DNA from: a virus
Virus record (IMG/VR): IMGVR_UViG_3300034158_000010
Span: 1 to 64,000 of that record
Reading direction: 5' to 3' (one strand)
Length of the DNA stretch: 64,000 nt
Both the position numbers and the translations under genes were made by a program. The notes beneath the pieces were generated by a model. It did no database searches. It was not told the DNA's origin and saw nothing but the letters and a program-made list of their open reading frames with translations. Position 1 is the first letter of the stretch; each line of letters begins with the position of its first letter. This document shows, in pieces, positions 1 through 64,000 of the stretch.

Positions 1-25
1 CTCTTTTATAACCTAAGGAGTACAC

Positions 26-310
26 ATGAGTAACTCGGAGGAATGCAGCACAGAGAGTTCACTTTCTACCCTTGGTACGCTAATAGTGCTCATCTGCTTA
101 GGCGGTGGGTTATTCATGGCGGCAATCACTCAACCCAGTGATGTTAAGTACGTACGCGATGATGCAAACAAATGCGTACTGCTTTCCAAGGTTATAACGG
201 AAGGTCGAATGTACTGCGGTAAAGCCTGCACCACTGAAAAATACCGCCACGTGTGGCAATGTCCGGGTCGGTCAAATTTGACCATCGATTACTACGATAT
301 GGAGCGTTGA
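26..310 (+). CDS. Membrane-anchored Cys-containing hypothetical protein (paralog of 632..940)
   Basis: AAGGAG RBS; N-terminal TM helix; VKYVRDDANKC...WQCPG resembles VKWVEDSRNGC...YKCKG. Confidence 0.75.
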   Translation: MSNSEECSTESSLSTLGTLIVLICLGGGLFMAAITQPSDVKYVRDDANKCVLLSKVITEGRMYCGKACTTEKYRHVWQCPGRSNLTIDYYDMER

Positions 311-311
311 A

Positions 312-557
312 ATGAGTTGGTCTTTTCTGTTTCACATGTTCAACTGGTTGGCCGTCATCGGCTACGGTTGTCTGTTAGCTTACTACTTCTGTGGTGGCTT
401 TCTGGTACGCGATTTGGTATGGCGTGCGTTCAGCCGAACGATGCTACCGGGTATCGCTTTGGCGTGGATGATCTCGCTGCTGTGTTTGGCAACGCATCTT
501 CTACTTGACATTCATGGCTACACTACCATCTGGTGGCCCAATGCTCCAGCTATTTGA
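312..557 (+). CDS. Small membrane protein
   Basis: Abuts upstream gene; two hydrophobic helices. Confidence 0.7.
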   Translation: MSWSFLFHMFNWLAVIGYGCLLAYYFCGGFLVRDLVWRAFSRTMLPGIALAWMISLLCLATHLLLDIHGYTTIWWPNAPAI

Positions 558-670
558 TGAAGACGTTGATCGCTGTGTACGCGGTGATCCTTCGGGTGGC
601 GGTGCACTACTATTCATGGTAGTGCTCTGCATTGGTTTCATTTACTTACTGTGTCGCTAGGAGATTCGGT

Positions 671-940
671 ATGAAGATATCAGATATACTGACCATTGGC
701 TTCTGCTTCTTGTTCGTCTGGTTCATCGTCATTCCATCTTTTACAGAAGACATCCGTCCTGAAAAGGTAAAGTGGGTCGAGGACAGCCGAAACGGTTGCA
801 CGGTACAGCAGCAGTTCCCGATCTACAACGAACAAGACCACGTCACCAAAGCTGAGTATGCTCCTAAGATCCTTACGATCTATAAGTGTAAGGGCGATGT
901 TGCAGCGGCTTTGATCCGTTCGCAAGAGGCGGTTAATTAA
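671..940 (+). CDS. Membrane-anchored hypothetical protein (paralog of 26..310)
   Basis: AGGAG before ATG at 671; TM helix followed by Cys pair. Confidence 0.7.
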   Translation: MKISDILTIGFCFLFVWFIVIPSFTEDIRPEKVKWVEDSRNGCTVQQQFPIYNEQDHVTKAEYAPKILTIYKCKGDVAAALIRSQEAVN

Positions 941-1079
941 TGTCGTGGGAAGAAGAGTTTGAACCAGGTCCGCCGGGTAACCCCATGGACTTCTTCTGGT
1001 TGATGGTATTCGTTGCTAGTGGTGTGGGTACCATCTATCTGGTTACTAAATTCACAAATTTCCTGTTTGGAGCATAAGC

Positions 1080-1373
1080 ATGTTTGATAAAGGTATGACA
1101 ACTGCATTTATGTCGCTACTGGGCCAGAACATGGCTCAACCGGCTGAAAAAGAATTGGTGATCCGCTGTAGCTTCAAAGGTATCACTTACGGCGGGCTGA
1201 CTACCATTGATTTGCCATACCGGTATACGTCATTCACTAATGCCCGTACCGCTAAGTCGGTCTTCCGGTCACTCGGTGAGGATGTACTAGACGTGATCCG
1301 CCGTGCGGGTGGCCGAATCAGTGATGAACAACGTCACACCGTAACCTTTGCGATCTGTGACGCCCGGAGCTAA
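1080..1373 (+). CDS. Hypothetical protein
   Basis: GGAG RBS, tightly packed operon. Confidence 0.7.
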   Translation: MFDKGMTTAFMSLLGQNMAQPAEKELVIRCSFKGITYGGLTTIDLPYRYTSFTNARTAKSVFRSLGEDVLDVIRRAGGRISDEQRHTVTFAICDARS

Positions 1374-1375
1374 GC

Positions 1376-1690
1376 ATGAGTCAATACGTAATCCGTTTCG
1401 GGTTAGGTGTGGATAATACTCAAGTGTACCTGAAGTCCTCGGGCTTCGGGTTGGGTACCACCGTAACTCAACGACAGGCTGTACTCTACGCATCTCGTAA
1501 AGAGGCTGCGGTTGTACAAGACCAGTTGTTAGCGATGTCCCCTAAGGATCTGAACAAGGTTATCCGTAAGGGTAAAGACTATTCCGATCATGTTTCCATC
1601 AGTGTGATCTCATGCTCCAATCCCCATGCGTCGGCACTTAATGTACGGCACAAACTTTACAACTACATGAAGGAACCAACCAATGTCTAA
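1376..1690 (+). CDS. Hypothetical protein
   Basis: GGAG RBS, operon packing. Confidence 0.75.
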   Translation: MSQYVIRFGLGVDNTQVYLKSSGFGLGTTVTQRQAVLYASRKEAAVVQDQLLAMSPKDLNKVIRKGKDYSDHVSISVISCSNPHASALNVRHKLYNYMKEPTNV

Positions 1691-2189
1691 GCAATTCATC
1701 GTAACTCGTAACGTTGATGGTATCGTTAGCTTCCTTAACCCACAAGGTTACTGGGAAGCCGATAACTCGTACCTGATCCCTGAAGAACAGAAGGATGCTT
1801 ACTTCGATCAGATCACTGCCGGTATCGGTGCCGTTTATTTCTCGCAACAAAAAGCTGAAGACGGTTCGGGTTGGTCAACTCCTATTCAAATCGATCGGTT
1901 GGTAATTTGCCAGCAGGGTAAGCGAGTTGAGTTGGATATCGTGCATGCATTGGAAGACTATCCGACCATCGGGAACCAGGCATGTATCCTTCGCTTCTCC
2001 GATGACTCTGAGATGGAGTTCAGTTCGGGTTGGGTAGACGCAGCTTCCACCAGTCCTTTCTTCCATAAGGCACGCGTGTTCCCGATCAAGTCGGCTGAAG
2101 ACCTCGACCGTGTTAAAGCGCGTTTCGCACAACTGGATAACGGTATCACCCTCGACGTGCTGGTCATCTTCAAAGGTGTTAAGGAGTAA
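1683..2189 (+). CDS. Hypothetical protein
   Basis: AAGGA RBS, overlap with upstream stop. Confidence 0.8.
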   Translation: MSKQFIVTRNVDGIVSFLNPQGYWEADNSYLIPEEQKDAYFDQITAGIGAVYFSQQKAEDGSGWSTPIQIDRLVICQQGKRVELDIVHALEDYPTIGNQACILRFSDDSEMEFSSGWVDAASTSPFFHKARVFPIKSAEDLDRVKARFAQLDNGITLDVLVIFKGVKE

Positions 2190-2192
2190 GTT

Positions 2193-3014
2193 ATGCATCG
2201 CAACTGCGTCTATGTCGATTACCTGGCTATCACCGATGTCGAAGCTAAAGCGGATGTTCGGACATTCATGTTCGAATACATCATCCAGAACCCTAACAGT
2301 ATCCGTCGTGCGGGTACCGATGTGTTCGACAGTAACGAGCTGTTTATCTTCGACCTCCAGCATGACTACAGTAATTTCCGTGGTAAGTTCACTGCTTTTG
2401 CTGATCAGCAACCCGCTGCAAAGTTCGTCCATCACTTCACGGCCAGTTATCCTGAACCACGTGTAATGGTGAACAATGACAAGGCTAACGGGTTACATGT
2501 ACTCGTGCGACCTGGTGACACTGTGTCATGTTTGGGACATAGCAGTAAGTTAGGCGTACAAGACCATGGTTACTACCCTGCGTCGCTGCCACCCAAAGGT
2601 CGTTACATCGGTGAGATCGCTAAACTCTGGGTCGCTGGTTCTAGCCATGCGGTTTGGAAAGCCACTAAAATGCTGCGTTACGAATTGACTCGTGAACGTG
2701 CAGGTATGGCACATTGGTGTATCGAAGATGCATTGGAGCTGGCTGCTAAGAAACTGGGTGATTATGCTGAGATTGGCATTTTGTCCAAACGTGGGGATCT
2801 GTACCGTATTACCTCGACTGGGGTAAAGGTGAACGAGTATGCAGATGATGCTCAGATTCTGGAAGCTTACGCTTGGCGCTTCCAAATCTTTAAGACTGAT
2901 CGCGTGAGCAACTGCATCTCCAAAGAAAAGCATTGCCTCAGTCCTTTCCATCAGGCTCTGCGCGGTGCTGCCCATATGTCCGCAATCCAACGTAACGAGG
3001 CGGGGTTCATCTAA
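2193..3014 (+). CDS. Hypothetical protein, paralog family A
   Basis: AAGGAG RBS; motif KLWVAGSSHAV. Confidence 0.8.
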   Translation: MHRNCVYVDYLAITDVEAKADVRTFMFEYIIQNPNSIRRAGTDVFDSNELFIFDLQHDYSNFRGKFTAFADQQPAAKFVHHFTASYPEPRVMVNNDKANGLHVLVRPGDTVSCLGHSSKLGVQDHGYYPASLPPKGRYIGEIAKLWVAGSSHAVWKATKMLRYELTRERAGMAHWCIEDALELAAKKLGDYAEIGILSKRGDLYRITSTGVKVNEYADDAQILEAYAWRFQIFKTDRVSNCISKEKHCLSPFHQALRGAAHMSAIQRNEAGFI

Positions 3015-3051
3015 CCCTGCTTCACCCAACTACCTAAAAGGAATATTTACA

Positions 3052-3897
3052 ATGAATCGTGACGTCTATTATATCGATCGTAAAATGCCACTGCCTTTAC
3101 TGCTGGCTTACCACAACGCAATCTTGCAGACCAATACTCGCCGTAGCGGTAAAGTACTTAAGACTGATCACGTTCGTGTACTGGACGTCAATCATTCTGC
3201 TTACGACTGCCAGTACGATGGGGCGATCATCTTCAAAGACGATCGTGCCGAACAGTGCTTCAAGGATGTCTGCGAAGATAACGGCCTTGACGTCCACGCT
3301 GAGCTGCTTTGGGAACGTACCCCTTACGTGTCTGAGCGTGTGATGCTGGAGTTGAAGGGTGACGGTCGTATGGCTGTCTGGCACCATCACACTGATGACT
3401 TCGTGTGGTTGACGGGTGATCAAGTCTGTCCTCGTCCACTGTACATCGACAATGGTGTTACGCAGGAGCTGAGTTTCACTGACGTGATCTTTGCTGGGGC
3501 GCATAATCAAGTGCGTAAAGCTAAGCGTCGTTATGCGCGGTTGGTACGCTGTGTGCAAACTGAAAGCCAGTACAACTACAATGCTCGTACCGGTATGACA
3601 CCACGTGACTGGGAATATATCGTTTCGGGGATGCATCGTGCAACCATCTATCTGGTTACCACTGAGGGCTTGGTCCTCGAAGTAACTGGTAATCGGATGA
3701 AGTGGGTCCGTCCTACTGGGTTGCCTGCCGAATACTTGAAGTATCCTCAATTGGCAGAAGCGGGTTGGGTACGCAAGCGAGTGGAAGCTAACCTGAGGGC
3801 ATACAGCCGTGTTCACCACTCACCATCCCCTAGTCCATTCGTGGATTCGGTTACTGGTGTTGTGTTGACCAGTAAAGTTGAACTGGATCGTGACTAA
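3052..3897 (+). CDS. Hypothetical protein, paralog family A
   Basis: AAGGA RBS before ATG 3052; motif DVIFAGAHNQV. Confidence 0.8.
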   Translation: MNRDVYYIDRKMPLPLLLAYHNAILQTNTRRSGKVLKTDHVRVLDVNHSAYDCQYDGAIIFKDDRAEQCFKDVCEDNGLDVHAELLWERTPYVSERVMLELKGDGRMAVWHHHTDDFVWLTGDQVCPRPLYIDNGVTQELSFTDVIFAGAHNQVRKAKRRYARLVRCVQTESQYNYNARTGMTPRDWEYIVSGMHRATIYLVTTEGLVLEVTGNRMKWVRPTGLPAEYLKYPQLAEAGWVRKRVEANLRAYSRVHHSPSPSPFVDSVTGVVLTSKVELDRD

Positions 3898-3903
3898 ATA
3901 AAC

Positions 3904-3928
3904 AGCCAGCCTTCGGGCTGGCTTTATG
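3904..3928 (+). terminator. Hairpin terminator with UUCG loop
   Basis: AGCCAGCC-TTCG-GGCTGGCT-TTATG just after the 3897 stop. Confidence 0.75.
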
Positions 3929-4843
3929 ACGGAGTATAGAAACATGCTGTGCAAAGAGAAGATTCAAAAGTGGCTAGAAGCCCGTGGTTGGTCTATCCCT
4001 GAGGAAGCTAACTGCGGGGACTGTGAGAACTTTGCACAAGACTTCCAGTCTGACATTCCAGGTGCTGAGTTGTATGGCGCTGAAGAATTCGACGGTCCCG
4101 ATACCGAGTGGGCGGGTCATATCTGGCTGTATGACGGTAAGCTGCATTACGATTCAGAATCCCCTGAAGGTGTGGCTGACTGGAAAGACCTTAAGTTCTA
4201 CCGTCGTATGGCACGCCGTAAAATTTGGGAAGCGTGGCGTACAGATGTTAAATTCAGTGAAACCCATTTGGAGTGGGAGGCGTTGGCAAAATCAATCGCC
4301 GAACAACCAATGATTAGCCGGACTGTTACTGCACGTATGCCACGTGACTGTGATGGCACCAGTTCAATCATGCGTTCTACCTGTGATGGTATCTACCCAA
4401 TTCGCCAAGGAATCCATATGAAAAAGTCTAACCCTACAATCGTAGCCGTAACCAGTCGTAAGATCGATCGCCGTGAACCAGAAGCTCGTGAGCTGATTGC
4501 ATTCCTCAAGACGCTACCGGTTGACCAAGTACGTATGAACCTCGTTTATCAGGTACTCGTGGGCAACATGGACAAACATCCATGCGTAGAACGCCTTACA
4601 TCGCTTGCCCTGAGTGAGTTCGATGTGAAGGTGGGTAATGACTTCAACTTCATGCGTGTATCGGTGTATCCAACTGAGAAGAAGTTCTTCTGCACCTACA
4701 TGGAATACGTTGGTCAAACCGATGATGACGTAGCCCATTACGAACCTTTCATGACTGAGAAGTTCGAACACGTGGTCGATGCATTCGTCGCCTTCAAGAA
4801 GCGCTTCACTTCCGGCAACCCTTATCGAGCGTCCAGCCAATGA
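3926..4843 (+). CDS. Protein with N-terminal papain/transglutaminase-like Cys-His-Asp motif; probable second start at 4418
   Basis: GDCENFA...GHIW...HYD pattern; internal AAGGA-ATG at 4418. Confidence 0.55.
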   Translation: MTEYRNMLCKEKIQKWLEARGWSIPEEANCGDCENFAQDFQSDIPGAELYGAEEFDGPDTEWAGHIWLYDGKLHYDSESPEGVADWKDLKFYRRMARRKIWEAWRTDVKFSETHLEWEALAKSIAEQPMISRTVTARMPRDCDGTSSIMRSTCDGIYPIRQGIHMKKSNPTIVAVTSRKIDRREPEARELIAFLKTLPVDQVRMNLVYQVLVGNMDKHPCVERLTSLALSEFDVKVGNDFNFMRVSVYPTEKKFFCTYMEYVGQTDDDVAHYEPFMTEKFEHVVDAFVAFKKRFTSGNPYRASSQ

Positions 4844-5246
4844 AAGCCGCTATCCTGGCAATGTTGATCATTGTCACCACCGGTCTATGGGTATTCAGCG
4901 TCGTCAGTATCATGGACCGTAAGGTTCCACAGGAACTTAAAGCTACACAACTCAAGTTCCTGATCTGCGCTCTGTGCCTCATGACACCACTCACCATTGC
5001 CTATGGCACCTACTTCGGTAAATAGCATGTCAACCATCCCTGAAGACGGCGTATACGCCAGCAAGTCCCACGGTACCAAGTTCAACCCCGACCGTGACGT
5101 TTACATCCAGAACGGTACTGTTCGTCTGGTCTATGACGATTGTAAGTATACGTGGGGGTTCAACAACTTCTTCAACGTTAATACCTTGGGTAAGCGTTTG
5201 CGCGACCTTCCTAAAGACTTCGATATCTACAAATAAGGAGTGACCC

Positions 5247-5699
5247 TTGTCTTTCTTCTTAAAGATCTCTGGTGACCGCATGTCATTCGGTGGGTTGAAG
5301 TCTATCCCTCAGGACTACGACTATATCTCCACTACCGCCGCAAGTGTGTTCGTAACTAATGAGGGCGATTTTATCTATCCCATTGGTATCTGGGCAATTG
5401 GCTCGACTATGCGGACGGGCCATGCAAAAGGCTATCTACATGGGAAACAGGTTATACGTGAGGACCACGTGCTTTACCTGGCTGACAGTCAAGCTGACCT
5501 TCAGATTCTGGTAGCCAGTGAGGATAAGTTGTTTATCTATCAGTCTGGTAATCGGATGTGGCAACCGATGGAAGAAGGTTCTCTTTACTACGGCCTGAAC
5601 GTGGATATGGAGACAGCCAATAAATACATCGCTGCCGCTAAGAATGGCTCTAATCTAAAACCGTGGGCAGTGGTCAGTACCCACATTGATCGTTACTGA
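5247..5699 (+). CDS. Hypothetical protein, paralog family A (short form)
   Basis: AAGGAG + TTG start; GIWAIGSTMRT. Confidence 0.7.
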   Translation: MSFFLKISGDRMSFGGLKSIPQDYDYISTTAASVFVTNEGDFIYPIGIWAIGSTMRTGHAKGYLHGKQVIREDHVLYLADSQADLQILVASEDKLFIYQSGNRMWQPMEEGSLYYGLNVDMETANKYIAAAKNGSNLKPWAVVSTHIDRY

Positions 5700-5707
5700 G
5701 GTGACTA

Positions 5708-6154
5708 ATGTCGATTGTATTGCACTACGATAAAAAGCGTGTCTCCTACGCTTATGCGGCTAATGACGATGTGTCGATCACATTGTTACCGTTCGATGAA
5801 CGTGTAGTTAACTACGTTTATCAGAATGGGATGACTGATCGCATTCAGCACATGTTCTTCATTGGTGATTACCAAGTCGCTGTGCCACTGTTTCACCACT
5901 TCGAAACGGTTGAGGACATTACAGCTGAGGCTATCCTTAAAGCGATCGGTGATACTGATGTTACCATAGTGGTCATTACTGAAGAGAAGATTAATCACTT
6001 CTCTCGGTTGAATCACTTCGGTAGTGTCATCGGTAATGTAATGACCTTTAACTTTGGTAATGTGGATACCAGTAAAGAATCGTATTACTCTGGTCACAGT
6101 AGTGAGTATGATTTTAACTGGTTACTCATCAAGTCTACACTGCCAGTTAATTAA
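5708..6154 (+). CDS. Hypothetical protein, paralog family A (short form)
   Basis: GAGGT RBS; HMFFIGDYQVA. Confidence 0.75.
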   Translation: MSIVLHYDKKRVSYAYAANDDVSITLLPFDERVVNYVYQNGMTDRIQHMFFIGDYQVAVPLFHHFETVEDITAEAILKAIGDTDVTIVVITEEKINHFSRLNHFGSVIGNVMTFNFGNVDTSKESYYSGHSSEYDFNWLLIKSTLPVN

Positions 6155-6263
6155 TACCTGTGGGTAGGATATAATGAGGGACTGAGTGTTCCTCTTTATT
6201 TCTTTTCTATTTAGGGAGTGTTGCTATAGCAACCTCATTATCTCTTTACTTAGGAGTACTGTC

Positions 6264-6545
6264 ATGATGGATGCAACACGCTACATGCTTGATAATACCG
6301 ATGCATTCATTGCTAAGGTATTTGAGGGTGATCAACGTTACATTGATGCGTGCAGTGGTATGATCGCTGCACATGGTGATAAATCGGATCAGTATCGTGA
6401 ATACTGGCATAGCTCGGGTATGGATTTCAAGAAAGCTCAAATCATCTACTTCCTCACGTTTACCAAACTGATGGAGCGTCCTAAACACCAGTCAAAAGAA
6501 TGGGTTGTGGATAACTACGATAAATATGCCCCACTGTTACCTTAA
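6264..6545 (+). CDS. Hypothetical protein
   Basis: AGGAG RBS before ATG at 6264. Confidence 0.7.
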   Translation: MMDATRYMLDNTDAFIAKVFEGDQRYIDACSGMIAAHGDKSDQYREYWHSSGMDFKKAQIIYFLTFTKLMERPKHQSKEWVVDNYDKYAPLLP

Positions 6546-6553
6546 GGATCATC

Positions 6554-6778
6554 ATGCGTATTCAAAAATACCTTGACATTGACCGTATTGGTTACGGATA
6601 TATACTCACCGTCAAACATACTGTGAACAAGAAGCAAGAACCTGTGGAAACAATCATGCAGGTTCAACACCTTGGTCCAGTAGATCACTGGCAACTGGTT
6701 GTAGATTATCGTGATCTGGAACTGTGGCCTCGGTGTAAAGAGTCTGGTGACCAAGACCGCTTCATGCACCAATACTAA
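6554..6778 (+). CDS. Hypothetical protein
   Basis: AAGGA RBS. Confidence 0.7.
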   Translation: MRIQKYLDIDRIGYGYILTVKHTVNKKQEPVETIMQVQHLGPVDHWQLVVDYRDLELWPRCKESGDQDRFMHQY

Positions 6779-6803
6779 TCCCCTCCGTCAAGGAATCTTA
6801 CAA

Positions 6804-7709
6804 ATGTCGAACAACTCCGTAATGCTGCGTCTGGCCTATTCCAATGAAGTGGTTAACCGTACCAGCATGGTCGATGAAATCAATTTCTTGTTGGACCTCA
6901 ACAAGCTGTTGGATCAACATAAACACCTGGGTGTGCACAACGACTCGGTAACGCCGATTATTACTCACGAACGTGAAGGTGAGTTCGGTGCTAACGTCAA
7001 CCTCAAGTTCGTGATCCGTCACCGTAAAGGCGTGCTCTATGAGTACTCCCGGCTGCATTACCTGCTGATGGAAATCGCTGAGCTGTGCGAACGTTACAAG
7101 GATAAGTTCATCCGTATGGAGCGCTATCTCGAGATCGCTACCATGAAGCAGCCTTGGGCGCTGGTAGCAGGTCCACAGTCGTGCCTGATGCGTAAGGGTG
7201 CAGCTACTTGGAACGCTACCGGTGATAACGTACCAGCCTTCGTCAACATGCATCAGCAAACCGATGGGTTGGTTGTAATGGGTGAACCTAAGGCGGTTGA
7301 GCATTTCCGTCGTGTATGGGAATTCCACACCCGGACGTACTTTGAAAGCATGGACCCGGACGAGCGTGCAGAGCTGGAGGTGATGGGTACTCACTACGGC
7401 ACCGACCTGTGTATCTCTACCCTGCGACTACTGCATCCAAATATCAAATGGGAGCACCTGCTGATCTGGGCACACGCCATGAACATCCCAGGCAACGAAG
7501 GATGGTATGTCACTAACCTCGATCACACCGATCCGTGGTTGCTGGCAGGCGTGCAGTACGTTAATCGTCATGGCGAGACTATGATTGGTCAACACCTTCC
7601 TTACACCCCACTGATCAACAACTTCCGTGGTGCAGACTTGCGTTTCTTCAAAGACCTTGAAGTCGTAGGTTTTGATACCACCGAGGCCACTGTGTCGTTG
7701 GATGACTAA
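6804..7709 (+). CDS. Hypothetical protein, paralog family A
   Basis: AAGGA RBS; QPW...GLVVMGEPKAV. Confidence 0.8.
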   Translation: MSNNSVMLRLAYSNEVVNRTSMVDEINFLLDLNKLLDQHKHLGVHNDSVTPIITHEREGEFGANVNLKFVIRHRKGVLYEYSRLHYLLMEIAELCERYKDKFIRMERYLEIATMKQPWALVAGPQSCLMRKGAATWNATGDNVPAFVNMHQQTDGLVVMGEPKAVEHFRRVWEFHTRTYFESMDPDERAELEVMGTHYGTDLCISTLRLLHPNIKWEHLLIWAHAMNIPGNEGWYVTNLDHTDPWLLAGVQYVNRHGETMIGQHLPYTPLINNFRGADLRFFKDLEVVGFDTTEATVSLDD

Positions 7710-7716
7710 ATAAATT

Positions 7717-7740
7717 GGGTTCCGTAATGGAACCCTTTTT
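7717..7740 (+). terminator. Intrinsic terminator
   Basis: GGGTTCC-GTAAT-GGAACCC-TTTTT. Confidence 0.8.
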
Positions 7741-7745
7741 ATACC

Positions 7746-7753
7746 TATATCAC
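7746..7753 (+). promoter_or_regulatory. Variant early promoter (TATATCAC)
   Basis: One mismatch to TATATTAC, followed by ATGAATCT as in the other copies. Confidence 0.45.
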
Positions 7754-7785
7754 CCTTATGAATCTTAACAGTCAGGAGTACTACA

Positions 7786-8742
7786 ATGGGACGATCAGCT
7801 GATCGAGTGAGCATTTACATCAAACGCGGTGATCTGATTTCGGATGATCATCATCTGGTAGGTCAGTGGTTCAAGTACCGCATGCAGGAAATCTATCAAA
7901 ACCTCCGTAACCGGGTGGCTGAGGGTACTGAGTTGGAAGGTCGTCAGATGGTCTGGAAGTTCAACATGACCGAATTCTTCGACACAGGAGCTGGTCCAAC
8001 GCATTACCACATTACTGGCGCAAGTCATCAGGTGGGTATGACGGAGATCTTCATGGAATTCATCGCTCGTGCTGGTGATGCACTACGTACCATGAAACCC
8101 TTCGTTACTGGTAGTACCATTCAGTTCGATCATTCTCACGTACGTAGCCCTTGGCTGCATATGGACTATGACACCGGCCTGAAGATCAATACCGCTAAAC
8201 GGGCATTGAAGGTACGTTGCGTGGGTAAAGCTGCACGACTGAGTAATGGTCGTGTATTCGAAGAGATGTTCCCCGGTATGGGTAGTGGCGGTCCAGTGAT
8301 CCACGATACTCAGATTCAAGATCTGTGGCTCGTTGGTGAAGACAGTGCCGTTGATGACGGCGTCAGTATGATTCGTGATGTGTTCCGTAAGAACTCTCCG
8401 GGTTATACCAACGACAACATCCTGTCGGCTATTAAAAGCAAACTGAGTTCCAAGGTTGCCATGGTGGTTCACACCGCCGCCGACAATCATGACGGACAGG
8501 GTTTCTTCTACTGCTTCCCTGATCACATTGAATCGCATCCTGAGTTCAAGGGTCGTATGGAACGCTACGATGCTACGATGGCTGAATTCGGTATCTGTGT
8601 CGATAAGTTCAATTGGTCGGAGCTGTCGAATAACCTGATGTGTCCAAGTGAGTTGGTACAGCGTGTTATCCAACAAACCGCTTATCAACTGATGTCGTAT
8701 TCCCACTGTTATGTAAGGAGTGCAGTCGATGCTGTTTATTGA
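7786..8742 (+). CDS. Hypothetical protein, paralog family A
   Basis: AGGAG RBS; SPW...DLWLVGEDSAV. Confidence 0.8.
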   Translation: MGRSADRVSIYIKRGDLISDDHHLVGQWFKYRMQEIYQNLRNRVAEGTELEGRQMVWKFNMTEFFDTGAGPTHYHITGASHQVGMTEIFMEFIARAGDALRTMKPFVTGSTIQFDHSHVRSPWLHMDYDTGLKINTAKRALKVRCVGKAARLSNGRVFEEMFPGMGSGGPVIHDTQIQDLWLVGEDSAVDDGVSMIRDVFRKNSPGYTNDNILSAIKSKLSSKVAMVVHTAADNHDGQGFFYCFPDHIESHPEFKGRMERYDATMAEFGICVDKFNWSELSNNLMCPSELVQRVIQQTAYQLMSYSHCYVRSAVDAVY

Positions 8743-9112
8743 TATTCAATCGTTTAATCGGGTGGATGAACACGTAGGTTGGCCACACGGCGATACCATC
8801 AACATCAATCATCTGAAGGTGGGTGATCGGGTTGCTAATGGTAGCTTCGCTGTGGTTGCCGATGAGCTGGTATTGGCCGAACAGAACATTGCAATCGGCC
8901 CATTGGGTCAGGTTGATACACCGAAGTTCAAACTGGCTCGTCGCCTTAAGTTCGAATCGATGTTTGGTTCCCACCACGGTTACCTGTTCCCTGAAACGGG
9001 TATGAGTTACAATCTGTACTCGTACTCCAACCCAGCAATCGTGAATGCCGTCAGACTTCCCAAAATGGTAACATTGTTCAAGGAGTATCAACATGTCGCG
9101 TCGGTCGAATGA
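8729..9112 (+). CDS. Hypothetical protein
   Basis: AAGGAG RBS; overlaps neighbours by a few codons. Confidence 0.7.
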   Translation: MLFIDIQSFNRVDEHVGWPHGDTININHLKVGDRVANGSFAVVADELVLAEQNIAIGPLGQVDTPKFKLARRLKFESMFGSHHGYLFPETGMSYNLYSYSNPAIVNAVRLPKMVTLFKEYQHVASVE

Positions 9113-9959
9113 TCGTGTAAAGGTAGGTATCACCTGGGATGAAGTGAGTAGTAATCCACTGGGTGAATGGGCAGCTAAGTACGTCCGTGAAGTCGTTGCT
9201 CAATCCGTTCCAGCCGGTGAGTCAGCTCATGGGTTGAAGGTAGTTAAAAGCAAAGATGATGCGTACCGTCTCAGGTTGGTGGACGACACTCGCTTCGAGC
9301 TGGAATACCTCATGCGCTATAAGACCGATATGCCGGGGCGGCGCATGCCACGTTGGGCATCTATCTTCCGGTTTGCAATACGGATGCAAGAACTGGCCAG
9401 TCGCTCACCGAGTGACATGAACGTGTGTACTACGATCGACCTGCAAGCCAATCGGATGCCATGGGTATTCGTACGTTCGGGTGAGAACAAGGTACTCAGT
9501 CATATCGCCACTCGTCCGGGTGCGAAAGAGTACATCATCCGTCTACCCAAACCGATGACCATGCCAAAAGGGGAAGGTCGCCGTCTTCACTTCCTGAACG
9601 AAACGACTGTAACCTTCATCCCGCCAACGGCTGATGAGATCCGCATCGTGGGTGAACCTCGTGCAGCTTATAAAGCGTATCGCTACTTCAAGCAATTGGA
9701 GCGCGGTAACCCGTTGAGTTCCCGTGACCGTCACGATCGTACCAAGGTTAACGCCATGGGTGATCTGGTCTGTGTGATGATACGTAATACCGAGCGCTGT
9801 GAGCCATGGCATCTGTACTCGGACGATAACCACACCTGCGGTGGTCTGTTCATGACCAGCGTATTGTCCAGCAAGAGTGATGAGCAGTTTCAACTCGACC
9901 TGGGTTATGACGTAACTGCTCTGGCAATGTCGTCTAACGAAAACGATACACCGCTCTAA
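9093..9959 (+). CDS. Hypothetical protein, paralog family A
   Basis: AAGGAG RBS; MPW...EIRIVGEPRAA. Confidence 0.8.
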   Translation: MSRRSNDRVKVGITWDEVSSNPLGEWAAKYVREVVAQSVPAGESAHGLKVVKSKDDAYRLRLVDDTRFELEYLMRYKTDMPGRRMPRWASIFRFAIRMQELASRSPSDMNVCTTIDLQANRMPWVFVRSGENKVLSHIATRPGAKEYIIRLPKPMTMPKGEGRRLHFLNETTVTFIPPTADEIRIVGEPRAAYKAYRYFKQLERGNPLSSRDRHDRTKVNAMGDLVCVMIRNTERCEPWHLYSDDNHTCGGLFMTSVLSSKSDEQFQLDLGYDVTALAMSSNENDTPL

Positions 9960-9992
9960 CCCATTTCACAAACTTATCTACAGGATCTAATA

Positions 9993-10664
9993 ATGTACGC
10001 AGTTCGTCGTGTAACAAAAACCCGTCATGCAACAGCAAAGGCTATCCTGAAATCCGGTATGATCTTAGTCACTCAAGATCGTGTTCCGGGTAAACAGAAG
10101 GGCGGTGCGTACGCTTTGTTGATGAAGTCGGGTTTGGTATGGTATAGCCATACCTCCAACTTCAATCAGATGCTAGTTCAGACGCGTCATAAAGCGGCAG
10201 GCCCAGAATGCGTTAAGCAAGCATGGGCAGCGGGTGAACGTGTGGACATTTACGTCCTTACTAAACCTGAACAGTTCTGTGGTGTAAGTATCCGTCAACA
10301 ACTGGCTGATGCAGATCTGCTGGCTGCGCGTAAGACGCGGGATATGACTGGACCGGGTCATCTTTATGTAGTGCGCCATGATTGTACCCATGACTACTTC
10401 GTTGTGGAAGATCGTGGCAACACTCCAGAAACTTCGATCCTGAGTTTCTTCCTGTCACGCTTGCAAACCATGTCCAACACAACGTTGAACGTTGCGCTTA
10501 ACAACTTCGTCACTGCACAAGCTGCTGACATCCTGGCTGAACGTAATTTCAGTATCACCCAGGTTGCTAAGTTTGACGATGTTGAAGATGCGTGGCTCAA
10601 GCGTCAGGTCTACATCGATGACTGTCGCTTCGGTAACAACCTCAACTGGAAATCGGTAGATTAA
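9993..10664 (+). CDS. Protein with two degenerate GIY-YIG-like segments
   Basis: GGAYAL...WYSHTSN and GHLYVV...DYFV patterns; family call tentative. Confidence 0.45.
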   Translation: MYAVRRVTKTRHATAKAILKSGMILVTQDRVPGKQKGGAYALLMKSGLVWYSHTSNFNQMLVQTRHKAAGPECVKQAWAAGERVDIYVLTKPEQFCGVSIRQQLADADLLAARKTRDMTGPGHLYVVRHDCTHDYFVVEDRGNTPETSILSFFLSRLQTMSNTTLNVALNNFVTAQAADILAERNFSITQVAKFDDVEDAWLKRQVYIDDCRFGNNLNWKSVD

Positions 10665-10694
10665 TCAACCCAACTCTTCACAAGGAATACCACA

Positions 10695-11345
10695 ATGTCT
10701 TCTACTCAGATTGTAACCTGTCCCAACATGACCCTGATCATCAAACGCCTGACGGATTACACCGTTAAGCATTTGTCGGGGTTGTCGAACATTCCACACC
10801 TGTGCGTTAAAGTGCGTCATCAAAACGGCTTTGCATGGTTCGGGGTTAATGTTGTCGGTATTACCGATACCAGTCCGTGGTCCCGTCAGTTGGAGGAAAC
10901 CATCCTCAAGCTGTTCGTTGATGCAATGCAGAAGATCATCGACCTCGAAGCACTGGAGTCGGAGATCCCTCTGTTGTTGCGTTCCCTGCAAGATATCACT
11001 ACTGGCCGTAAGCGTCCGGTGATGTTCGGGGGTGACTCTAATGAGTTCATCCAGATCTGCTCGGACAACAACGTTCAGATCGAAGCTTACCGTAATGAGG
11101 TTAAGCAGGAATCCACTACCTACGGTGGTTACTTCATGACGGTTAGCGTTCGGGATAAGACCTATCCTGTGATGGTGTATCACCGTGGGATCATCCTCTA
11201 TAACTACATCGAGCGTGAGACCGTACTGGAACTGGTGCGTAACGAACTGTGCGGTAAGTTCCCTGAGGTCTTCCCGTACAACGAATCGACCTTCGACTTC
11301 TCCACCATCATGCAACTGCCCCGTAACCGTAGCAAGCGAGCGTAA
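10695..11345 (+). CDS. Hypothetical protein
   Basis: AAGGA RBS, 216 aa. Confidence 0.8.
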   Translation: MSSTQIVTCPNMTLIIKRLTDYTVKHLSGLSNIPHLCVKVRHQNGFAWFGVNVVGITDTSPWSRQLEETILKLFVDAMQKIIDLEALESEIPLLLRSLQDITTGRKRPVMFGGDSNEFIQICSDNNVQIEAYRNEVKQESTTYGGYFMTVSVRDKTYPVMVYHRGIILYNYIERETVLELVRNELCGKFPEVFPYNESTFDFSTIMQLPRNRSKRA

Positions 11346-11347
11346 AC

Positions 11348-11737
11348 ATGAACTCCCAGAACTTAGTTGTGGACATGATCCGTACTTGGCATAAACATCC
11401 AGATAACGAAGGGTTCATGACTAAGGAACTGGAACCGTTCAATGTGACATTGGTGACCTATCCAGAAGAGTATCCGGGGACTGCTGAGTTTAAAGCAATC
11501 ATCCTCTGGGATGAAACTCAACAGAAGCCTAATGCCGATACAGTTCCTTCTGAACTACAGAAGGTTATCATGGATACGGTAAAGCGTTTCGCTATCGGCG
11601 TGAATGCTCAAATCAATCAGGTTCGTCATGATCGCTTAACCACCTACGTGAAGTTTAAAACTAGTAAGCCCAAGAACGTCGAAGGCTTTGAGTGGTTAGA
11701 ACTTAATCCAGAGGAGTATAAGAATGTTGAGTGTTAA
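11348..11737 (+). CDS. Hypothetical protein
   Basis: Operon packing. Confidence 0.7.
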   Translation: MNSQNLVVDMIRTWHKHPDNEGFMTKELEPFNVTLVTYPEEYPGTAEFKAIILWDETQQKPNADTVPSELQKVIMDTVKRFAIGVNAQINQVRHDRLTTYVKFKTSKPKNVEGFEWLELNPEEYKNVEC

Positions 11738-12014
11738 GAACAAACAGCTTTTGAAGAACGTTGGTTTTAGCATCGGTAACTACGGTGTTGTATTTGCGGT
11801 ATTCTGGCTCCTGTGCGGTGCAGCACTGGGATCGTGGAATGCGGGTTGGCTGGATCTGGTCAGTCTGATGTTGATGGACAAATCCACGTACGACTTCATG
11901 TTACTGAAGTGGTCACTGGGTTTCTGGGGTGCACTGTATATCAGTTGCAATTGGATACTGCTCAACTTTGCAGTCCGCGCGTATAAAAGACAGAAGGCTA
12001 TTAAATGGGAATAA
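11724..12014 (+). CDS. Membrane protein
   Basis: GAGGAG RBS; two TM segments. Confidence 0.7.
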   Translation: MLSVKNKQLLKNVGFSIGNYGVVFAVFWLLCGAALGSWNAGWLDLVSLMLMDKSTYDFMLLKWSLGFWGALYISCNWILLNFAVRAYKRQKAIKWE

Positions 12015-12226
12015 AAGTCAAAGAACGTATATTTGTGAGGTTGCTGTGCATTAGCGTAGTTTGCCTCACGCTACTCTTTGACTATCTCTACATCGACAAG
12101 CTCTTACAGAACTGGCATCTCTACACGAGTGTCCCACATGTAATGAATTTGTTTGTGATAGGGTTAGTTGGTTACGCTACCTTAAACATACTTGTCGCCT
12201 TAGGGGTCAAGTGGTCCTGGATATAA
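12005..12226 (+). CDS. Membrane protein
   Basis: Two TM segments; overlapping start. Confidence 0.65.
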   Translation: MGIKVKERIFVRLLCISVVCLTLLFDYLYIDKLLQNWHLYTSVPHVMNLFVIGLVGYATLNILVALGVKWSWI

Positions 12227-12237
12227 AGGAAAAGCAC

Positions 12238-12582
12238 ATGTCAGCTCCATTGAACATCTATAAGCTGTTTCGTAAAAGTGTTACCAGTCGCCGTTGGGAT
12301 CGAGTTGATGCGTACGTAGCTATCGCAGCTACGCCGGAAGAAGCTCTTTACTCACACGCTGTCCGGTTGGCCGCTTTCGAAAGCATCACTGGGATGGCAT
12401 ATGACGAAGAAGTAAACCAGGAACTGGAAGCTGAGCTTGGTTTGAAGTTGATGCCGCTCACACCGGCAGAAGCAGTACACTATAACCTCGAAGTACCTGA
12501 ATGGGAAGTTACGTGGCTTGGTCAAGCTACTGAAGTCCCACAAGAAATCCAGGTAGTCTGTGTGTCGTACTGTGAACGATAA
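12238..12582 (+). CDS. Hypothetical protein
   Basis: AAGGA RBS before ATG 12238. Confidence 0.7.
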   Translation: MSAPLNIYKLFRKSVTSRRWDRVDAYVAIAATPEEALYSHAVRLAAFESITGMAYDEEVNQELEAELGLKLMPLTPAEAVHYNLEVPEWEVTWLGQATEVPQEIQVVCVSYCER

Positions 12583-12608
12583 AAAGAATACTGTGAATGT
12601 AATTATAT

Positions 12609-13075
12609 AGGAGCAAATGCTCCCGCATGATAAACGAGGTAGCTATTAGAGCAAGTTTATTATGCGACCCTCTTCTGGAACATAGCCACGGCTGTGATCT
12701 AAACGAACAGGGGTTCGCAGGGGCTATCTCTCTAACCAGGGTCCCCGTCACCATAAGCAATAGGTTAGATGCCTTGCTCGAACCCCGCCTAAGCATAACC
12801 TAACTTTCGGTATAAGTGAAGCGCTGCCACAACCGGCACGTCTTGTGAAGAACATAGTGACCATAATACCAATGGTCGAACCGAAGCGCTGTGCCCTTGA
12901 TTGGTACTCATTGGGATGGCGAAGTTATTAACGACATAACGATCGTGGATGCGGTCTTATTAGAAGATAGCGACTGGTGCGTGTGATGCTTCTGGAATAC
13001 TGGAAGCTACAGCTGGCCAGCACACAGGTACCAGATTAAACCCCAAGCCCCCTACCGTCTGGTGGGGGCTTTATT
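12609..13075 (+). ncRNA. Candidate large structured non-coding RNA (~460 nt)
   Basis: ORF-free gap in a densely coded operon; many nested helices with G-U pairs on the + strand; ends at a hairpin terminator. Confidence 0.6.
13046..13075 (+). terminator. Hairpin terminator
   Basis: AGCCCCCTACC-GTCT-GGTGGGGGCT-TTATT. Confidence 0.75.
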
Positions 13076-13094
13076 ACGTCTCAAGGAGTATTGC

Positions 13095-13295
13095 ATGCAA
13101 TTACGCGACGAGTTGTTTAAGCTGTATCAACCGGTGCAACACAACGCTAACCTGTTTGTACGCTGTAGACATCATCCGGTTCAATTGCGAATCGTAGCTA
13201 AAGCACGTTATGGCGTCTTACTCCGTAACGAACCAATTGGCGCGGCCAGTAAGTTTGCTACTGACCTTATCACATACCGCAACTACATTGACTAA
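13095..13295 (+). CDS. Hypothetical protein
   Basis: AAGGAG RBS. Confidence 0.65.
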   Translation: MQLRDELFKLYQPVQHNANLFVRCRHHPVQLRIVAKARYGVLLRNEPIGAASKFATDLITYRNYID

Positions 13296-13305
13296 GGAGT
13301 AACTC

Positions 13306-13605
13306 ATGAAACGTTCTAATAACACCGGTCCATTGCATGCCGCTTACTATCTCATCGAGGCCGATGGTGAGTACAAGACTGCCATTCTGGAATACTTGGA
13401 GAAGCAAGCCGCTGATCCAAAGGCTTGGGGGTCTAACTCCTCCCGGTTTGATCTGGATGATCTGGTGGCGCGCCACCGTATCAATGGTAATCGTCAGCTG
13501 CCGCGTGAATACCCATTCATCATGACAGTTAACATCGACAACGAGTACAACCGTCTGACGGTTCACTTCATTACCGAAAACATGTTTGATCAGGAGCCCG
13601 TATGA
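13306..13605 (+). CDS. Hypothetical protein, paralog family B
   Basis: YPFIMTVNIDNEYNRL. Confidence 0.75.
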   Translation: MKRSNNTGPLHAAYYLIEADGEYKTAILEYLEKQAADPKAWGSNSSRFDLDDLVARHRINGNRQLPREYPFIMTVNIDNEYNRLTVHFITENMFDQEPV

Positions 13606-14015
13606 AAAAGCTACGTGATGGTGTTTACCGCATTGAGCGGATGTTGGAATTGCAAGCTATGGTGGACGAGTACATTCTCCAAGTTGGTGAGGATCGTGAA
13701 GACATCGCTGTAAGTTATGGTCTTATTCCACCTGCCTTTCCTTTCCTCGCCGTGATCGACTTCAGTGATGAGTATTACACGCTCAGTATTGAGTACATCA
13801 CCTTGTGTGATTTCGAAGAGTCCTCGGACGATGCAGTGCATCTGTTCGAATTCGAGATTGAACGCACTGCTCTGGAATCCCCATACACGGTGCGCCGTTC
13901 GACGTATCAAGTCCCCGCGCCGGATATCCTCAAGGCTATCTTGCAACTCGGTCAGACTCATCACCGTGATGAAGTCTACGATCTCAAAATTGTCAAATGG
14001 AATCAAGTACGATGA
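13602..14015 (+). CDS. Hypothetical protein, paralog family B
   Basis: FPFLAVIDFSDEYYTL; ATGA overlap. Confidence 0.75.
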   Translation: MKKLRDGVYRIERMLELQAMVDEYILQVGEDREDIAVSYGLIPPAFPFLAVIDFSDEYYTLSIEYITLCDFEESSDDAVHLFEFEIERTALESPYTVRRSTYQVPAPDILKAILQLGQTHHRDEVYDLKIVKWNQVR

Positions 14016-14512
14016 AAAGACTAGCGCAGTATAACGGCGGCATGCGTTCGGGTATCTACAAGTACCTCATCGAAAATGATGTTGAATTGGAACAGGCCGT
14101 CGAAGAAGCCTGTACCGATATGGGTATGTCCGTTAAGGACCATGGTTACGGTCTTGATGACGTACCTAAAAACTACCCGTACATCGCACTAATTCACCCT
14201 GACAACGAATATAGTCGTATTGACTATGCTTTCGTTGAGATCGCTGACTTCACTGACAACAGTGAAGAAGGTACATTACAGATGTTGTTGAATGCTACGT
14301 ATAACGATACTACCATGGCACCGTGGATCGAACGTATTCGCAACGCTCAACGCCGTGGTGACCTTGAGGTCGATTTCAACGATCTTGACGATGCATCTAA
14401 CCCTAGCAACGAACGCTCGGTTAACGATCATCAGATCGAGTACATTCGTCAAAAAGGTTATACCGTACGGTGGGAGAAATACCCACGGTCTTATATCGTC
14501 TCGGGCTGGTAA
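14012..14512 (+). CDS. Hypothetical protein, paralog family B
   Basis: YPYIALIHPDNEYSRI; ATGA overlap. Confidence 0.75.
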   Translation: MKRLAQYNGGMRSGIYKYLIENDVELEQAVEEACTDMGMSVKDHGYGLDDVPKNYPYIALIHPDNEYSRIDYAFVEIADFTDNSEEGTLQMLLNATYNDTTMAPWIERIRNAQRRGDLEVDFNDLDDASNPSNERSVNDHQIEYIRQKGYTVRWEKYPRSYIVSGW

Positions 14513-14682
14513 TTTAATTTAAGGAGTATGTGCGTGGTAACTTTCAACACCGATCCACTGACCAAAGTAAAGCGGGCTCGTGAACGCCGCCAGAAAGTAG
14601 CACTGTTTAATCTGACCATTGGGTTGGTACTGGGGGCAGGTTTAATGAACCTGTTTATTGAATTGGCTCGGGGAGTAGCCGC

Positions 14683-15141
14683 ATGAGTCCTATCCTTACA
14701 TCGAAACACATGGCTCACGAACCGGTTTATCGTCACTTCCTTGATAAGCTCGATACAGGGCGTTTCTCGTCATTGCACAAAGACGTACAGACCTTGGTCG
14801 ATTTCGTCTTAGACGAGCGCCTAGGCTGTCCTGTGGCTAGTTCCTACAGCGGTATCGGCGCAGACATCACCAATGGCTTCGTTCAGTTCATCGTAGATAA
14901 CCCAGTTCAGTTTCATGACCTGAATATCGCGTTGGTTGAGATCATGGATCGCTTTGAGCAGCGTGAGCGTCCATGCATCAACGTCCGTTCGAAGTCATTG
15001 CCACGGGAGTTTGTAACGCCTCGTGATCAGCAGTTCATCACCATCATGTTCCGTACCCCGAAGTTGCGGGATCGTAAACATGCTGAAGCGTGGTGGGCTA
15101 AGCTGGCTGGGCATGTGCAATCCTATAGTTCACAACGATAG
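14683..15141 (+). CDS. Tyw3-like fold protein, degenerate motif (paralog of 39280..39774)
   Basis: LGCPVASSYSG...GFVQF...PCINVR...AWW aligns with the paralog. Confidence 0.5.
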   Translation: MSPILTSKHMAHEPVYRHFLDKLDTGRFSSLHKDVQTLVDFVLDERLGCPVASSYSGIGADITNGFVQFIVDNPVQFHDLNIALVEIMDRFEQRERPCINVRSKSLPREFVTPRDQQFITIMFRTPKLRDRKHAEAWWAKLAGHVQSYSSQR

Positions 15142-15151
15142 GAGTACGGCT

Positions 15152-15598
15152 ATGATTAGTGCCGTGTTAATTAAAGGTAATCCACGGTTCGTCAAAACCG
15201 ACTTAGCCATGGCTTACTACAATGAGATCGTCGAGTACATGGAAGCACTTGGGGTAAAGGTAACCGAAGATCCGGGCGCTGATTATACCTGTCCACCTCG
15301 AGCAGATTTCTACGTAGCTCACTCACGTGGCTGCGGACGCATGCGTTGTTTTGAAGATGCACCTGATGAAAGAGCGACATTCATTATGTTCGGTGATCCA
15401 GATGGTATCTGCCATCCTAAAGATCGAGCATGGTTTGACGCTGGTGCTAAAGGTATCCCACCTGATGAACACTTTGTATTCACCGATGAGCAGAAGAATG
15501 CAATCAGTGAAATGGTTAAGCGTGCTAAGGCTAGTCAAGTTGTAGTCAAGCCGCCTCTACCACGACAATCTACGTATCGTCGACCTACGGTTCGATAA
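15152..15598 (+). CDS. Minimal alpha/beta-hydrolase-like protein
   Basis: AGGAG RBS; nucleophile elbow YVAHSRG; downstream Asp residues and His (PDEHF). Confidence 0.55.
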   Translation: MISAVLIKGNPRFVKTDLAMAYYNEIVEYMEALGVKVTEDPGADYTCPPRADFYVAHSRGCGRMRCFEDAPDERATFIMFGDPDGICHPKDRAWFDAGAKGIPPDEHFVFTDEQKNAISEMVKRAKASQVVVKPPLPRQSTYRRPTVR

Positions 15599-15601
15599 CG
15601 T

Positions 15602-15646
15602 CATAAAGCCCCTCCGCAAGGAGGGGTAATATGCTGTTTCTTTTTT
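15602..15646. terminator. Bidirectional terminator between convergent genes
   Basis: CATAAA-GCCCCTCC-GCAA-GGAGGGGT...T-run. Confidence 0.8.
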
Positions 15647-16062
15647 TAGATTCTTTGAGCGTAGGTCAACTCGGTTGCTTTAGCCCACAGTTTAGGCCAA
15701 AGGTCCTTACGCTCACAGACTACCATACCACCAGCACGGACTACGTTGACATGTGTATGAAGGGTAGCGTTATCCTGACCTTCTAGTCTCAGGTTCTCTA
15801 TAAGCTCATCACAGCGTTGTTGACCTAAAGGTGTGAGTGTCGGATAGAGACGTTCCCAGAAGTCCTTATAGTAGTCGACAGGGACTGTCCAGCGCCAGCC
15901 ACGGTTACCCCAATCAATACGGAAGTACGGGCGGAAGTTATTGAAACCCTTCCCTACTCGCCACATCTCATTACCCGGTTCATTAACCAGACGCTCACAT
16001 TGATGTTTCGGGAATACCTTACTGATCAACCACCAGACGAAACGTTTGAATACTTTAAGCAT
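15646..16062 (-). CDS. Hypothetical protein
   Basis: GAGGT RBS. Confidence 0.7.
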   Translation of the reverse strand: MLKVFKRFVWWLISKVFPKHQCERLVNEPGNEMWRVGKGFNNFRPYFRIDWGNRGWRWTVPVDYYKDFWERLYPTLTPLGQQRCDELIENLRLEGQDNATLHTHVNVVRAGGMVVCERKDLWPKLWAKATELTYAQRI

Positions 16063-16070
16063 GTGTCACC

Positions 16071-16958
16071 TCATTTTAGGAATGTACCGCAGGATGCCTG
16101 AACATCAGTACCTACGCGTGGGATTACTTTCACTTTACCGCTGATGTAATGTTGGATGTACCCGGCCAACATATCAATGTGTCGCTCAGGTGGTTCTTTA
16201 GAACTATGTCCAACCGGTGGGTTATACCGGACGATGTTCCAGTCTGGATGTAGATCGTAAGCATGTAGCAATCGGATCACAGCCAGTACGTCAACTAACG
16301 TATCGTTCTCACCCTCAATGAAGGCGTAGTGGATCTTAGAACGTTTACCCGTGGCGTTATACCACCGAAGGAGTTCACCGCAGCCTTTAGCAACTATCTG
16401 TGCTTTAGGTAACCAACGACGACGGAACTCTCGATCCGTTGAGTAGATCGAGTAATAGATGTCAGGGTATACGGTTGAGTCTTTGAAGATGTCAGTCAGT
16501 TCCAGTTCACCCATCTCTTTAGGGAAGATAGTTGAGATCTTAAACTTAACGTCTAACCCGCGTTCATCAGCCATGGCCTTTAGGCCACGTAGGATCTCAT
16601 CAGCATTAGCCAGGAAGATCTTATTAGCGAGTGGTTCGCCACGGGCCATGAAATTGAAGTGCACCATCTTAGCTGGGGCCTGCGTATCGTAATAAGCAAA
16701 GACTTCCCGAGCTTGTTCGAAGTATTCTTCAATAGTTGTGTCACGCAGATCAGTCTGTCCGGTTGCAGTCAACCAACACATCCTACAAGCCTGCTTACAG
16801 CCTGTCTGAGAGCTTAAGTAGTTAATGAAGTACTCTTCAGTACGTCTGACGTAACGCGCCTCTAATCGCCCTGTGTGGTCGTCAAAGCTACGTTCAAAGT
16901 TTACAGATTGGTCCAGTTGTGAATGGTGTGCAATGTACTCAGTCATGTTTAACGTCAC
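16071..16958 (-). CDS. RlmN/Cfr-family radical SAM protein
   Basis: SSQTGCKQACRMC (CxxxCxxC), FMARGEPL (cf. MGMGEP), END, C-terminal DVQASCG (cf. DIDAACG). Confidence 0.85.
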   Translation of the reverse strand: MTLNMTEYIAHHSQLDQSVNFERSFDDHTGRLEARYVRRTEEYFINYLSSQTGCKQACRMCWLTATGQTDLRDTTIEEYFEQAREVFAYYDTQAPAKMVHFNFMARGEPLANKIFLANADEILRGLKAMADERGLDVKFKISTIFPKEMGELELTDIFKDSTVYPDIYYSIYSTDREFRRRWLPKAQIVAKGCGELLRWYNATGKRSKIHYAFIEGENDTLVDVLAVIRLLHAYDLHPDWNIVRYNPPVGHSSKEPPERHIDMLAGYIQHYISGKVKVIPRVGTDVQASCGTFLK

Positions 16959-17208
16959 CCTTGGTAATGGTTAGCGTGTATTCAAGCGGTTGGTATTCAC
17001 GGATAGTGATTTCGATCTCATCTCGACCTTTACAGTTGTAATCGATAACGGGCTTCCATGGGGCGAACCAGTTATCAGAAACCATATTATCCAAGGCTCT
17101 TACCAGATGATAGCCACGGTCAGCTACAACACACTTAGCAAACACTTTACTGGTGTAGTAGTCTACGTGGCGGTTGATCTCATTCTTAACGTCAGTTACC
17201 GACCGCAT
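16939..17208 (-). CDS. Hypothetical protein
   Basis: Coupled to neighbours. Confidence 0.7.
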   Translation of the reverse strand: MRSVTDVKNEINRHVDYYTSKVFAKCVVADRGYHLVRALDNMVSDNWFAPWKPVIDYNCKGRDEIEITIREYQPLEYTLTITKGDVKHD

Positions 17209-17732
17209 TATTTCACCAGAATCACAAAGGTGTCATCGTGAAAGGTTTCAGCGACCCATTCGTTGAATCGTACTCTACCGCCAGGTCTCCCCAAAACGTA
17301 CTGATGGGCGGAATCATCCAGGATTACATAACGGACGTTTTCGATCATGTCGTTGTGCAATGTTTCGTCATCATCGTCATGCTCGTAACTGAACGTTACC
17401 TCATTGAGCATACGAGCTGAGGCACGATAGTAATCAGTCATATCGCTGTTAGGGAACTGGGTAAGGTAATTCTCTAACCCACTGTCGCGCATCTTTCGAT
17501 CTTTACTGATTACCAGACATTTACCACGGTGTTCACTGACCCACTGATGGATACCACGGGTTGCACCACATTGACGACCTACTGTAAATCCGATGGTCTT
17601 ATAATCGGCCACTGCCCAGGCGCCGGTACTGGAGTTCTGTTTACCCCAGCGTTCCCAAGCTGACCGACTGACCGTTTCAAGTGCACGGAGGATTGAAGCG
17701 TATTCAACGTATTGACTAATATAGCTACTCAT
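17208..17732 (-). CDS. Small degenerate P-loop (terminase ATPase-like) protein
   Basis: VGRQCGAT (RQxGKT with K to A) and Walker B-like YVILDD. Confidence 0.5.
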   Translation of the reverse strand: MSSYISQYVEYASILRALETVSRSAWERWGKQNSSTGAWAVADYKTIGFTVGRQCGATRGIHQWVSEHRGKCLVISKDRKMRDSGLENYLTQFPNSDMTDYYRASARMLNEVTFSYEHDDDDETLHNDMIENVRYVILDDSAHQYVLGRPGGRVRFNEWVAETFHDDTFVILVK

Positions 17733-17826
17733 TCTAGTTACTCACATATGGGTGTTTCGTTCTGGGTAGCGATATGCTAACCTACATCATCAGACTATCC
17801 AGTATTATTAGAAGTTGTTTAGAGCC

Positions 17827-17834
17827 TATATTAC
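17827..17834 (+). promoter_or_regulatory. phiKZ-type early promoter TATATTAC
   Basis: TTAGAAGTTGTTTAGAGCC-TATATTAC-AACTGTGTAT, intergenic, upstream of an RBS. Confidence 0.8.
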
Positions 17835-17873
17835 AACTGTGTATTAACCCAAACCTACCTAAAGGAATTAATC

Positions 17874-18422
17874 ATGCTTAACCGTAAACTGAGTGACCTC
17901 ACTGTTGGTGAACTGTGTGGCATCGTCATCACCGCAGTCGTGGCTACCTTCGGAATCGTGTGCCTCATCATGGCAGCAAGCATCATGATGTCCCGCCCGG
18001 CTTATGCCGCTGTGACACCGCAGTACAACTACCAAGTGGATCTTAAAGGTCCTAAGGATACCATGCAGGTAACTAACAACATCTGCATCGTCGTTGGACA
18101 AGCTTCTAGCCTTATCCAGAAGATGTTCAACTCTGAGCTATCCAATAATGAGATTGCACTTAAGTTGACCGAAGCGGCAATGAAAGATCTTACTGATCGT
18201 GATGGTTGGGCGGCTTACAACATGGTGGGTTCTGTTAGCGTGATCGATAAGATGCGTGAATGGAAACGTGATGACGAGTTCGTCAAAATGCGTATCGACT
18301 ACCCAGACTACACCATGGGCGAGTACTACAACGTTTATGCACGGGCTACCTGTGAGACTGCACTTGGTACTGATATAAAAGTCATCCGTGTGGTACGTGT
18401 TCGTAAAGGTATTCAATCGTAA
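17874..18422 (+). CDS. Exported or membrane-anchored early protein
   Basis: AAGGA RBS; hydrophobic N-terminus ending in AYA; Cys pair. Confidence 0.8.
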   Translation: MLNRKLSDLTVGELCGIVITAVVATFGIVCLIMAASIMMSRPAYAAVTPQYNYQVDLKGPKDTMQVTNNICIVVGQASSLIQKMFNSELSNNEIALKLTEAAMKDLTDRDGWAAYNMVGSVSVIDKMREWKRDDEFVKMRIDYPDYTMGEYYNVYARATCETALGTDIKVIRVVRVRKGIQS

Positions 18423-18426
18423 CGGT

Positions 18427-18472
18427 CATAAGCCCCTCCCATAATGGGAGGGGCATTGTGTCTTATTTTTTT
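18427..18472. terminator. Bidirectional terminator
   Basis: GCCCCTCCC-ATAAT-GGGAGGGGC between convergent genes. Confidence 0.8.
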
Positions 18473-18475
18473 GCT

Positions 18476-18880
18476 TTAGTGGATCGAGGCGAGCCACGTA
18501 TTACCGATGTGCACCTCAAAGGATATACCTTTGTCTTCAACCTTTGGTTTCCACGTGGTTGAGCGATTGTTCATGATACCGGTAAGAGAGCCACTCACTT
18601 GAATTTCCCGGTAGGTAGCATTCAAGGTATCTTCCATCATGACTCGTTGCTGTTCTCGGGTCATAGTGCTATCGCCGATGATGCGTTCACTTACAACCTT
18701 GGTCAGGACCATTCTGTATTGATCTAGCATGCAGCGGGGAGGCGCCATTATTTGATCAAATGGGTCACGTGGTTTCTGAACAGGTTCCACCCATGATTTA
18801 CGTAGACGTTCTGCCGCCGCAGCGTCACGTTCTAACGGATGTTTCTTAAGGTTACGGCGTAGTGTGTCGAGCTTTGACAT
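18476..18880 (-). CDS. Hypothetical protein
   Basis: GAGGT RBS. Confidence 0.75.
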   Translation of the reverse strand: MSKLDTLRRNLKKHPLERDAAAAERLRKSWVEPVQKPRDPFDQIMAPPRCMLDQYRMVLTKVVSERIIGDSTMTREQQRVMMEDTLNATYREIQVSGSLTGIMNNRSTTWKPKVEDKGISFEVHIGNTWLASIH

Positions 18881-18932
18881 TGTATTACCTCAATTCGTTA
18901 TACAGCCCTACCCGAAGGTAGAGCCATTTGGA

Positions 18933-19544
18933 TCAGAGACCAAGAACCAGTTTCCAGTCAGCTGATAGCGTATCGTACACATCGAGATCAGCCATGGTTG
19001 GTGTAACTTTGGCGTAACGCCAAGCTTGTACAGTCTCGTAACGAACCGTACCACTATCTGAATGATAGACGTAACCTTTGATCACGTGACCATCTGATAC
19101 CTCACGCGGTACGTACCCTGACCCTACGTCAGCTTCAGGTACGATGATCACCATACCTTTATTGTCTTGAGCGTAATCAATGTCACGCAGTACATGCAAC
19201 TGAATTCTTGCCGGGCGGTGCTCCAACGGTGACTTGTAGTGGCTGGCAAGTTCTTGTGCAGGGCGAATCAATCCAGCTAGCTCAATTCGGAATCGTTTTG
19301 CAAGGAAATACCGTTTAACGATGTCAAGGTCCGCTAGGGCAATTTTGGCTAATACTTTATCGGGACCCATATACAACTCTACGTCGGTGTTATACACGTA
19401 GATTTGGTTGGCGCAATCACACTTTAGGTCATGGCCTACGTCAAGTGTAAGCTGTACCTTTCGACCTATTTCGTCAGAGGCGTAGATAAGGTGTTCTGGG
19501 TGGAACTTCAAGTATTCAGCGAGTTCGAATTTATCGAGGATCAT
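18933..19544 (-). CDS. Hypothetical protein
   Basis: AAGGT RBS, 203 aa; UUCG hairpin downstream (18905-18925). Confidence 0.75.
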   Translation of the reverse strand: MILDKFELAEYLKFHPEHLIYASDEIGRKVQLTLDVGHDLKCDCANQIYVYNTDVELYMGPDKVLAKIALADLDIVKRYFLAKRFRIELAGLIRPAQELASHYKSPLEHRPARIQLHVLRDIDYAQDNKGMVIIVPEADVGSGYVPREVSDGHVIKGYVYHSDSGTVRYETVQAWRYAKVTPTMADLDVYDTLSADWKLVLGL

Positions 19545-19612
19545 GGTGGTACCTTATTGGGAAGTTGTCGTGATGTGTCTCATCCGACTTCATTTAATTA
19601 GGGCCGTGAGTA

Positions 19613-20152
19613 TTAGTCCGCTGGTTTGGTATCCACTAGATAACCACAGTAGTCTCTCCACCGTAGAGTCTCCTCGTCAAATATCCAACTAGCTGGACCA
19701 CTATGAACACCATTGGCTTTATAGGCGTCATGTAACTTACGGCAGGCTTCTTCAAAGCTCAACGCTGTAGTTGTGGCTACGCGATTAGGTGGTGTGAATT
19801 CACCTGTCGCCTGATAACCAACGGACCAAATTTCAAAGGATCGTTCCTTGAGCACAGTAGCTCGTTGCTCACGCAGTACTTGCAATACCTGATCAAAGTC
19901 CTCATAACCCATATTGGTTAATGTGGTGATCAGACTACGCTGGGCTTGGGCATCCAAAAAGGTTTCCTGTAGTTCGGCTGACATCTCAATCAGTAAGCCG
20001 GTATCCAACATACCCTTTAGTTCTTTGAACTCCACATACTCACCCTCAGTGTCCAGAGTCAGCTTCTGCGCTGGAGGTGGGATGTTATGCCGGTCTAGGA
20101 TGATACCGATTGACTTGTTAGTGAAGCGTTGCATCTTGGTGATGATACTCAT
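19613..20152 (-). CDS. Hypothetical protein
   Basis: AAGGA RBS; ATGA overlap with 20149..20319. Confidence 0.7.
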   Translation of the reverse strand: MSIITKMQRFTNKSIGIILDRHNIPPPAQKLTLDTEGEYVEFKELKGMLDTGLLIEMSAELQETFLDAQAQRSLITTLTNMGYEDFDQVLQVLREQRATVLKERSFEIWSVGYQATGEFTPPNRVATTTALSFEEACRKLHDAYKANGVHSGPASWIFDEETLRWRDYCGYLVDTKPAD

Positions 20153-20319
20153 ATTGTACATTTCCTTTGAAGGAGTTCTTCTGTTGGTTCTTGTTGCTTG
20201 TTTTGGGCCTTCAGTATTTGGGTCATTACCCAAGTGCGGGCACGGGCTTTACGTAAGCGAATCTCTGGGGTAGCCCCCATGGCTAAACGGGCTTTCTCGT
20301 ATAGTGCTTCTACACTCAT
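20149..20319 (-). CDS. Small basic protein not in ORF track (MSVEALYEKARLAMG..., 56 aa)
   Basis: GAGGT RBS; fills the gap exactly; stop overlaps the next start. Confidence 0.65.
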   Translation of the reverse strand: MSVEALYEKARLAMGATPEIRLRKARARTWVMTQILKAQNKQQEPTEELLQRKCTI

Positions 20320-20326
20320 AGACACC

Positions 20327-20584
20327 TCAGTGGCAGACGTTCAGATCTTTACGGTGACATTTACACATACAGAAACGCTTGACATCACCATCGATATTAA
20401 TCTTGGTGGTTATAGGCGGTTGTTCGCCACGACTAATTAACCATTCATTAAAGTCTGGTCGTGATAGATCCGGGGTGTGGGTTATTGAGACGTTAGTACC
20501 TAGGGTGGCTAGGTAATTCAAGTCCACCGCATTATCTGGCTCTAGGTATTTTGCATAGGTGTTGTCACAGCATGGTTGGCACAT
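20327..20584 (-). CDS. Cys/His-rich putative zinc-binding protein
   Basis: MCQPCC...FCMCKCH...VCH. Confidence 0.65.
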   Translation of the reverse strand: MCQPCCDNTYAKYLEPDNAVDLNYLATLGTNVSITHTPDLSRPDFNEWLISRGEQPPITTKINIDGDVKRFCMCKCHRKDLNVCH

Positions 20585-20678
20585 GGGTTGAACCCTCTAG
20601 TTAACTATTTAATTAGGTTAGCGGGTATTCCTTGGATTGGGTGTCGGCGGCATAAAGATAGCCCCTAGGGGCTACCAG

Positions 20679-21356
20679 TTATCGCACTAGTTCTAAACAT
20701 GGGCGCCAGCCGCGACTGGTGGCGAGACCAACAGGGGGTGAATGCTCCGTAGAGATACTATCTGCACCGTTACCGCGACACACGACACCAGCTGTACCAC
20801 CTTGAGGGATAGCTGCATCACCACACAACGTGGTGTAACCTGATGTAACCCCTAGCTCAGCATTGGTGAAGTCAGCAAAGTTAGGGAGTCCTGAGGCGGT
20901 CTTAGATGGGATGACTTGCGTACTCACGCGATACATCAGATCGTTCCATTCAGATCCCCAAGTTTTAGGATCGTCAGCTGCGTCGTTGACCCCGGTGTAA
21001 GGATCAAGCAATGAACCTCTTAGTAACCTTAGTAAGTACGTACGGCCACGGATGACAATGTTCTTACCTTTGGCGTATCCCAAGCTGTTCATATACGACC
21101 AACTAATATTCCCACGGATGTGTTGCTTAGGAACGTATTGAACTTTACCCTTGTAGGAAAACTTCAACCAATCGGTTGTCGAGTTCAATGGTGTTCCATC
21201 CGTTACGCCCGCCATGGCAGCTAGGTCAACCCCATTGATAAAGTCGGTCGAAGGTAATGTACCATAGTAACCCGACTGTTCATCGCCAACTATAATTGTA
21301 CCGGGTCCGGGTAGGGGGACTTGACGTGCCAACGTGTTAAGTAGTAGTTCTCTCAT
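20679..21356 (-). CDS. Putative virion structural protein (phiKZ-like paralog type)
   Basis: WLKFSYKGK, SEWNDLMY and C-terminal GWRPCLEL motifs typical of jumbo phage virion proteins. Confidence 0.65.
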   Translation of the reverse strand: MRELLLNTLARQVPLPGPGTIIVGDEQSGYYGTLPSTDFINGVDLAAMAGVTDGTPLNSTTDWLKFSYKGKVQYVPKQHIRGNISWSYMNSLGYAKGKNIVIRGRTYLLRLLRGSLLDPYTGVNDAADDPKTWGSEWNDLMYRVSTQVIPSKTASGLPNFADFTNAELGVTSGYTTLCGDAAIPQGGTAGVVCRGNGADSISTEHSPPVGLATSRGWRPCLELVR

Positions 21357-21396
21357 GATACCGTCTCGAGTTAGTGATCTACATAATTGGTCAACG

Positions 21397-21470
21397 CGGC
21401 ATAAGAGAACTCCCGAAGGAGTCCTCAAATACCAATGGGTCCTTCTGAGCAGCTTCAGTTTGCGACGGAG
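21397..21470 (-). repeat. Copy 1 of duplicated ~75 nt element ending in a UUCG terminator
   Basis: Near-identical flanks to 22442..22516. Confidence 0.85.
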
Positions 21471-21485
21471 AGGCTTTTATGTTTA

Positions 21486-22394
21486 CTACGTCACTTGGAA
21501 CCGCCAGATATCTTTAAAGATAGTTGAACTAGACAACACCCCACCACCGTACATGTAAATACCACCACGGTATGTAGTCAAGCCGTAACCATATCGTGCG
21601 GCTGGCCCGCCGGATGGCTGGGTTATAGTCGTCCAAGTTGTACCATCAAAGGTACACATTCGATCAACGGTTTCACCAGAACCTAGGCCATCATAAATAT
21701 AAGCTACCCCATCAAACACGGCTGCACGAACCTCAGATGTCTTATAGGGTGCAACTGGCATCACTGCCCATGTATTAGTAGCTATCGTGTATTTCCATAC
21801 ACTGGTTTGAGGAGCACCATTTTGTTCTATCCGGCCATGTGTGTAGTAAATGGAGGTAGGTTCCAACTGGAACAATGCACCAGCATAGCGCTGTGCCGGT
21901 AGCTTTGCTAACGTCGTCCAAGCATCCGTAGACGGATCATATCGGCGTACAACATCAGTGAGATTGACGTTTGAATTTAGCCAACCGCCCGCAACGTAGA
22001 TCTGGTCGCCCACAACTAAACTTGAACCCGCTACAAGGTATGGTGTGTAGGGTGCTAACGTGGTCCATTCACCAGTAACGGTGTCGTAGCAATTGTGCGT
22101 ACTAACCGATACATTCGTACCACCGGCGATGATGTGAATCTTGGTGCCAACTGCTTCCATTACTACCTGTGTTCGTGCTGGGGCACCACTTAAAGGAGTG
22201 AGGGTGTTCGTAGGGACGTTCAGTTTATAAAAGGCTGACGTGCTACCAGAGGCGTTTGTGCCACCGTAGATATAAATGTCGTCACCGATCGTTACCATCC
22301 GCACGTAGTTCACAGCCTGCAACTCGGGGAAATTAAGTTGTGCCCAACCTAGGGGAAGTTTAGGTTTATCAGGCATGAATAATAGCTCTATCAT
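21486..22394 (-). CDS. Kelch-repeat beta-propeller protein
   Basis: Six repeats: IYIYGG, IHIIAGG, IYVAGG, IYYTHG, AYIYDG, IYMYGG, with downstream Y..W motifs. Confidence 0.9.
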   Translation of the reverse strand: MIELLFMPDKPKLPLGWAQLNFPELQAVNYVRMVTIGDDIYIYGGTNASGSTSAFYKLNVPTNTLTPLSGAPARTQVVMEAVGTKIHIIAGGTNVSVSTHNCYDTVTGEWTTLAPYTPYLVAGSSLVVGDQIYVAGGWLNSNVNLTDVVRRYDPSTDAWTTLAKLPAQRYAGALFQLEPTSIYYTHGRIEQNGAPQTSVWKYTIATNTWAVMPVAPYKTSEVRAAVFDGVAYIYDGLGSGETVDRMCTFDGTTWTTITQPSGGPAARYGYGLTTYRGGIYMYGGGVLSSSTIFKDIWRFQVT

Positions 22395-22441
22395 AGTGAC
22401 CCTCCATTCATGGTCATACTATCATCCATTTAAGGCCGAGA

Positions 22442-22516
22442 CGGCATAAGAGAACTCCCGAAGGAGTCCTCGAATACCACTTCGGTCTACCACAACAGCT
22501 TCAGTATGCGATGGAG
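22442..22516 (-). repeat. Copy 2 of duplicated element; closes the tRNA operon
   Basis: See copy 1. Confidence 0.85.
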
Positions 22517-22529
22517 GACCCTTAAGTAA

Positions 22530-22605
22530 TGGCACGCATCCCAAGAATCGAACTTGGAACCTACGGTTTTGGAGACCGTCGCTCTGCCAATTGAGCTAGA
22601 CACGT
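22530..22605 (-). tRNA. tRNA-Trp(CCA)
   Basis: 76 nt cloverleaf; anticodon loop CT-CCA-AA; TTCGA T-loop; encoded CCA. Confidence 0.95.
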
Positions 22606-22608
22606 AAA

Positions 22609-22684
22609 TGGCTCCATGACCTGGACTCGAACCAGGGACAAACGGATTAACAGTCCGTTGCTCTACCAACTGAGCTATCATGGA
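22609..22684 (-). tRNA. tRNA-Asn(GTT)
   Basis: 76 nt cloverleaf; CT-GTT-AA; encoded CCA. Confidence 0.95.
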
Positions 22685-22690
22685 ATGTGG

Positions 22691-22858
22691 CTATGCAACT
22701 TTACCTTCACGCTCATCAAGAGTGTAGTCGGCATCGTTGACGGCTTCTTTCAAAGCCTGATGGTCAAGTTTAAGGTTCTTCCAGCTAAGTCGATCACAGC
22801 ATCGACAATCAGCGGGACCAAAGTTATCAAGTGGACGTTGTTTGATTTTCACTTTCAT
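22691..22858 (-). CDS. Small protein inside the tRNA cluster (55 aa, CRCC)
   Basis: GAGGT RBS before ATG 22858. Confidence 0.6.
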   Translation of the reverse strand: MKVKIKQRPLDNFGPADCRCCDRLSWKNLKLDHQALKEAVNDADYTLDEREGKVA

Positions 22859-22880
22859 AGCTTTTACCTCGAGAATAAAT

Positions 22881-22974
22881 CGAGTTATAGTAACAGCGAG
22901 TATCGAAGTCGCACACAGCCACGGATTGGTTACCGGAGCCTGTCCTACCAATTGGACGATGTCACTATAACTTG
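22881..22974 (-). ncRNA. tRNA-like RNA with extended acceptor helix and enlarged anticodon arm
   Basis: D arm GTCC-AATTGGTA-GGAC; T arm GCGAC-TTCGATA-CTCGC; 13 bp terminal helix; no CCA. Confidence 0.7.
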
Positions 22975-22978
22975 AAAA

Positions 22979-23063
22979 TGGTGGAGAGACAAGGATTCGA
23001 ACCTTGGAAGAATTAACGCCGGATTTACAGTCCGGTCCCTTTGAGCCGCTCGGGAATCTCTCC
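22979..23063 (-). tRNA. tRNA-Tyr(GTA)
   Basis: 85 nt; CT-GTA-AA; long variable arm; encoded CCA. Confidence 0.95.
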
Positions 23064-23069
23064 TAAAAC

Positions 23070-23120
23070 TGGTGGTCAGTACCTGGCTCTTAACAGGCTG
23101 CATGCAACTAAGACTGCCCC
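23070..23120 (-). ncRNA. Minihelix-like tRNA remnant ending in ACCA
   Basis: GGGCAGT/ACTGACC-ACCA acceptor plus GCCTG/CAGGT hairpin. Confidence 0.35.
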
Positions 23121-23159
23121 GACTCGTAAGCAGTGAAGGTTTGTTAAGACGGCATGGTC

Positions 23160-23192
23160 TTACATAGTATTACATAACCAGTATAGTTTTAA
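23160..23192 (-). promoter_or_regulatory. Probable middle/late promoter of the tRNA operon
   Basis: AAAACTATAC...TATGTAA on the minus strand; TATG marks phiKZ late starts. Confidence 0.5.
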
Positions 23193-23202
23193 TTTATACT
23201 GT

Positions 23203-23223
23203 CCCCTACCCGAAGGTAGGGGT
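23203..23223 (-). terminator. UUCG hairpin terminator
   Basis: CCCCTACC-TTCG-GGTAGGGG on the minus strand. Confidence 0.75.
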
Positions 23224-23228
23224 ATGTA

Positions 23229-23471
23229 TCAACGGTTCCAGATATCACCAAGTTTTACACGGTTGGTAGGTCTGGCACCAGAGGTGTAGTAGTTAACACC
23301 GTATGGACTTGCAGCTACACACGGGGTATATGGGATACCCTTCTCCTCACAGATCTTTCGGAAAGCATCCTCCGACTCTTTAAACTTACGTACCATCTCC
23401 AGAGCCTTAGCTCGTGCATTGGGGTCACATGGACGTTTCTTGAGATCAGACAATTTGAATACTGGGATCAT
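23229..23471 (-). CDS. Hypothetical protein
   Basis: Operon packing. Confidence 0.65.
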   Translation of the reverse strand: MIPVFKLSDLKKRPCDPNARAKALEMVRKFKESEDAFRKICEEKGIPYTPCVAASPYGVNYYTSGARPTNRVKLGDIWNR

Positions 23472-23475
23472 TGGA

Positions 23476-24282
23476 TTAACCTAGGAATACAAGACGGGTG
23501 TTCTGACGACCAAGCTTAGCCATCAAGCGGTACAGGTTGTTCAGGTTCAATTGGTTAGCGTGAATGTAGCGACTAACCCCGACGATAACCAGTAGATTGA
23601 AGTTCTTTTGGAACGATCTGATGTTCACCAGTTCGTTGGCCAGGATTCGACCTTCAGCTAACCACTTGGTGTCATCGTAAGCATCGTCTTCAATAGACTC
23701 GTACTGTCCGGCATTCAGAAAACGCATCGCAGCGCGGGTGTCGGTTGGGTAGAGGCGTACCACGCCTTCCTCGATCACGTCCTTCTGGTTGTTAGCCAAC
23801 TGCATCAATTGATCAAAGGATGGAATGAGGTCATCCTTACCATGTTCATCGGAATAACGGCTACCGTCGATAGCTACCATTTCATCACCGTGGTGCATAC
23901 GCAGCCAATCTACAACTTTCCATTCAGTGCCTTCAACGATGTCACCACTGATAAAGGTAGCTTCATCACGGAACTTGGTCCAAGCTGGAGCTTCGTGTCG
24001 ATTCGCTGTATTCGTAAGGTAAACACTTCGGTGGAATTTACGGGCGATCAATTTAGCGAGGGCTTCTTCCTGCGTCAGATCACGGTCTTCATTAGCAAAC
24101 TCAGTTGCATCGATGTCAGGGGTGAAGTAATGGAAAAGAGCGTCTACAGATACTCGCTCGGCATGAGACACGGGAATTGGGTCAGTGTCGATGGTGTATG
24201 TACCATGACGCCCTGCTAGGCAATACATCGGTTTGTAATCAGCTTGTGCTACAGGTGATGCTTCTTCTTTACGACTTATCAT
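23476..24282 (-). CDS. Degenerate PhoH-like protein
   Basis: C-terminal HANQLN...LMAKLGRQNTRLVFLG resembles PhoH DEAQN...LTRLGENSKxVxxG; Walker A decayed to LAGRHGTYT. Confidence 0.45.
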   Translation of the reverse strand: MISRKEEASPVAQADYKPMYCLAGRHGTYTIDTDPIPVSHAERVSVDALFHYFTPDIDATEFANEDRDLTQEEALAKLIARKFHRSVYLTNTANRHEAPAWTKFRDEATFISGDIVEGTEWKVVDWLRMHHGDEMVAIDGSRYSDEHGKDDLIPSFDQLMQLANNQKDVIEEGVVRLYPTDTRAAMRFLNAGQYESIEDDAYDDTKWLAEGRILANELVNIRSFQKNFNLLVIVGVSRYIHANQLNLNNLYRLMAKLGRQNTRLVFLG

Positions 24283-24466
24283 TTCTGTATCCTATTCCCA
24301 TACTGGGATGTGGTTTCAGTTTATGTAGCGATAGTGCTACAGTTTATTATCCACATCAGTAAAGTTTGAGACGGCATAAAACCCACCGTCCAGGTTAGAG
24401 GACAGTGGGTTCCACACGGCTTACTAGTTTTACCAAGTAAATCAAGGTGTTACATATAATTGCTAA

Positions 24467-26872
24467 TTACGCCTGATGTTTGTTAACCAACGTGAGGTAG
24501 TTAGCCAGGTCTTCCAGAATCAACTCCAGACGAACCGTTACTTGGTGTAGGCAATCGAACGGATCATTGGATACGTGGGCGTGCATACGTAGCTTGTTCA
24601 TCACCTCAACGGCTTTATCACTTTGGGAATAACCACGGTAAGGGGCATCGGTAAAGTCTGGACCATGACCATACATCTCGTAGTGACCATCTTCGGCAAT
24701 ACGGATCAGGTTAGCGGTATTGGTAATCAACTTCTTAAGAGCACCTACCTTACCAGTTGGAACTTCGTCGATCTCAACGGTAGCGGAACCTGCACGATGG
24801 GCCTCACGACTAAAGCCTTCCTCACCATCTTCCCAGTTATCCTTACCCCAGATAACGAAGTCATGAGAGTTAGAGAATACGTCGAAGTATGGCTTGGGTT
24901 CGTCCGCCTGCATTTTCTTCAATAGCTCAACGAACTCGTCTTCACGGTCAGCGTTACCATTAAATGCATCAAGCTTAGAAGCCCACTTGTTTTCCCAAGC
25001 TTCCAACTTCTGGTCGTACTTACTCAGGTCCTTGATGATCTTATCGTACGCCAGTACGTCACGCTGAAGATCAGCGATCCAATTCGGGTTATACTTACCG
25101 TTGGACAAGAAGATGGCTGTCTTAGAACCCGTCATGGTAACGGCAGGGAGAGCTGTGTCTGGACCATTAGTAAACTTAGCCGCTACGTCGATAGACGCAA
25201 TGGGTAGTTCAGCTACGATCTCAGCTTTCTTAGGACCCGAGAAAAGTTTCTTCAGTGTGTCGAAGATACCTTCATTGGAAGCCACCAGATACGTCTCACA
25301 AGCTGCCTTAAGCTCCTGAGTAGTTGGGATAGTCGGTTCGTTGAAAGCTTCAAAGCTATTAGTGGTTACGTTGGTAATGGACTTACCAATGTAGTTAACC
25401 AACGAGTCAGCGATGTTCTCAGCATTGATCCATGCAGCGTGTGTAGTGATACGTTGCTTGATCTCGGCATTCACCATGTAGGTGATCGTTGAGTATGCTT
25501 GTTCTAATCGTGAAATAGCCGCGTAAATAGGGGCATGATCTGGATTAGGAACGTGTGGTGCATGCGGAGTGGATGGACGAGGGGCGTACAAAGACTTAAC
25601 GTAAGCAGCGTTAGGTAACGACATGCTAACCCGGAGACTACCCTCGTAAGTTGTTTGGACACCGTGTACCGTGCCAATCAAATCACTGAACATACGAACT
25701 TCAACTTTAGTCAAAGCATCGCCCGTTTGTGATACGAGTTCCGTTTCCATCAACTCAGGTTCTTTCAAGTTAATGTTCAAGCGGATCATGTATGGATTGA
25801 TGCGGGCAATGGCTAGATCCAATGGCGCCGTTGAAGTCTGTCTTCCGTTCGAATACATGCTCAGGGCGTTAACCGCAATCTTTAACGCATCTTTAATCTT
25901 CAACATCTCACGAGAGTTATGTTGCGACACCGCATTAACCGCAGCCTTATAACGCTGTACGTAGCTCTGTGCTGTCTGTGGGGTGAAGTCTGGCAAAGCC
26001 CGATAGTTGACCTGACCTAGTGTATACTTCTGGCGAGACAGCCACGTAGGGTCACCGATAGTGCGACGGAGTTTATTACGTAAGTCTGGATCTTTACCAA
26101 CCAAGTGGATCTTAGTCGGGCGATTTGCAAAGAAGTCTTTAATACTCTGCCAGATACCTTCTACCGAAACTACGTCCCCAACGGGGGTATAAACGATAGC
26201 TGGATCGTTAACAATGTTTTCCAAACCGATAGCCATGAATTGACGGGCCACTGGGTCTAGACCGTCTGCGCCTGCATCGGTGATTTGTTTTTCGTACTGC
26301 TTTACGGTCTTAGACATTTTAGTCTCTCGTTGGGGTTGCTGTTCAAGGCTAACCGTATTCCGGTAAGCGTATAGTAGTTGTAGGCGTTTGTTTGCCTGTT
26401 CGTAATAGCGTTCCATACCAGGCTTAATCAGGATCACACCTTTGACGTTCTTACCAGCGTAGTCTTCACGAAGCATTCGCATGATGTAAGAATTCAAGCC
26501 CTTACCTTCTTGGGCATACTTCTTAAGGTATCCCATCGACTCAGGCGTTGTTGATTTTAAGGTATAGATGTAACGTGAACCCGTGGTGAAGTTAACAACC
26601 ATCCAGTCTGGACCGTAATCATAACTAGCCACCCCAGAGTTACCGCCAATGTTAGCATAAGCATAACCCGGACGATTGTCGTCGAGCAGTTGAGCTACCG
26701 CTGCTGGAGTAACCCCTAGTTCCTCAGCTACTTCCTCATCGGTATCTTTCCAATAAGTACTAACGGTGTTAGCTGCCTCGTCCCAGTACTTCTGTATTAC
26801 ATCTAGTGCATCCTCTATGGATACTTTCAGTGGGTATTCTACCCTCTGGATTAATCGGTCAAGGCTGGTCAT
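24467..26872 (-). CDS. Internal head/virion protein with KTSC-like domain and several S-x-E maturation sites
   Basis: NSGVASYDYG...VNFTTGSRYIY (KTSC-like); SIE, SLE, SVE-GIWQSIKDFF, SFE, SNE-GIFDTLKKLF. Confidence 0.7.
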   Translation of the reverse strand: MTSLDRLIQRVEYPLKVSIEDALDVIQKYWDEAANTVSTYWKDTDEEVAEELGVTPAAVAQLLDDNRPGYAYANIGGNSGVASYDYGPDWMVVNFTTGSRYIYTLKSTTPESMGYLKKYAQEGKGLNSYIMRMLREDYAGKNVKGVILIKPGMERYYEQANKRLQLLYAYRNTVSLEQQPQRETKMSKTVKQYEKQITDAGADGLDPVARQFMAIGLENIVNDPAIVYTPVGDVVSVEGIWQSIKDFFANRPTKIHLVGKDPDLRNKLRRTIGDPTWLSRQKYTLGQVNYRALPDFTPQTAQSYVQRYKAAVNAVSQHNSREMLKIKDALKIAVNALSMYSNGRQTSTAPLDLAIARINPYMIRLNINLKEPELMETELVSQTGDALTKVEVRMFSDLIGTVHGVQTTYEGSLRVSMSLPNAAYVKSLYAPRPSTPHAPHVPNPDHAPIYAAISRLEQAYSTITYMVNAEIKQRITTHAAWINAENIADSLVNYIGKSITNVTTNSFEAFNEPTIPTTQELKAACETYLVASNEGIFDTLKKLFSGPKKAEIVAELPIASIDVAAKFTNGPDTALPAVTMTGSKTAIFLSNGKYNPNWIADLQRDVLAYDKIIKDLSKYDQKLEAWENKWASKLDAFNGNADREDEFVELLKKMQADEPKPYFDVFSNSHDFVIWGKDNWEDGEEGFSREAHRAGSATVEIDEVPTGKVGALKKLITNTANLIRIAEDGHYEMYGHGPDFTDAPYRGYSQSDKAVEVMNKLRMHAHVSNDPFDCLHQVTVRLELILEDLANYLTLVNKHQA

Positions 26873-26922
26873 CTCAGCTCCATATATTTACTAGTATATG
26901 ATTAAGGGGAGGGTATACTTAA

Positions 26923-26958
26923 CGGCATAAAAGCCCTAGCTACGGCTAGGGCTTTATA
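26923..26958. terminator. Hairpin terminator
   Basis: CGGCATAA-AAGCCCTAGC-TACG-GCTAGGGCTT. Confidence 0.75.
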
Positions 26959-26963
26959 TCGCT

Positions 26964-27191
26964 TTACGCAGCTTCTTCGATGCGGTTCATCTTAACGATT
27001 ACCTTCTCACCGTTATGTAGCTTAGCGACAATCGTGGTATGGTCCTGCATCAGAGCTGGTCGAACACCGATGACCGACTTAACATCTGGATGACTATTCT
27101 TAACTTCTTTAAGTAGTCCTGCCCAAGTCAGGTTGGCATTACCCATTGCGGTCAAAATGTTACCGGCGATAGTTTTATTCAAGTTTTTCAT
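26964..27191 (-). CDS. Hypothetical protein
   Basis: AGGA RBS, 75 aa. Confidence 0.7.
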   Translation of the reverse strand: MKNLNKTIAGNILTAMGNANLTWAGLLKEVKNSHPDVKSVIGVRPALMQDHTTIVAKLHNGEKVIVKMNRIEEAA

Positions 27192-27220
27192 TTTTTGTAT
27201 CCTAATTAGTCAAAGGGGAA

Positions 27221-27342
27221 ATAAAGTCCTACCCGAAGGTAGGACTCCATACACAAACCAACACTAAAGGAGAAACCACATCATGCAACCCACCAAGTCG
27301 CACATCATGGAGTAACTTCGGCAATCAGACTCAGTTACATAC
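27221..27342 (-). ncRNA. Candidate small RNA
   Basis: TATGTAA start motif, two hairpins, CU-rich stretch, UUCG terminator. Confidence 0.4.
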
Positions 27343-27360
27343 TATTACTTAAATGTATGC

Positions 27361-28521
27361 TTAAGCCAGATCGAAGTCGAAGGTCTCATCTTCACGGGAA
27401 GTGTCTACAGCGTTTACCATGTACTGGTTGTTGTCAACTTCTTGAGGGCTGGTTTGGTTAGCCGCAAGGTCGAGGTACTCAGTCATGTAAGGGAGTGGGT
27501 TCTTCTCAGGGAATTCCAGAGGGAAGCCGGTGACCAGTTCGAACTGTGCACGCATCTCATCAGTGATGTGATCCTTAGCACCAGTGAAGGTACCAGCAGC
27601 GTTACCGTTGAACAAGACCCATTGGATCATCTTCTTAACAGTTACACCTGGTAGTTCACGACCTTCGGAGAACAGGTAGGTCAACCAATTGACTTCCGTC
27701 ATGATGATTTCCCAGAACAGCTCTACACCTTCAGCCATGGTGTCTTTATAAGCTTGCTGACCACGTGGGGTTTTCAGCATTGCCTTGATGACTTCCTGAC
27801 CGAACTGAGCGTGTACTTCGAACTCATCGATAGCGATCTTCTGAACGCCCATCGCGATTGGTTGGAACCGACCCATCTTACCGAAGGCGAAGGTTACAGC
27901 AAACGATGCCATGAACTGAATACGCTCAAGGTAGTAGAGCGCCAGCAAGAACTTGAAGATCTTGTTGTACAGGTCTTGGTCGTTAGGGATCGTACCGCAA
28001 GCATAAGCATGTGATGCGTCGTGTGCTTCACCCATTACCTTGGCTACGGCCAGCATACGTTCTTGCGCTTCTTGCACCTTCAGGATTTCATCGAGGATGA
28101 CCTGCGGGTTCTTGAAGGAGTTACGCACGATCTCGGAGTAGGTAAGAGCGTGAAGGTTCTCGTTGGAGTTGATCAGTACGTAACCTGCCCAGACGCGGGA
28201 GTCTGTGATTACTGGACCCAAGATGTTAACGATAGCACGAGATGCGGTAGCGTCAGCTTCCCACTGCCATGCCAAGGTCTTAACCATCATGTCGTAGTCA
28301 CTACGGGTAGCGGTCTCGAATTCATGCAGGCAGTCACCATACGGGAATTCGTTCTCGTCCCAGTCCATCATCTTCAAGCGTTTGTACAGGTTGAACAAAA
28401 CCGGGTGGTGGTTGTTAATCGAATCGAACAGACCGGGTTCTTGACCGAGGATGATCTCGTTAGAATCGTAGTCAGTTTTTTGGTTGTTAAAGATCTTGAT
28501 CGGGAGGTCAACAGTGGACAT
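27361..28521 (-). CDS. nrdB: Ribonucleotide reductase class Ia beta subunit
   Basis: EADA, ENLHALTYS (radical Tyr), LERIQF and DEFEVH di-iron ligands. Confidence 0.93.
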   Translation of the reverse strand: MSTVDLPIKIFNNQKTDYDSNEIILGQEPGLFDSINNHHPVLFNLYKRLKMMDWDENEFPYGDCLHEFETATRSDYDMMVKTLAWQWEADATASRAIVNILGPVITDSRVWAGYVLINSNENLHALTYSEIVRNSFKNPQVILDEILKVQEAQERMLAVAKVMGEAHDASHAYACGTIPNDQDLYNKIFKFLLALYYLERIQFMASFAVTFAFGKMGRFQPIAMGVQKIAIDEFEVHAQFGQEVIKAMLKTPRGQQAYKDTMAEGVELFWEIIMTEVNWLTYLFSEGRELPGVTVKKMIQWVLFNGNAAGTFTGAKDHITDEMRAQFELVTGFPLEFPEKNPLPYMTEYLDLAANQTSPQEVDNNQYMVNAVDTSREDETFDFDLA

Positions 28522-28976
28522 TATTCGGCGCTCGCTTGCTCAGTTTTGAAAGATTCGTTTGCATAGTAGTCAACCATACTCACACGTGAAATGTGTTTAA
28601 TGGTTTTACCGTTAGCTAAGGTTTGATCGTGCTCGGTGTCGACACAGAAAAGAGAGTACCATTCTTCGTGTACCTCAAGTTCTGTTAGGTCAGTGCAATC
28701 GTAACCCTCAGGACCTTGGCTTGGTCTACCCGGCTTAGGTAGGTATTCGGCAAGTCCGCAGATGGCACTACCATGGAATCGCAACCGGTGATGTCTGGTC
28801 GGATTGAAGGTGAATTCTTTTGTATCGGCTGGGTTCCACAACATCAGGTGGTTAGCCGCTTCAGTAGATTCCAGATAATAGTTACGGGTACCGATCATGA
28901 TGCCAACAGCATGACCATGTTCATTAACCCAGCGAACACAACCGGGACCGTCTTCAACCTGTTTAATGTGTGCCAT
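28521..28976 (-). CDS. Hypothetical protein coupled to nrdB
   Basis: TAATG overlap. Confidence 0.75.
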   Translation of the reverse strand: MAHIKQVEDGPGCVRWVNEHGHAVGIMIGTRNYYLESTEAANHLMLWNPADTKEFTFNPTRHHRLRFHGSAICGLAEYLPKPGRPSQGPEGYDCTDLTELEVHEEWYSLFCVDTEHDQTLANGKTIKHISRVSMVDYYANESFKTEQASAE

Positions 28977-29059
28977 TGAATTACCTTTGCGTGAGTTGTG
29001 GTTTTGTCTGTACTAGATCTTGCTATGCGGTATTCTTTTATTAGAACCTGTTTAAAGCC

Positions 29060-29067
29060 TATATTAC
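29060..29067 (+). promoter_or_regulatory. Early promoter TATATTAC
   Basis: TTAGAACCTGTTTAAAGCC-TATATTAC-ATTTGTGAAT. Confidence 0.85.
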
Positions 29068-29095
29068 ATTTGTGAATTAACTAAGAGTAATAACC

Positions 29096-29482
29096 ATGAA
29101 ACGTCTTGATCTGGAACTGATTACCCGTAACTCGTTCAACAGTCAACGCAGCTATGAGGCTGCCATTTATGCCGCCCAAACCATCAACATGCTGCGCCAG
29201 TTTTCTAAGCAGGGTTATCTTATCCTGAACTACGAGAACGTTGTAAAGCTGGATGCTAAGATCGTTCTGGATGACGATGGCCAATTCCAGTTCATCGTGA
29301 TCAGTGACCATGAGAAAGCCAACGTGATGCTGGTTGGTGATGAGTCTGTTACCTGCGCTGGTAAACGCGGTGAGCCGGATAGCGAAAAGATTTACTGCAC
29401 CAAGAAGACCATTCGTGAGTTCTTCAAACTGTGGCGAGTATGTCAGATCACCAATGTACTTAAAGCAGTCGACATCGCTTAA
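29096..29482 (+). CDS. Hypothetical early protein
   Basis: Directly after the promoter. Confidence 0.8.
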   Translation: MKRLDLELITRNSFNSQRSYEAAIYAAQTINMLRQFSKQGYLILNYENVVKLDAKIVLDDDGQFQFIVISDHEKANVMLVGDESVTCAGKRGEPDSEKIYCTKKTIREFFKLWRVCQITNVLKAVDIA

Positions 29483-29509
29483 CCCAAACCCAAATCAAGG
29501 AGTATCCCC

Positions 29510-30040
29510 ATGTCTCACATGAAAGGCTGTGATGTTGTAGTGCTGGAAGATTCGGACAAGGTCGATACTAACCCGACCAACGCCGAGATCATTATCGACC
29601 AGGAGTCGATCAATCGTCGTGTCCCTGCGTGCTTTCAGGCTTTACTGTCTGAAGCCCACAAAGACGTGGTCGTTGAAGATATTGAAGATCGCCTGCGTTC
29701 GGGTAACTTCAATGCTGACCTCGATGGTGATACCCCACCACCGATGTTTGAATTCTTTGCTGGTCGTCTGGCTGCGCTGTTGGAAAAACGTCGCATCAAA
29801 CTGTCCACTGAGAAAATGGTCTGGTTCACCCTGCGTACCGAACCTAATGGTGACGTATACCTCAACTGGCCAATCAGTGCATACATGCCTGTCAGCGCCG
29901 GTGGTATCTATCATGATCAGAAGGTACAACGTGCCTGCACTCGACTGAAAGGTCGTGCACATATCAAAGGTATCCGGGTCACTGGCTCCGTCAAACCATC
30001 GGCAATCCCGATGTACTTTGAATGGGTCGACACCGAATAA
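29510..30040 (+). CDS. Hypothetical early protein
   Basis: AAGGAG RBS. Confidence 0.8.
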   Translation: MSHMKGCDVVVLEDSDKVDTNPTNAEIIIDQESINRRVPACFQALLSEAHKDVVVEDIEDRLRSGNFNADLDGDTPPPMFEFFAGRLAALLEKRRIKLSTEKMVWFTLRTEPNGDVYLNWPISAYMPVSAGGIYHDQKVQRACTRLKGRAHIKGIRVTGSVKPSAIPMYFEWVDTE

Positions 30041-30061
30041 CATTAGAACCGTTTTAAACGC

Positions 30062-30069
30062 TATATTAC
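30062..30069 (+). promoter_or_regulatory. Early promoter TATATTAC
   Basis: TTAGAACCGTTTTAAACGC-TATATTAC-ATTTGCGAAT. Confidence 0.85.
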
Positions 30070-30105
30070 ATTTGCGAATAAACTAACTAGATGGAGTTAC
30101 ACCTC

Positions 30106-30447
30106 ATGGAACACTGCGAAGTTAAAGACCAAATCCAAGTCGCTCTGCTGGCCGTTACCTCTGAACTGTTCGGACGGTTGTGGGTTGAGTTTGGCGACCA
30201 TGGTATTCCATCGATGAACATCTGGGAAGAGTCGAAAGCGATCGAAGTACAGCATGAAGAAGGCGTGTACAACATCCACATCCGTGTGGGTGAAAGCCAG
30301 ATCGAAATGGTCTGGTCTGAAGAAATGAAATACGTCGCTGGTAAAGACGGTATTAAGTCTTATGACTTTGGTACCGCTACTCGTGACGAACTGTCCCAGG
30401 CCGGTAGTCTGGTAATGATGTACTTTGCTCAATGCATGTCTCTCTAA
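30106..30447 (+). CDS. Hypothetical early protein
   Basis: GGAG RBS before ATG 30106. Confidence 0.75.
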   Translation: MEHCEVKDQIQVALLAVTSELFGRLWVEFGDHGIPSMNIWEESKAIEVQHEEGVYNIHIRVGESQIEMVWSEEMKYVAGKDGIKSYDFGTATRDELSQAGSLVMMYFAQCMSL

Positions 30448-30457
30448 GGAATCTGTA

Positions 30458-30967
30458 ATGTCTGATCTTACTCGCTTGTACGAAATCCAACACGACATCG
30501 GTGTCATCGTAAGCAATGGCATCAATGCTCACATGGGTACCGATAAAGAGCGTGAGTTCATGAACCTGTGCATGGACGCAGGTTTGGCTGTAGTTCGTAA
30601 ACTGCGCGATCTGGTTGATGTCGGTTTGACTTTCGATATCTGGAAGACCTACTACATCAACGAGTCCATCAATAACGAATTGATGGATCGCCTGGACAAC
30701 GCCGACGGTGACCTGAAGAAACTGCACGCTGAAGTAGCTGCAATGGATTTGACCGAGTACTACGAGACTGACGTGGTTCCACACGCTACCCTCGAAGCAC
30801 TGAACGCTCAGGTTGAACAACTGGTTGAGAATCATGCGATGCTGCGTGAGATCTGGGCCGAGGAAGATGAAGAAGGCGAACTGGTTGAAGTTCGTGATCC
30901 GAATACACCTACCCTCGATCCAGAAATGCGTGTGCACTTCGATTCGACACTCGTCAAAAAAGATTGA
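30458..30967 (+). CDS. Acidic hypothetical early protein
   Basis: AAGGA RBS; D/E-rich. Confidence 0.8.
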   Translation: MSDLTRLYEIQHDIGVIVSNGINAHMGTDKEREFMNLCMDAGLAVVRKLRDLVDVGLTFDIWKTYYINESINNELMDRLDNADGDLKKLHAEVAAMDLTEYYETDVVPHATLEALNAQVEQLVENHAMLREIWAEEDEEGELVEVRDPNTPTLDPEMRVHFDSTLVKKD

Positions 30968-31032
30968 CCCGTAACATCAAACCCTTTACTATGGTTTCAC
31001 CAAATCAAATAACCCCCTAGGAGTAATACCCC

Positions 31033-31461
31033 ATGTTCGATATCAAATTGTCCAACGTTGCTGGCTATGCTGAAATCCAACGTGCCGTCATCGCCAAGGC
31101 GTATGACCAAGCACAGGTAGCAGCGATGAACCACGATCTGGTTTACATGGAGGCACTGCGTGCTGACACCGTAACTGGTCTGAACTTCACCATCGAGTGC
31201 ATCGAGAAGAAGTACGACTACTACACCTGGTTCGCTGGTAGCAACTACATCAGCCGTACCAGTAAAGTAGCTGCGCTGGATACCAGCGGCGAGTTGCTCG
31301 CTATCTTCAATCGCATGGAAAGCCTGGACGCTCACGCTTACTACGAAGCTGACGTTCTGCCGATCATGTCCACACCGATCAGCATCCTGCTGCAAGGTCG
31401 TGCCGAGATCCTGGAAGTACTGGATCAAGCGATCGAGGAAATGCGCAAGCTGCGTAAGTAA
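31033..31461 (+). CDS. Hypothetical early protein
   Basis: AGGAG RBS. Confidence 0.8.
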   Translation: MFDIKLSNVAGYAEIQRAVIAKAYDQAQVAAMNHDLVYMEALRADTVTGLNFTIECIEKKYDYYTWFAGSNYISRTSKVAALDTSGELLAIFNRMESLDAHAYYEADVLPIMSTPISILLQGRAEILEVLDQAIEEMRKLRK

Positions 31462-31511
31462 CGGCATAAAGCCCCTACCATTACGGTAGGGGCTCTAAGC
31501 TTTTCTTTTTT
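31462..31511. terminator. Bidirectional terminator
   Basis: CGGCATAAA-GCCCCTACC-ATTAC-GGTAGGGGC...T-run. Confidence 0.85.
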
Positions 31512-31517
31512 GTTACT

Positions 31518-33809
31518 TTACATCTTGCATGCGCCGCTAGCGCAATCGGTATCCTCGGTTACGTTACCTTGTGCAGACTCCATAGCTTCCAACGAGAGGT
31601 TAGCTGTGGTTTCGGTATTGAAGTAGTAACGTGTCTTCATACCCATCTGAACTTGATAGAAGTAGTTCTTCAACAGTTCGTTAGAATCGATCTGTTCTTT
31701 ACCGATGATTCGGCGCCACAGGTCAGCACTGATAGACTGGTCACAGAACTTCTGGATGATAGCGTAGCAATCAATCATGTCCTTAGTAGGGATATCCCAT
31801 GCCAATTCGTATTTGTAGGCTGGATCATCCCCGTATGGAGCTGCCCAGTACAGCAAGTTGTTCTGATCGTTCTTAGACAGAGTCAGGCGACGTACAGGAT
31901 ACACGCCATTAGCTCCCCCAAGCGCTTTAGAGCTACTTTCACCCGGCATGTAAGCACAGAGTACGCTGTGACCAATACCACCGTTAGCGATGATCTTAGC
32001 GCGTAGTTCTTCCCACTTGTAGTAGGAGTCGAATGGAGTACCATCTTTCTTGATCTTGTCTACCGAACGCTTGTAGGTATCGATAGGCAACCAACCCGAA
32101 GGCCAGAGAGTCTTGTGCATCCAAGGTGCCAGACCACGTTCCTGAGAGATCTTCAAGGAAGCTTCAATCAGATAGAACATGTGACGTTCAGCGATGAAGT
32201 GAATCTCTTGTTTACCAGCATCACTGGAATACTTGAGACCTTCACGAGCCATGTGTGTAGCCAGGCCCATGATACCAACACCAGCAGACATCCGAGACTT
32301 AGCAGTCAGCTCCAAGTGTGGGAACACGTAGCTGGAGTTCAGGATGCAGTAGTCAATCATCTTCAGAGCATAGTAGCAAACCTTCTGGTAAGTTTCTTTG
32401 TCCGGGATGTTCTCAATCGACACAGCGGCCAGAGAACAAGTAGCGATCTCGCCACGACCATGGTCTTCTGTAGAGTACAGATCCATCATGTCGTAGTAAG
32501 GGGCGGTTGGTTCAGCGATCTCCATGCACAGGTTCGAGGAACGAATAGGTTCTTTGAATGGAGTGTGACGGTTCATCTCATCGATCTGACCAACGTAGGC
32601 TACGCCGGTTTCTTGAGCTTCTACCAGAGACGTCCGCAGTACGTCACGAGCAGATGCCCAGTGCTTCACGAACGTTTCATCAGCTTCATACTTAGCGTAC
32701 AGAGTCTTGAACAGTTCGATGTCTTTACCGTAGAACGCTTCGTGCAGATCAGGAGCGGTGTATGGGTTGAAAGCGAAGATAGGTTCTTTCTTCATTGCCT
32801 TCTGTGCAAAGTGAGCGTTAGCCAACATTGCGAAGTGCATGTCACGGTTACGACGGTCCTCAGTCGAACGTGGGTTACGCAGGGCTTGGATCATGTCTGC
32901 TTCTTGGTCGAAAGCTTCGAAGAAACAGGTTACAGCACCACCGCGACCAGCTTGGGTGTTAGCTACGATGGACTTACCCATCGAGTCGTAGTACTTCTTC
33001 TTACCATGGTGCAAGAACAAGCCATTGCGTACAGCATCGCCAACAGAACGAGTCATGATGTTAACACCAATGCCCGCAGACATCTGTGTCATTTTGTCGC
33101 CGATGTAGTTCCCGATAGCGAGCGAAGTGCCATTATCACCAGAAGCAAAAAGGCAGCAGCTAGCGAAGCCCCGGTGAACAGTACCAAGGTTAATGTAATT
33201 AGGAGTAGGTGCCGACAACTGCTTACGAGCAAAGAGTTCGTAATAATCGCGTACCACTTGGAGACGAGTTGCTTTAGGCTCATTCTCAGCAAGGGCCATG
33301 GCCATGCGCATATAAGTAAATTGAGGTGACTCATATTCAGCTCCGGTTACTCGATTACCCAGAGCGTACTTCTTACGGATCTGGTGCAGGGCGAAGTGTG
33401 GTTGTTCGAAGTCGATCTCATGGTTAATGAACTTCTCGATCTTCAGGTAGTCTTGAGTGGTATACTTGAGTTTGACCATCAGACCATCTTGTTGCATGCG
33501 AGTGTGCAGTGCTTTAACAGTCGGGATACCATTGGTGCCGTAAAGGTTCTTGTGAATCCACACGGCGTACAGGCGACCGGCCAACAAGTAGTGAGACCAA
33601 GTACGGTATGCCAGAATGGTTTCGATCAGGTGCATCTGGAAATCTTGCGATGACACTACCTCAGGCATAGTAGCGGTAGCTTCCATTACGATAGAAGTCC
33701 AATCTACTTTATCCTTAAGGTGCTCGGTACCCCACTCCATCCAGCGGTTAGGCTTTGCCGGATTAAAGGCTTCGTGGGTTAGGTCGAGTTTGATGATGGT
33801 CTTGATCAT
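31518..33809 (-). CDS. nrdA: Ribonucleotide reductase class Ia alpha subunit
   Basis: SAPTP, FASCC, SSNLCMEI, ATCSLA, KTRYY and C-terminal CASGAC. Confidence 0.95.
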   Translation of the reverse strand: MIKTIIKLDLTHEAFNPAKPNRWMEWGTEHLKDKVDWTSIVMEATATMPEVVSSQDFQMHLIETILAYRTWSHYLLAGRLYAVWIHKNLYGTNGIPTVKALHTRMQQDGLMVKLKYTTQDYLKIEKFINHEIDFEQPHFALHQIRKKYALGNRVTGAEYESPQFTYMRMAMALAENEPKATRLQVVRDYYELFARKQLSAPTPNYINLGTVHRGFASCCLFASGDNGTSLAIGNYIGDKMTQMSAGIGVNIMTRSVGDAVRNGLFLHHGKKKYYDSMGKSIVANTQAGRGGAVTCFFEAFDQEADMIQALRNPRSTEDRRNRDMHFAMLANAHFAQKAMKKEPIFAFNPYTAPDLHEAFYGKDIELFKTLYAKYEADETFVKHWASARDVLRTSLVEAQETGVAYVGQIDEMNRHTPFKEPIRSSNLCMEIAEPTAPYYDMMDLYSTEDHGRGEIATCSLAAVSIENIPDKETYQKVCYYALKMIDYCILNSSYVFPHLELTAKSRMSAGVGIMGLATHMAREGLKYSSDAGKQEIHFIAERHMFYLIEASLKISQERGLAPWMHKTLWPSGWLPIDTYKRSVDKIKKDGTPFDSYYKWEELRAKIIANGGIGHSVLCAYMPGESSSKALGGANGVYPVRRLTLSKNDQNNLLYWAAPYGDDPAYKYELAWDIPTKDMIDCYAIIQKFCDQSISADLWRRIIGKEQIDSNELLKNYFYQVQMGMKTRYYFNTETTANLSLEAMESAQGNVTEDTDCASGACKM

Positions 33810-33930
33810 TGGGTTATTTCCAGTTCGGTGTATTGGTGTGTGATTTGGTAACTAAACATACTCTTTACCTGTCAAGTAAATTTAAACATCCTCTGGTCTT
33901 GCATAAGGTTGACAGAATTTATTACAAGTT

Positions 33931-33938
33931 TATATTAC
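33931..33938 (+). promoter_or_regulatory. Early promoter TATATTAC
   Basis: AGAATTTATTACAAGTT-TATATTAC-TCCTATGAGAAT. Confidence 0.7.
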
Positions 33939-33976
33939 TCCTATGAGAATACCTAACTATGTTAAAAGAGGTGATT

Positions 33977-34507
33977 ATGGACATTAAGAAACTGGTACCC
34001 CAATTCGATCGTAACGATGTAAACATGGGCACTTTGTTTGATATTCCAACGGGTAAGTTAACGGTGCCTGCGGCTCTGACTGAAGACGACATGCTGAATG
34101 GTTCAGGTAAAATCATCGGTGCATTGGCTGCGCATCAAGCGTACCATCCACAATCCAATAGCAAGAATATGTATCTGCTCCACCTGCTGGAGAAAGGTAT
34201 CGAAGAGACTAAGGGTGGCACCGTAGAGCGCTTCAGGTACGCGTGTAACCTGTTTACTCTGATGGGCTTCATCGTTAAGTGGGACGGTACTACAAACGCC
34301 CCACAGGTCACGTGGTACGATACTGAAGGTTTCTCAGTAGACTGGGATATTAATGGGTACATCAAGTCTAAGCTGTATGACGACTTCACTCCACCAGCCG
34401 ATGACGTTAAGTTGGGTGAACACTTCCATGCGCAAGTAGCTAACCTGAAAGCTAACCAGAAGAACGTCGTAGATATCACCATCGACTCTTACTCAGATCT
34501 AACGTAA
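33977..34507 (+). CDS. Hypothetical protein
   Basis: GAGGTG RBS before ATG 33977; UUCG terminator at 34513-34548. Confidence 0.8.
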   Translation: MDIKKLVPQFDRNDVNMGTLFDIPTGKLTVPAALTEDDMLNGSGKIIGALAAHQAYHPQSNSKNMYLLHLLEKGIEETKGGTVERFRYACNLFTLMGFIVKWDGTTNAPQVTWYDTEGFSVDWDINGYIKSKLYDDFTPPADDVKLGEHFHAQVANLKANQKNVVDITIDSYSDLT

Positions 34508-34597
34508 ACGAATCCCTACCTTCGGGTAGGGGTTACTCGTTTCTTTTTACTGGGTAGCACCTAGTCTATGTAATGGTATTTTCGGAGTATCCTCTAA

Positions 34598-34962
34598 TGG
34601 CTCTTTATTCTGCTTTAACCCCAGTGCTAGAAGCACACCAGTGGCATCGTAATGGTGACCACCCAGAAGACCGTACAATCAACCGTATCAACACAGGTCG
34701 AGTAATCCAAAGACATCCAACATATCGACGCGGTGCAGATCACCGTGTACCTTGTTACCTATGTGGTAAACCAATGGGGTTACATGGTATCATCAATCCC
34801 ATTGTTTATATCCCCGAAGAAGATACCACTAACTCTGTATGTCCAGGTGATTACATCATCACTCATCGGTCTGAGAAAAATGGACTGACCAGAGGATATA
34901 CTGTGTACAAGCAACAACTCTTCGACTTTTTCTATGGTCCATACAAGGAACCAACCGAATGA
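34598..34962 (+). CDS. Hypothetical protein with CxxC...H motif
   Basis: GGAG RBS; CYLCGKPMGLHG. Confidence 0.7.
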
Positions 34963-35513
34963 CTCTGATTGCCAAACCCGCTATCGACGATAACAACGTC
35001 CTCAATGAGATCGCTCGTGACTGCTTGGTCACCACTGATGATCCTAACACCACCATGCTGCGCCGTGGTTTCAAACTGCTCACCGAAGACGGGGTTGTAC
35101 ATGAACTGTCCTTTGCACAACTGGACGGTTTGATTAACATTCTGGATCTGTCTCGTGACGTAGCGGGTATTACCCCACTCCAGTATGTGATCACCACCTA
35201 CGACATCAAAGACCTGTTGGATATGGGCACAGCTGGTTGGCTCGTACCTGAGTACTCGATCACGGTTATGCACAACATCAAGACCGTTCGATTCGAAGGC
35301 CGTCTGACTCAAGTAGGTCACGCTGATAAAGAGTTCAGCTTTGCATTGGGCGACTTTGACTTCATTCAACAGTTTAGCCTGAGCCGTGTGATTTCTACAC
35401 AAGCTGAACAACTGAAGGTAGCTGCTGGTACCTTCGACATGTCCTACGTTTATACGTTCGGTCCAGAAGGCATCACCCTGAAGACACTGGAGCTAACTCA
35501 CAATGAAGCTTAG
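34959..35513 (+). CDS. Hypothetical protein
   Basis: AAGGA RBS; ATGA overlap. Confidence 0.8.
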   Translation: MTLIAKPAIDDNNVLNEIARDCLVTTDDPNTTMLRRGFKLLTEDGVVHELSFAQLDGLINILDLSRDVAGITPLQYVITTYDIKDLLDMGTAGWLVPEYSITVMHNIKTVRFEGRLTQVGHADKEFSFALGDFDFIQQFSLSRVISTQAEQLKVAAGTFDMSYVYTFGPEGITLKTLELTHNEA

Positions 35514-36051
35514 TATGATCGTAGCACGCTCTCTGGATGATGTGATTGGTCAAGGTAATGGTATCCCTTGGGACTGTCCACCCGATATGATGAACTTCAA
35601 AGCCATTACGTCTGGTCCGGGTAAGGCTATCGCGATGGGTCGTAAGACTTGGGATTCCCTCCCTAAGAAGCCTTTGCCTAACCGCTTGAACATCGTTATT
35701 ACCAGTAACCCTGAGAACGTTACCGATGCCAATGAAGACGTCATCATCGTAGGTAGTATTGATGAGGCTATTAAGGTTGCAGGTAACTTGGATGTAGCTG
35801 AACTTATCTTTATCGGTGGAGCTACTATCTACAATGAAGTAGTGCATCTGGTCGATGAGGTTCACCTGACTGAGATGAACTTGATGTTGGCTGAGTTGGT
35901 AGAGAACCCAACTAACGTTTTGTTTGAATACACCTTTCCTTGGTCACAGCATAACCCAGACCAGGATTGGGTTATCGTAGATCGCCACACGTGCTATGAC
36001 GACGACCAGAACGAGTTGTACGAATACTTCCACCTGCGCCGTAAGCGCTAG
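35503..36051 (+). CDS. folA: Dihydrofolate reductase
   Basis: IVA...IG..NGIPW..P.DM..FK; MGRKTWDSL..PLPNR.NIVIT; IGGATIY. Confidence 0.95.
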   Translation: MKLSMIVARSLDDVIGQGNGIPWDCPPDMMNFKAITSGPGKAIAMGRKTWDSLPKKPLPNRLNIVITSNPENVTDANEDVIIVGSIDEAIKVAGNLDVAELIFIGGATIYNEVVHLVDEVHLTEMNLMLAELVENPTNVLFEYTFPWSQHNPDQDWVIVDRHTCYDDDQNELYEYFHLRRKR

Positions 36052-36055
36052 ACGA

Positions 36056-36101
36056 CATATTGCCCCTACCAATCGGTAGGGGCTTTATGCTGTTTCTTTT
36101 T
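36056..36101. terminator. Bidirectional terminator
   Basis: GCCCCTACC-AATC-GGTAGGGGC-TTTATG...T-run. Confidence 0.85.
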
Positions 36102-38296
36102 TAGAAGTTAGCGTGAGTACCACGGAAGCGTTCACGTTGTGCGCGTTCTACTTCACCATAACGGTTAGTACGCATTCTACGAACACGATCATCATGTACT
36201 TGTTTAATCATGGCGTCAATACCCACACCGCCAGATTCGCCGACATCAATCCAACGAGAAATAGCGCGTAGACGCATTTCCAGTTTAGCGACCAACATTT
36301 TGTTAGACTCGCCTTTAAGCTGTTCCAGAAGTTTATCAAACTCATCTTTATACTTCTTAGACTGTGCGTCACGGTACAGTTCAACACTGGTTTGTTCAAC
36401 ATCACGAGTAGTAGCACGAGAGAAAATGGTCTTAGGATTAATACCGTAGTATTCCAAGTTCTCACCACGGATACACATCCAGTGGCCAAGCAGCATCGAT
36501 ACACACATGTCATCGTGTGCGTCGTTGTTGTGGTCAATACGACCGTTCTTGATGGTCAGTGCCAGCATCTCTGTAATCAGCTGCTTATCGTTCATCGTAC
36601 GGCCACCCAGATCAACCGAGGAACCCAGCGAGTCTTTATACAGGGCATTACGTGAGTAACGACCAGAACCAGCTGTGTTGAAGCCGAAGTGACGTTTAAA
36701 GCGATCGTAGAACTGAGGTGTACGTTGAGTAACCGGAGTCGTCCGAATGCACTCGTACTCCGATTCCATCAATTGCGCTTCGTCAACCACACGGTTAAAG
36801 ATACGCTTGAATGGATCGATCCCCTTAGAGTGCAGGATCAGGATTACGATGTCAATCAAACTGATACCCGTAGACTTACGTTCTGGAATCCAAGTGATAC
36901 CTGGATAACGGATCAACAGCTCAGCAATGTACGTGGCCAACATACTAACGTTAGTTTCATTGTAACGACCAGCAAACAAGATCTCGTGAGTTTCAGTATC
37001 GAAACCTACCAGACCGGTGGCATCGTTATCTTCACCGAGGAGTTCACTAGGGTCACAACCCATCACTACCTTACAGTTGGCCATACGCGACTCAATCTGT
37101 TCTTTAGGGATGTACCAACGCAACATGTAGCCGTCATCGTTTTGTTCGTAGTGCAACGGTTCACGCATTGCTTCTTTAAGAATCTTCTTGTGTTCCTGAG
37201 TCAGAGGAGAACCCTCACCACCCACGGTCCAGATGTTAAAGAAGTCACGGTCAGCAATCTCACCAAAGGAACTAGATTCCCGAAGTGTGCGATACAGCCA
37301 TAGATCGTCACGACCTAGTTGACGGTGGTTAAACGCGCCGTAGATCAATGGCGTCTTACCGGTTGTTCCTTTCTCCACCATCAGCTCTACAGCAGCTTGT
37401 GTTGGAAGGTCAAAGTAAGTCTCACTCCAGATAGCACCACCGGTCATGAACCCGTGTGCAAACTTACCATCTCGTGTGGTTACGTTACCAGCCGTCGTAG
37501 TGAAGATGTTACCGAAGAACTGTTTCTCACGACGGGCGTTATCACGTGCAGCAGATCCCGCAGCTAGTGCTACTGGCAGGGAGATCTCGATCAAGCTAAT
37601 GTATGCAAATTCGTCGAACTGCATGATAGGTACAGTCAGACCACGACCGAGTTTATCCGCAGCGATCTTATCGTTACGGGCTACAGCTGTTTTGTAACGG
37701 TTCTTCAAACGTACGCAGGTCAGGAGTTCAGAGTTGTCAGCATCATTACGATCAACCATGTCGATGTAATCAGGTAACAGTTCTCGCATCTCTTTAAGAC
37801 GTTCGATGTTCGAGTCGCGGAGCTTAGCATCTTTCGTGATGAGGTTGATGGTAGTCTTGTAACCCCAGATAAACATCAGGCCAACCATCAGTACGTCCGT
37901 TGATACAGACTTACCCGTTTGACGAGGTTGGAGCAATCCAAAGTTGATGTGGTTAAAGAAACTCCAGTACAACGCGATGTTACCACGGTTAGCCAGGAAC
38001 TTTGAAGGTACAGCACCCACTTGCGGAATACGAGCGACTTCCCTAAAGTAGTACCACGGGTTAAACTTACATTCAAAGGCGATCTTGGCTTTTGTCGTAA
38101 TATCGAGACCCTCATCATAAGGATCTACACCCGATAGCTCTGGTTGCATCAGTGCGAGGGGAAACTTCCAGTTCTTAACTTTCAGTTCATCGCGATACAA
38201 GTGAGCCAACTTAAGGAAGGTCGTATTAGTGGTATTAAGGTCAGCGCGAGCGGTATGGAAGCGATCCCAATCCGAAGCGAATAACAGCATATCCAT
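36101..38296 (-). CDS. terL: Terminase large subunit (phiKZ gp25-like)
   Basis: NPWYYFRE, Walker A QPRQTGKS, Walker B QFDE, TTTAG, nuclease GCDPS and HDD. Confidence 0.92.
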   Translation of the reverse strand: MDMLLFASDWDRFHTARADLNTTNTTFLKLAHLYRDELKVKNWKFPLALMQPELSGVDPYDEGLDITTKAKIAFECKFNPWYYFREVARIPQVGAVPSKFLANRGNIALYWSFFNHINFGLLQPRQTGKSVSTDVLMVGLMFIWGYKTTINLITKDAKLRDSNIERLKEMRELLPDYIDMVDRNDADNSELLTCVRLKNRYKTAVARNDKIAADKLGRGLTVPIMQFDEFAYISLIEISLPVALAAGSAARDNARREKQFFGNIFTTTAGNVTTRDGKFAHGFMTGGAIWSETYFDLPTQAAVELMVEKGTTGKTPLIYGAFNHRQLGRDDLWLYRTLRESSSFGEIADRDFFNIWTVGGEGSPLTQEHKKILKEAMREPLHYEQNDDGYMLRWYIPKEQIESRMANCKVVMGCDPSELLGEDNDATGLVGFDTETHEILFAGRYNETNVSMLATYIAELLIRYPGITWIPERKSTGISLIDIVILILHSKGIDPFKRIFNRVVDEAQLMESEYECIRTTPVTQRTPQFYDRFKRHFGFNTAGSGRYSRNALYKDSLGSSVDLGGRTMNDKQLITEMLALTIKNGRIDHNNDAHDDMCVSMLLGHWMCIRGENLEYYGINPKTIFSRATTRDVEQTSVELYRDAQSKKYKDEFDKLLEQLKGESNKMLVAKLEMRLRAISRWIDVGESGGVGIDAMIKQVHDDRVRRMRTNRYGEVERAQRERFRGTHANF

Positions 38297-38360
38297 AATG
38301 ACGAGCCTCTAATAAAAGGTAATGTGTTCATAGGGTTGGTAATAGAAGCCCTTTAAAGCC

Positions 38361-38368
38361 TATATTAC
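38361..38368 (+). promoter_or_regulatory. Early promoter TATATTAC
   Basis: TAGAAGCCCTTTAAAGCC-TATATTAC-TTTAGTGAAT. Confidence 0.85.
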
Positions 38369-38544
38369 TTTAGTGAATCTTACATTAAATAACTGATAGG
38401 AAATCGGAAATGTATATCGAAGAACTTGAACGTGATGCCACCCCAGAAGAAATTGTTCTGGGTTTAGTATTCGCCGTAGTAGCGGTCACCGTGGTCTATA
38501 ATTTCCTGACCTGGGCTACTGAGTAACCTAACGGAGTTTTGTAA

Positions 38545-39150
38545 ATGCGCAATTCGAACAACTTACCGGAATTGAAATCTAAAGCTGAATGGGCAATTTT
38601 AACGAACGAATGGAAGAACGATTGGTGGTATGATCGTCGGGAGAACGTTAAGCGAATGGCCTGGTGTATCTTGACCGAAGAAGTTGCTACTCGTTTGGGT
38701 AAGTGGCTGAGTAACTTCGAGTTGATCATCGAGCCCTTCGCCGGTACTGGCTACATCGCTGAACATCTGCGTCGTGCTGGTGGATTGACCCGTAAGCAAT
38801 ATCGTGCTTATGATGGTTGCCGGTCTCACTGGAAAGAATCCGACCGTCCGAACTACGGCTTTACTAAGTCGGGTTGCTTCAACCTCAATTACAAGACTGC
38901 CGATGTGGTAGTCATGACCTGGCCGAACTATAATGAGAACCTTGCGTATCGGGTTGTTCGTAAAATGGTTCCCGGTCAGTACCTCGTCTATAATGGTGAG
39001 GGTAATTACGGTTGCACGGGAGATGACAAGTATCATGAATATCTCGAAACGCACTTCGAGAAGTTCGAAGCATTTTGTGACGAGCTTAATGAACACCACA
39101 TTAAGTACCTGTCCATCCATGATCGTTGGTACGTCTATCGTAAAAAATAA
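38545..39150 (+). CDS. SAM-dependent methyltransferase-like protein
   Basis: Motif I IIEPFAGTGY; VVMTWPNY. Confidence 0.75.
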   Translation: MRNSNNLPELKSKAEWAILTNEWKNDWWYDRRENVKRMAWCILTEEVATRLGKWLSNFELIIEPFAGTGYIAEHLRRAGGLTRKQYRAYDGCRSHWKESDRPNYGFTKSGCFNLNYKTADVVVMTWPNYNENLAYRVVRKMVPGQYLVYNGEGNYGCTGDDKYHEYLETHFEKFEAFCDELNEHHIKYLSIHDRWYVYRKK

Positions 39151-39279
39151 GGATTGATTCATGCGTCGTAAAACTAGAGTAAATCCCACCGACCGCAAGT
39201 GGGTAGCTGTAATTGCAGTGGTTGATTTGGTCATGGCATTAGCTTGCCTTGGTTTCACTTTCCTTTAAAGGACTTATCC

Positions 39280-39774
39280 ATGTTGATCCGTTACAATACA
39301 CCACTCTATCGTAAGCTGTACAAGTCGTACGTTGAGCGTTACGATAACTGTGACAAGGTTGAGAACATCGAAGATCGTGTCCGTGGTATCTGCGCTCACA
39401 TTCGTAATGCAGATCTAGGCGTATCCGTCTGGAGCTGTGAAGGGCATGACGAACCGTTTAACGCCTACACCGGCTACATCATGTTTGCCCCACGTAACCG
39501 GGAAGCAGCTTCCATCATGATGGATATCTTCCAACAGGTCAGTGCCAAGCTTATCCAGCTTTATGGTTGGGACTCCGGTATTGAGATCGAACACGACCTC
39601 GTATGTACCACCGATACCGAAGGTCGTGAACATCAGTACCCGTGTGTAACCATCCGTAACACCAGCATGACCGAGCATCATGCTAACGTCTGGTGGAAGG
39701 CGGTTGACACTGTAACAAAAGCTCTACTCAAGTCTCGCATTGAATTGCAGGCATTCCTCAAGACCAAGAAGTAA
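39280..39774 (+). CDS. Tyw3-like fold protein
   Basis: SVWSCEGH resembles the Tyw3 TxSSCSGR motif; tentative. Confidence 0.5.
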   Translation: MLIRYNTPLYRKLYKSYVERYDNCDKVENIEDRVRGICAHIRNADLGVSVWSCEGHDEPFNAYTGYIMFAPRNREAASIMMDIFQQVSAKLIQLYGWDSGIEIEHDLVCTTDTEGREHQYPCVTIRNTSMTEHHANVWWKAVDTVTKALLKSRIELQAFLKTKK

Positions 39775-39822
39775 TCCCCAAACGATCGCAGCGTTAACTG
39801 CATATTTAAACCGAGGTTAAAG

Positions 39823-40239
39823 ATGAATAGTTTGCGTGAACGTTTCATTGAAGACACCCGTCGTTCAACTGATGCACGGCGTGATAGCTGTGGTCTGGAT
39901 TTTCGGACCAGTTCTCAGAAGGGTCAGGAAGGCCGCTTCCTGAACAAGCATACCCACGCGATGTGGCTTGGTTATCAGCTGGCCCATACCGCAGCCTTTT
40001 ATGATGACAAAGTTGAGAACGAGGAATCGGTCTTGATGGGACGTTATGTCGTAATGAACCGGGTCGGTCCAGGTGTTAAGGTTAAGTCCAGTCACCACCC
40101 ATTCGTACATCGTGGTCGTAAGACTGCACTCGATGAAGCTGAGCGATTGACCCTGGAGCACAACAGTGAGTTTGTTGTATTCCGCTGTGTAGCTGCACGA
40201 GCACCTAAAACCATTACCGAGGTCACCACCAATGCGTAA
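39823..40239 (+). CDS. Hypothetical protein
   Basis: GAGGT RBS. Confidence 0.75.
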   Translation: MNSLRERFIEDTRRSTDARRDSCGLDFRTSSQKGQEGRFLNKHTHAMWLGYQLAHTAAFYDDKVENEESVLMGRYVVMNRVGPGVKVKSSHHPFVHRGRKTALDEAERLTLEHNSEFVVFRCVAARAPKTITEVTTNA

Positions 40240-40933
40240 CTACACCGCTGCTCAAATCCGTACCATGGTTGAATCTCTGGGTCGTGTCTATGACATCCCG
40301 TCTCACGAGTTCATGCTCACTCACGGAACGGCTATGGTTGTTCATGGGCTGCGTACCACCACCAAGGACATGGACATCACGGTTAACACCACGGTGTTCG
40401 ATAAACTGGTCGGTTACATCGGGGCTACTACTGACATCCATGGTCAGGTGATCTGGTTGCCGGGTGCTATCGAGATCCGTCCTCTGAAGACCCTCCGTAC
40501 CCCAAGCTTCTTTGAGAACCTCAACGGTTGCCGGGTGCAGTCTTTGCAGTCACTGTTGGAGACATATCAGTCGCTGCAAGCTGAACCACTTCCAGGTCGT
40601 GATAAAGGTGCTCAAGATGGCACCAGCATTGATCTGTGTGTCGCGCGCCTTGCTCGTGAGGCGAATGAAATTGCTCGTGATGTTGAGATGACTATCCGGT
40701 CTGTAGGTGATGATCTCATCACTGCAATCATGACCATGGGTGGGACTGATATTTGGGCCAAGATCAATGGTACGGTATCGACAACTATCAAAGATGCCAC
40801 CCACAGTAAATGGCACGTGACATTCAATGCCACTGAACGCTGCGTAGACATTTACGAAGTCAGTGAAATTGATATGAACGGTCGTGTCGAGGGTGGTCGT
40901 GTAAGTTTTACTAAGAGGCTGATCACCGTATGA
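40232..40933 (+). CDS. Pol-beta-superfamily nucleotidyltransferase-like protein
   Basis: HGTAMVVHGLRTTTKDMDI (G.A...G.R..T.D.D). Confidence 0.7.
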   Translation: MRNYTAAQIRTMVESLGRVYDIPSHEFMLTHGTAMVVHGLRTTTKDMDITVNTTVFDKLVGYIGATTDIHGQVIWLPGAIEIRPLKTLRTPSFFENLNGCRVQSLQSLLETYQSLQAEPLPGRDKGAQDGTSIDLCVARLAREANEIARDVEMTIRSVGDDLITAIMTMGGTDIWAKINGTVSTTIKDATHSKWHVTFNATERCVDIYEVSEIDMNGRVEGGRVSFTKRLITV

Positions 40934-41175
40934 AAGCACTACTGTTGGCTACACTGATCGGGGCGTCAGGTAATGATGCTCCGAATGTTGATCAACAACA
41001 CATCTGGTTTGAAGGACCAGCTGCGTACACCGAATGTGTCATCACTGAAGCTGCCTTGCATTTCGGTACTCCAACGTCGCAGGATGGCGACAAGGTCTCT
41101 ACCTTGAAAGTCCGTGCAACTGCGACTGCAACTCGTACTACACGCTGCATCAAATTTAACTAAGAGGATCTTACC

Positions 41176-41859
41176 ATGCAACCTAAGAAAATGGCTCCAA
41201 CCAAAGTGCTGGCCGAACTCAACTTTCTTGAGTTCCATCAGCAGAAGGGTCAACTGGAATGCGGTACCTATCGGGTAGTGGAACACGATGGGGAAATCAA
41301 CTATGCGGTGCTGGGTCAGTGCCGTGGTACGCTGGTCTTTGATATCGACTGGTATACTGAAGACGAGTATATCAGCTACGGTGAAGATGATGCCCGCCTG
41401 AATGCCATCATGGACTTCGATCCAGACCTCGATGAAGAACTGATGGATTCCTGGGATCGTGCGATGCATCGGGAAACTGATAACCGTTTGGCTGACGAGA
41501 TCGCAATGGCTGACCATGACGAGTTCCGTCGGGTTAGTGCTGAGGATTTTGCTAACGACGATGATCGGGTTGACGACGAGCATTTGATCGTTGAGATGTC
41601 GAGGCCGGGTAAAACGCTGGGTGAGTTGTTGCGTGAGCATCTGGACAACAAACCTGAAGTTACTACCAACACTCCGATGTTCAACGAACGTCCTTACATC
41701 GAAGCTGCCGACCTGGCTGAAGCTGAGTTTGAGGATATGACAGAGCCGGAGTTTGATATGCATCGTCATGACCTCAGTAGTTTCATGGAACGTTCCCATG
41801 AACAGCTGAATATCGCCATGGCGGCTTTACCACCTGAAGCAATTAAGAGCGGTGAATAA
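41176..41859 (+). CDS. Highly acidic hypothetical protein
   Basis: GAGGA RBS; about a quarter D/E. Confidence 0.8.
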   Translation: MQPKKMAPTKVLAELNFLEFHQQKGQLECGTYRVVEHDGEINYAVLGQCRGTLVFDIDWYTEDEYISYGEDDARLNAIMDFDPDLDEELMDSWDRAMHRETDNRLADEIAMADHDEFRRVSAEDFANDDDRVDDEHLIVEMSRPGKTLGELLREHLDNKPEVTTNTPMFNERPYIEAADLAEAEFEDMTEPEFDMHRHDLSSFMERSHEQLNIAMAALPPEAIKSGE

Positions 41860-43204
41860 TGCTTCGACTAATCCGTTGGCTCATTGGGTTCTGTACCCAT
41901 GACTACGAATTGCTCTCCATTACCGATGTTAAATACGTCGGTGATGAGGGTCCTATTCAGGCAATCGATCTTGCTCACCGTGGGGCGATTAAATACCAAG
42001 CATTACGCATGCGTTGTACGCGCTGTGGTAAAGTCACAACTAAAAAGGTTAAACCATGAATCGTTTCGGTACCTACCGGATGGAAGTTGTCGTAACCCCT
42101 ATCGATGGTAGTACGGTTAACTTCAAAGAACGTGACCTGTACTTCGGTATGGGTTTATGTCTGTCTTACACCGGGCGTAAGTATGACGGTACGGTAATCA
42201 TTGAAGGTAAGGAAGATCATCTGCGTAAGCTGATGGGACAACACAACTTCAAGATCGCTGTACCGATTCACGCTGCACCAACATCAATCCCAACCGCAGG
42301 AGTACCCGTACAATGAAATTGCTTTTACACACGGCAATGTATCTGTTGGTAATGGCAGGCTTCATGCTTTGTACCAATACCTTTATTTACAAAACCATTC
42401 CTCTGATTCGTGGGGATCTGGTTGGGGTTGAACTGGAGCATGCTTTGCTGGGTAACTCCATGCTGTTCGCAGCTGGGTTTGTGGTGTGGACATTCGCACT
42501 GACACAGATCCGGGAATTCCAACGCTCGACTGACGGTGAATGCCGTAAATGTAAATGCAAGGAGTGTAAACGTGGGTAAGCTATTCTGGAAAGCAATGCG
42601 GATACTTATGCTGATTATCGCTGGTTTCTATGGTATCAGCATCATCGTTAGTTTGGTTGCGTATGGCGTGAACTGGTACTCACCGGGTGTACCCGGCATT
42701 GAAGACCTTCCACCGTTCCGTGATCAGATTGCCTACTACACCTCTGCGTACTTTGGTTCATACTGGATCAAGCGCAAAATCATTGACGAGGATTAATCAT
42801 GAACTTCAATTGGCGTGTAAAAGTTTTGGGTAACACCAGCGATGCTCTGCTGGCTATGGGCTTTGCTGTTAACACTTACGAGTGTGCATCAGGTGAACAT
42901 TGGGTCATCGGTTGCAGTCACTCGCAGTTGGAAGCTGATGTCAAGCGTAATGGCCTGACCGCTATCACCCAGTATGAAGCAATCCGAGGTTAAGTAAATG
43001 GCAGTGTCTATCCCGGTGTCGGCATGGAATCGTTTCGTGTTTGACCGTAAAGATCCTCGACGCTGGGGAGAACAGTTCTATGATTACATGGAGCTGCATT
43101 TATTAACCAACCCATTTGATAAAGTGTGGTGTGATGGCATGCGCCGAACTGGTTCTAAGACCGGTCGTCAAATGGTAATGAACGCACTCGATCACAGTCG
43201 TTAA
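41859..43204 (+). CDS. Run of six small coupled ORFs (41859-42059, 42056-42316, 42313-42579, ~42572-42796, 42799-42993, 42998-43204)
   Basis: Overlapping or abutting starts and stops; two are membrane proteins, one has CxH...CxxC. Confidence 0.65.
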
Positions 43205-43217
43205 GGAGTTCTAGCTA

Positions 43218-44926
43218 ATGGTCACTACCCGCAGTGAATTGATTGAACGTCTTCTGACCGAAGACTGCCGTAAAGCTCTGGCTGAGGTCAACGATGTTAT
43301 CGCTGAAATCAAGTTGGATGAGTTTCAATTCGATGGCGATGACATGTTCGTTATCCACATGGAAACCAGGCTGTACGATAGCGAAGCTGCCTTGGTGCGC
43401 GAAGTCCTGGAAGCAGCTGGTTGGAAGAGTGTCAAGGTTAAAGATAGTCGTGTTTCGTTCAACTTCTAAGGAGTAACCGATGGGCCTTAAATATGCGGTA
43501 TCAGCGCAGGTGTTTGAGAAGCAAGACCGAGTAAAGAAAGACTATGTACTCATGATGTTTGAGCGACATGGTTTCATGTACGGTGGTTTAGTACCAGCTA
43601 ACGCGGCTGCTGAGTACACAGTCGAAGCTGTACAGGCTATGGTCACTCAGCTGTACAGTGATCTTCCATGGCTACCGTTCGTGAAAGGTAACGACTACTC
43701 TGACATCCTTACACAGTTGGATCAAATCGTTGACCGTATCCGCACGGGTACCACCGATTACTTCGACTGGGATAATGACGTGGAAGAAGTCGCTGAGTCC
43801 TTCTGCGCGGCGTACGCTCGTAATCACCGTGAGATGACTGTGCACTACGCGTACATGGCTACCCAAACCGAAACCAAACCTTACTTCAAGGAGACCCCAT
43901 ATGTACGATAGCAATCGCGACGATACTATCCCCCGTGCCACAGAGGTACTGGGTCACTTCAAACGTAACATTACCGCCGATGCACTGAACCGTTTGCGTG
44001 ATGCTTTTAAAGCGGGTTGGAAATCACCGGTTAAGATTACCAACCCACTGGACTTTGAGATCAAGGTCGATTTCGGACGGTCCTTACCAGACGATGCGCG
44101 TAAAGCGGTAGAGTCTGAACTGGCACATCACGGATGGGCTAACCATATATTCACCACTCACGTGGTAGACGGTGTGGCTGCCGACCAACTGTTAGTGAAG
44201 CTGGATCACACCGAGGCTTGTAAGTATGCGTGAATTAGATGAACTCATCAGGCTGATTAAGATCTCGACGAGTTCGCCTCCTCACCGCAGTCCAACGACC
44301 ACTGATGCTGATTGGCACTGGCGTATCGCTATGCCGCACATCATGTCAGCTGAAGAACAAATCTACATCACCCAAGGCTTAGGCTTGACGGTGGGTAAGT
44401 ATGCCTTCGGTGGGAATACCGATAACAACGGTAAAACCCAGGTCATCAAAATCTACGTTTACTAAGAGCTAAGTAATGATCCCTAAGAAAATGGATGTGT
44501 TGCGCAAGGCCCATACACCGTTCATGCGGCGTTTGATTGAACTGGTGGGCGATCACTTGACAAAGGCTGATTTCAGCAATGCCGCTGATTCATCGTGGTC
44601 GATCACGTTCCATCTGGGGCAACGGCTCACCAGTGCTGATGAATTCTTTATTCGTCAGGAGTTGGATGCGGCAGGTTGGGGTTGTTCAGTTCGCACGCGT
44701 AGTGTGACTGAAGATTCGCTGGTTGTATTTATCCGCATGTAATCAGGAGTGCTACATGGCTAAGAAATTGACTAAAGGTAAAAGAGCATTCCTCATCCAA
44801 CGGGTTGGTTTGCTTCTCGAATGGGTGTGTCCTTATTGGGAGCGGGCTAATTACGCTTCCAGTATTGAGCTGGCGCGATACGTCTCAGCACAACGTGCTG
44901 CGCTTTACTTAAAGCGTAGTACATAA
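43218..44926 (+). CDS. Run of small ORFs including paralog family C (43218-43469, 43901-44233, 44226-44465, 44476-44742) plus 43480-43911 and 44756-44926
   Basis: RBSs; shared E-L-x-x-x-G-W motif. Confidence 0.7.
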
Positions 44927-44929
44927 CAA

Positions 44930-44976
44930 CATAAAGCCCCTACCTCACGGTAGGGGCAATATGCCTTATTTTTTTT
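44930..44976. terminator. Bidirectional terminator
   Basis: CATAAA-GCCCCTACC-TCAC-GGTAGGGGC...T-run. Confidence 0.85.
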
Positions 44977-44978
44977 GG

Positions 44979-46640
44979 TTACGGACCACTACGCTGGAAG
45001 ACAGGAACTGCTGTGGTAGCCAGTTGCAGGTCAGAGTCGTAAAGCTCACGTACCCAATGGATGGTCAGAGACTCACCCGGATTAAGATCGTTGTTGACGC
45101 GCAGAGCGACGTTCCACTGTTCAACGCTGAACTTGTACGAGTTGTGCAGGAACTGGCAATAGAAGTGAGTAGGTTCTGGAGCGAACTCCTCAGTTTCCAA
45201 GTTAACCAATGGTTGTGCATTGTAGTACATACGTTGCAGCCATTGCGTCTTAGATTGTGCCCCGTTAGCAAGGCGCATGTCCCAGTTGTTGGTAGAGATG
45301 TAATCCATATCTGCAACCAACCCACGACCGTAAGATTCAATCTGGTCAGGACGAGGGAAGACTTCCCAACTAGCGCGTTGTTCACCACTGGTCAAGAGAG
45401 CAAGTTGGAACGTGCTCACGTAACGGAATGGTGCGAAACGACCGTCTACCTTATTCAGGTTAACAGCGTACGTCAGGGTTTGTACTTCACCGTAAGCCCG
45501 AGGACGATAAGCAGCCGAGTTAACACCTAGCTCTACATACGGAGTTACGTTGTAATACTGTTGACGATCTGCGTTGTACAGCCAGAACTCCAAGCGGTAA
45601 CCAATCTGTGCGTTGACCCACGAAGGGTAAGCAAACAGACGGCAGCTATATGCACCGTCAGCAGGGACAGTACGAGCGATGTAGTTCTCGGTGATAGCGC
45701 GATCAGCGGTTGGTACCAATGCATAACTAATCTCATCGGCAGCCAATTGATAACGCAGGGTGATCGGGAACTCTTGCCCTTCAGCGGTCGCTACGTAGTT
45801 CTCCAGACCCAACAAGGCCATTGGTGCAATACCAACATCCATACGGTTCTGCATGCCACCACGATACGATACAACGCCTTGCATCGGCAACGACTTAACC
45901 ATTACGTTCAATGGGAACTCGATTACCTTAGGATCGGACTGGGACAGGAATGGGGTATCAATAGCAATACCTTCAACATAACGCTTGGTCTGATCAGTCT
46001 GACGCAGGACTTGGGTATTCATGACCAGAAGCTGTGCATAACTCACAACACCTTCTTTGTCATCATACGCCACCAGTGTTACACGCTCACCATTAGCCAG
46101 ATCAGTTGAAGTGTTACCAACCATCGGAACCTTGATCGTTTGTACTGGTTGACCGTAGATGTCTGCTGTTTCAACTGGAATGAATGGACCCAAGAAGTTC
46201 CCCGAAGAATCGTAGAACGTCGAGATCATCTCACCTGTTTCATGGTTAATGTCACTACCACGGAATACAGCGTAACTTGCGACCATCGAACCGTAGAAGT
46301 GTAGGCGCTTATCTGGCGACAACACATACGGCGTAACCGACGTATCGATAAAGCAGCGATAGGACTCAGAGCTATAGCCTGGACCAACACCTACCAACAC
46401 GTTCTCTTCACCATCGGGGTCAGTGTGCGGTTTAGGTTCCCAGTCTTCGAAGGTAGGAACCCATGTACCTTCTTCTACGTCAACGACGCGTTCAAAACCT
46501 TTATCGTAGTCAACTACCAGGTCGTTAACGTTGGCTACCCAACGATCGGTCTGGTTAGCTGCCAACTTGATTTCAGTCTTGAGCCAAACCCGGAAACCTC
46601 GATCCGGGTTATAGAAGTTCGAGTTGTTGTAATCGGCCAT
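44979..46640 (-). CDS. Virion structural protein (phiKZ gp26-like)
   Basis: Size and synteny in the terminase-sheath block; beta-rich composition. Confidence 0.65.
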   Translation of the reverse strand: MADYNNSNFYNPDRGFRVWLKTEIKLAANQTDRWVANVNDLVVDYDKGFERVVDVEEGTWVPTFEDWEPKPHTDPDGEENVLVGVGPGYSSESYRCFIDTSVTPYVLSPDKRLHFYGSMVASYAVFRGSDINHETGEMISTFYDSSGNFLGPFIPVETADIYGQPVQTIKVPMVGNTSTDLANGERVTLVAYDDKEGVVSYAQLLVMNTQVLRQTDQTKRYVEGIAIDTPFLSQSDPKVIEFPLNVMVKSLPMQGVVSYRGGMQNRMDVGIAPMALLGLENYVATAEGQEFPITLRYQLAADEISYALVPTADRAITENYIARTVPADGAYSCRLFAYPSWVNAQIGYRLEFWLYNADRQQYYNVTPYVELGVNSAAYRPRAYGEVQTLTYAVNLNKVDGRFAPFRYVSTFQLALLTSGEQRASWEVFPRPDQIESYGRGLVADMDYISTNNWDMRLANGAQSKTQWLQRMYYNAQPLVNLETEEFAPEPTHFYCQFLHNSYKFSVEQWNVALRVNNDLNPGESLTIHWVRELYDSDLQLATTAVPVFQRSGP

Positions 46641-46643
46641 CGA

Positions 46644-49295
46644 TTAAGTCCTCGTGATGTAAATGAATGGCGAGAGTTCCATCTCTTGACGCAACATCAG
46701 CTTCAACACACGAGTGTAATACGTGTACTGTTCGTCAGTCAGGGCAACAGGGGATTCAAACCAATGTGGATAAACCTTCACATGGTTGGTATTGTAATCG
46801 TGGTTCAGGATATCGAAAGACTTCAACCAGTCGTAAGACTTAAGCTGATTAACGATGTCCATGTCCGTATACCGACCGTTCACGTAAGGAGGTTTAAGAC
46901 GACCAGCCAACATGTCCGTCAAGATCTTTTGCGAGTAACTGGAGTAAACGTGATAGTGGCGAGGGATATTATCCGTTTGCGTACGATCGCGTCTAGGGAA
47001 GTAATACCCCATAGCGTCACTAGTCCATTGGTCACGCTTTATATCCTCGTCACGGGCCTTCAGATCGTCTTTAAACACGGTCTTGAGAGTTACCTGCGGA
47101 GTTTGTATCTGAAACGGTGCACCATTGCGTTCACCTTTGATGGTGTAAGCATTTCTGTCCTCTTCAAACACAACATCACGATAGTCTTTATAGTGGCCAT
47201 CGATGATGATACGCTGCATTTTGTTTTCATGGATGTGGTAAGCCGCGTCGTTAGACAGGATACCGTATTCCACAAACCCAACTTCACTTGGGGGATTACG
47301 TTTAAGGTCAGGTGTGCAGAAACCACTGCCTCGGGTAAGGATCGTTTGTACGCCAAGATTCGAACGGTACTCAAGGTTGTTCACCACGACCATATCGTCT
47401 TCAGTAAAGAAGTCCAAGCCATAGCACAGAGCACGGTTGTTTTCAATGACGTCGAGTTGACCGAATGGGATCTCAAGCGGTTTGTTAACCAGTCCTGCGC
47501 CCATGTCTTCCCAAGCTGAGATCTGATAACGAATCAAACCCACGGTGTCAAGATAACGAACTTCTTTAAGGTAGAAGTACTCATCCGTCCGAACGTAACC
47601 AAGATAGCTATTAGCGGGTACGGTCCAAACCCATTTGGGGTTATAGAGATCGTCATCAAAGAACCCGTAGGTATCTCGATCAGGTGCGTCAGTAATGTCA
47701 ACCCACTCCTTGGTAGGTACACCACCCCAAACTTTGGTCACGTACACACGCCAGTTATAACCGTACTTGATCGGTACTTCAGTGTTACCGTACACACCAC
47801 CCAGATTGTCAGAACCTTTACCCGTGATGCACTCGACCATAGCGCAATTAGAGGCATGTGGGAAATACTGCTTACCACCGGAGTGATAGTAGTAACCCAA
47901 CAGCACACCAGCTGCGTCGTATTCGAACACAGTGCAATCGCGCCAGTAGTAGAAGGCAAGATCCGCACGGCGTACACCGGTATTAGGATCAGGTACAACT
48001 GGAGCTGGGTTATCAGCCAGCAGCTTCCCACATTCAAAGTAACCGAATACTTCACCCGCCCAATTCTGAGCGTCTACCTTACCCTGCGCATTAAGTGCTG
48101 GGTCGTTATAGGTGATCGGGTAAATGATCTTAGGATCAGCTGACATGAACTGAACGTATTGAGATCGTTCAAGGTTCTCTGCACGCCACAGCGGGTTATG
48201 TGAATCAACACCCGTCATGCACTCAAGGATCTGCCGCGAGTTAAGCTTATACAGTTCCCAGATGCGTTGTACGTCAGCAACCAGTGGTCGCTCGTAAGCC
48301 CCGTAACGAAGATACATCCGCACAGTCAAATTACTGGCATCGGTCCACACCGGGTTCTCAGCTACAAACTCTTGCACCTTACTAACCGGTAGGCTGTAGT
48401 CTTTGTGAGTCAGTTGACGTAACCAAATCCCATCGTTGTGATGGACAGTGATCCCTTTAAAGCCGCCAGCTACAGTAGTGGGCTTAGTCAGCGTCAAAGT
48501 GATGTCGTCGTAGAAGTCAATGACCTTAGCATCTGGATCAGTGTAGTGCAGGATGTACTTACGTTGTGTGTCCAGTGTGGAGTTGAAGGTCTTGAGGTCA
48601 GTCAGAGGTAAAACCACCTCTTTCTTGATCGAACCGTCCAATACAAACTCACAGTGGTCACCTGGCTTCGCTGTAACGATGCTGATTTCGTTTACAGGGC
48701 ATCCGTTGACGTAGTACATAGCAACACCGCCCTTAGCGGCTAACGTGTCTATACAGCGGATCTGGAGCTGTCTGATCGAATCCTGTGTCGGAGCGATAAT
48801 ACAGTCGGTAATGATCCACCGGCGATTAGCTTCTGCTGAACGTACGGAGTCGAAGTAGGCATTGTGATACAGGTGCAGGTAAATCTGGTGATCATCCAAC
48901 GTTGGGAACAGGTCGTTGATCTTTACAGCTACCAAAAGGTTCTCACGACTGGTAACCATCACGTAGGTTTCAGACATGCTGTAACGAATACCGTTGGTCT
49001 GGTAGACGTCTGCTAATGTCAGGTGTGTAGACGCTAAGTCTTTCAACTTGATCCAAGTGTCACGGCGCAACAAACCCATACCGACGTTTGCTGGAATGAC
49101 CTGTCCAATTTGATAGACGTGATAATAGTCACGGTTGTTGTTAGTCGGCATGAAGTACCGAGTCTGTTCAACAACGTAGTTTGACCGCACACCGTAGCGT
49201 GGGGTCAATTGCTGGAGAGCATACGTGAACTGGTTATCAACAGCGGGGTTACACCAGACATTATCAATTGCGTAGCGCAAGAGATAGTTATCCAT
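46644..49295 (-). CDS. Virion structural protein (phiKZ gp27-like)
   Basis: 883 aa; N-terminal NVWCNP; synteny. Confidence 0.65.
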   Translation of the reverse strand: MDNYLLRYAIDNVWCNPAVDNQFTYALQQLTPRYGVRSNYVVEQTRYFMPTNNNRDYYHVYQIGQVIPANVGMGLLRRDTWIKLKDLASTHLTLADVYQTNGIRYSMSETYVMVTSRENLLVAVKINDLFPTLDDHQIYLHLYHNAYFDSVRSAEANRRWIITDCIIAPTQDSIRQLQIRCIDTLAAKGGVAMYYVNGCPVNEISIVTAKPGDHCEFVLDGSIKKEVVLPLTDLKTFNSTLDTQRKYILHYTDPDAKVIDFYDDITLTLTKPTTVAGGFKGITVHHNDGIWLRQLTHKDYSLPVSKVQEFVAENPVWTDASNLTVRMYLRYGAYERPLVADVQRIWELYKLNSRQILECMTGVDSHNPLWRAENLERSQYVQFMSADPKIIYPITYNDPALNAQGKVDAQNWAGEVFGYFECGKLLADNPAPVVPDPNTGVRRADLAFYYWRDCTVFEYDAAGVLLGYYYHSGGKQYFPHASNCAMVECITGKGSDNLGGVYGNTEVPIKYGYNWRVYVTKVWGGVPTKEWVDITDAPDRDTYGFFDDDLYNPKWVWTVPANSYLGYVRTDEYFYLKEVRYLDTVGLIRYQISAWEDMGAGLVNKPLEIPFGQLDVIENNRALCYGLDFFTEDDMVVVNNLEYRSNLGVQTILTRGSGFCTPDLKRNPPSEVGFVEYGILSNDAAYHIHENKMQRIIIDGHYKDYRDVVFEEDRNAYTIKGERNGAPFQIQTPQVTLKTVFKDDLKARDEDIKRDQWTSDAMGYYFPRRDRTQTDNIPRHYHVYSSYSQKILTDMLAGRLKPPYVNGRYTDMDIVNQLKSYDWLKSFDILNHDYNTNHVKVYPHWFESPVALTDEQYTYYTRVLKLMLRQEMELSPFIYITRT

Positions 49296-49306
49296 TGTTT
49301 GTTCCC

Positions 49307-50248
49307 TTAGTCGAAGTTTTCGTACTGTTCGCTTACTTGACGGAATACCATGTCGGTAAACCCTTTAAGCTCATGTGGACGAGCCACGGTATCGGCACGT
49401 TGAGACAATACTGTCTTACGATAACTGCGGTCACCCACAGCCATATACAACATAGCGATGTATGTCGGGAGATGTTCCAAGGCTACGCCAACGTTCTCAC
49501 GGGAGTTGGTGCCGAACCAGCTGTTAGACAGCAACAGGAAGAGATCCTGAAACTTAAGCTTACCGGTACGTTCCTGATAAGACTTAGTCGACATGGCTTC
49601 TGCCAGATCATCAGCATTCTTCAGAGGACCCACGTCAAGGATAACGTTGATAACGAAGTCAGGTGGTACGCCAGTGATACGCGATACAACCGAAGCGAAC
49701 TGTTGACGGGCTTCTTGGTTAGCGTCCTGAAGTTCAGGCATGCACATTGCGTAATAGTAGTAGGCGCAAATAACCCACAAGGCCATCTGAGATTCGATGG
49801 TTAAACCGAACTTGGTTACGAGTGGCCCACTAACCCAACGAGTGAACACCTTGGCTGGAATATCACCGAGGCGGCTAAACATGGAATCATCACCTTTCAA
49901 TAGGCGTGTATTCAATGCCATTCGGATACATTGAAAACTCCAGTCGTTGTTTGCTGCCAGACGATATGTACCTTGGCGTGCGTCGTACTTAAAATACTGC
50001 CGTCCATCGATCAACAGCTTAGGCTCTCCTTGCGTCCCAATATCAATGTACTGGGTGAACATAGGGATCGACTCGTGCTCTGGAATCGGGGTAACGAAAT
50101 AACAGTTTTTAAGCAGGTAATTGGCTGGCGTCTTTACCTGAGGAAAAGGTTCACTGAGTTCAGCCTTTCTCACCTCACGGTAGAGTTTGTCAAGACCTGC
50201 CTGTGAATAAATGCTACAGATTTTCGTTTGATACGGTAGGGTATACAT
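49307..50248 (-). CDS. Virion structural protein (phiKZ gp28-like)
   Basis: AAGGA RBS before MYTLPYQT; ALEHLPT motif; divergent from the sheath gene. Confidence 0.6.
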   Translation of the reverse strand: MYTLPYQTKICSIYSQAGLDKLYREVRKAELSEPFPQVKTPANYLLKNCYFVTPIPEHESIPMFTQYIDIGTQGEPKLLIDGRQYFKYDARQGTYRLAANNDWSFQCIRMALNTRLLKGDDSMFSRLGDIPAKVFTRWVSGPLVTKFGLTIESQMALWVICAYYYYAMCMPELQDANQEARQQFASVVSRITGVPPDFVINVILDVGPLKNADDLAEAMSTKSYQERTGKLKFQDLFLLLSNSWFGTNSRENVGVALEHLPTYIAMLYMAVGDRSYRKTVLSQRADTVARPHELKGFTDMVFRQVSEQYENFD

Positions 50249-50377
50249 CAAGGTGTATCCTTCTCTAGGGTTGTAAAATTTAACTAGTGACGTCAACTAT
50301 GTTTAATAAATATGATTGACTGTTAGTTAACACTCATAACATCGAGTTCAAAGCTCCACATTTGGGAGAACCAAAAG

Positions 50378-52474
50378 ATGGCAACTTTCACTAATGCGGT
50401 CCCGCGCGTGATTTTTAACGGGATTCGTGATCGTAGTCGTCGGGCACTTATCCGCCCTGACGAGTCCTACGCTCAACACACACCTTTGCTGCGTCTCTTC
50501 ACTGAGACTGGTCCAACTGCCACCACCTATGTTGGTGATACCGATGACGGCTTTGCTGGTATCTACGGTCAGATGTCCCTTGACCCACGCAGTAAGTATT
50601 TTAACCAACAGGGTCTGTTGGCTTTGAACCTGTTGGGTAATGCCAACGGCTTCTATGTAAAACGTTTGAAACCTGAAGACGCTGCTAACCCTGCGCGTAT
50701 CATCTTGGCCATTGATATGGTTCGGGACATGGTGCCTAAGCAAGTTACTCGCCTGAGCGGTTTCGTTTATCCTGACACCGTGCAAGTTGGTGGTTCGGGT
50801 GGCGTTACTACACTGGCCGATGAAATGATCGAAGGCTTCAAAGCCCGTATCGTTCTGATCCATGACAACGATTCTGAAGTGGGTACCCAGCGCGTTCTGC
50901 CTGGTAACTTCCAATCCAGCATCGACGGTACACAGTCTACTCAATATCCATTGATGGAACTCCCAGCATCGTTCTTCGGTAAACTGGGTAACCAACTGGG
51001 TATGCGTGTATGGTGTCCGACTGCTCTTGACATCGAAGGCTATGACGAAGCGGTGACCGACAAGTTCGATACCCGTATGTTCGGCTTCCAGTTCGTTGAG
51101 CTGATGGAAGGCTTGAATACACCTACCATCATGAAGACTGTTACTGGTGCAGACTATGTAGCTGTTTCTTTTGATGAAGGCGTTTGGTCTGAGTCTACTG
51201 ATGCTGAACTGTCTATCGACCAAGTTCTGATTCAGTCGTACGAAGATGATGGCATTGAATCGGGGATGACTCCTCTGTACTCGCCATTCAGCCAAGTCTT
51301 TGTTTATCGCGATAACATCGCTATGGTTCAACAACTGATCTTTGATTCGGAGCTGGTTTACAATAGCTCGTTCGCTGATCGTGTTAAAGGTCCGGGTCAA
51401 ATCGACTTCCTGACCATGCTGAACTTCGACGGTGACCAGTACCAAACCATTCAGTTGGATGGTGCATTGGAAGGTGGCGTACTGCTTGGTAAGAATGCTT
51501 CGGTATTCGCAACCGGCGGTGCTGACGGTACTACCAACTTCACTGAGTACGTTAAACAGGTTGACCTTGAGAACACCAACTTCGGTGATCTTGAAGACCA
51601 GTACGAAGACGTTGCTCGCTTCCAGTTCGGTTTCCTCTATGACACCGGTCTGCCATTGGCTTCTAAGTATCGGATGATGCGCACACTGGCTCGTCGTCAA
51701 GACTTGCAGTGCATGTTCACCACCTACGTAGAAACTGATGCACGTGGTCTCTCGGCTGCTGATGAAGTATCTCGTTGCATCGCTATCATGACTCGTCTGA
51801 AGGCGTTCCCTGAATCGGTACTTTACGGTACTCCGGTTGCTCGGGCAATGATCGTTCTGCAATCCGGTAAGCTGATGGGTGGTAACTACACCAAGCGTAT
51901 CCCTGCGGTAACCGACGTTGCGATGATGTGGGCACGTTATGCTGGTGCTGGTAACGGTATCCTGCGTCCGGGCTTCGAAATGGATGCAAGTCCTAACAAC
52001 GAAGTGTCCCTGATCAAGAACCTGAACGTTCCGTTCTTCAACGCTCGTACTGCTAGCAACCTGTGGTCCAACGGCGCTACCTACTCGACTACGTACAATA
52101 AACGTCGTCAGTATTACGCTTGCCTGCGTTCCGTTTACCTGGACGATACTTCGGTATTGCTGTCCCCAGTAACTGTGAACATCTGCTGCGTAATCATGCG
52201 TCTGATCCACAAGGTTCACGCTAAGTTCAGCGGTAACGCTTCTCTGACCAAGGAACAACTGGTAGAGCGTTGCGACCAAGAGATCCTGGACATCACTCGT
52301 GACCTGTTCGGTTCTCGCGTAGATATCATTCCTCGGACTGAGATCACCAAGACCGACGACAATAACGGCTTCAGCTGGACCTGTACTGTGACTGTTGCGG
52401 CGAACAACCCGCGCACCACCATGGACTTCAAGCTTGAAACCATTCGTCGTGATACCGTAACTCAAGTCGCTTAA
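50378..52474 (+). CDS. Tail sheath protein (phiKZ gp29-like)
   Basis: 698 aa; GIRDRS, GGADGT, YDTG and PES..YGT motifs; followed by the tube gene. Confidence 0.88.
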
Positions 52475-52508
52475 GGCGGCTTGTGTTTCATCATTAGAGG
52501 AATAACCG

Positions 52509-53384
52509 ATGAAACGTTATACAGATCCAATGGCCCCCGTCACCGGTTACGGTGCTGGCGGGGCAAAGAACACCATTAACTTGGCACAGGCGGGTACTGA
52601 TGTATTCCGTCCTGACCTGGCTAACTTGGCGAGCAACACCCCTTACGTAAGTCGTAACGTTGTTCCTTTCCTGCTTGAAGCACCTCGGTTCTTCCAGTAC
52701 GCTAAGGACCCACGTCAACTAGTTCGTTCTCTGAAAGCTCTGGTAGAAAACCACGTACGTACCATCGATGGTCTGCAACAAACTGTAACGGTAGATACCG
52801 CTGACGCTCCTTGGGGTGGTTCGGGTGAAGCCATTCAGGTTGCTACTAACGTTACCCGTGCTCGGTCTAACCCTTCGTTGGGTTGCTGGGAACTGCAAGG
52901 TCGTGCCGTTCAGCGTTTCTTGCGCTGGTGGATTACCTACGGTATCGGCGATGAGAACACCAAGGTTCCACGTATTGTGGCTGAAGGTAACGTTCCTGTT
53001 GAGAAATACGATGCGACCTTCTATGGCGCTACCGTTCTCTTCGTAGAACCAGACCCAACGTTCCAAGACGTGACTAGTGCCTACCTGTGTACTAACATGT
53101 TCCCTCTGTCTACTGGTCCATGGGAGTCCCGTAAGGATGCTTCTCAGATCGGTCAGAACTTGGACTTGTCCATTGAGTTTGCTGCGATGACCGACGTTTC
53201 CGAAGGTGTGCAAATGTACGCTCGTGAACTGTTCCAGCGCATGAACATCCGTGGTATGAACCCGAACGATCAACGCACCTGGACCGAAGGCATCTCTGCT
53301 AACGTTAACGCTGCGAACATCGGCCTGAAAGAACAGCTTGAGCGTTCCGCCAGCAACCGTGTAACCTACAACGGGGTTAACTAA
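52509..53384 (+). CDS. Tail tube / major virion protein (phiKZ gp30-like)
   Basis: 291 aa after the sheath; LFVEPDPT...AYLCTNMFP. Confidence 0.82.
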
Positions 53385-53389
53385 TACTC

Positions 53390-53671
53390 ATGGCACAACC
53401 TAACGGAACATGGCCCTTGAGCCACAGTAGCAATACCTTTACTGGTAAGTCTCCATCGGCTACTACGGATGAAGCACAGAAGTACAAAGACATGCTAGGC
53501 TTTCAAGCGGCTGGTGAGGACGTTGGGTTGTTCTACCAATTGAATCAAACGGCAGCAGCGGAGCCTGAGGAACCTGTAGCTTACGGTAATAGTAAGTCAC
53601 GGCAGAGCCAGAACATTGCCAACTACGGCAATGACGCTCGACCGATTGAAGCAGGCGGCGTGTACAGTTGA
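53390..53671 (+). CDS. Hypothetical late protein
   Basis: Between tube gene and terminator. Confidence 0.65.
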   Translation: MAQPNGTWPLSHSSNTFTGKSPSATTDEAQKYKDMLGFQAAGEDVGLFYQLNQTAAAEPEEPVAYGNSKSRQSQNIANYGNDARPIEAGGVYS

Positions 53672-53674
53672 CAG

Positions 53675-53709
53675 CATATTGCCCAGCCATCAGGCTGGGC
53701 TTTATGTCG
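53675..53709. terminator. Bidirectional terminator
   Basis: GCCCAGCC-ATCA-GGCTGGGC-TTTATG. Confidence 0.8.
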
Positions 53710-54954
53710 TTACCGAGTGTAATAGCTTTTAGTGATTGCTCTCAGGATGAGGTACAAACACAGTCCGGTACGGGTAGATGCAACTTGACCAGCGTGTTTA
53801 GAGTTAGTAGCGTTCTTCACAATCTGATCACCCATATCACGGATGAGGATTACACGTGGGTCAGAAGACTTAGGTGCCATCAACAATAGCCGTAGCCGTG
53901 CAGTCAGTGGTGCCAGATCATTCTGTCTTTGAACAGACAGTTTAATCGACTGCATATACTCAAAGCAATACAACAGTGATTCATCTACGAACTTGGTTAA
54001 GTCCTTCGATCGAGCTTGGTTAAAGTTACGGGCGATAAACTCAAGCGATTGAATCAACATAGCTTCAGGCATGGTGTGCATGGCATTACCAATAACTCCG
54101 AGCAAGTCATTCTTAATCAGGTTGTCCTTAGAGATACACACGGTGTGCATGTAACCGATATAAGAACGGTAACCGTTTACTTTGTCACGTAGCGCCATTT
54201 CACCATCGGTGTTGATCATGATATCCGAAGTAGTACGGATCATTGCACCGGAGTTCAAGGTAGCGATGTAGACAGAGTAGTACTTGTTGATCAGTTCACG
54301 GATACGGGTCTGTGTGTCTGTTACTACCCGACGAGTCCAGTAGTCATAATCAACGCCCGGTTGTTCTGATAGCACCGGCCAGTAGATAGACTCATTCGAG
54401 ATAATCCCTACCGCACGATCTTTAATCAGGTTACCCCAACTACCCAGAGTTTTGATATCGAACTTGTAGTTCAGCGCAGCGAATGAAGCTTCAGCTACTT
54501 CCCGTCTGGCAGGGTACTTGAAACGTCGCACAAGCAACGATGTCAGGTACTTGTAGTGTAGGACCTGGAATGCATGCTTGCACGCCTCCTGTCGCGTTTT
54601 AATCGGGATGTTGGATTCCTTAAGCAGTCGCATGGTAATGTAACCCGGAGTGTAGTTCATCACGTCTGATGCTACCTTCTGGTTTGCAGGGTCCACGCCT
54701 TCTGCCCTTTGGAAATCGTATTGCAGGTGATCTTCATCTACGTGAAGTACGTCATCAAACCAAAGCTCTCGGTCTGTGTCGTAGAAGTAGATAGGGTTCA
54801 CACCCATGAGCACCCCACCAAAGAAAGCGGAGTGATCTTCGTTACGGTTCATAAAACGAATCGAGAACTCGATGATCCGTTTACATAGGGCGGCATCAAA
54901 CTTAACATGTTTGAAATGTTCATCCATTACCTCCCGCATTGTTTTCTTTGCCAT
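53710..54954 (-). CDS. Conserved jumbo phage protein (phiKZ gp32-like, probably structural)
   Basis: 414 aa; H..FFGG.L.GV motif; synteny. Confidence 0.6.
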   Translation of the reverse strand: MAKKTMREVMDEHFKHVKFDAALCKRIIEFSIRFMNRNEDHSAFFGGVLMGVNPIYFYDTDRELWFDDVLHVDEDHLQYDFQRAEGVDPANQKVASDVMNYTPGYITMRLLKESNIPIKTRQEACKHAFQVLHYKYLTSLLVRRFKYPARREVAEASFAALNYKFDIKTLGSWGNLIKDRAVGIISNESIYWPVLSEQPGVDYDYWTRRVVTDTQTRIRELINKYYSVYIATLNSGAMIRTTSDIMINTDGEMALRDKVNGYRSYIGYMHTVCISKDNLIKNDLLGVIGNAMHTMPEAMLIQSLEFIARNFNQARSKDLTKFVDESLLYCFEYMQSIKLSVQRQNDLAPLTARLRLLLMAPKSSDPRVILIRDMGDQIVKNATNSKHAGQVASTRTGLCLYLILRAITKSYYTR

Positions 54955-55018
54955 GACTGTAGCCTCTTGATTAATCAGATCATTAGACAGACTCGTATAT
55001 TAGAAGTCATTTAAAGCC

Positions 55019-55026
55019 TATATTAC
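55019..55026 (+). promoter_or_regulatory. Early promoter TATATTAC
   Basis: TTAGAAGTCATTTAAAGCC-TATATTAC-TTTAGTGAATCT, nearly identical to the 38361 copy. Confidence 0.85.
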
Positions 55027-55062
55027 TTTAGTGAATCTACTAACATTAAAGAGGATCTTGAT

Positions 55063-56425
55063 ATGAATACAGCTACCGTACTGCGTGAGAAACATGCCCC
55101 AGACCAAGCTTCGGAATACATGCGCGGTCTTGACGTTGATAGCATCGTCTATCCTGAAATTCATGAAGACGTTCCGGTGTTCCGTAACCGTCGTCAGTGG
55201 AAACGTCATCTGGTTGCCGTGCACAACGCTAAGTACCTGGACAGTAAAGCTAACCCGGTATCGCGCAACGAAATCATTCGCGAGGTTGTTATCGATACGG
55301 TTGATGGTTTCCAAAAAGGCTTGGGGATCTAAACATGTGGATCAAACTGGTTAACACCGCCTTCGAGGTTAAACAGGATATTCACCACTTCCTTAAACCT
55401 AAAGGTGACTGCAAAGACGACCATGGCGAGCGTAGCAATAACAAGCTGCGCGATCAACCGTTCTATCAACGTGCCCGTAACGGCAAGATGAGGAAGCACT
55501 GATGCTTAAGAAGCCATCGAATAGCATACTGGATATATTCACACGAGTGTATCACCTGTATACTCACCTACAGAGTGATAGTGACAAAGAGATCCATATC
55601 GAGACGGTTGGTCATGCCTTGACCATCGGCGATAACCCGCTACAAACGATGCTGCTCTTTCAAAGTGATTGCAACGGCGGTGTGGTGATTAAGAAATACG
55701 GTTACACTGATGACGTCGAGTGTCTGGTTGACACCGATCACTTCAAAGTAACTGACATGCGTGGGATCGAAGATTACATCATCGCATCCTTCGAACTGTA
55801 ACGGCCTATCCAATAACAGGAGTTGTACATGAGCAAGGTATCTACCTTTGCCTCCGCGTTTAAAGACTGCGGTATCGGCGGACGTTTCAGTAAGTTCCAA
55901 TTGGTTCAGGATCGCGAGTGGTTCAGCTTGATAGATGTAGATACATTGTCTAACAGCACGCATTGCTTTCGGATCTGTGAGACCTTCAACCCTAAAGCCT
56001 TCGATCAAATCAGTGGGCGTGACGCTCAGCTTCTGATCGAGAACAATCCAGAGTGGCTGACTTATTTTAAGACGGCTCAAAAGATTGTTGCGCGGGTTGT
56101 GAAAGACCATGGGGTTACTCGGTATGAGGATCATCACGTTGATCGGTCCGAAAACCTCTATTACCTCGACCGGTTGCATAAATCGGTGTTCGTGGTAAAT
56201 AACCAGTTTGTTATGGAGATCGGTCCGGTATTCCGTATCGCTCCTGAGATCCCGAGTCATGTAGTCTACGCCTATCTTGAGGCGAATGGGATGCGTGACC
56301 TTACCTGTAAAGATCGGGTGAAAGTATTTACACGTTACGATGAAGTTGTTATTTACTATCGTGGCGATTCGATTTATACTAATCTCACAGTCACACAATT
56401 CAATGAAGTGTTCGAGGTAGCGTAG
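55063..56425 (+). CDS. Four early ORFs (55063-55332, 55335-55502, 55502-55801, 55829-56425)
   Basis: RBSs and coupling. Confidence 0.7.
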
Positions 56426-56814
56426 TGGATATTGAAGTACAGGACGTATCTGTAGATTGCATTCTTGACTATGTCTTGAAGCAACCGCAAACCAGAATCC
56501 CAGTGTGGGAGAAGGTAGTGCTTGATCAGACTACCATTATCCCAATGATGCGTAATGGGAACCATGCACGTCTCCGTAAAGGCTTCGGTCTTTTCGTGGG
56601 GCGCTGCATGGTGGGCTATGCCGTGATTGACGAATCCAAGCACAGCTTAGAGCTGTTGCATATCTCGGCTGGCGTACGTGGGCATGGTTTGAGTACGTTT
56701 CTTTTGAAACAACTTCATATCAAATCAGTATCAGTTGATGAGGCTAACCATGTCGCCATCAAGCTGTATCGCAAACTCGGTTACACAATCGACTTGATTA
56801 AGGAAGAAGAATGA
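56425..56814 (+). CDS. GNAT-family acetyltransferase
   Basis: LHISAGVRGHGLSTFLL (motif A) and NHVAIKLYRKLGY (motif B). Confidence 0.85.
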   Translation: MDIEVQDVSVDCILDYVLKQPQTRIPVWEKVVLDQTTIIPMMRNGNHARLRKGFGLFVGRCMVGYAVIDESKHSLELLHISAGVRGHGLSTFLLKQLHIKSVSVDEANHVAIKLYRKLGYTIDLIKEEE

Positions 56815-58498
56815 ACACCATTGTACCTGCTCACTCCCTGGCTACCCAAGCACTGTTGGACGTGAATAACGAGTTCCTCAGAACGGCGGCAACGTTCAAG
56901 AACAAATTCGGCCAACCCGTGGAGATCAAGGTGTCGATCGAGAACGGGGTGACTCATCCGAAGTTCGCCTATACCCTGAATGAATATCGCGCTGAGGTGA
57001 CAGCTGACCAATTCGGAAAGTTGTCGATCACGCTGTTTCATAACCATCGGTCGCTCATTACCTACAGTGATCCTGAGGGTAATCGAAATGAACTCATCAC
57101 CGGTGCGTATTCCGACACCATTCTCCACTGGTTGATCAACCACGACAAATAAGGATTTTCACATGCCACGTTTCTTGCCATCCCCTGTATTCGCCTTCAC
57201 CAAAAAACTGCTGGTGGAATTCGATAACTACGTTGAAGAGATCAACGAGAAGACTACCCGCATCTTGATCCATCCGATCCCGGAAGGTATTCGCCTGCGT
57301 AACTTGGCAGACGATCGTTCCGCTACCGTTGAGATCAGTGGTGCACTGGTAACCATTCGTACCCTCGTCAAAGGTGCAGTCTTTCAAGAAATTTGGATGG
57401 CCGAAGATGAAGTAGAACGCATCTGCGACGACCTCATCACTTTCTTCACCCCACAGGAGTAATATCACATGGCTGTAATCCGCACTTGTACCGTTACCAG
57501 TAATGCCCAACTCGTCCGTGCGATGGTTGAGCGCTGTATGAATGAAGATCGTGGCGTTGACATGTTCATCACCAATGCTGACGATGGTATCAAGTTCTCT
57601 AACTGGGAAGGTTCCCGTAGCGCTGTGGTGATCGGTCATCCGATCTCTGTGGACTGCGTACGTATCACCTGGAAAGAACTGGACCGTGATGGCGGACGTG
57701 CCTGGGATGAAGACATCACTACCCACAGCTGTGAATCGTTGTTCGGGGTTAGTGAAGCTTTGACCCGTTTCATCTGCGATGCCGAATGGCCTAACTTCCT
57801 GACCCGTCATCGTAAATCCTACCCACGGGTTACCGAGTTCTTCGATGACAAGCCATACGGTACAGTGGATGTGGTTATCCAGATTAGCTCGAGTCTGGAA
57901 TCCCTGGATCTGTATCGCACCTGGGTTGAACAGAAGCTGACCTACAAGCAAGACGGGGGAGGCTACATGCACACGATCGGTCACATCAATGATCGACCTG
58001 TTTGCATCACCCCGATGATCCACAATGTGGGTGGTGTTAACGTGCTGTACGTTGAGGTCCAAAGCTCTTTGGTGGATTGGGAAATGATCGAGGATTGGGT
58101 GAAGCGCGTAGTGCCTGAAGGTACTCCAATGTGCAACAGTCCGATCAATGCACTCGGTTATATCCGTGACGCTATTCGTAAGAAAGGGGAAACTACCGAT
58201 GTTTAAAATTGTTGCTCAACCAAGCGTAGCTTACTGCCAAGCACTGCTCGCAGAGCTGGAAGCCTTGACCACTGGTGAAGATGCAGCTCATATCCCACGG
58301 GTATGGGTCCAGCATAGTGAAGGTGGTCTTACCTTTACCCACTCCGATCTTCACCGTGTTTGCCAGGTGAATATCTGGGGTGCGGTATCGGTCGAATTGA
58401 CTCGGGCACACTACGTCGACGGGAGTAGTTGTATCGGTATGTCTACGGAACAAGTAAAGGACGCTGCTAAAAAGATCTTTGATTTTATGGCAGAATGA
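56811..58498 (+). CDS. Paralog family D (56811-57152, 57163-57462, 57469-58206, 58199-58498)
   Basis: Shared G-h-x-h-x-N/H...R-x-x-x-V pattern. Confidence 0.65.
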
Positions 58499-58502
58499 CA
58501 TA

Positions 58503-58540
58503 ATGGCCACTCCTTCGGGAGTGGCTATTGTTGTTTTTTT
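58503..58540 (+). terminator. UUCG terminator
   Basis: GCCACTCC-TTCG-GGAGTGGC...T-run. Confidence 0.85.
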
Positions 58541-58580
58541 CTTTTATCTTGTGTAACCAATAACTTTACCGAGGTTCACT

Positions 58581-59396
58581 ATGAGCTGCTGTACTGTCAG
58601 AGAGCGTCCAGATTCGGATATCTCTTTTCAACATCTAGGTTGCCCATGCGATACTTGGGCACACTTAAAAGATATGTTCGTCTATCTTAAAGATGAACGT
58701 GCTGGGGTGATCCCATGTAAACCAGATGAGTTCACTGTGCAGTGGACCCCATTGGATGCGATCACGTATATGTACGCCGTTACCGATAAACTTACCGGTG
58801 AGGTGATTGAATACAGTGTTGTTAAGGACTTCCCTAAAGAATCTCCTGAGCGTGCATTTGAGCGGGATTGGCGTTATCGGGAACTCGTGTATAACCGTGG
58901 TGTCATTCGTGCCGTAGAGGACCTTCTAGAAGCCATGGAAGAGACTGTACCACACGAACGGTTCAAGTTAGAACGGGTACCGATGAAGTCGTACGTTATT
59001 CATAAACCTATCCAAGAAGATCTGGGTGTGATCGTATTCAAAATTGAATATGACGTGGAGCGCCGAGACGCCCGTCCATTTGACAAGACTGTATGGAACC
59101 AAGTCTATCAAGACAGCATCATCGACTTACCTAATGTCACTGACAAGGTGGCTTATGGTACTGAAGTACTGATGAAACGTTTCCGTAAGATTGGAGTGCG
59201 GTTCCAAGGGATTGAGTTTGAGCATATCCACGATATGAAACGCTTTACCATCGTCGGGTTGGCTTACCGTGATGAATACACTAACACCGTCATCCGTATT
59301 CGCTATCAAGAGATGGATCTGAATGATCCTACCCTGCGAGTATACCACGAGTACTACACAAAGAAAGGTCCACAGAATGGCTATTACATCTGCTGA
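58581..59396 (+). CDS. Hypothetical protein
   Basis: GAGGT RBS, 271 aa. Confidence 0.8.
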   Translation: MSCCTVRERPDSDISFQHLGCPCDTWAHLKDMFVYLKDERAGVIPCKPDEFTVQWTPLDAITYMYAVTDKLTGEVIEYSVVKDFPKESPERAFERDWRYRELVYNRGVIRAVEDLLEAMEETVPHERFKLERVPMKSYVIHKPIQEDLGVIVFKIEYDVERRDARPFDKTVWNQVYQDSIIDLPNVTDKVAYGTEVLMKRFRKIGVRFQGIEFEHIHDMKRFTIVGLAYRDEYTNTVIRIRYQEMDLNDPTLRVYHEYYTKKGPQNGYYIC

Positions 59397-59730
59397 TTAC
59401 ATCGAGTACGATATCCCTACACAAGCTGAGGCTATGAAAGTACCTCCCGCTGTATTGAAGGTCATCATTCGCAAGACATTTAACATGGCGCCGTTTGGGT
59501 TGATTCCCGATAAGATCAACTTCATTCCCTCGGCTAAGGCTTACCCACCTGTTACCGAGGCTGATGGTACTGTGCTGGCGGTTAACTACCCACAACGCTT
59601 ACTGTTGAATAGCGAGAACTCTTTGGCCATCGGTCTGTATAAAGATGAAGGTACCACGGTTCCTACGATCCAAGCCTTTATCGAGAAAGTAGCTCCATCG
59701 GTGTTTGATCTGAGTCCTTGGAAGGCATAA
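59377..59730 (+). CDS. Hypothetical protein
   Basis: AAGGT RBS; UUCG terminator at 59736-59760. Confidence 0.7.
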   Translation: MAITSADYIEYDIPTQAEAMKVPPAVLKVIIRKTFNMAPFGLIPDKINFIPSAKAYPPVTEADGTVLAVNYPQRLLLNSENSLAIGLYKDEGTTVPTIQAFIEKVAPSVFDLSPWKA

Positions 59731-59878
59731 CTTACGGCTAGCCTTCGGGCTAGCTTTATGTCGGTAACAGATTTTATTTCAAGTTTATATCATGTCTGTG
59801 TATTCTAAACTAAATGGTGATGCCGTGAAAGCTGGTTCGTGTGAGAAAAATCAGACATACGCGGGGTATCGAGGTGGT

Positions 59879-62342
59879 ATGGTTCTGAGGTATCCGATGT
59901 GTGTAACACTTAGTAACCGCAGTGAGCAAATAACCCACATGCGTGATAACCGGGATGAGGCAAATACCGACTGGCACTGGATTAAGGATGTTCGTGACGG
60001 GCCGGGCATTAGAGAAATTAATGATGGTTGGGACCGTGACAACTTTCGCTTGGCGCACACCACCCATTACAATAGACCAAATCAATGTGTTCGTGACCGA
60101 CACGATCATACCGCGTTAGGGGCAAACTGATGGCAAAGATTTCTAAAGGTAAGTTTCGCTGGTTGCGTGCTTACTACTCGACCTTCGTCTTACCGGTGTT
60201 CTATATCGATCGACAGGGGCGACCATGTATTGTTAGTCGTGGTAAGGCAATGGTAAACGTTAAGCTGGTTGGACCACAGGGTGAGAAAGCTCCTCCACCG
60301 GTTGAACCTCAAACTTTCACTATTGACTTCACGGGGTTCTGATTATGCTCTCTAAGAACATTGAACGCAAGCAACGTGTTACCAAGCATAACGACCACTA
60401 CCTCGTTACGTGCGGTGGTTTCGATATGTCTAAGTACAAGCTAACCGGCATGCATGGTGATGGTGGAACGTACACCCAAGTAGTGGAACATCCAAAACCA
60501 GTACGGGCGTTGTCACTGAACGAACTGTTCTTTTACAACGATGTTCGTCGGGTAGTCGAGAAGATTAAGAAAGAGGATAACTAATCATGTTTTGGTTCTG
60601 GCTGGGGATTGTACTGATTGCTCTAGGCGCCGGTGTACAGACTATGACGTTCTGTATCTGTTACATAGGTAGCTATCGACCTGCACGTGAAGTGACGATC
60701 ACTGGATACTTCGTAGGGGGTATATTACTAGCGTGTGGCATCTTTGCAGTTTATCCACATGGGTAATCAACTTAAGAAAAACATTTACTACAAAGGGGTT
60801 AGGCCAGCGCTCGGTGTACGTACGCGAGATGATCGAGGCGGTAACAATTTCATCGATCGCACTGGATATCCCGGAAATGGTCAAATGACTATTTTTGCTG
60901 ACTCTCTACGTGAAACTGAAGATAACCTATTTCAAGAGTCGACACTTGCCCGGATACCCTTCGATTACAAATGGTCCCCTAATCAACGTGGTGATTGCGC
61001 TTTTGGTGATCACGACGATGAACGACACGATTGGAGTTAACATGAAATTCTTGGCTATCTGTTTAATCATGATCGGTACTGTTTTGGGTACCCATACGTA
61101 CATGATGGGTGTTGACTATACCAGCTGGACCATGGCGGTCATAAAGGTTGCTGTGGCGGTGGGTATGGTCATAGGTGGGTGGTGGCTACTCTACGATGAT
61201 GAGTATGACGTATCGCCGGTGTATCATTGAGGTTTAAGAACCGCTGTTACGAACAAGTCCGTGTAGCCTACAACGGAATGGGTTGTGAATGGACACATGG
61301 GTTCTTTAGGCCAGACATGATGGCACGAGCGGCCACTGGTTCTGGTGGTAATCGGTTTGACCACGATGACCCTAACCATGATCTCAATCGACGACGTGAC
61401 AGCGATGACAACCCAGACATGTTCTGTCCTAGGCGTGGTGAAGGACGGGAGTTTGAATACGAGCGGGTGGCACAGCGTACTAATGCTTGGCACCGTAAAC
61501 GATCTGAAGACTGTGTCAACCCACCTGAGGATGACGAGGATTGGATAGATGATTAGTAAAGGTAAACGGCGTAATCTGGTAAGCACTTATGCCTGTCTTG
61601 ATTTCATACGCAAGATAGGTTTACCCAATAAAGGTATTGACGTCTTTGCATTGTGTGCTCGGGGTAGTCGTCTACTCCATGTACGCAAACCTGTTAAACC
61701 GGAACCTTTCGATTACGATAAGTTCTTGGAGACGGCAGTAGGTTCCAGTGAGTCATGGGAAACTGCTGGTAAGATGGCTACCGCGATTTGTGGTGAGGCA
61801 CTACGACATCAAGAACAACAGGTGGTACGTAAGCCTCGGGTGACCGTTGTAAAATGCGTTGACTGGTCTAACACTGATCTACCGTTGGATGTCATGCTAC
61901 CATCATTCGTTGAAAAGGGGCCACTGTAATGGCACGTGCTAGTAAAGGTAAGGTTAAGCATCTGTGGAAGCTGTATGGCGTGTGGCATCTGGTAGCCCTG
62001 CATAATTCCATGATCTGGTTCTTTGAGCCTAGCCCTGAGATGAGGGCTATCTCCGAGGCATGGTTGGTGAAGAACATGCATCCACAACCCTTCGTAAAAG
62101 AAGTGGCAACCAAGGGTTACTACGATGGTTGCCGTAAGATCGATTGGGAGGTAGACAACCTCGTACAAGTATCGATGGGTGAAGTAACCGACCATGAGCG
62201 TTATGCTGAAATCAAGAGCGGTCGTCATCGATTCGGTGAACCGACAGTAATGTCATGGGGTAATGGTCTCCTGACTTGTGAAACCACTGCGCCAGATGGA
62301 ACGAAGATTGTGGCAGTAGACTTCGAAGCTAATCTGCTTTAG
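59879..62342 (+). CDS. Run of small ORFs (59879-60130, 60130-60342, 60345-60584, 60587-60766, 60759-61040, 61042-61230, ~61227-61556, 61549-61929, 61929-62342)
   Basis: Coupled starts and stops; variant promoter TATATCAT at 59786. Confidence 0.6.
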
Positions 62343-62543
62343 TCGCGCGCCGCGCAGTAGTATCTCTAGGTAAAAGCATTAATATGATCGAATAGATCTA
62401 AAGAGCCTTTCTTAGTTGTTTTCTTGATTAAGATTTTACATAAATAGTAATATTATGAGGGGGTGGCTTGTGGCCCCCGAATAATATTTCCTTATTCTTA
62501 GTATAGCACTAGCTATACGGTTTTATACCCTCAGGAGCTTAAA

Positions 62544-63551
62544 ATGATCACACTACCTAAGCGTGCTCATCGCCTACTACACTGTGGTGGTGCACGTGAT
62601 GTACTATCCGATCTGTCCTTTGAAGAGATGGGTCAGATCTACGGAGATGAATACCTAGGTGAGGTATCTATTACAACCGGTTTATTAATGACCCCTTATA
62701 TCTCACCACGTGTGAAAGAGTCGATGCAAGAAGCAGCGAGTGAATATGCCTTTATCAACGGGATGGACACTTACGGTGTCTGGGTACAAGCCGGTGGTGT
62801 GGGTACACGTGCAGACTTCATGAGATCCATTGCCCCTCCTAAGGAACCTGCTATGTATGATCCACTGTTCGAAGAAATCTTTGGTATGACCAACGTAGCT
62901 GACTTCGTAGTAGTCAGTCCCGAGCTTAAGAATGCGATAGACAAAATGAACGAACCTGAACCAGTAGGAGTTATCCAAGTGCGTGAACCAACAGCTGAAG
63001 ACTATGCAGCCGCAGCAGCGGGTCTGATACCCTTCCCAAGCCGCCCAACCAAACCACTGATGGAAGTACTCCCTGAACTCAAAGGGGTATTCCTTAAGCA
63101 GTCTAAGATGTCCCCAGAAATGGAAGCCTTGTTTGCCAGTATCATGGGTGCTCACGCTGAGAATTTCGAACAGATCTTTGACCTGGCTAAGGAAGAAGGT
63201 CGCAAAGCGCAACTACGTTGGATGATTACCTATGACCAATTCTTAGTAAACAAAGCCTTGGCAAAGTTCCTACGTCGCTGTGGTAATGCAGCTGAATTAC
63301 TGGCTGAAGAACGTCGTAGTGGTGATAAGCAAATGCGGTTGTTTGCAATCGCTGAGAAAGCGGTCCATGACCAGTTCAATGTTGCAGTGGAAGAACTGTT
63401 TGCCTACACCGATGAACCGTACGAGTACATCATCGACGCGGTTCAGGATAACACCTTCAACTTGGCTATTCGCAATAAGCATGGTGTTATCATTCCAATG
63501 CTCAGCATCAAGTATGCTGCTTACGGCTTTACTTTTACGGCGCATCGATAA
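62544..63551 (+). CDS. Hypothetical protein
   Basis: AGGAG RBS, 335 aa. Confidence 0.85.
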   Translation: MITLPKRAHRLLHCGGARDVLSDLSFEEMGQIYGDEYLGEVSITTGLLMTPYISPRVKESMQEAASEYAFINGMDTYGVWVQAGGVGTRADFMRSIAPPKEPAMYDPLFEEIFGMTNVADFVVVSPELKNAIDKMNEPEPVGVIQVREPTAEDYAAAAAGLIPFPSRPTKPLMEVLPELKGVFLKQSKMSPEMEALFASIMGAHAENFEQIFDLAKEEGRKAQLRWMITYDQFLVNKALAKFLRRCGNAAELLAEERRSGDKQMRLFAIAEKAVHDQFNVAVEELFAYTDEPYEYIIDAVQDNTFNLAIRNKHGVIIPMLSIKYAAYGFTFTAHR

Positions 63552-63817
63552 TGGGTATACTAACTATTGATGATTGGGAACGTCATTACCCACCGACGGT
63601 GGTGAGTGATTATGAGCGGGCCTTAAAGGTTATGACTAACGTTGATTTCGATGAGCTAAAGCGTTGTGTAGATGCTGAACACGCTCGTCGTTATCAATCC
63701 ACTCACACTACCAACAACACTCGTTCAGCGATACCCGCTCTGCTCCGGTCTGGTACCACTATCCTCTTGAACCCTAACTCCCCTTTTAATACCGAGGTTA
63801 AAAATGCACAAGGTTGA
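63551..63817 (+). CDS. Hypothetical protein
   Basis: TAATG coupling. Confidence 0.65.
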   Translation: MGILTIDDWERHYPPTVVSDYERALKVMTNVDFDELKRCVDAEHARRYQSTHTTNNTRSAIPALLRSGTTILLNPNSPFNTEVKNAQG

Positions 63818-64000
63818 TTTCACTGATAATGTCACTAACTACAACGCAATCTTCCAACACGTGATCGTGAATGGTGGGGCGCTGGAACTGGTTGTTGGTT
63901 CGACTGGTCAGCACCTGAATGTAATCGTGCCAAAGGAGGCTATTGAGAATGCTTGATTCCAAAGCAGTGGTAAAAGAAGCGCTTGAACACATGCGTACCC

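Follow-up and report, generated by a model that had tools for sequence, protein, structure and literature searches.

A large, structured non-coding RNA predicted in a jumbo phage belongs to an uncatalogued family of Pseudomonas nucleus-forming phages

ROOL and GOLLD are large structured RNAs that are often found in phages and prophages. Cis-acting RNA signals for antitermination in phages are HK022 put, which is composed of two adjacent hairpins, and lambda nut, which combines boxA with a small boxB hairpin. Ribozymes and riboswitch aptamers typically feature kissing loops, multi-helix junctions and invariant internal loops; the purine, lysine and cobalamin aptamers, for example, have a kissing loop. 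The non-coding RNAs (ncRNAs) of nucleus-forming jumbo phages are an almost unexplored field, and to our knowledge no family, structure or cross-genus conservation has yet been described for the RNA locus reported here. Reviews state only that phiKZ 'expresses non-coding RNAs' (PMC13282480). In two phages of the family described below, phiKZ and 201phi2-1, ncRNA candidates were reported based on ONT-cappable-seq, dRNA-seq and Grad-seq (PMC10914365, PMC11512511, PMC8545117). These candidates share with our locus a layout in which a phage promoter is followed by a short structured RNA and an intrinsic terminator ahead of the first gene. None of the RNAs named in these main texts (PHIKZ221, PHIKZ302, PHIKZ297/298, p40 and those upstream of gp182 and gp277) corresponds to the locus, and the main texts of the transcriptome papers make no mention of its flanking genes or coordinates. 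Among the 17 phiKZ ncRNA candidates without a name, one may correspond to the phiKZ version of the RNA. The screen of the 201phi2-1 study covered units <250 bp only (PMC11512511), so that a form of ~470 nt would be filtered out.

The window analysed here is a stretch of 64,000 nucleotides from a virus (IMG/VR record IMGVR_UViG_3300034158_000010, positions 1 to 64,000), and all coordinates refer to it. A gene-free gap in this window contains a ~465-nt folded non-coding RNA gene with its own promoter and terminator (12581-13075, + strand). The RNA extends on the + strand from ~12611, a start predicted from the promoter motif, to 13075. A preliminary description of the sequence had suggested a large structured phage ncRNA on the + strand that was not identified as ROOL or GOLLD. 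This reading is supported by covariation among 13 related phage sequences and by a stability specific to one strand, and neither a conserved open reading frame (ORF) nor an Rfam match was found, which argues for a novel RNA distinct from both. Judged by sequence comparison, it represents the long form of a hitherto uncatalogued family of RNAs from nucleus-forming Pseudomonas jumbo phages. Scanned against Rfam with cmscan at gathering thresholds, the window returned three tRNAs only, and permissive scans (even at E = 10) of the region and six homologous loci revealed only weak terminator-type matches on the RNA. The top match was a terminator-like hairpin, nse_sRNA, with 23 bits compared to a gathering score of 75. 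The ROOL and GOLLD models had no match in the window or in the six homologous loci. Our RNA is similar to ROOL and GOLLD in being a phage-carried, large and intricate ncRNA with long-range and loop-loop contacts. It differs from them in its smaller size (~465 nt), its architecture, the existence of a stand-alone form consisting of the 80-nt core, and the limitation of the family to one clade of Pseudomonas chimalliviruses.

The family is modular in its build, with an optional 5' domain, an obligatory core hairpin of ~80 nt and an optional 3' domain of ~260 nt that contains a kissing loop. In 13 phage sequences, two covariance models of the core (R1 and R2) detected a single copy per genome, at E-values ranging from about 1e-43 (R1) to 1e-12 (R2), and these homologues covary. 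The family is carried by Phikzvirus, PhiPA3, 201phi2-1, Phabio, Psa21 and uncultured relatives, including the three best laboratory models, phiKZ, PhiPA3 and 201phi2-1. The long form, in which the core is followed by the 3' domain, is present in 201phi2-1, Viktualia, PhiPA3, phiLBG22 and several uncultured phages, whereas the short form, in which the terminator directly follows the core, occurs in phiKZ-like phages, Psa21 and Phabio. In phiKZ, the short form has a length of ~125 nt and is located between PHIKZ288 and PHIKZ289. The loci of the three laboratory models are at about 263,150-263,330 of NC_004629 (phiKZ), 287,040-287,540 of NC_010821 (201phi2-1) and 291,090-291,520 of NC_028999 (PhiPA3). 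This occurrence of the core alone in phiKZ, Psa21 and Phabio was not foreseen in the preliminary description. With model R2 and a loose first-pass filter, no copy was found in Noxifer, EL, OBP, Ralstonia RP12, Erwinia RAY and E. coli Goslar. A pattern search for a separate 3'-domain gene in phiKZ, Psa21, Phabio, Noxifer and the genome of homologue locus L041 was likewise negative. Motif scans of IMG/VR, metagenome and genome collections yielded mostly chance matches within coding regions. On reading of the sequences or with the model, we rejected the matches L007, L010-L013, L015, L016, L039, L040 and L043 as well as L045-L050, L057-L063, L065 and L066. What is new is a defined family of RNAs whose structure is supported by covariation, which has invariant loops that can be mutated and exists naturally in a short and a long version.

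The family-defining module is the core hairpin (12710-12786), which was delineated by covariation and covariance models. Its outer helix P1 (GGGGTTC/GAACCCC, 12710-12716/12780-12786) is followed on the 3' side by a UC bulge (12778-12779), helix P2 (12717-12722/12772-12777) and a 5' internal loop GCUAUCUC (12723-12730) that faces UG at 12770-12771. Helix P3 (TCTAACC/GGTTAGA, 12731-12737/12763-12769) and the short P4 (12739-12741/12750-12752) lead to the apical loop UCCCCGUC (12742-12749), for which the family consensus is UYCCCGUC with an invariant CCCGUC. The core hairpin is irregular, and its internal loop contains an invariant AUCUC, while the apical loop reads UYCCCGUC; the conserved nucleotides cluster in the loops, and the stems covary. 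The apical loop is invariant in alignment A4 and in the homologue loci L041 and L064, and the 16 nt at 12738-12753 are identical throughout the 201phi2-1-like clade and Phabio. In the core, 98.6% of the cells are paired and nine of the 20 pairs show compensatory changes, a level that was reached by none of 500 shuffles, while slid controls were 22-50% paired. When the phiKZ, Psa21 and Phabio sequences are folded singly, this fold is again the structure of minimum energy. Downstream of the core lies a single-stranded tail or linker (12787-12803) that starts with a conserved RCCUA (GCCUA at 12787-12791); it is conserved in alignments A3 and A4 and unpaired in all folds.

The 5' domain (12610-12699) consists of three hairpins, H1 (12610-12623), H2 (12624-12666) and H3 (12677-12699), and is restricted to the 201phi2-1-like clade. 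Its helices 1, 2 and 4 in the full-length alignment are 90-100% paired with compensatory changes. It is absent in PhiPA3, phiLBG22, phiKZ, Psa21 and Phabio, in which the core starts about 15-35 nt past the promoter or predicted start. The preliminary description had proposed several of the 5' and core helices: GGAGC/GCTCC (12610-12623), the 12-bp helix 12624-12635/12655-12666 and CATAGC/GCTGTG (12681-12696) are all supported by covariation, as is GGGGTTC/GAACCCC enclosing TCTAACC/GGTTAGA, which corresponds to P1 and P3 of the core.

The 3' domain can be divided into two parts. Part A (12805-12921) contains P5, P5c, P6 and the kissing loop. P5 (TTTCGGT/ACCGAAG, 12805-12811/12880-12886) is invariant and encloses hairpins including P5c (GACCAT/ATGGTC, 12859-12877), which has compensatory changes in six of seven pairs; P6 (12887-12891/12917-12921) covaries. 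The kissing loop is a loop-loop contact of UACCA (12867-12871) with UGGUA (12902-12906). It is retained in nine of nine long forms, and the pair flanking the invariant CCA/UGG is A-U, U-A or G-C; since MAFFT offsets the loops by one column between sequences, these pairs were read directly from the sequences. The TACCAAT/ATTGGTA pseudoknot that had been considered possible is therefore a conserved contact with a covarying flanking pair; in having a kissing loop, the long form resembles the aptamers mentioned above. Part B (12924-13034) contains P7 (12924-12929/12966-12971) and the conserved closing helix P8 (CTGGT/ACCAG, 12974-12978/13030-13034), both of which covary (C-G to U-A, A-U to G-C), followed inwards by a GUG/CAC helix (12981-12983/13023-13025), P8a (GCTTCTGG/CTGGAAGC, 12988-13007) and P8b (GCU-GGCC-AGC, 13012-13021). 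The element CUGGCCAG is invariant in the eight long forms of alignment A5 and also in L064, and in PhiPA3 the pair flanking it is altered from G-C to A-U. RNAalifold analysis of eight 3' domains revealed compensatory changes in 28 of 59 pairs.

Several 3' helices of the preliminary description also stood up to comparison, namely TTTCGGT/ACCGAAG, GACCAT/ATGGTC, GTGTG/CACAC, GCTTCTGG/CTGGAAGC and the terminator, all of which are covariation-supported. Three other pairings exist in the window only. The proposed closing helix TTGATTGGTAC/GTACCAGATTAA clashes with conserved helices, the conserved closing helix being P8; GTTAT/ATAAC is incompatible with P7; and the suggested TAGGTTA/TAACCTA switch conflicts with conserved helices. 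The reported double occurrence of GAAGCGCTG is real in the window but is not conserved as a repeat.

In six full-length homologues, 94.2% of the cells are paired and 38 of 111 pairs are compensatory; none of 500 shuffles matched this level and slid controls were 38-44% paired. The minimum free energy of the + strand is -168.8 kcal/mol compared to a shuffle mean of -141 (z = -4.39; none of 100 shuffles as good), whereas the minus strand reached z = -1.84, so that only the + strand is more stable than shuffles. Invariant U-G pairs (e.g. columns 239/330 and 370/419 of the full-length alignment) would be C-A on the opposite strand.

The predicted promoter (12581-12609, + strand) comprises an A-rich tract, TACT (12589-12592), TGTAAT (12598-12603) and TATA (12606-12609), from which a transcription start near 12611-12613 can be inferred. 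A corresponding motif (A-rich, TAC(T), N6-8, GTAAT, N2, TAT) is located upstream of every family member. The 'middle' promoter of phiKZ has TACT ~22 nt upstream of the start and an A-rich repeat before TACT (PMC8244752), and the putative promoter of the RNA gene fits this type. The same motif is also located upstream of the tRNA operon of the window. At the other end, a consensus scan detected an intrinsic terminator (13047-13075, + strand) with a G+C-rich hairpin followed by UUUAUU, and a hairpin with UUUAU lies directly 3' of the RNA in every homologue. The AT-rich, promoter-like stretch and the terminator noted in the preliminary description are thus family-wide features. The terminators of the short forms are of a generic UUCG-loop type, and an A/U-rich linker lies between them and P1.

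All 13 members share one arrangement, in which a promoter, the RNA and a strong terminator are followed 20-45 nt further on by a gene start, with no space for a second promoter, and the RNA is always located between the promoter and the first gene of the downstream block. This constant position was a further feature that had not been anticipated. In the window, the first downstream gene (13095-13295, + strand) lies outside the RNA and encodes 66 aa of no known family; it begins 20 nt past the terminator, which leaves no room for a promoter of its own. Homologues of this gene are confined to Phabio and the 201phi2-1-like phages, and other members have unrelated genes at the first downstream position. 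The downstream gene families differ between clades and show no known domains and no shared ligand-related function, and the upstream neighbours are proteins unrelated between members. With no conserved neighbour, the RNA family appears to be independent of its neighbouring genes. A relationship of a downstream 171-aa family to the phiKZ gp289 family was considered and rejected (one weak pairwise match with E = 7e-4, profile-profile probability 0.07%).

With regard to function, we lean, with little more than even confidence, towards an independently transcribed, stable and trans-acting ncRNA that presents two invariant loops to a partner. The phage non-virion RNA polymerase would initiate at the middle-type promoter and mostly halt at the terminator, which would free the RNA as a discrete product. 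The RNA would then act in trans by offering its internal loop (5'-AUCUC-3') and its apical loop (UYCCCGUC) to a partner. A protein, for which the RNA would serve as scaffold or decoy, would be a more likely partner than a second RNA. The terminator would, as a side effect, restrict read-through into the promoterless downstream genes. Abundant terminator-bounded short RNAs downstream of promoters, as reported for phiKZ and 201phi2-1 (PMC10914365, PMC11512511), provide a precedent. Within the phage genomes, we detected no extended conserved complementary target, apart from one lead of 7-9 nt, and the full 14-16-nt loop complement has no conserved occurrence elsewhere. Three more specific roles were dropped: a CRISPR-repeat-like decoy in the 5' domain, as the stem covaries but the sequence is not kept; titration of RsmA/Hfq via GGA or A-rich motifs, as these motifs are not conserved across members; and complementarity to or mimicry of host rRNA, as a 6-8-nt match would fall within chance. 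A search for sequencing runs containing the 201phi2-1 copy listed none of RNA, apart from small shares in runs that were classed as RNA by guess. Four of these yielded only single contigs of low depth (151-217 nt) inside the RNA, which derive from a Viktualia-like relative; they come from wastewater 'RNA-Seq' libraries and are too thin as expression evidence. The family makes it testable whether a structured RNA controls the phage's own polymerase, its own mRNAs, or host or phage proteins.

The layout of promoter, RNA and promoterless gene block equally suits a cis-acting leader. The constant position between promoter and gene block makes a cis role in termination a possible reading, although we regard it as rather unlikely. 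Here, the core hairpin would be read by the phage RNA polymerase or by a factor bound to it and would set the passage past the terminator into the downstream genes, in the manner of HK022 put, lambda nut, a riboswitch or an attenuator, the short RNA being a mere by-product. The gene order in 13 of 13 members, with downstream genes that have no promoter of their own, and the position of the short-form core only 15-35 nt past the predicted start are in line with this. Moreover, many 5'-UTR terminators of phiKZ are described by Putzeys et al. (PMC10914365) to operate in two modes that yield a short RNA or read-through, and antitermination was suspected by the authors of the 201phi2-1 study (PMC11512511). 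Like HK022 put and lambda nut, the RNA is promoter-proximal, structured, located upstream of a terminator and indifferent to the identity of the downstream gene, and it can be compared with them as an RNA element encoded once or twice per phage. Unlike these elements, its core consists of a single long, irregular hairpin (P1 to P4) with different conserved loops, in which the two adjacent stem-loops of put were not found, and the predicted polymerase is the sigma-less multisubunit enzyme of the phage. The family also resembles transcription-terminating riboswitches in that a conserved structured element, the covarying core, precedes a terminator in all members, but the downstream genes share no function, and none of the Rfam aptamers matches. 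Against a leader stand the downstream genes, which are unrelated between clades and leave no gene-specific logic apparent, and the single copy per genome. Furthermore, no antiterminator pairing that would compete with the generic terminators was found on inspection of the alignments or in folds of three short forms, be they minimum-energy or centroid. The ~260 nt of separately conserved, tertiary-structured RNA before the terminator of the long forms would also be hard to explain for a simple leader. A more specific version, in which the core is a cis RNA signal to the sigma-less multisubunit non-virion polymerase or a factor riding on it and decides between termination and read-through at the start of the gene block, is in our opinion a little less probable still. 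If it were true, the core would be the first RNA-based transcription control element described for the polymerase of a nucleus-forming phage, and the kissing-loop domain would make the released long-form RNA a stable second product.

The trans-acting RNA that we prefer shares features with the classical trans-acting small RNAs of bacteria and phages that end in a Rho-independent terminator, namely an own promoter and a conserved single-stranded loop sequence, and in the short forms the terminator hairpin is additionally preceded by an A/U-rich stretch and followed by a U-tail. Its long forms exceed typical base-pairing small RNAs by far in size and in the intricacy of their fold. That the CCCGUC apical loop pairs with a hairpin in the mRNA for the internal head protein gp92 of phiKZ or its orthologues is, in our view, quite improbable. 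Such pairing with the 5' arm of the hairpin, near codons 14-22, would alter translation or stability of the gp92-family mRNA. The hairpin, G(A/G)CGGGG-N5-CCCG(U/C)C, is unique; in phiKZ, PhiPA3, Psa21 and 201phi2-1 it occupies an identical position within the orthologous gene, and, judged by sequence alone, a unique hairpin of this kind occurs once each in Phabio, Viktualia and two uncultured relatives. Its 5' arm complements 7-9 nt of the loop of each phage, phiKZ has few GACGGG sites (24 compared to ~137 expected), and the short forms resemble classical small RNAs in their succession of hairpin, A/U-rich linker and terminator. However, for a match as short as this, a single conserved occurrence is about what chance would produce over 300-kb genomes, so that this site, the one short conserved complement of the invariant seed-like loop, is within chance expectation. 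In the 201phi2-1-like clade, the hairpin changed from GAC to GGC while the loop of the RNA is unchanged, which leaves a G-U pair; the site lies ~45 nt within the coding region, and the AUCUC loop would have no explanation.

The strongly conserved structure, with elements typical of ribozymes and aptamers, could be taken to mean that a compact fold forms an active site or a ligand pocket. We consider this very improbable, as the Rfam ribozyme and riboswitch families gave no covariance-model match in the window or the six homologues even at E = 10, no invariant junction resembling a cleavage site is evident, and the short form is one hairpin. Hardly credible is that the region, instead of an RNA gene, harbours short protein-coding ORFs or acts at the DNA level, for example as a binding site for a protein or as a replication element, given that substitutions keep base pairing, including G-U pairs valid on the + strand only, and that indels are not multiples of three and offset each other across a helix. 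The preliminary description had called the gap the largest without ORFs in the window, which holds at a 60-aa cut-off (12797-13061), but a 58-aa ORF (+ strand) and an 89-aa ORF (minus strand) overlap the region. Among the homologues there is no conserved reading frame on either strand; stops occur in every frame and the open stretches vary. The Viktualia record has two hypothetical proteins annotated over the region, which are probably spurious annotations, and the records of 201phi2-1 and Phabio show a gap without annotation. In 201phi2-1, two 1-nt insertions in P1 compensate each other.

The window belongs to a virus record in IMG/VR that is 85 kb long. One virion protein that it encodes shows 64% identity to the 201phi2-1 homologue and ~50-54% identity to Phabio, PhiPA3 and phiKZ-like homologues; 285 records of chimallivirus-type jumbo phages contain relatives of it. 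The window therefore derives from an uncultured phage related to 201phi2-1 of Pseudomonas. As noted in the preliminary description, it contains a large gap between genes: a 123-aa ORF that stops at 12580-12582 is followed by ~510 nt without a credible gene, up to the ATG of a 66-aa ORF (13095). In 201phi2-1 the counterpart lies between gp424 and gp425, where 450 nt are left without annotation. The annotated start of gp425 (2846 in the 201phi2-1 locus L002) overlaps the terminator of the RNA, and homology starts at an ATG ~70 nt downstream. In the Viktualia record, two ‘hypothetical proteins’ are annotated over the RNA region; both coding sequences (PV037725, locus L001, 2488-2769 and 2849-2938) lie wholly inside the RNA and are probably spurious.

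The + strand of the region folds with -168.8 kcal/mol versus -141 ± 6 kcal/mol for 100 dinucleotide shuffles, none of which folded as well (z = -4.39), which bears out the foldability claimed for this strand, while the minus strand reaches z = -1.84. Using blastn, the region was matched in Viktualia and 201phi2-1 and only its central ~100 nt in Phabio; motif scans revealed two more IMG/VR genomes and one metagenome contig containing it. RNAalifold predicted 114 pairs from six full-length sequences, 37 of them with compensatory changes. Counted on this structure minus three spurious end pairs, 94.2% of the cells are paired and both partners have changed in 38 of 111 pairs, values that were reached by 0 of 500 shuffles; the proposed RNA has covarying homologues. 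Sliding the partners by 1-3 columns lowered pairing to 38-44% and left 2-9 pairs changed on both sides. Furthermore, U-G pairs that are invariant on the + strand would be C-A if read on the opposite strand, there is no conserved reading frame (stops occur in all six frames and open stretches differ between homologues), and two 1-nt insertions in helix P1 of 201phi2-1 restore one extra base pair. Together, this shows that the region is an RNA read from the + strand; that it is instead coding, or a site acting as DNA, is unlikely.

In Phabio, the ~100 nt of the region are directly followed by a terminator. This core, common to the family, is a hairpin that in the window (+ strand) consists of P1 (7 bp, 12710-12716/12780-12786), a 2-nt bulge, P2 (6 bp, 12717-12722/12772-12777), an asymmetric internal loop with 5' GCUAUCUC (12723-12730) opposite UG, P3 (7 bp, 12731-12737/12763-12769), a short P4 beyond P3 and the 8-nt apical loop UCCCCGUC (12742-12749). 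Across seven sequences, 98.6% of the core cells are paired and 9 of 20 pairs are compensatory. Throughout the family the core stems covary, and the fixed elements are AUCUC, CCCGUC, the UGCC that follows P3 and the 3' tail RCCUA. The invariant nucleotides of the RNA lie in two loops of the core. Single-sequence folds of the phiKZ, Psa21 and Phabio transcripts gave the same core hairpin and terminator.

The short form, which comprises core and terminator (~125-150 nt), occurs in phiKZ-like phages, Psa21 and Phabio. A ~260-nt 3' domain is added in the long form (the window, Viktualia, 201phi2-1, four uncultured relatives, phiLBG22 and PhiPA3); a search of short-form genomes turned up no stand-alone gene for this domain. 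Three 5' hairpins (12610-12699) are confined to the 201phi2-1-like clade. The 3'-domain helices P5, P5c, P6, P7, P8 and P8a covary in 28 of 59 pairs (eight sequences). The pseudoknot suggested earlier between TACCAAT and ATTGGTA is confirmed as a contact of the P5c loop (UACCA, 12867-12871) with the P6 loop (UGGUA, 12902-12906). Its CCA/UGG part is invariant in nine of nine long forms, the Watson-Crick pair next to it varies among A-U, U-A and G-C, and locus L064 has G-C instead of A-U at a second flanking pair. Three other proposed pairings, namely the long closing helix, the GTTAT/ATAAC helix and the TAGGTTA/TAACCTA switch, were dropped, as the alignments reveal them to be window-only and to clash with conserved helices. 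In the uncultured phage locus L041 (IMGVR_UViG_3300042009_000063, 790-1140, minus strand), the core is followed by a different ~260-nt 3' extension lacking the CUUUCGG/CCGAAGC and GAAGUUAC landmarks, which may represent a third architectural variant. In the hairpin GCU-GGCC-AGC (window 13012-13021), the loop GGCC is complementary to itself; the eight long forms of the alignment and L064 all share CUGGCCAG unchanged, and the closing pair covaries in PhiPA3. Judging from its palindromic sequence, this loop could mediate RNA dimerisation.

The proposed terminator was called as intrinsic by a terminator scan (hairpin followed by UUUAUU, 13047-13075, + strand), and the promoter-like AT-rich stretch contains a motif kept upstream of every family member: an A-rich tract, TAC(T), 6-8 nt, GTAAT, 2 nt and TAT. 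The same motif (ATACTG, N3, ATGTAAT, N2, TAT) precedes the tRNA operon of the window (23160-23200, minus strand, before tRNA-Tyr at 22979-23063), which suggests a common promoter class for the non-coding RNAs of this phage. In the middle-promoter-like class of phiKZ, TACT is centred 22 nt upstream of the transcription start and preceded by an A-rich repeat (Wicke et al., PMC8244752); with this spacing, the RNA would start near 12611-12613. Public sequencing runs searched for the locus yielded no more than thin, ambiguous contigs. Promoters of phiKZ and 201phi2-1 are described as being followed by many abundant short RNAs bounded by terminators (PMC10914365, PMC11512511); none of those named corresponds to this locus, and the 201phi2-1 screen is stated to have dropped units >250 bp (PMC11512511). 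The unnamed candidates among them are the nearest described relatives in kind, and the phiKZ short form may be one of the 17 listed for phiKZ.

At gathering thresholds, Rfam matched only three tRNAs in the whole window, all outside the RNA region, and at E ≤ 10 nothing within that region. The RNA is thus outside every Rfam family, including ROOL and GOLLD, to which it had been likened in size but not assigned. A covariance model built from seven core sequences found exactly one copy per source genome and, with significant scores (E 3e-11 to 9e-6), one copy each in phiLBG22, Psa21, a phiKZ-like phage and PhiPA3. Rebuilt from 11 sequences, it scored these four copies at 1e-18 to 1e-21 and detected the core in two further IMG/VR genomes; no copy was detected in Noxifer, EL, OBP, RP12, RAY or Goslar. 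The phiKZ core is located at ~263,177-263,268 between PHIKZ288 and PHIKZ289. This shows the window, PhiPA3 and phiKZ-like elements to be one RNA family. The family is new, its structure is well supported and it occurs in model phages; covariation, + strand fold and lack of Rfam matches support the initial interpretation as a novel structured phage RNA with its own terminator.

The neighbouring proteins lack Pfam domains, and PHROG families (function-unknown) cover only two of them, both encoded upstream. The gene directly upstream varies between phages. Downstream, 201phi2-1-like phages and Phabio have a common block of small paralogous proteins, and phiKZ, Psa21, PhiPA3 and phiLBG22 a 225-254-aa protein; profile comparison found no relation between the two sets. 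Three consecutive small genes of the window (13306-14512, + strand; 99, 137 and 171 aa) match overlapping regions in related phages and appear to be paralogues of a function-unknown family heading this block. The next gene begins 20-45 nt past the terminator in every case, and its expression therefore depends on read-through.

The RNA is conserved, single-copy, modular and tightly folded, has its own conserved promoter motif and terminator, and is independent of the identity of neighbouring genes. On balance, we favour that the transcript is released as a stable RNA whose two invariant core loops would act in trans, more likely on a protein than on RNA; in long forms, the kissing-loop domain would make the RNA more stable or provide a second surface for binding. 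A cis-acting leader that tunes termination for the phage polymerase is the main rival and fits the layout, in which promoter, RNA, terminator and gene always follow in this order. We consider it distinctly less probable, as no conserved antiterminator pairing was found in the folds of three short forms or on inspection of the alignments, the downstream genes have no common function, and core and terminator of the long forms are separated by 260 nt of structure that is conserved in its own right. It is quite improbable that the apical loop base-pairs with an mRNA of the phiKZ gp92 family. When four complete genomes were searched for conserved complements of this loop, the one lead was a unique hairpin, G(A/G)CGGGG-N5-CCCG(U/C)C, in the gene for the internal head protein (phiKZ gp92 and orthologues); 7-9 nt of its 5' arm can pair with the loop. 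However, changes in the hairpin are not matched by changes in the loop, and one such match is about the chance expectation. A ribozyme and a ligand sensor are each unlikely.

The gp92-family hairpin is perfectly paired at approximately codons 14-22 (phiKZ NC_004629, 91,697-91,720; PhiPA3, ~86,789; Psa21, ~86,083; 201phi2-1, ~98,220), the four phages for which its position in the internal head protein gene was established. It also occurs once each in five further genomes, including Phabio (94,521), Viktualia (193,044) and loci L133 and L134. Its 3' arm repeats the apical-loop motif of the non-coding RNA. The hairpin shows a compensatory change of its own, A-U to G-C, from one clade to another, and has the look of a conserved structure in the mRNA.

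Follow-up and report, generated by a model that had tools for sequence, protein, structure and literature searches.

The closest described system to the protein dealt with here is RlmN (YfgB of Escherichia coli), the enzyme of m2A2503 in 23S rRNA and m2A37 in tRNA, represented by the model TIGR00048 and by the PDB entries 3RF9/3RFA, 4PL1, 5HR6/5HR7 and 6FZ6. In the RlmN reaction, one molecule of SAM methylates the residue C355 and a second one makes a methylene radical, which adds to C2 of adenine (PMC12871812), the residue C118 then acting—as described in a preprint from the Booker laboratory—in the deprotonation that follows the radical addition and releases the product (PMC12871812). Since the corresponding general base of the class C methylases NosN/NocN is named there as a carboxylate, the base need not be a cysteine (PMC12871812). 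With C118 replaced by alanine, the formation of m2A is abolished and the enzyme stays cross-linked to the tRNA (PMC5130265), the titles of the entries 5HR6 and 5HR7 being consistent with the C118A variant of RlmN cross-linked to tRNA. The other related system is Cfr (23S rRNA m8A2503, antibiotic resistance; models NF000424 and TIGR04432; PDB 9P0P), which is of the same superfamily and fold as the protein studied here. Cfr, Cfr(C) and Cfr(D) all retain the C118-type cysteine as well as the N-terminal domain and group with RlmN, unlike the family described below.

The window, i.e. the whole stretch of 64,000 nucleotides that was analysed, makes up the beginning of a viral contig from IMG/VR (IMGVR_UViG_3300034158_000010) that is 85 kb long and whose completeness is estimated at ~28%. 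Its kin are the Pseudomonas phages 201phi2-1, Phabio, Psa21, D6, RVTF4 and Viktualia, which we take to be nucleus-forming jumbo phages. On the minus strand, at positions 16071..16958, the window carries a minimal RlmN/Cfr-like radical SAM gene, delimited and assigned from the list of open reading frames, PHROG 27142, TIGR00048, an AlphaFold2 model searched with Foldseek, and an analysis of the start site. The gene would encode 295 residues if read from the GTG at 16958 and 291 residues if read from the ATG at 16946. The latter is the likelier start because it is preceded, 9 nt upstream, by AAGGGTG and because ATGACTGA overlaps the stop of an upstream 89-residue open reading frame (16939..17208, minus strand); the true start is therefore probably ATG 16946 rather than GTG 16958. 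The length of 295 residues given in a preliminary description of this DNA is thus correct for the open frame, the probable product being four residues shorter. From the overlap of stop and start, translational coupling between both genes is likely. As a possible split-off N-terminal domain of RlmN, the product of the 89-residue frame was rejected, as it has neither a Pfam match nor similarity to E. coli RlmN; moreover, the frame occurs in three of the 13 related phage loci and hence is not a conserved partner. The window protein is a homologue of gp434 of phage 201phi2-1 (62.5% identity), which the annotation of that phage does not list among the virion proteins marked by mass spectrometry.

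Concerning the comparison with RlmN, the E. coli reference sequence, taken from NC_000913.3, contains the segment TLCVSSQVGC with the first cluster cysteine at residue 125 and C118 seven residues upstream, and the segment DIDAACGQL around C355. Three alignments were prepared, namely a profile–sequence alignment by hhalign (probability 97% over 258 columns), an alignment by phmmer against the RlmN chains of the PDB, and one by MAFFT. All three place Y47 of the window protein on C118, C54/C58/C61 on C125/C129/C132, and C290 on C355, the stretch from Y47 to C54 being free of gaps in each of them. The tyrosine is encoded by the codon TAC at 16818..16820 (minus strand, as are all the features that follow) within INYLSSQTGC, seven residues before the first cluster cysteine. 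The motif CKQACRMC (16776..16799) represents the CxxxCxxC signature of the [4Fe-4S] cluster with C54/C58/C61, fully conserved in the family, and FMARGEP (16632..16652) is the SAM-binding motif of the GGE type—MGMGEP in RlmN—with A105/R106 in the place of G177/M178. Tyr172, located in YYSIYS (codon 16443..16445), replaces the His235 found in the segment SLHA of RlmN and Cfr; the histidine occurs in 9/9 sequences of RlmN and Cfr together, the tyrosine in 46/46 and 142/143 members of the family in two alignments. The motif DVQASCG (16086..16106) contains Cys290, the counterpart of the methyl-carrier cysteine of the class A enzymes (C355 in RlmN, C338 in Cfr), a cysteine being present here in 142 of 143 relatives. 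The alignment with RlmN begins around residue 89 of the latter, and seven N-terminal-domain residues conserved in RlmN and Cfr (P38, R41, Q44, M60, K65, R68 and L71) have no counterpart in the MAFFT alignment.

These results bear out most of what the preliminary description had read from the letters: the motifs INYLSSQTGC, CxxxCxxC (as CKQACRMC), FMARGEP and DVQASCG are all found where it had placed them within 16071-16958, the spacing it gave between C118 and the first cluster cysteine of RlmN holds in the reference sequence, the methyl-carrier cysteine is kept with a tyrosine standing at the position of C118, and the N-terminal accessory domain is missing. Its assignment of the protein as RlmN/Cfr-like likewise agrees with the alignments, with the structural comparison, and with the best matches among the named families.

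The AlphaFold2 model, built with 16 sequences of the family, reached a pLDDT of 90.5 and a pTM of 0.89. Cys290 is located on a floppy C-terminal tail, five residues from the end of the chain and in a segment of low confidence, i.e. flexible, the last two blocks of ten residues having a pLDDT of 67 and 42. When the model was compared by Foldseek, the ten best matches in the PDB were all RlmN-type chains (E-values from 2e-14 to 2e-12, TM ~0.7), including 3rfa, 5hr6 and 6fz6; these were followed by Cfr (2.9e-10) and, far more weakly, by pyruvate formate-lyase activase (5e-7), with LipA and other radical SAM structures also matched. The score of 24.2 for PF04055 is below the gathering cut-off of 29.5, and the membership in the radical SAM superfamily is given by the conserved C54/C58/C61, the SAM-binding motifs and the partial TIM-barrel fold. 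The search of the ESM Atlas yielded generic radical SAM clusters only. A profile matched over its full length is PHROG 27142, described as ‘Fe-S-cluster redox domain-containing’, with an E-value of 6.3e-133 and 444 bits over residues 7-295 of the protein and positions 5-300 of the 300 in the profile.

Several database records annotate such proteins as ordinary members of the RlmN/Cfr type, i.e. as orthologues making m2A or m8A at A2503 of 23S rRNA and/or at A37 of tRNA, and some phage records carry the label ‘ribosomal RNA large subunit methyltransferase N’. RlmN and Cfr are indeed the best matches among the named families, but the scores stay well below the respective cut-offs, with 59.5 bits against 290 for the RlmN equivalog TIGR00048, 45.4 against 530 for the Cfr model NF000424, and 40.6 against 550 for TIGR04432. 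Given also that both the N-terminal domain and C118 are absent, orthology with either enzyme is considered very improbable, and the evolutionary tree and the taxonomic distribution dealt with below argue in the same direction.

The tyrosine at the C118 position is a character of a whole family. The word-indexed search returned 1457 homologues of the window protein, and the profile search, run over 1.84 billion cluster representatives, gave 419 clusters at E ≤ 1e-30, so that the tyrosine clade, clustered at 50% identity, comprises 419 clusters or more. Which residue occupies the C118 site was tallied for the best 150 of ~3000 profile hits, the cluster motif being present in 149 of these 150; a tyrosine was found in 148/149 and a cysteine in 1/149, the latter in the protein P0225, present on two contigs. 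A second alignment gave tyrosine in 142 of 143 representatives. The natural variant P0225 hints that at this site tyrosine and cysteine may be interchangeable, at least there. The C-terminal cysteine of the xSCG motif is retained in essentially all of the best 150 representatives. At 41 positions, the alignment of 143 representatives is conserved to at least 95%, and since the window protein carries all 41 of them, it can be regarded as an intact member of the family; with 1457 homologues and 41/41 conserved positions, the pattern of motifs is evidently not a product of chance. It should be noted that the proteins P0124, P0137, P0182, P0256 and P0262 possess N-terminal extensions of 70–190 residues without obvious similarity to each other, which could be either miscalled starts or fused domains.

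A further question is whether another cysteine stands in for C118. Another cysteine at the C118 site, which the preliminary description had named as evidence against its reading, is not available to the family: 26 of the 149 representatives hold four cysteines in total—the three of the cluster and the C-terminal one—so that a substitute resolving cysteine is absent from the family. A cysteine directly preceding the tyrosine is present in at least 19/149 representatives and is not conserved. The fifth cysteine of the window protein, C193, was rejected as a candidate substitute, its position being occupied by leucine in 101 of 143 relatives.

The absence of the second cysteine recalls the cross-linked C118A variant of RlmN mentioned above, and the protein might accordingly be imagined as a single-turnover covalent trap, remaining attached to its RNA target and disabling, for example, the tRNA or the ribosome of the host. 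A trap would, however, tolerate any residue at the C118 site, yet tyrosine occupies it in 148/149 clusters among the best 150, which disfavours this explanation. The gene is, moreover, found in bacterial chromosomes and on megaplasmids beside the translation apparatus of the host itself, without a conserved neighbour that could serve as an antidote, and a phage relies on the host ribosomes for its own propagation. A suicide cross-linker is thus quite improbable and less likely than a methyl synthase in which Tyr47 acts as the resolving residue. The preliminary description had left a choice between an enzyme trapping tRNA or rRNA, one that resolves the adduct with tyrosine or another base, and one acting on a different substrate, such as a phage RNA or a nucleotide. 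The near-invariance of the tyrosine, the separate clade and the coexistence with rlmN favour the second and the third of these, whereas a simple loss leaving the enzyme stuck on RNA is disfavoured by the conservation of the tyrosine.

The evolutionary tree was calculated by quick IQ-TREE as an unrooted maximum-likelihood tree under the LG+G4 model from 59 sequences (58 of them distinct), i.e. 47 from the tyrosine family, six canonical RlmN proteins, three variants of Cfr and three further paralogues that bear the cysteine. A branch with an SH-aLRT support of 100 sets the tyrosine family apart, at a distance of ~2.4 substitutions per site, from RlmN, Cfr and the paralogues, and all the 12 sequences on the opposite side possess the C118-type cysteine. 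As judged from these sequences, the family would represent a separate, third clade within the RlmN/Cfr superfamily, being neither RlmN nor Cfr. It may be added that one Polyangiales metagenome-assembled genome contains four genes of the RlmN superfamily: the canonical RlmN (356 bits), the tyrosine form, and two paralogues with the cysteine (217 and 97 bits), of which the one with 97 bits groups with Cfr (SH-aLRT 93).

The features that the window protein has in common with RlmN are the radical SAM core and its beta-extension, the motifs CxxxCxxC, GEP, STxG, Sxx, ND and NxxxxN, and the cysteine in xxCG on a flexible C-terminal segment. The protein differs from RlmN in lacking the N-terminal domain, in having tyrosines for C118 and H235 and ARGEP for GMGEP, in a chain ending five residues past the cysteine, and in its patchy, accessory distribution. 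When the columns of the core conserved in at least eight of the nine RlmN and Cfr sequences were taken, 62 in number, 25 of them proved to be retained by 80% or more of the tyrosine family. The retained residues include E33 (E105 in RlmN; 46/46), Q82 (Q151), the S/T of the STSG motif, S170 (S233) and R179 (R242), together with the counterparts of N286/D287, N307, N312, G348 and C355/G356. The following positions have switched and are fixed within each of the two groups: K94 to N20, V107 to R35, C118 to Y47, G177/M178 to A105/R106, H235 to Y172, A354 to S289 and L358 to F293. Near the top of the barrel, the family has thereby gained fixed arginines, i.e. R35 for V107, R106 for M178, and R244; they would be compatible with a substrate bearing a phosphate.

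With 25 of the 62 core positions kept, some room may be left for a different radical chemistry without any methyl transfer, such as an isomerisation, a reduction, a repair or a shuffling of hydrogen atoms, carried out on a nucleotide or a nucleic acid, with Cys290 and the pair Tyr47/Tyr172 forming a hydrogen-atom relay. Such a relay of cysteine and tyrosine residues is found in spore photoproduct lyase. That two tyrosines fixed in the family replace just the cysteine and the histidine of RlmN and Cfr would be in line with this explanation, as would the long branch towards both enzymes and the disappearance of the RNA-binding domain. The cysteine of the xSCG motif is, however, found in the same place on the same tail, and E33, Q82 and R179 are kept, which the mechanism through methyl-cysteine explains most simply, and positive evidence for any other reaction is absent; a non-methylating enzyme is thus regarded as unlikely.

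Short relatives lacking the N-terminal domain are known from two other phages, namely gene_104 of Klebsiella phage 05F01 and gp170 of the Tunturiibacter phage Tunturi_5, both of which, like the window protein, have the C-terminal cysteine, here in xxCGMF, and are 21–28% identical to it. At the C118 site, the protein from 05F01 has a valine, with a cysteine three residues later, and that from Tunturi_5 a cysteine, in contrast to the tyrosine of the window protein. In the retrieved locus of phage 05F01 (L180), the RlmN-like gene at 1351-2280 lies between the genes for an ADP-ribosyltransferase and an anaerobic ribonucleotide reductase; the gene of Tunturi_5 is located at 1477-2475 of its locus (L181).

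With regard to the occurrence of the tyrosine family, its members are encoded by jumbo or very large phages—those resembling Pseudomonas phage 201phi2-1, the Caulobacter phages CcrColossus and CcrPW, and Brevundimonas jumbo phages—and by 80 IMG/VR loci, many of them on contigs of 180–460 kb. They are also present on Pseudomonas megaplasmids of ~1 Mb, e.g. pMPPla107, and on secondary replicons of Rhizobium, Acetobacter, Acidiphilium and Miltoncostaea. Chromosomal copies occur in many Planctomycetota and Myxococcota and, to a lesser extent, in Actinomycetota, Rhizobiales and bacteria of candidate phyla. The carriage on mobile DNA is a feature in common with Cfr. Of five host genomes tested, three, i.e. 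those of Rubripirellula, a member of Polyangiales and Nocardia, contain a canonical RlmN alongside the tyrosine form. In two genomes of Saccharibacteria, the tyrosine form is present and a canonical RlmN was not detected, which would speak for an ordinary orthologue; the possibility that it replaces the housekeeping rlmN there was nevertheless rejected, since the tyrosine form is present in only one of the 151 genomes sampled from the class. The coexistence with RlmN, the single occurrence among 151 genomes, and the location on megaplasmids and in jumbo phages define the gene as patchy and accessory; it is cargo of jumbo phages and of other mobile DNA and not a housekeeping rlmN.

The neighbourhood of the gene was compared in 76 bacterial and 80 viral loci. 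In the bacterial ones, the sole recurrent neighbour is a gene, divergently oriented upstream in about 30 loci, for a protein combining TIGR02996 (‘repeat-companion’) with leucine-rich repeats, often followed downstream by a sulfotransferase (15 loci) and a sulfatase (nine loci). Confined to Planctomycetota and Myxococcota, whose radical SAM copies group as sisters in the tree, this block would seem to have been transferred as a module; no link from it to the phage gene was found. On the megaplasmids, all the neighbours are hypothetical proteins. Among the viral loci, no neighbour is common to different lineages, the gene being adjoined by terminase, RecA-like, SbcCD-like and NS-endonuclease genes; in the phages, the surroundings thus consist of lineage-specific ORFans or of ordinary genes of replication and packaging. 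No conserved phage neighbour pointing to the substrate was found in the phage loci examined.

Of the genes that neighbour the family in bacteria, only that for dihydrofolate reductase has a counterpart on the phage contig; apart from the radical SAM gene, it is all that the phage has in common with the bacterial or metagenome-assembled loci carrying the family (L074/L075). In the window, the dihydrofolate reductase gene is located at 35503-36051 (plus strand) and the gene for the small subunit of ribonucleotide reductase at 27361-28521 (minus strand). In two Rhizobium/Neorhizobium loci, a dUTPase/dCTP-deaminase-like gene lies directly downstream of the tyrosine-family gene (L066:8860-9546 and L070), two cases being too few to be weighed. 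The window also contains a cluster of tRNA genes—Trp(CCA), Asn(GTT) and Tyr(GTA)—at 22530-23063 (minus strand), ~5.6 kb from the radical SAM gene; to our knowledge, none of the three is an isoacceptor modified by E. coli RlmN. Three tandem small open reading frames of 99, 137 and 171 residues, located at 13306-14512 (plus strand), share the motif …P[FY][IL]…D.EY… and match overlapping parts of the gp425-427 region of phage 201phi2-1, apparently as a local array of paralogues.

With the rival explanations weighed, the preferred reading, to which we would assign a probability of roughly 45%, is that of an intact and, as predicted from its sequence, catalytically competent methyl synthase of the class A type, in which Tyr47 would do the job of C118 on a target other than that of RlmN. 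Since the cluster, the SAM-binding motifs, the tail cysteine and the residues E33, Q82 and R179 are all kept, both the methylated Cys290 and the methylene radical are expected to be still formed. One molecule of SAM would thus methylate Cys290, and a second one would be cleaved to the 5'-deoxyadenosyl radical, giving rise to a Cys-S-CH2 radical; the base to which this radical would add, at an sp2 carbon, would be heteroaromatic and most likely an adenine. Its near-invariance makes Tyr47 the candidate to take over the task of C118, so that Tyr47, perhaps together with Y172, would remove a proton and/or relay a hydrogen atom or an electron; the C–S bond would then break, and the methylated product would be freed without the formation of a Cys–Cys disulfide. 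Once activated, Tyr47 may serve as the base; alternatively, it may pass on a hydrogen atom or an electron and so quench the thiyl radical left at the cleavage of the C–S bond. Against the role of a base, it should be pointed out that, with its pKa, a tyrosine serves this purpose less well than a thiolate would, except when activated; the role of Tyr47 could also be purely structural. In view of the missing N-terminal domain and of the arginines newly found close to the active site, the binding of the substrate probably differs from that of rRNA and tRNA in RlmN: the substrate may be a nucleic acid recognised via other surfaces or through a partner, or a substrate of the size of a nucleotide.

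A more far-reaching version of the methyl-synthase reading, held here tentatively and rather doubted, would have the tyrosine resolve the adduct on a target never touched by RlmN or Cfr—a nucleotide or a nucleic acid of the phage or host—and thereby produce an uncatalogued modification that would serve mobile DNA, jumbo phages and megaplasmids included, in its conflicts with the hosts.

The full-text literature searches found no published work on the tyrosine clade or on a class A enzyme with tyrosine in the place of Cys118, and the database labels of the family are either generic or wrongly RlmN. If the enzyme is active as predicted, its reaction has to be completed by a route that none of the papers found describes. 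Methylation via a methyl-cysteine of the protein itself has its textbook examples in RlmN and Cfr, each of which depends on a pair of cysteines; an extensive natural family in which one of the pair is kept and the other is a tyrosine in nearly every sampled member therefore lends itself directly to testing how such an intermediate can be resolved in an alternative way. The result also corrects the label ‘ribosomal RNA large subunit methyltransferase N’ that has been propagated onto phage genes, and a new modification of nucleic acids or nucleotides made by nucleus-forming jumbo phages and megaplasmids may come to light.
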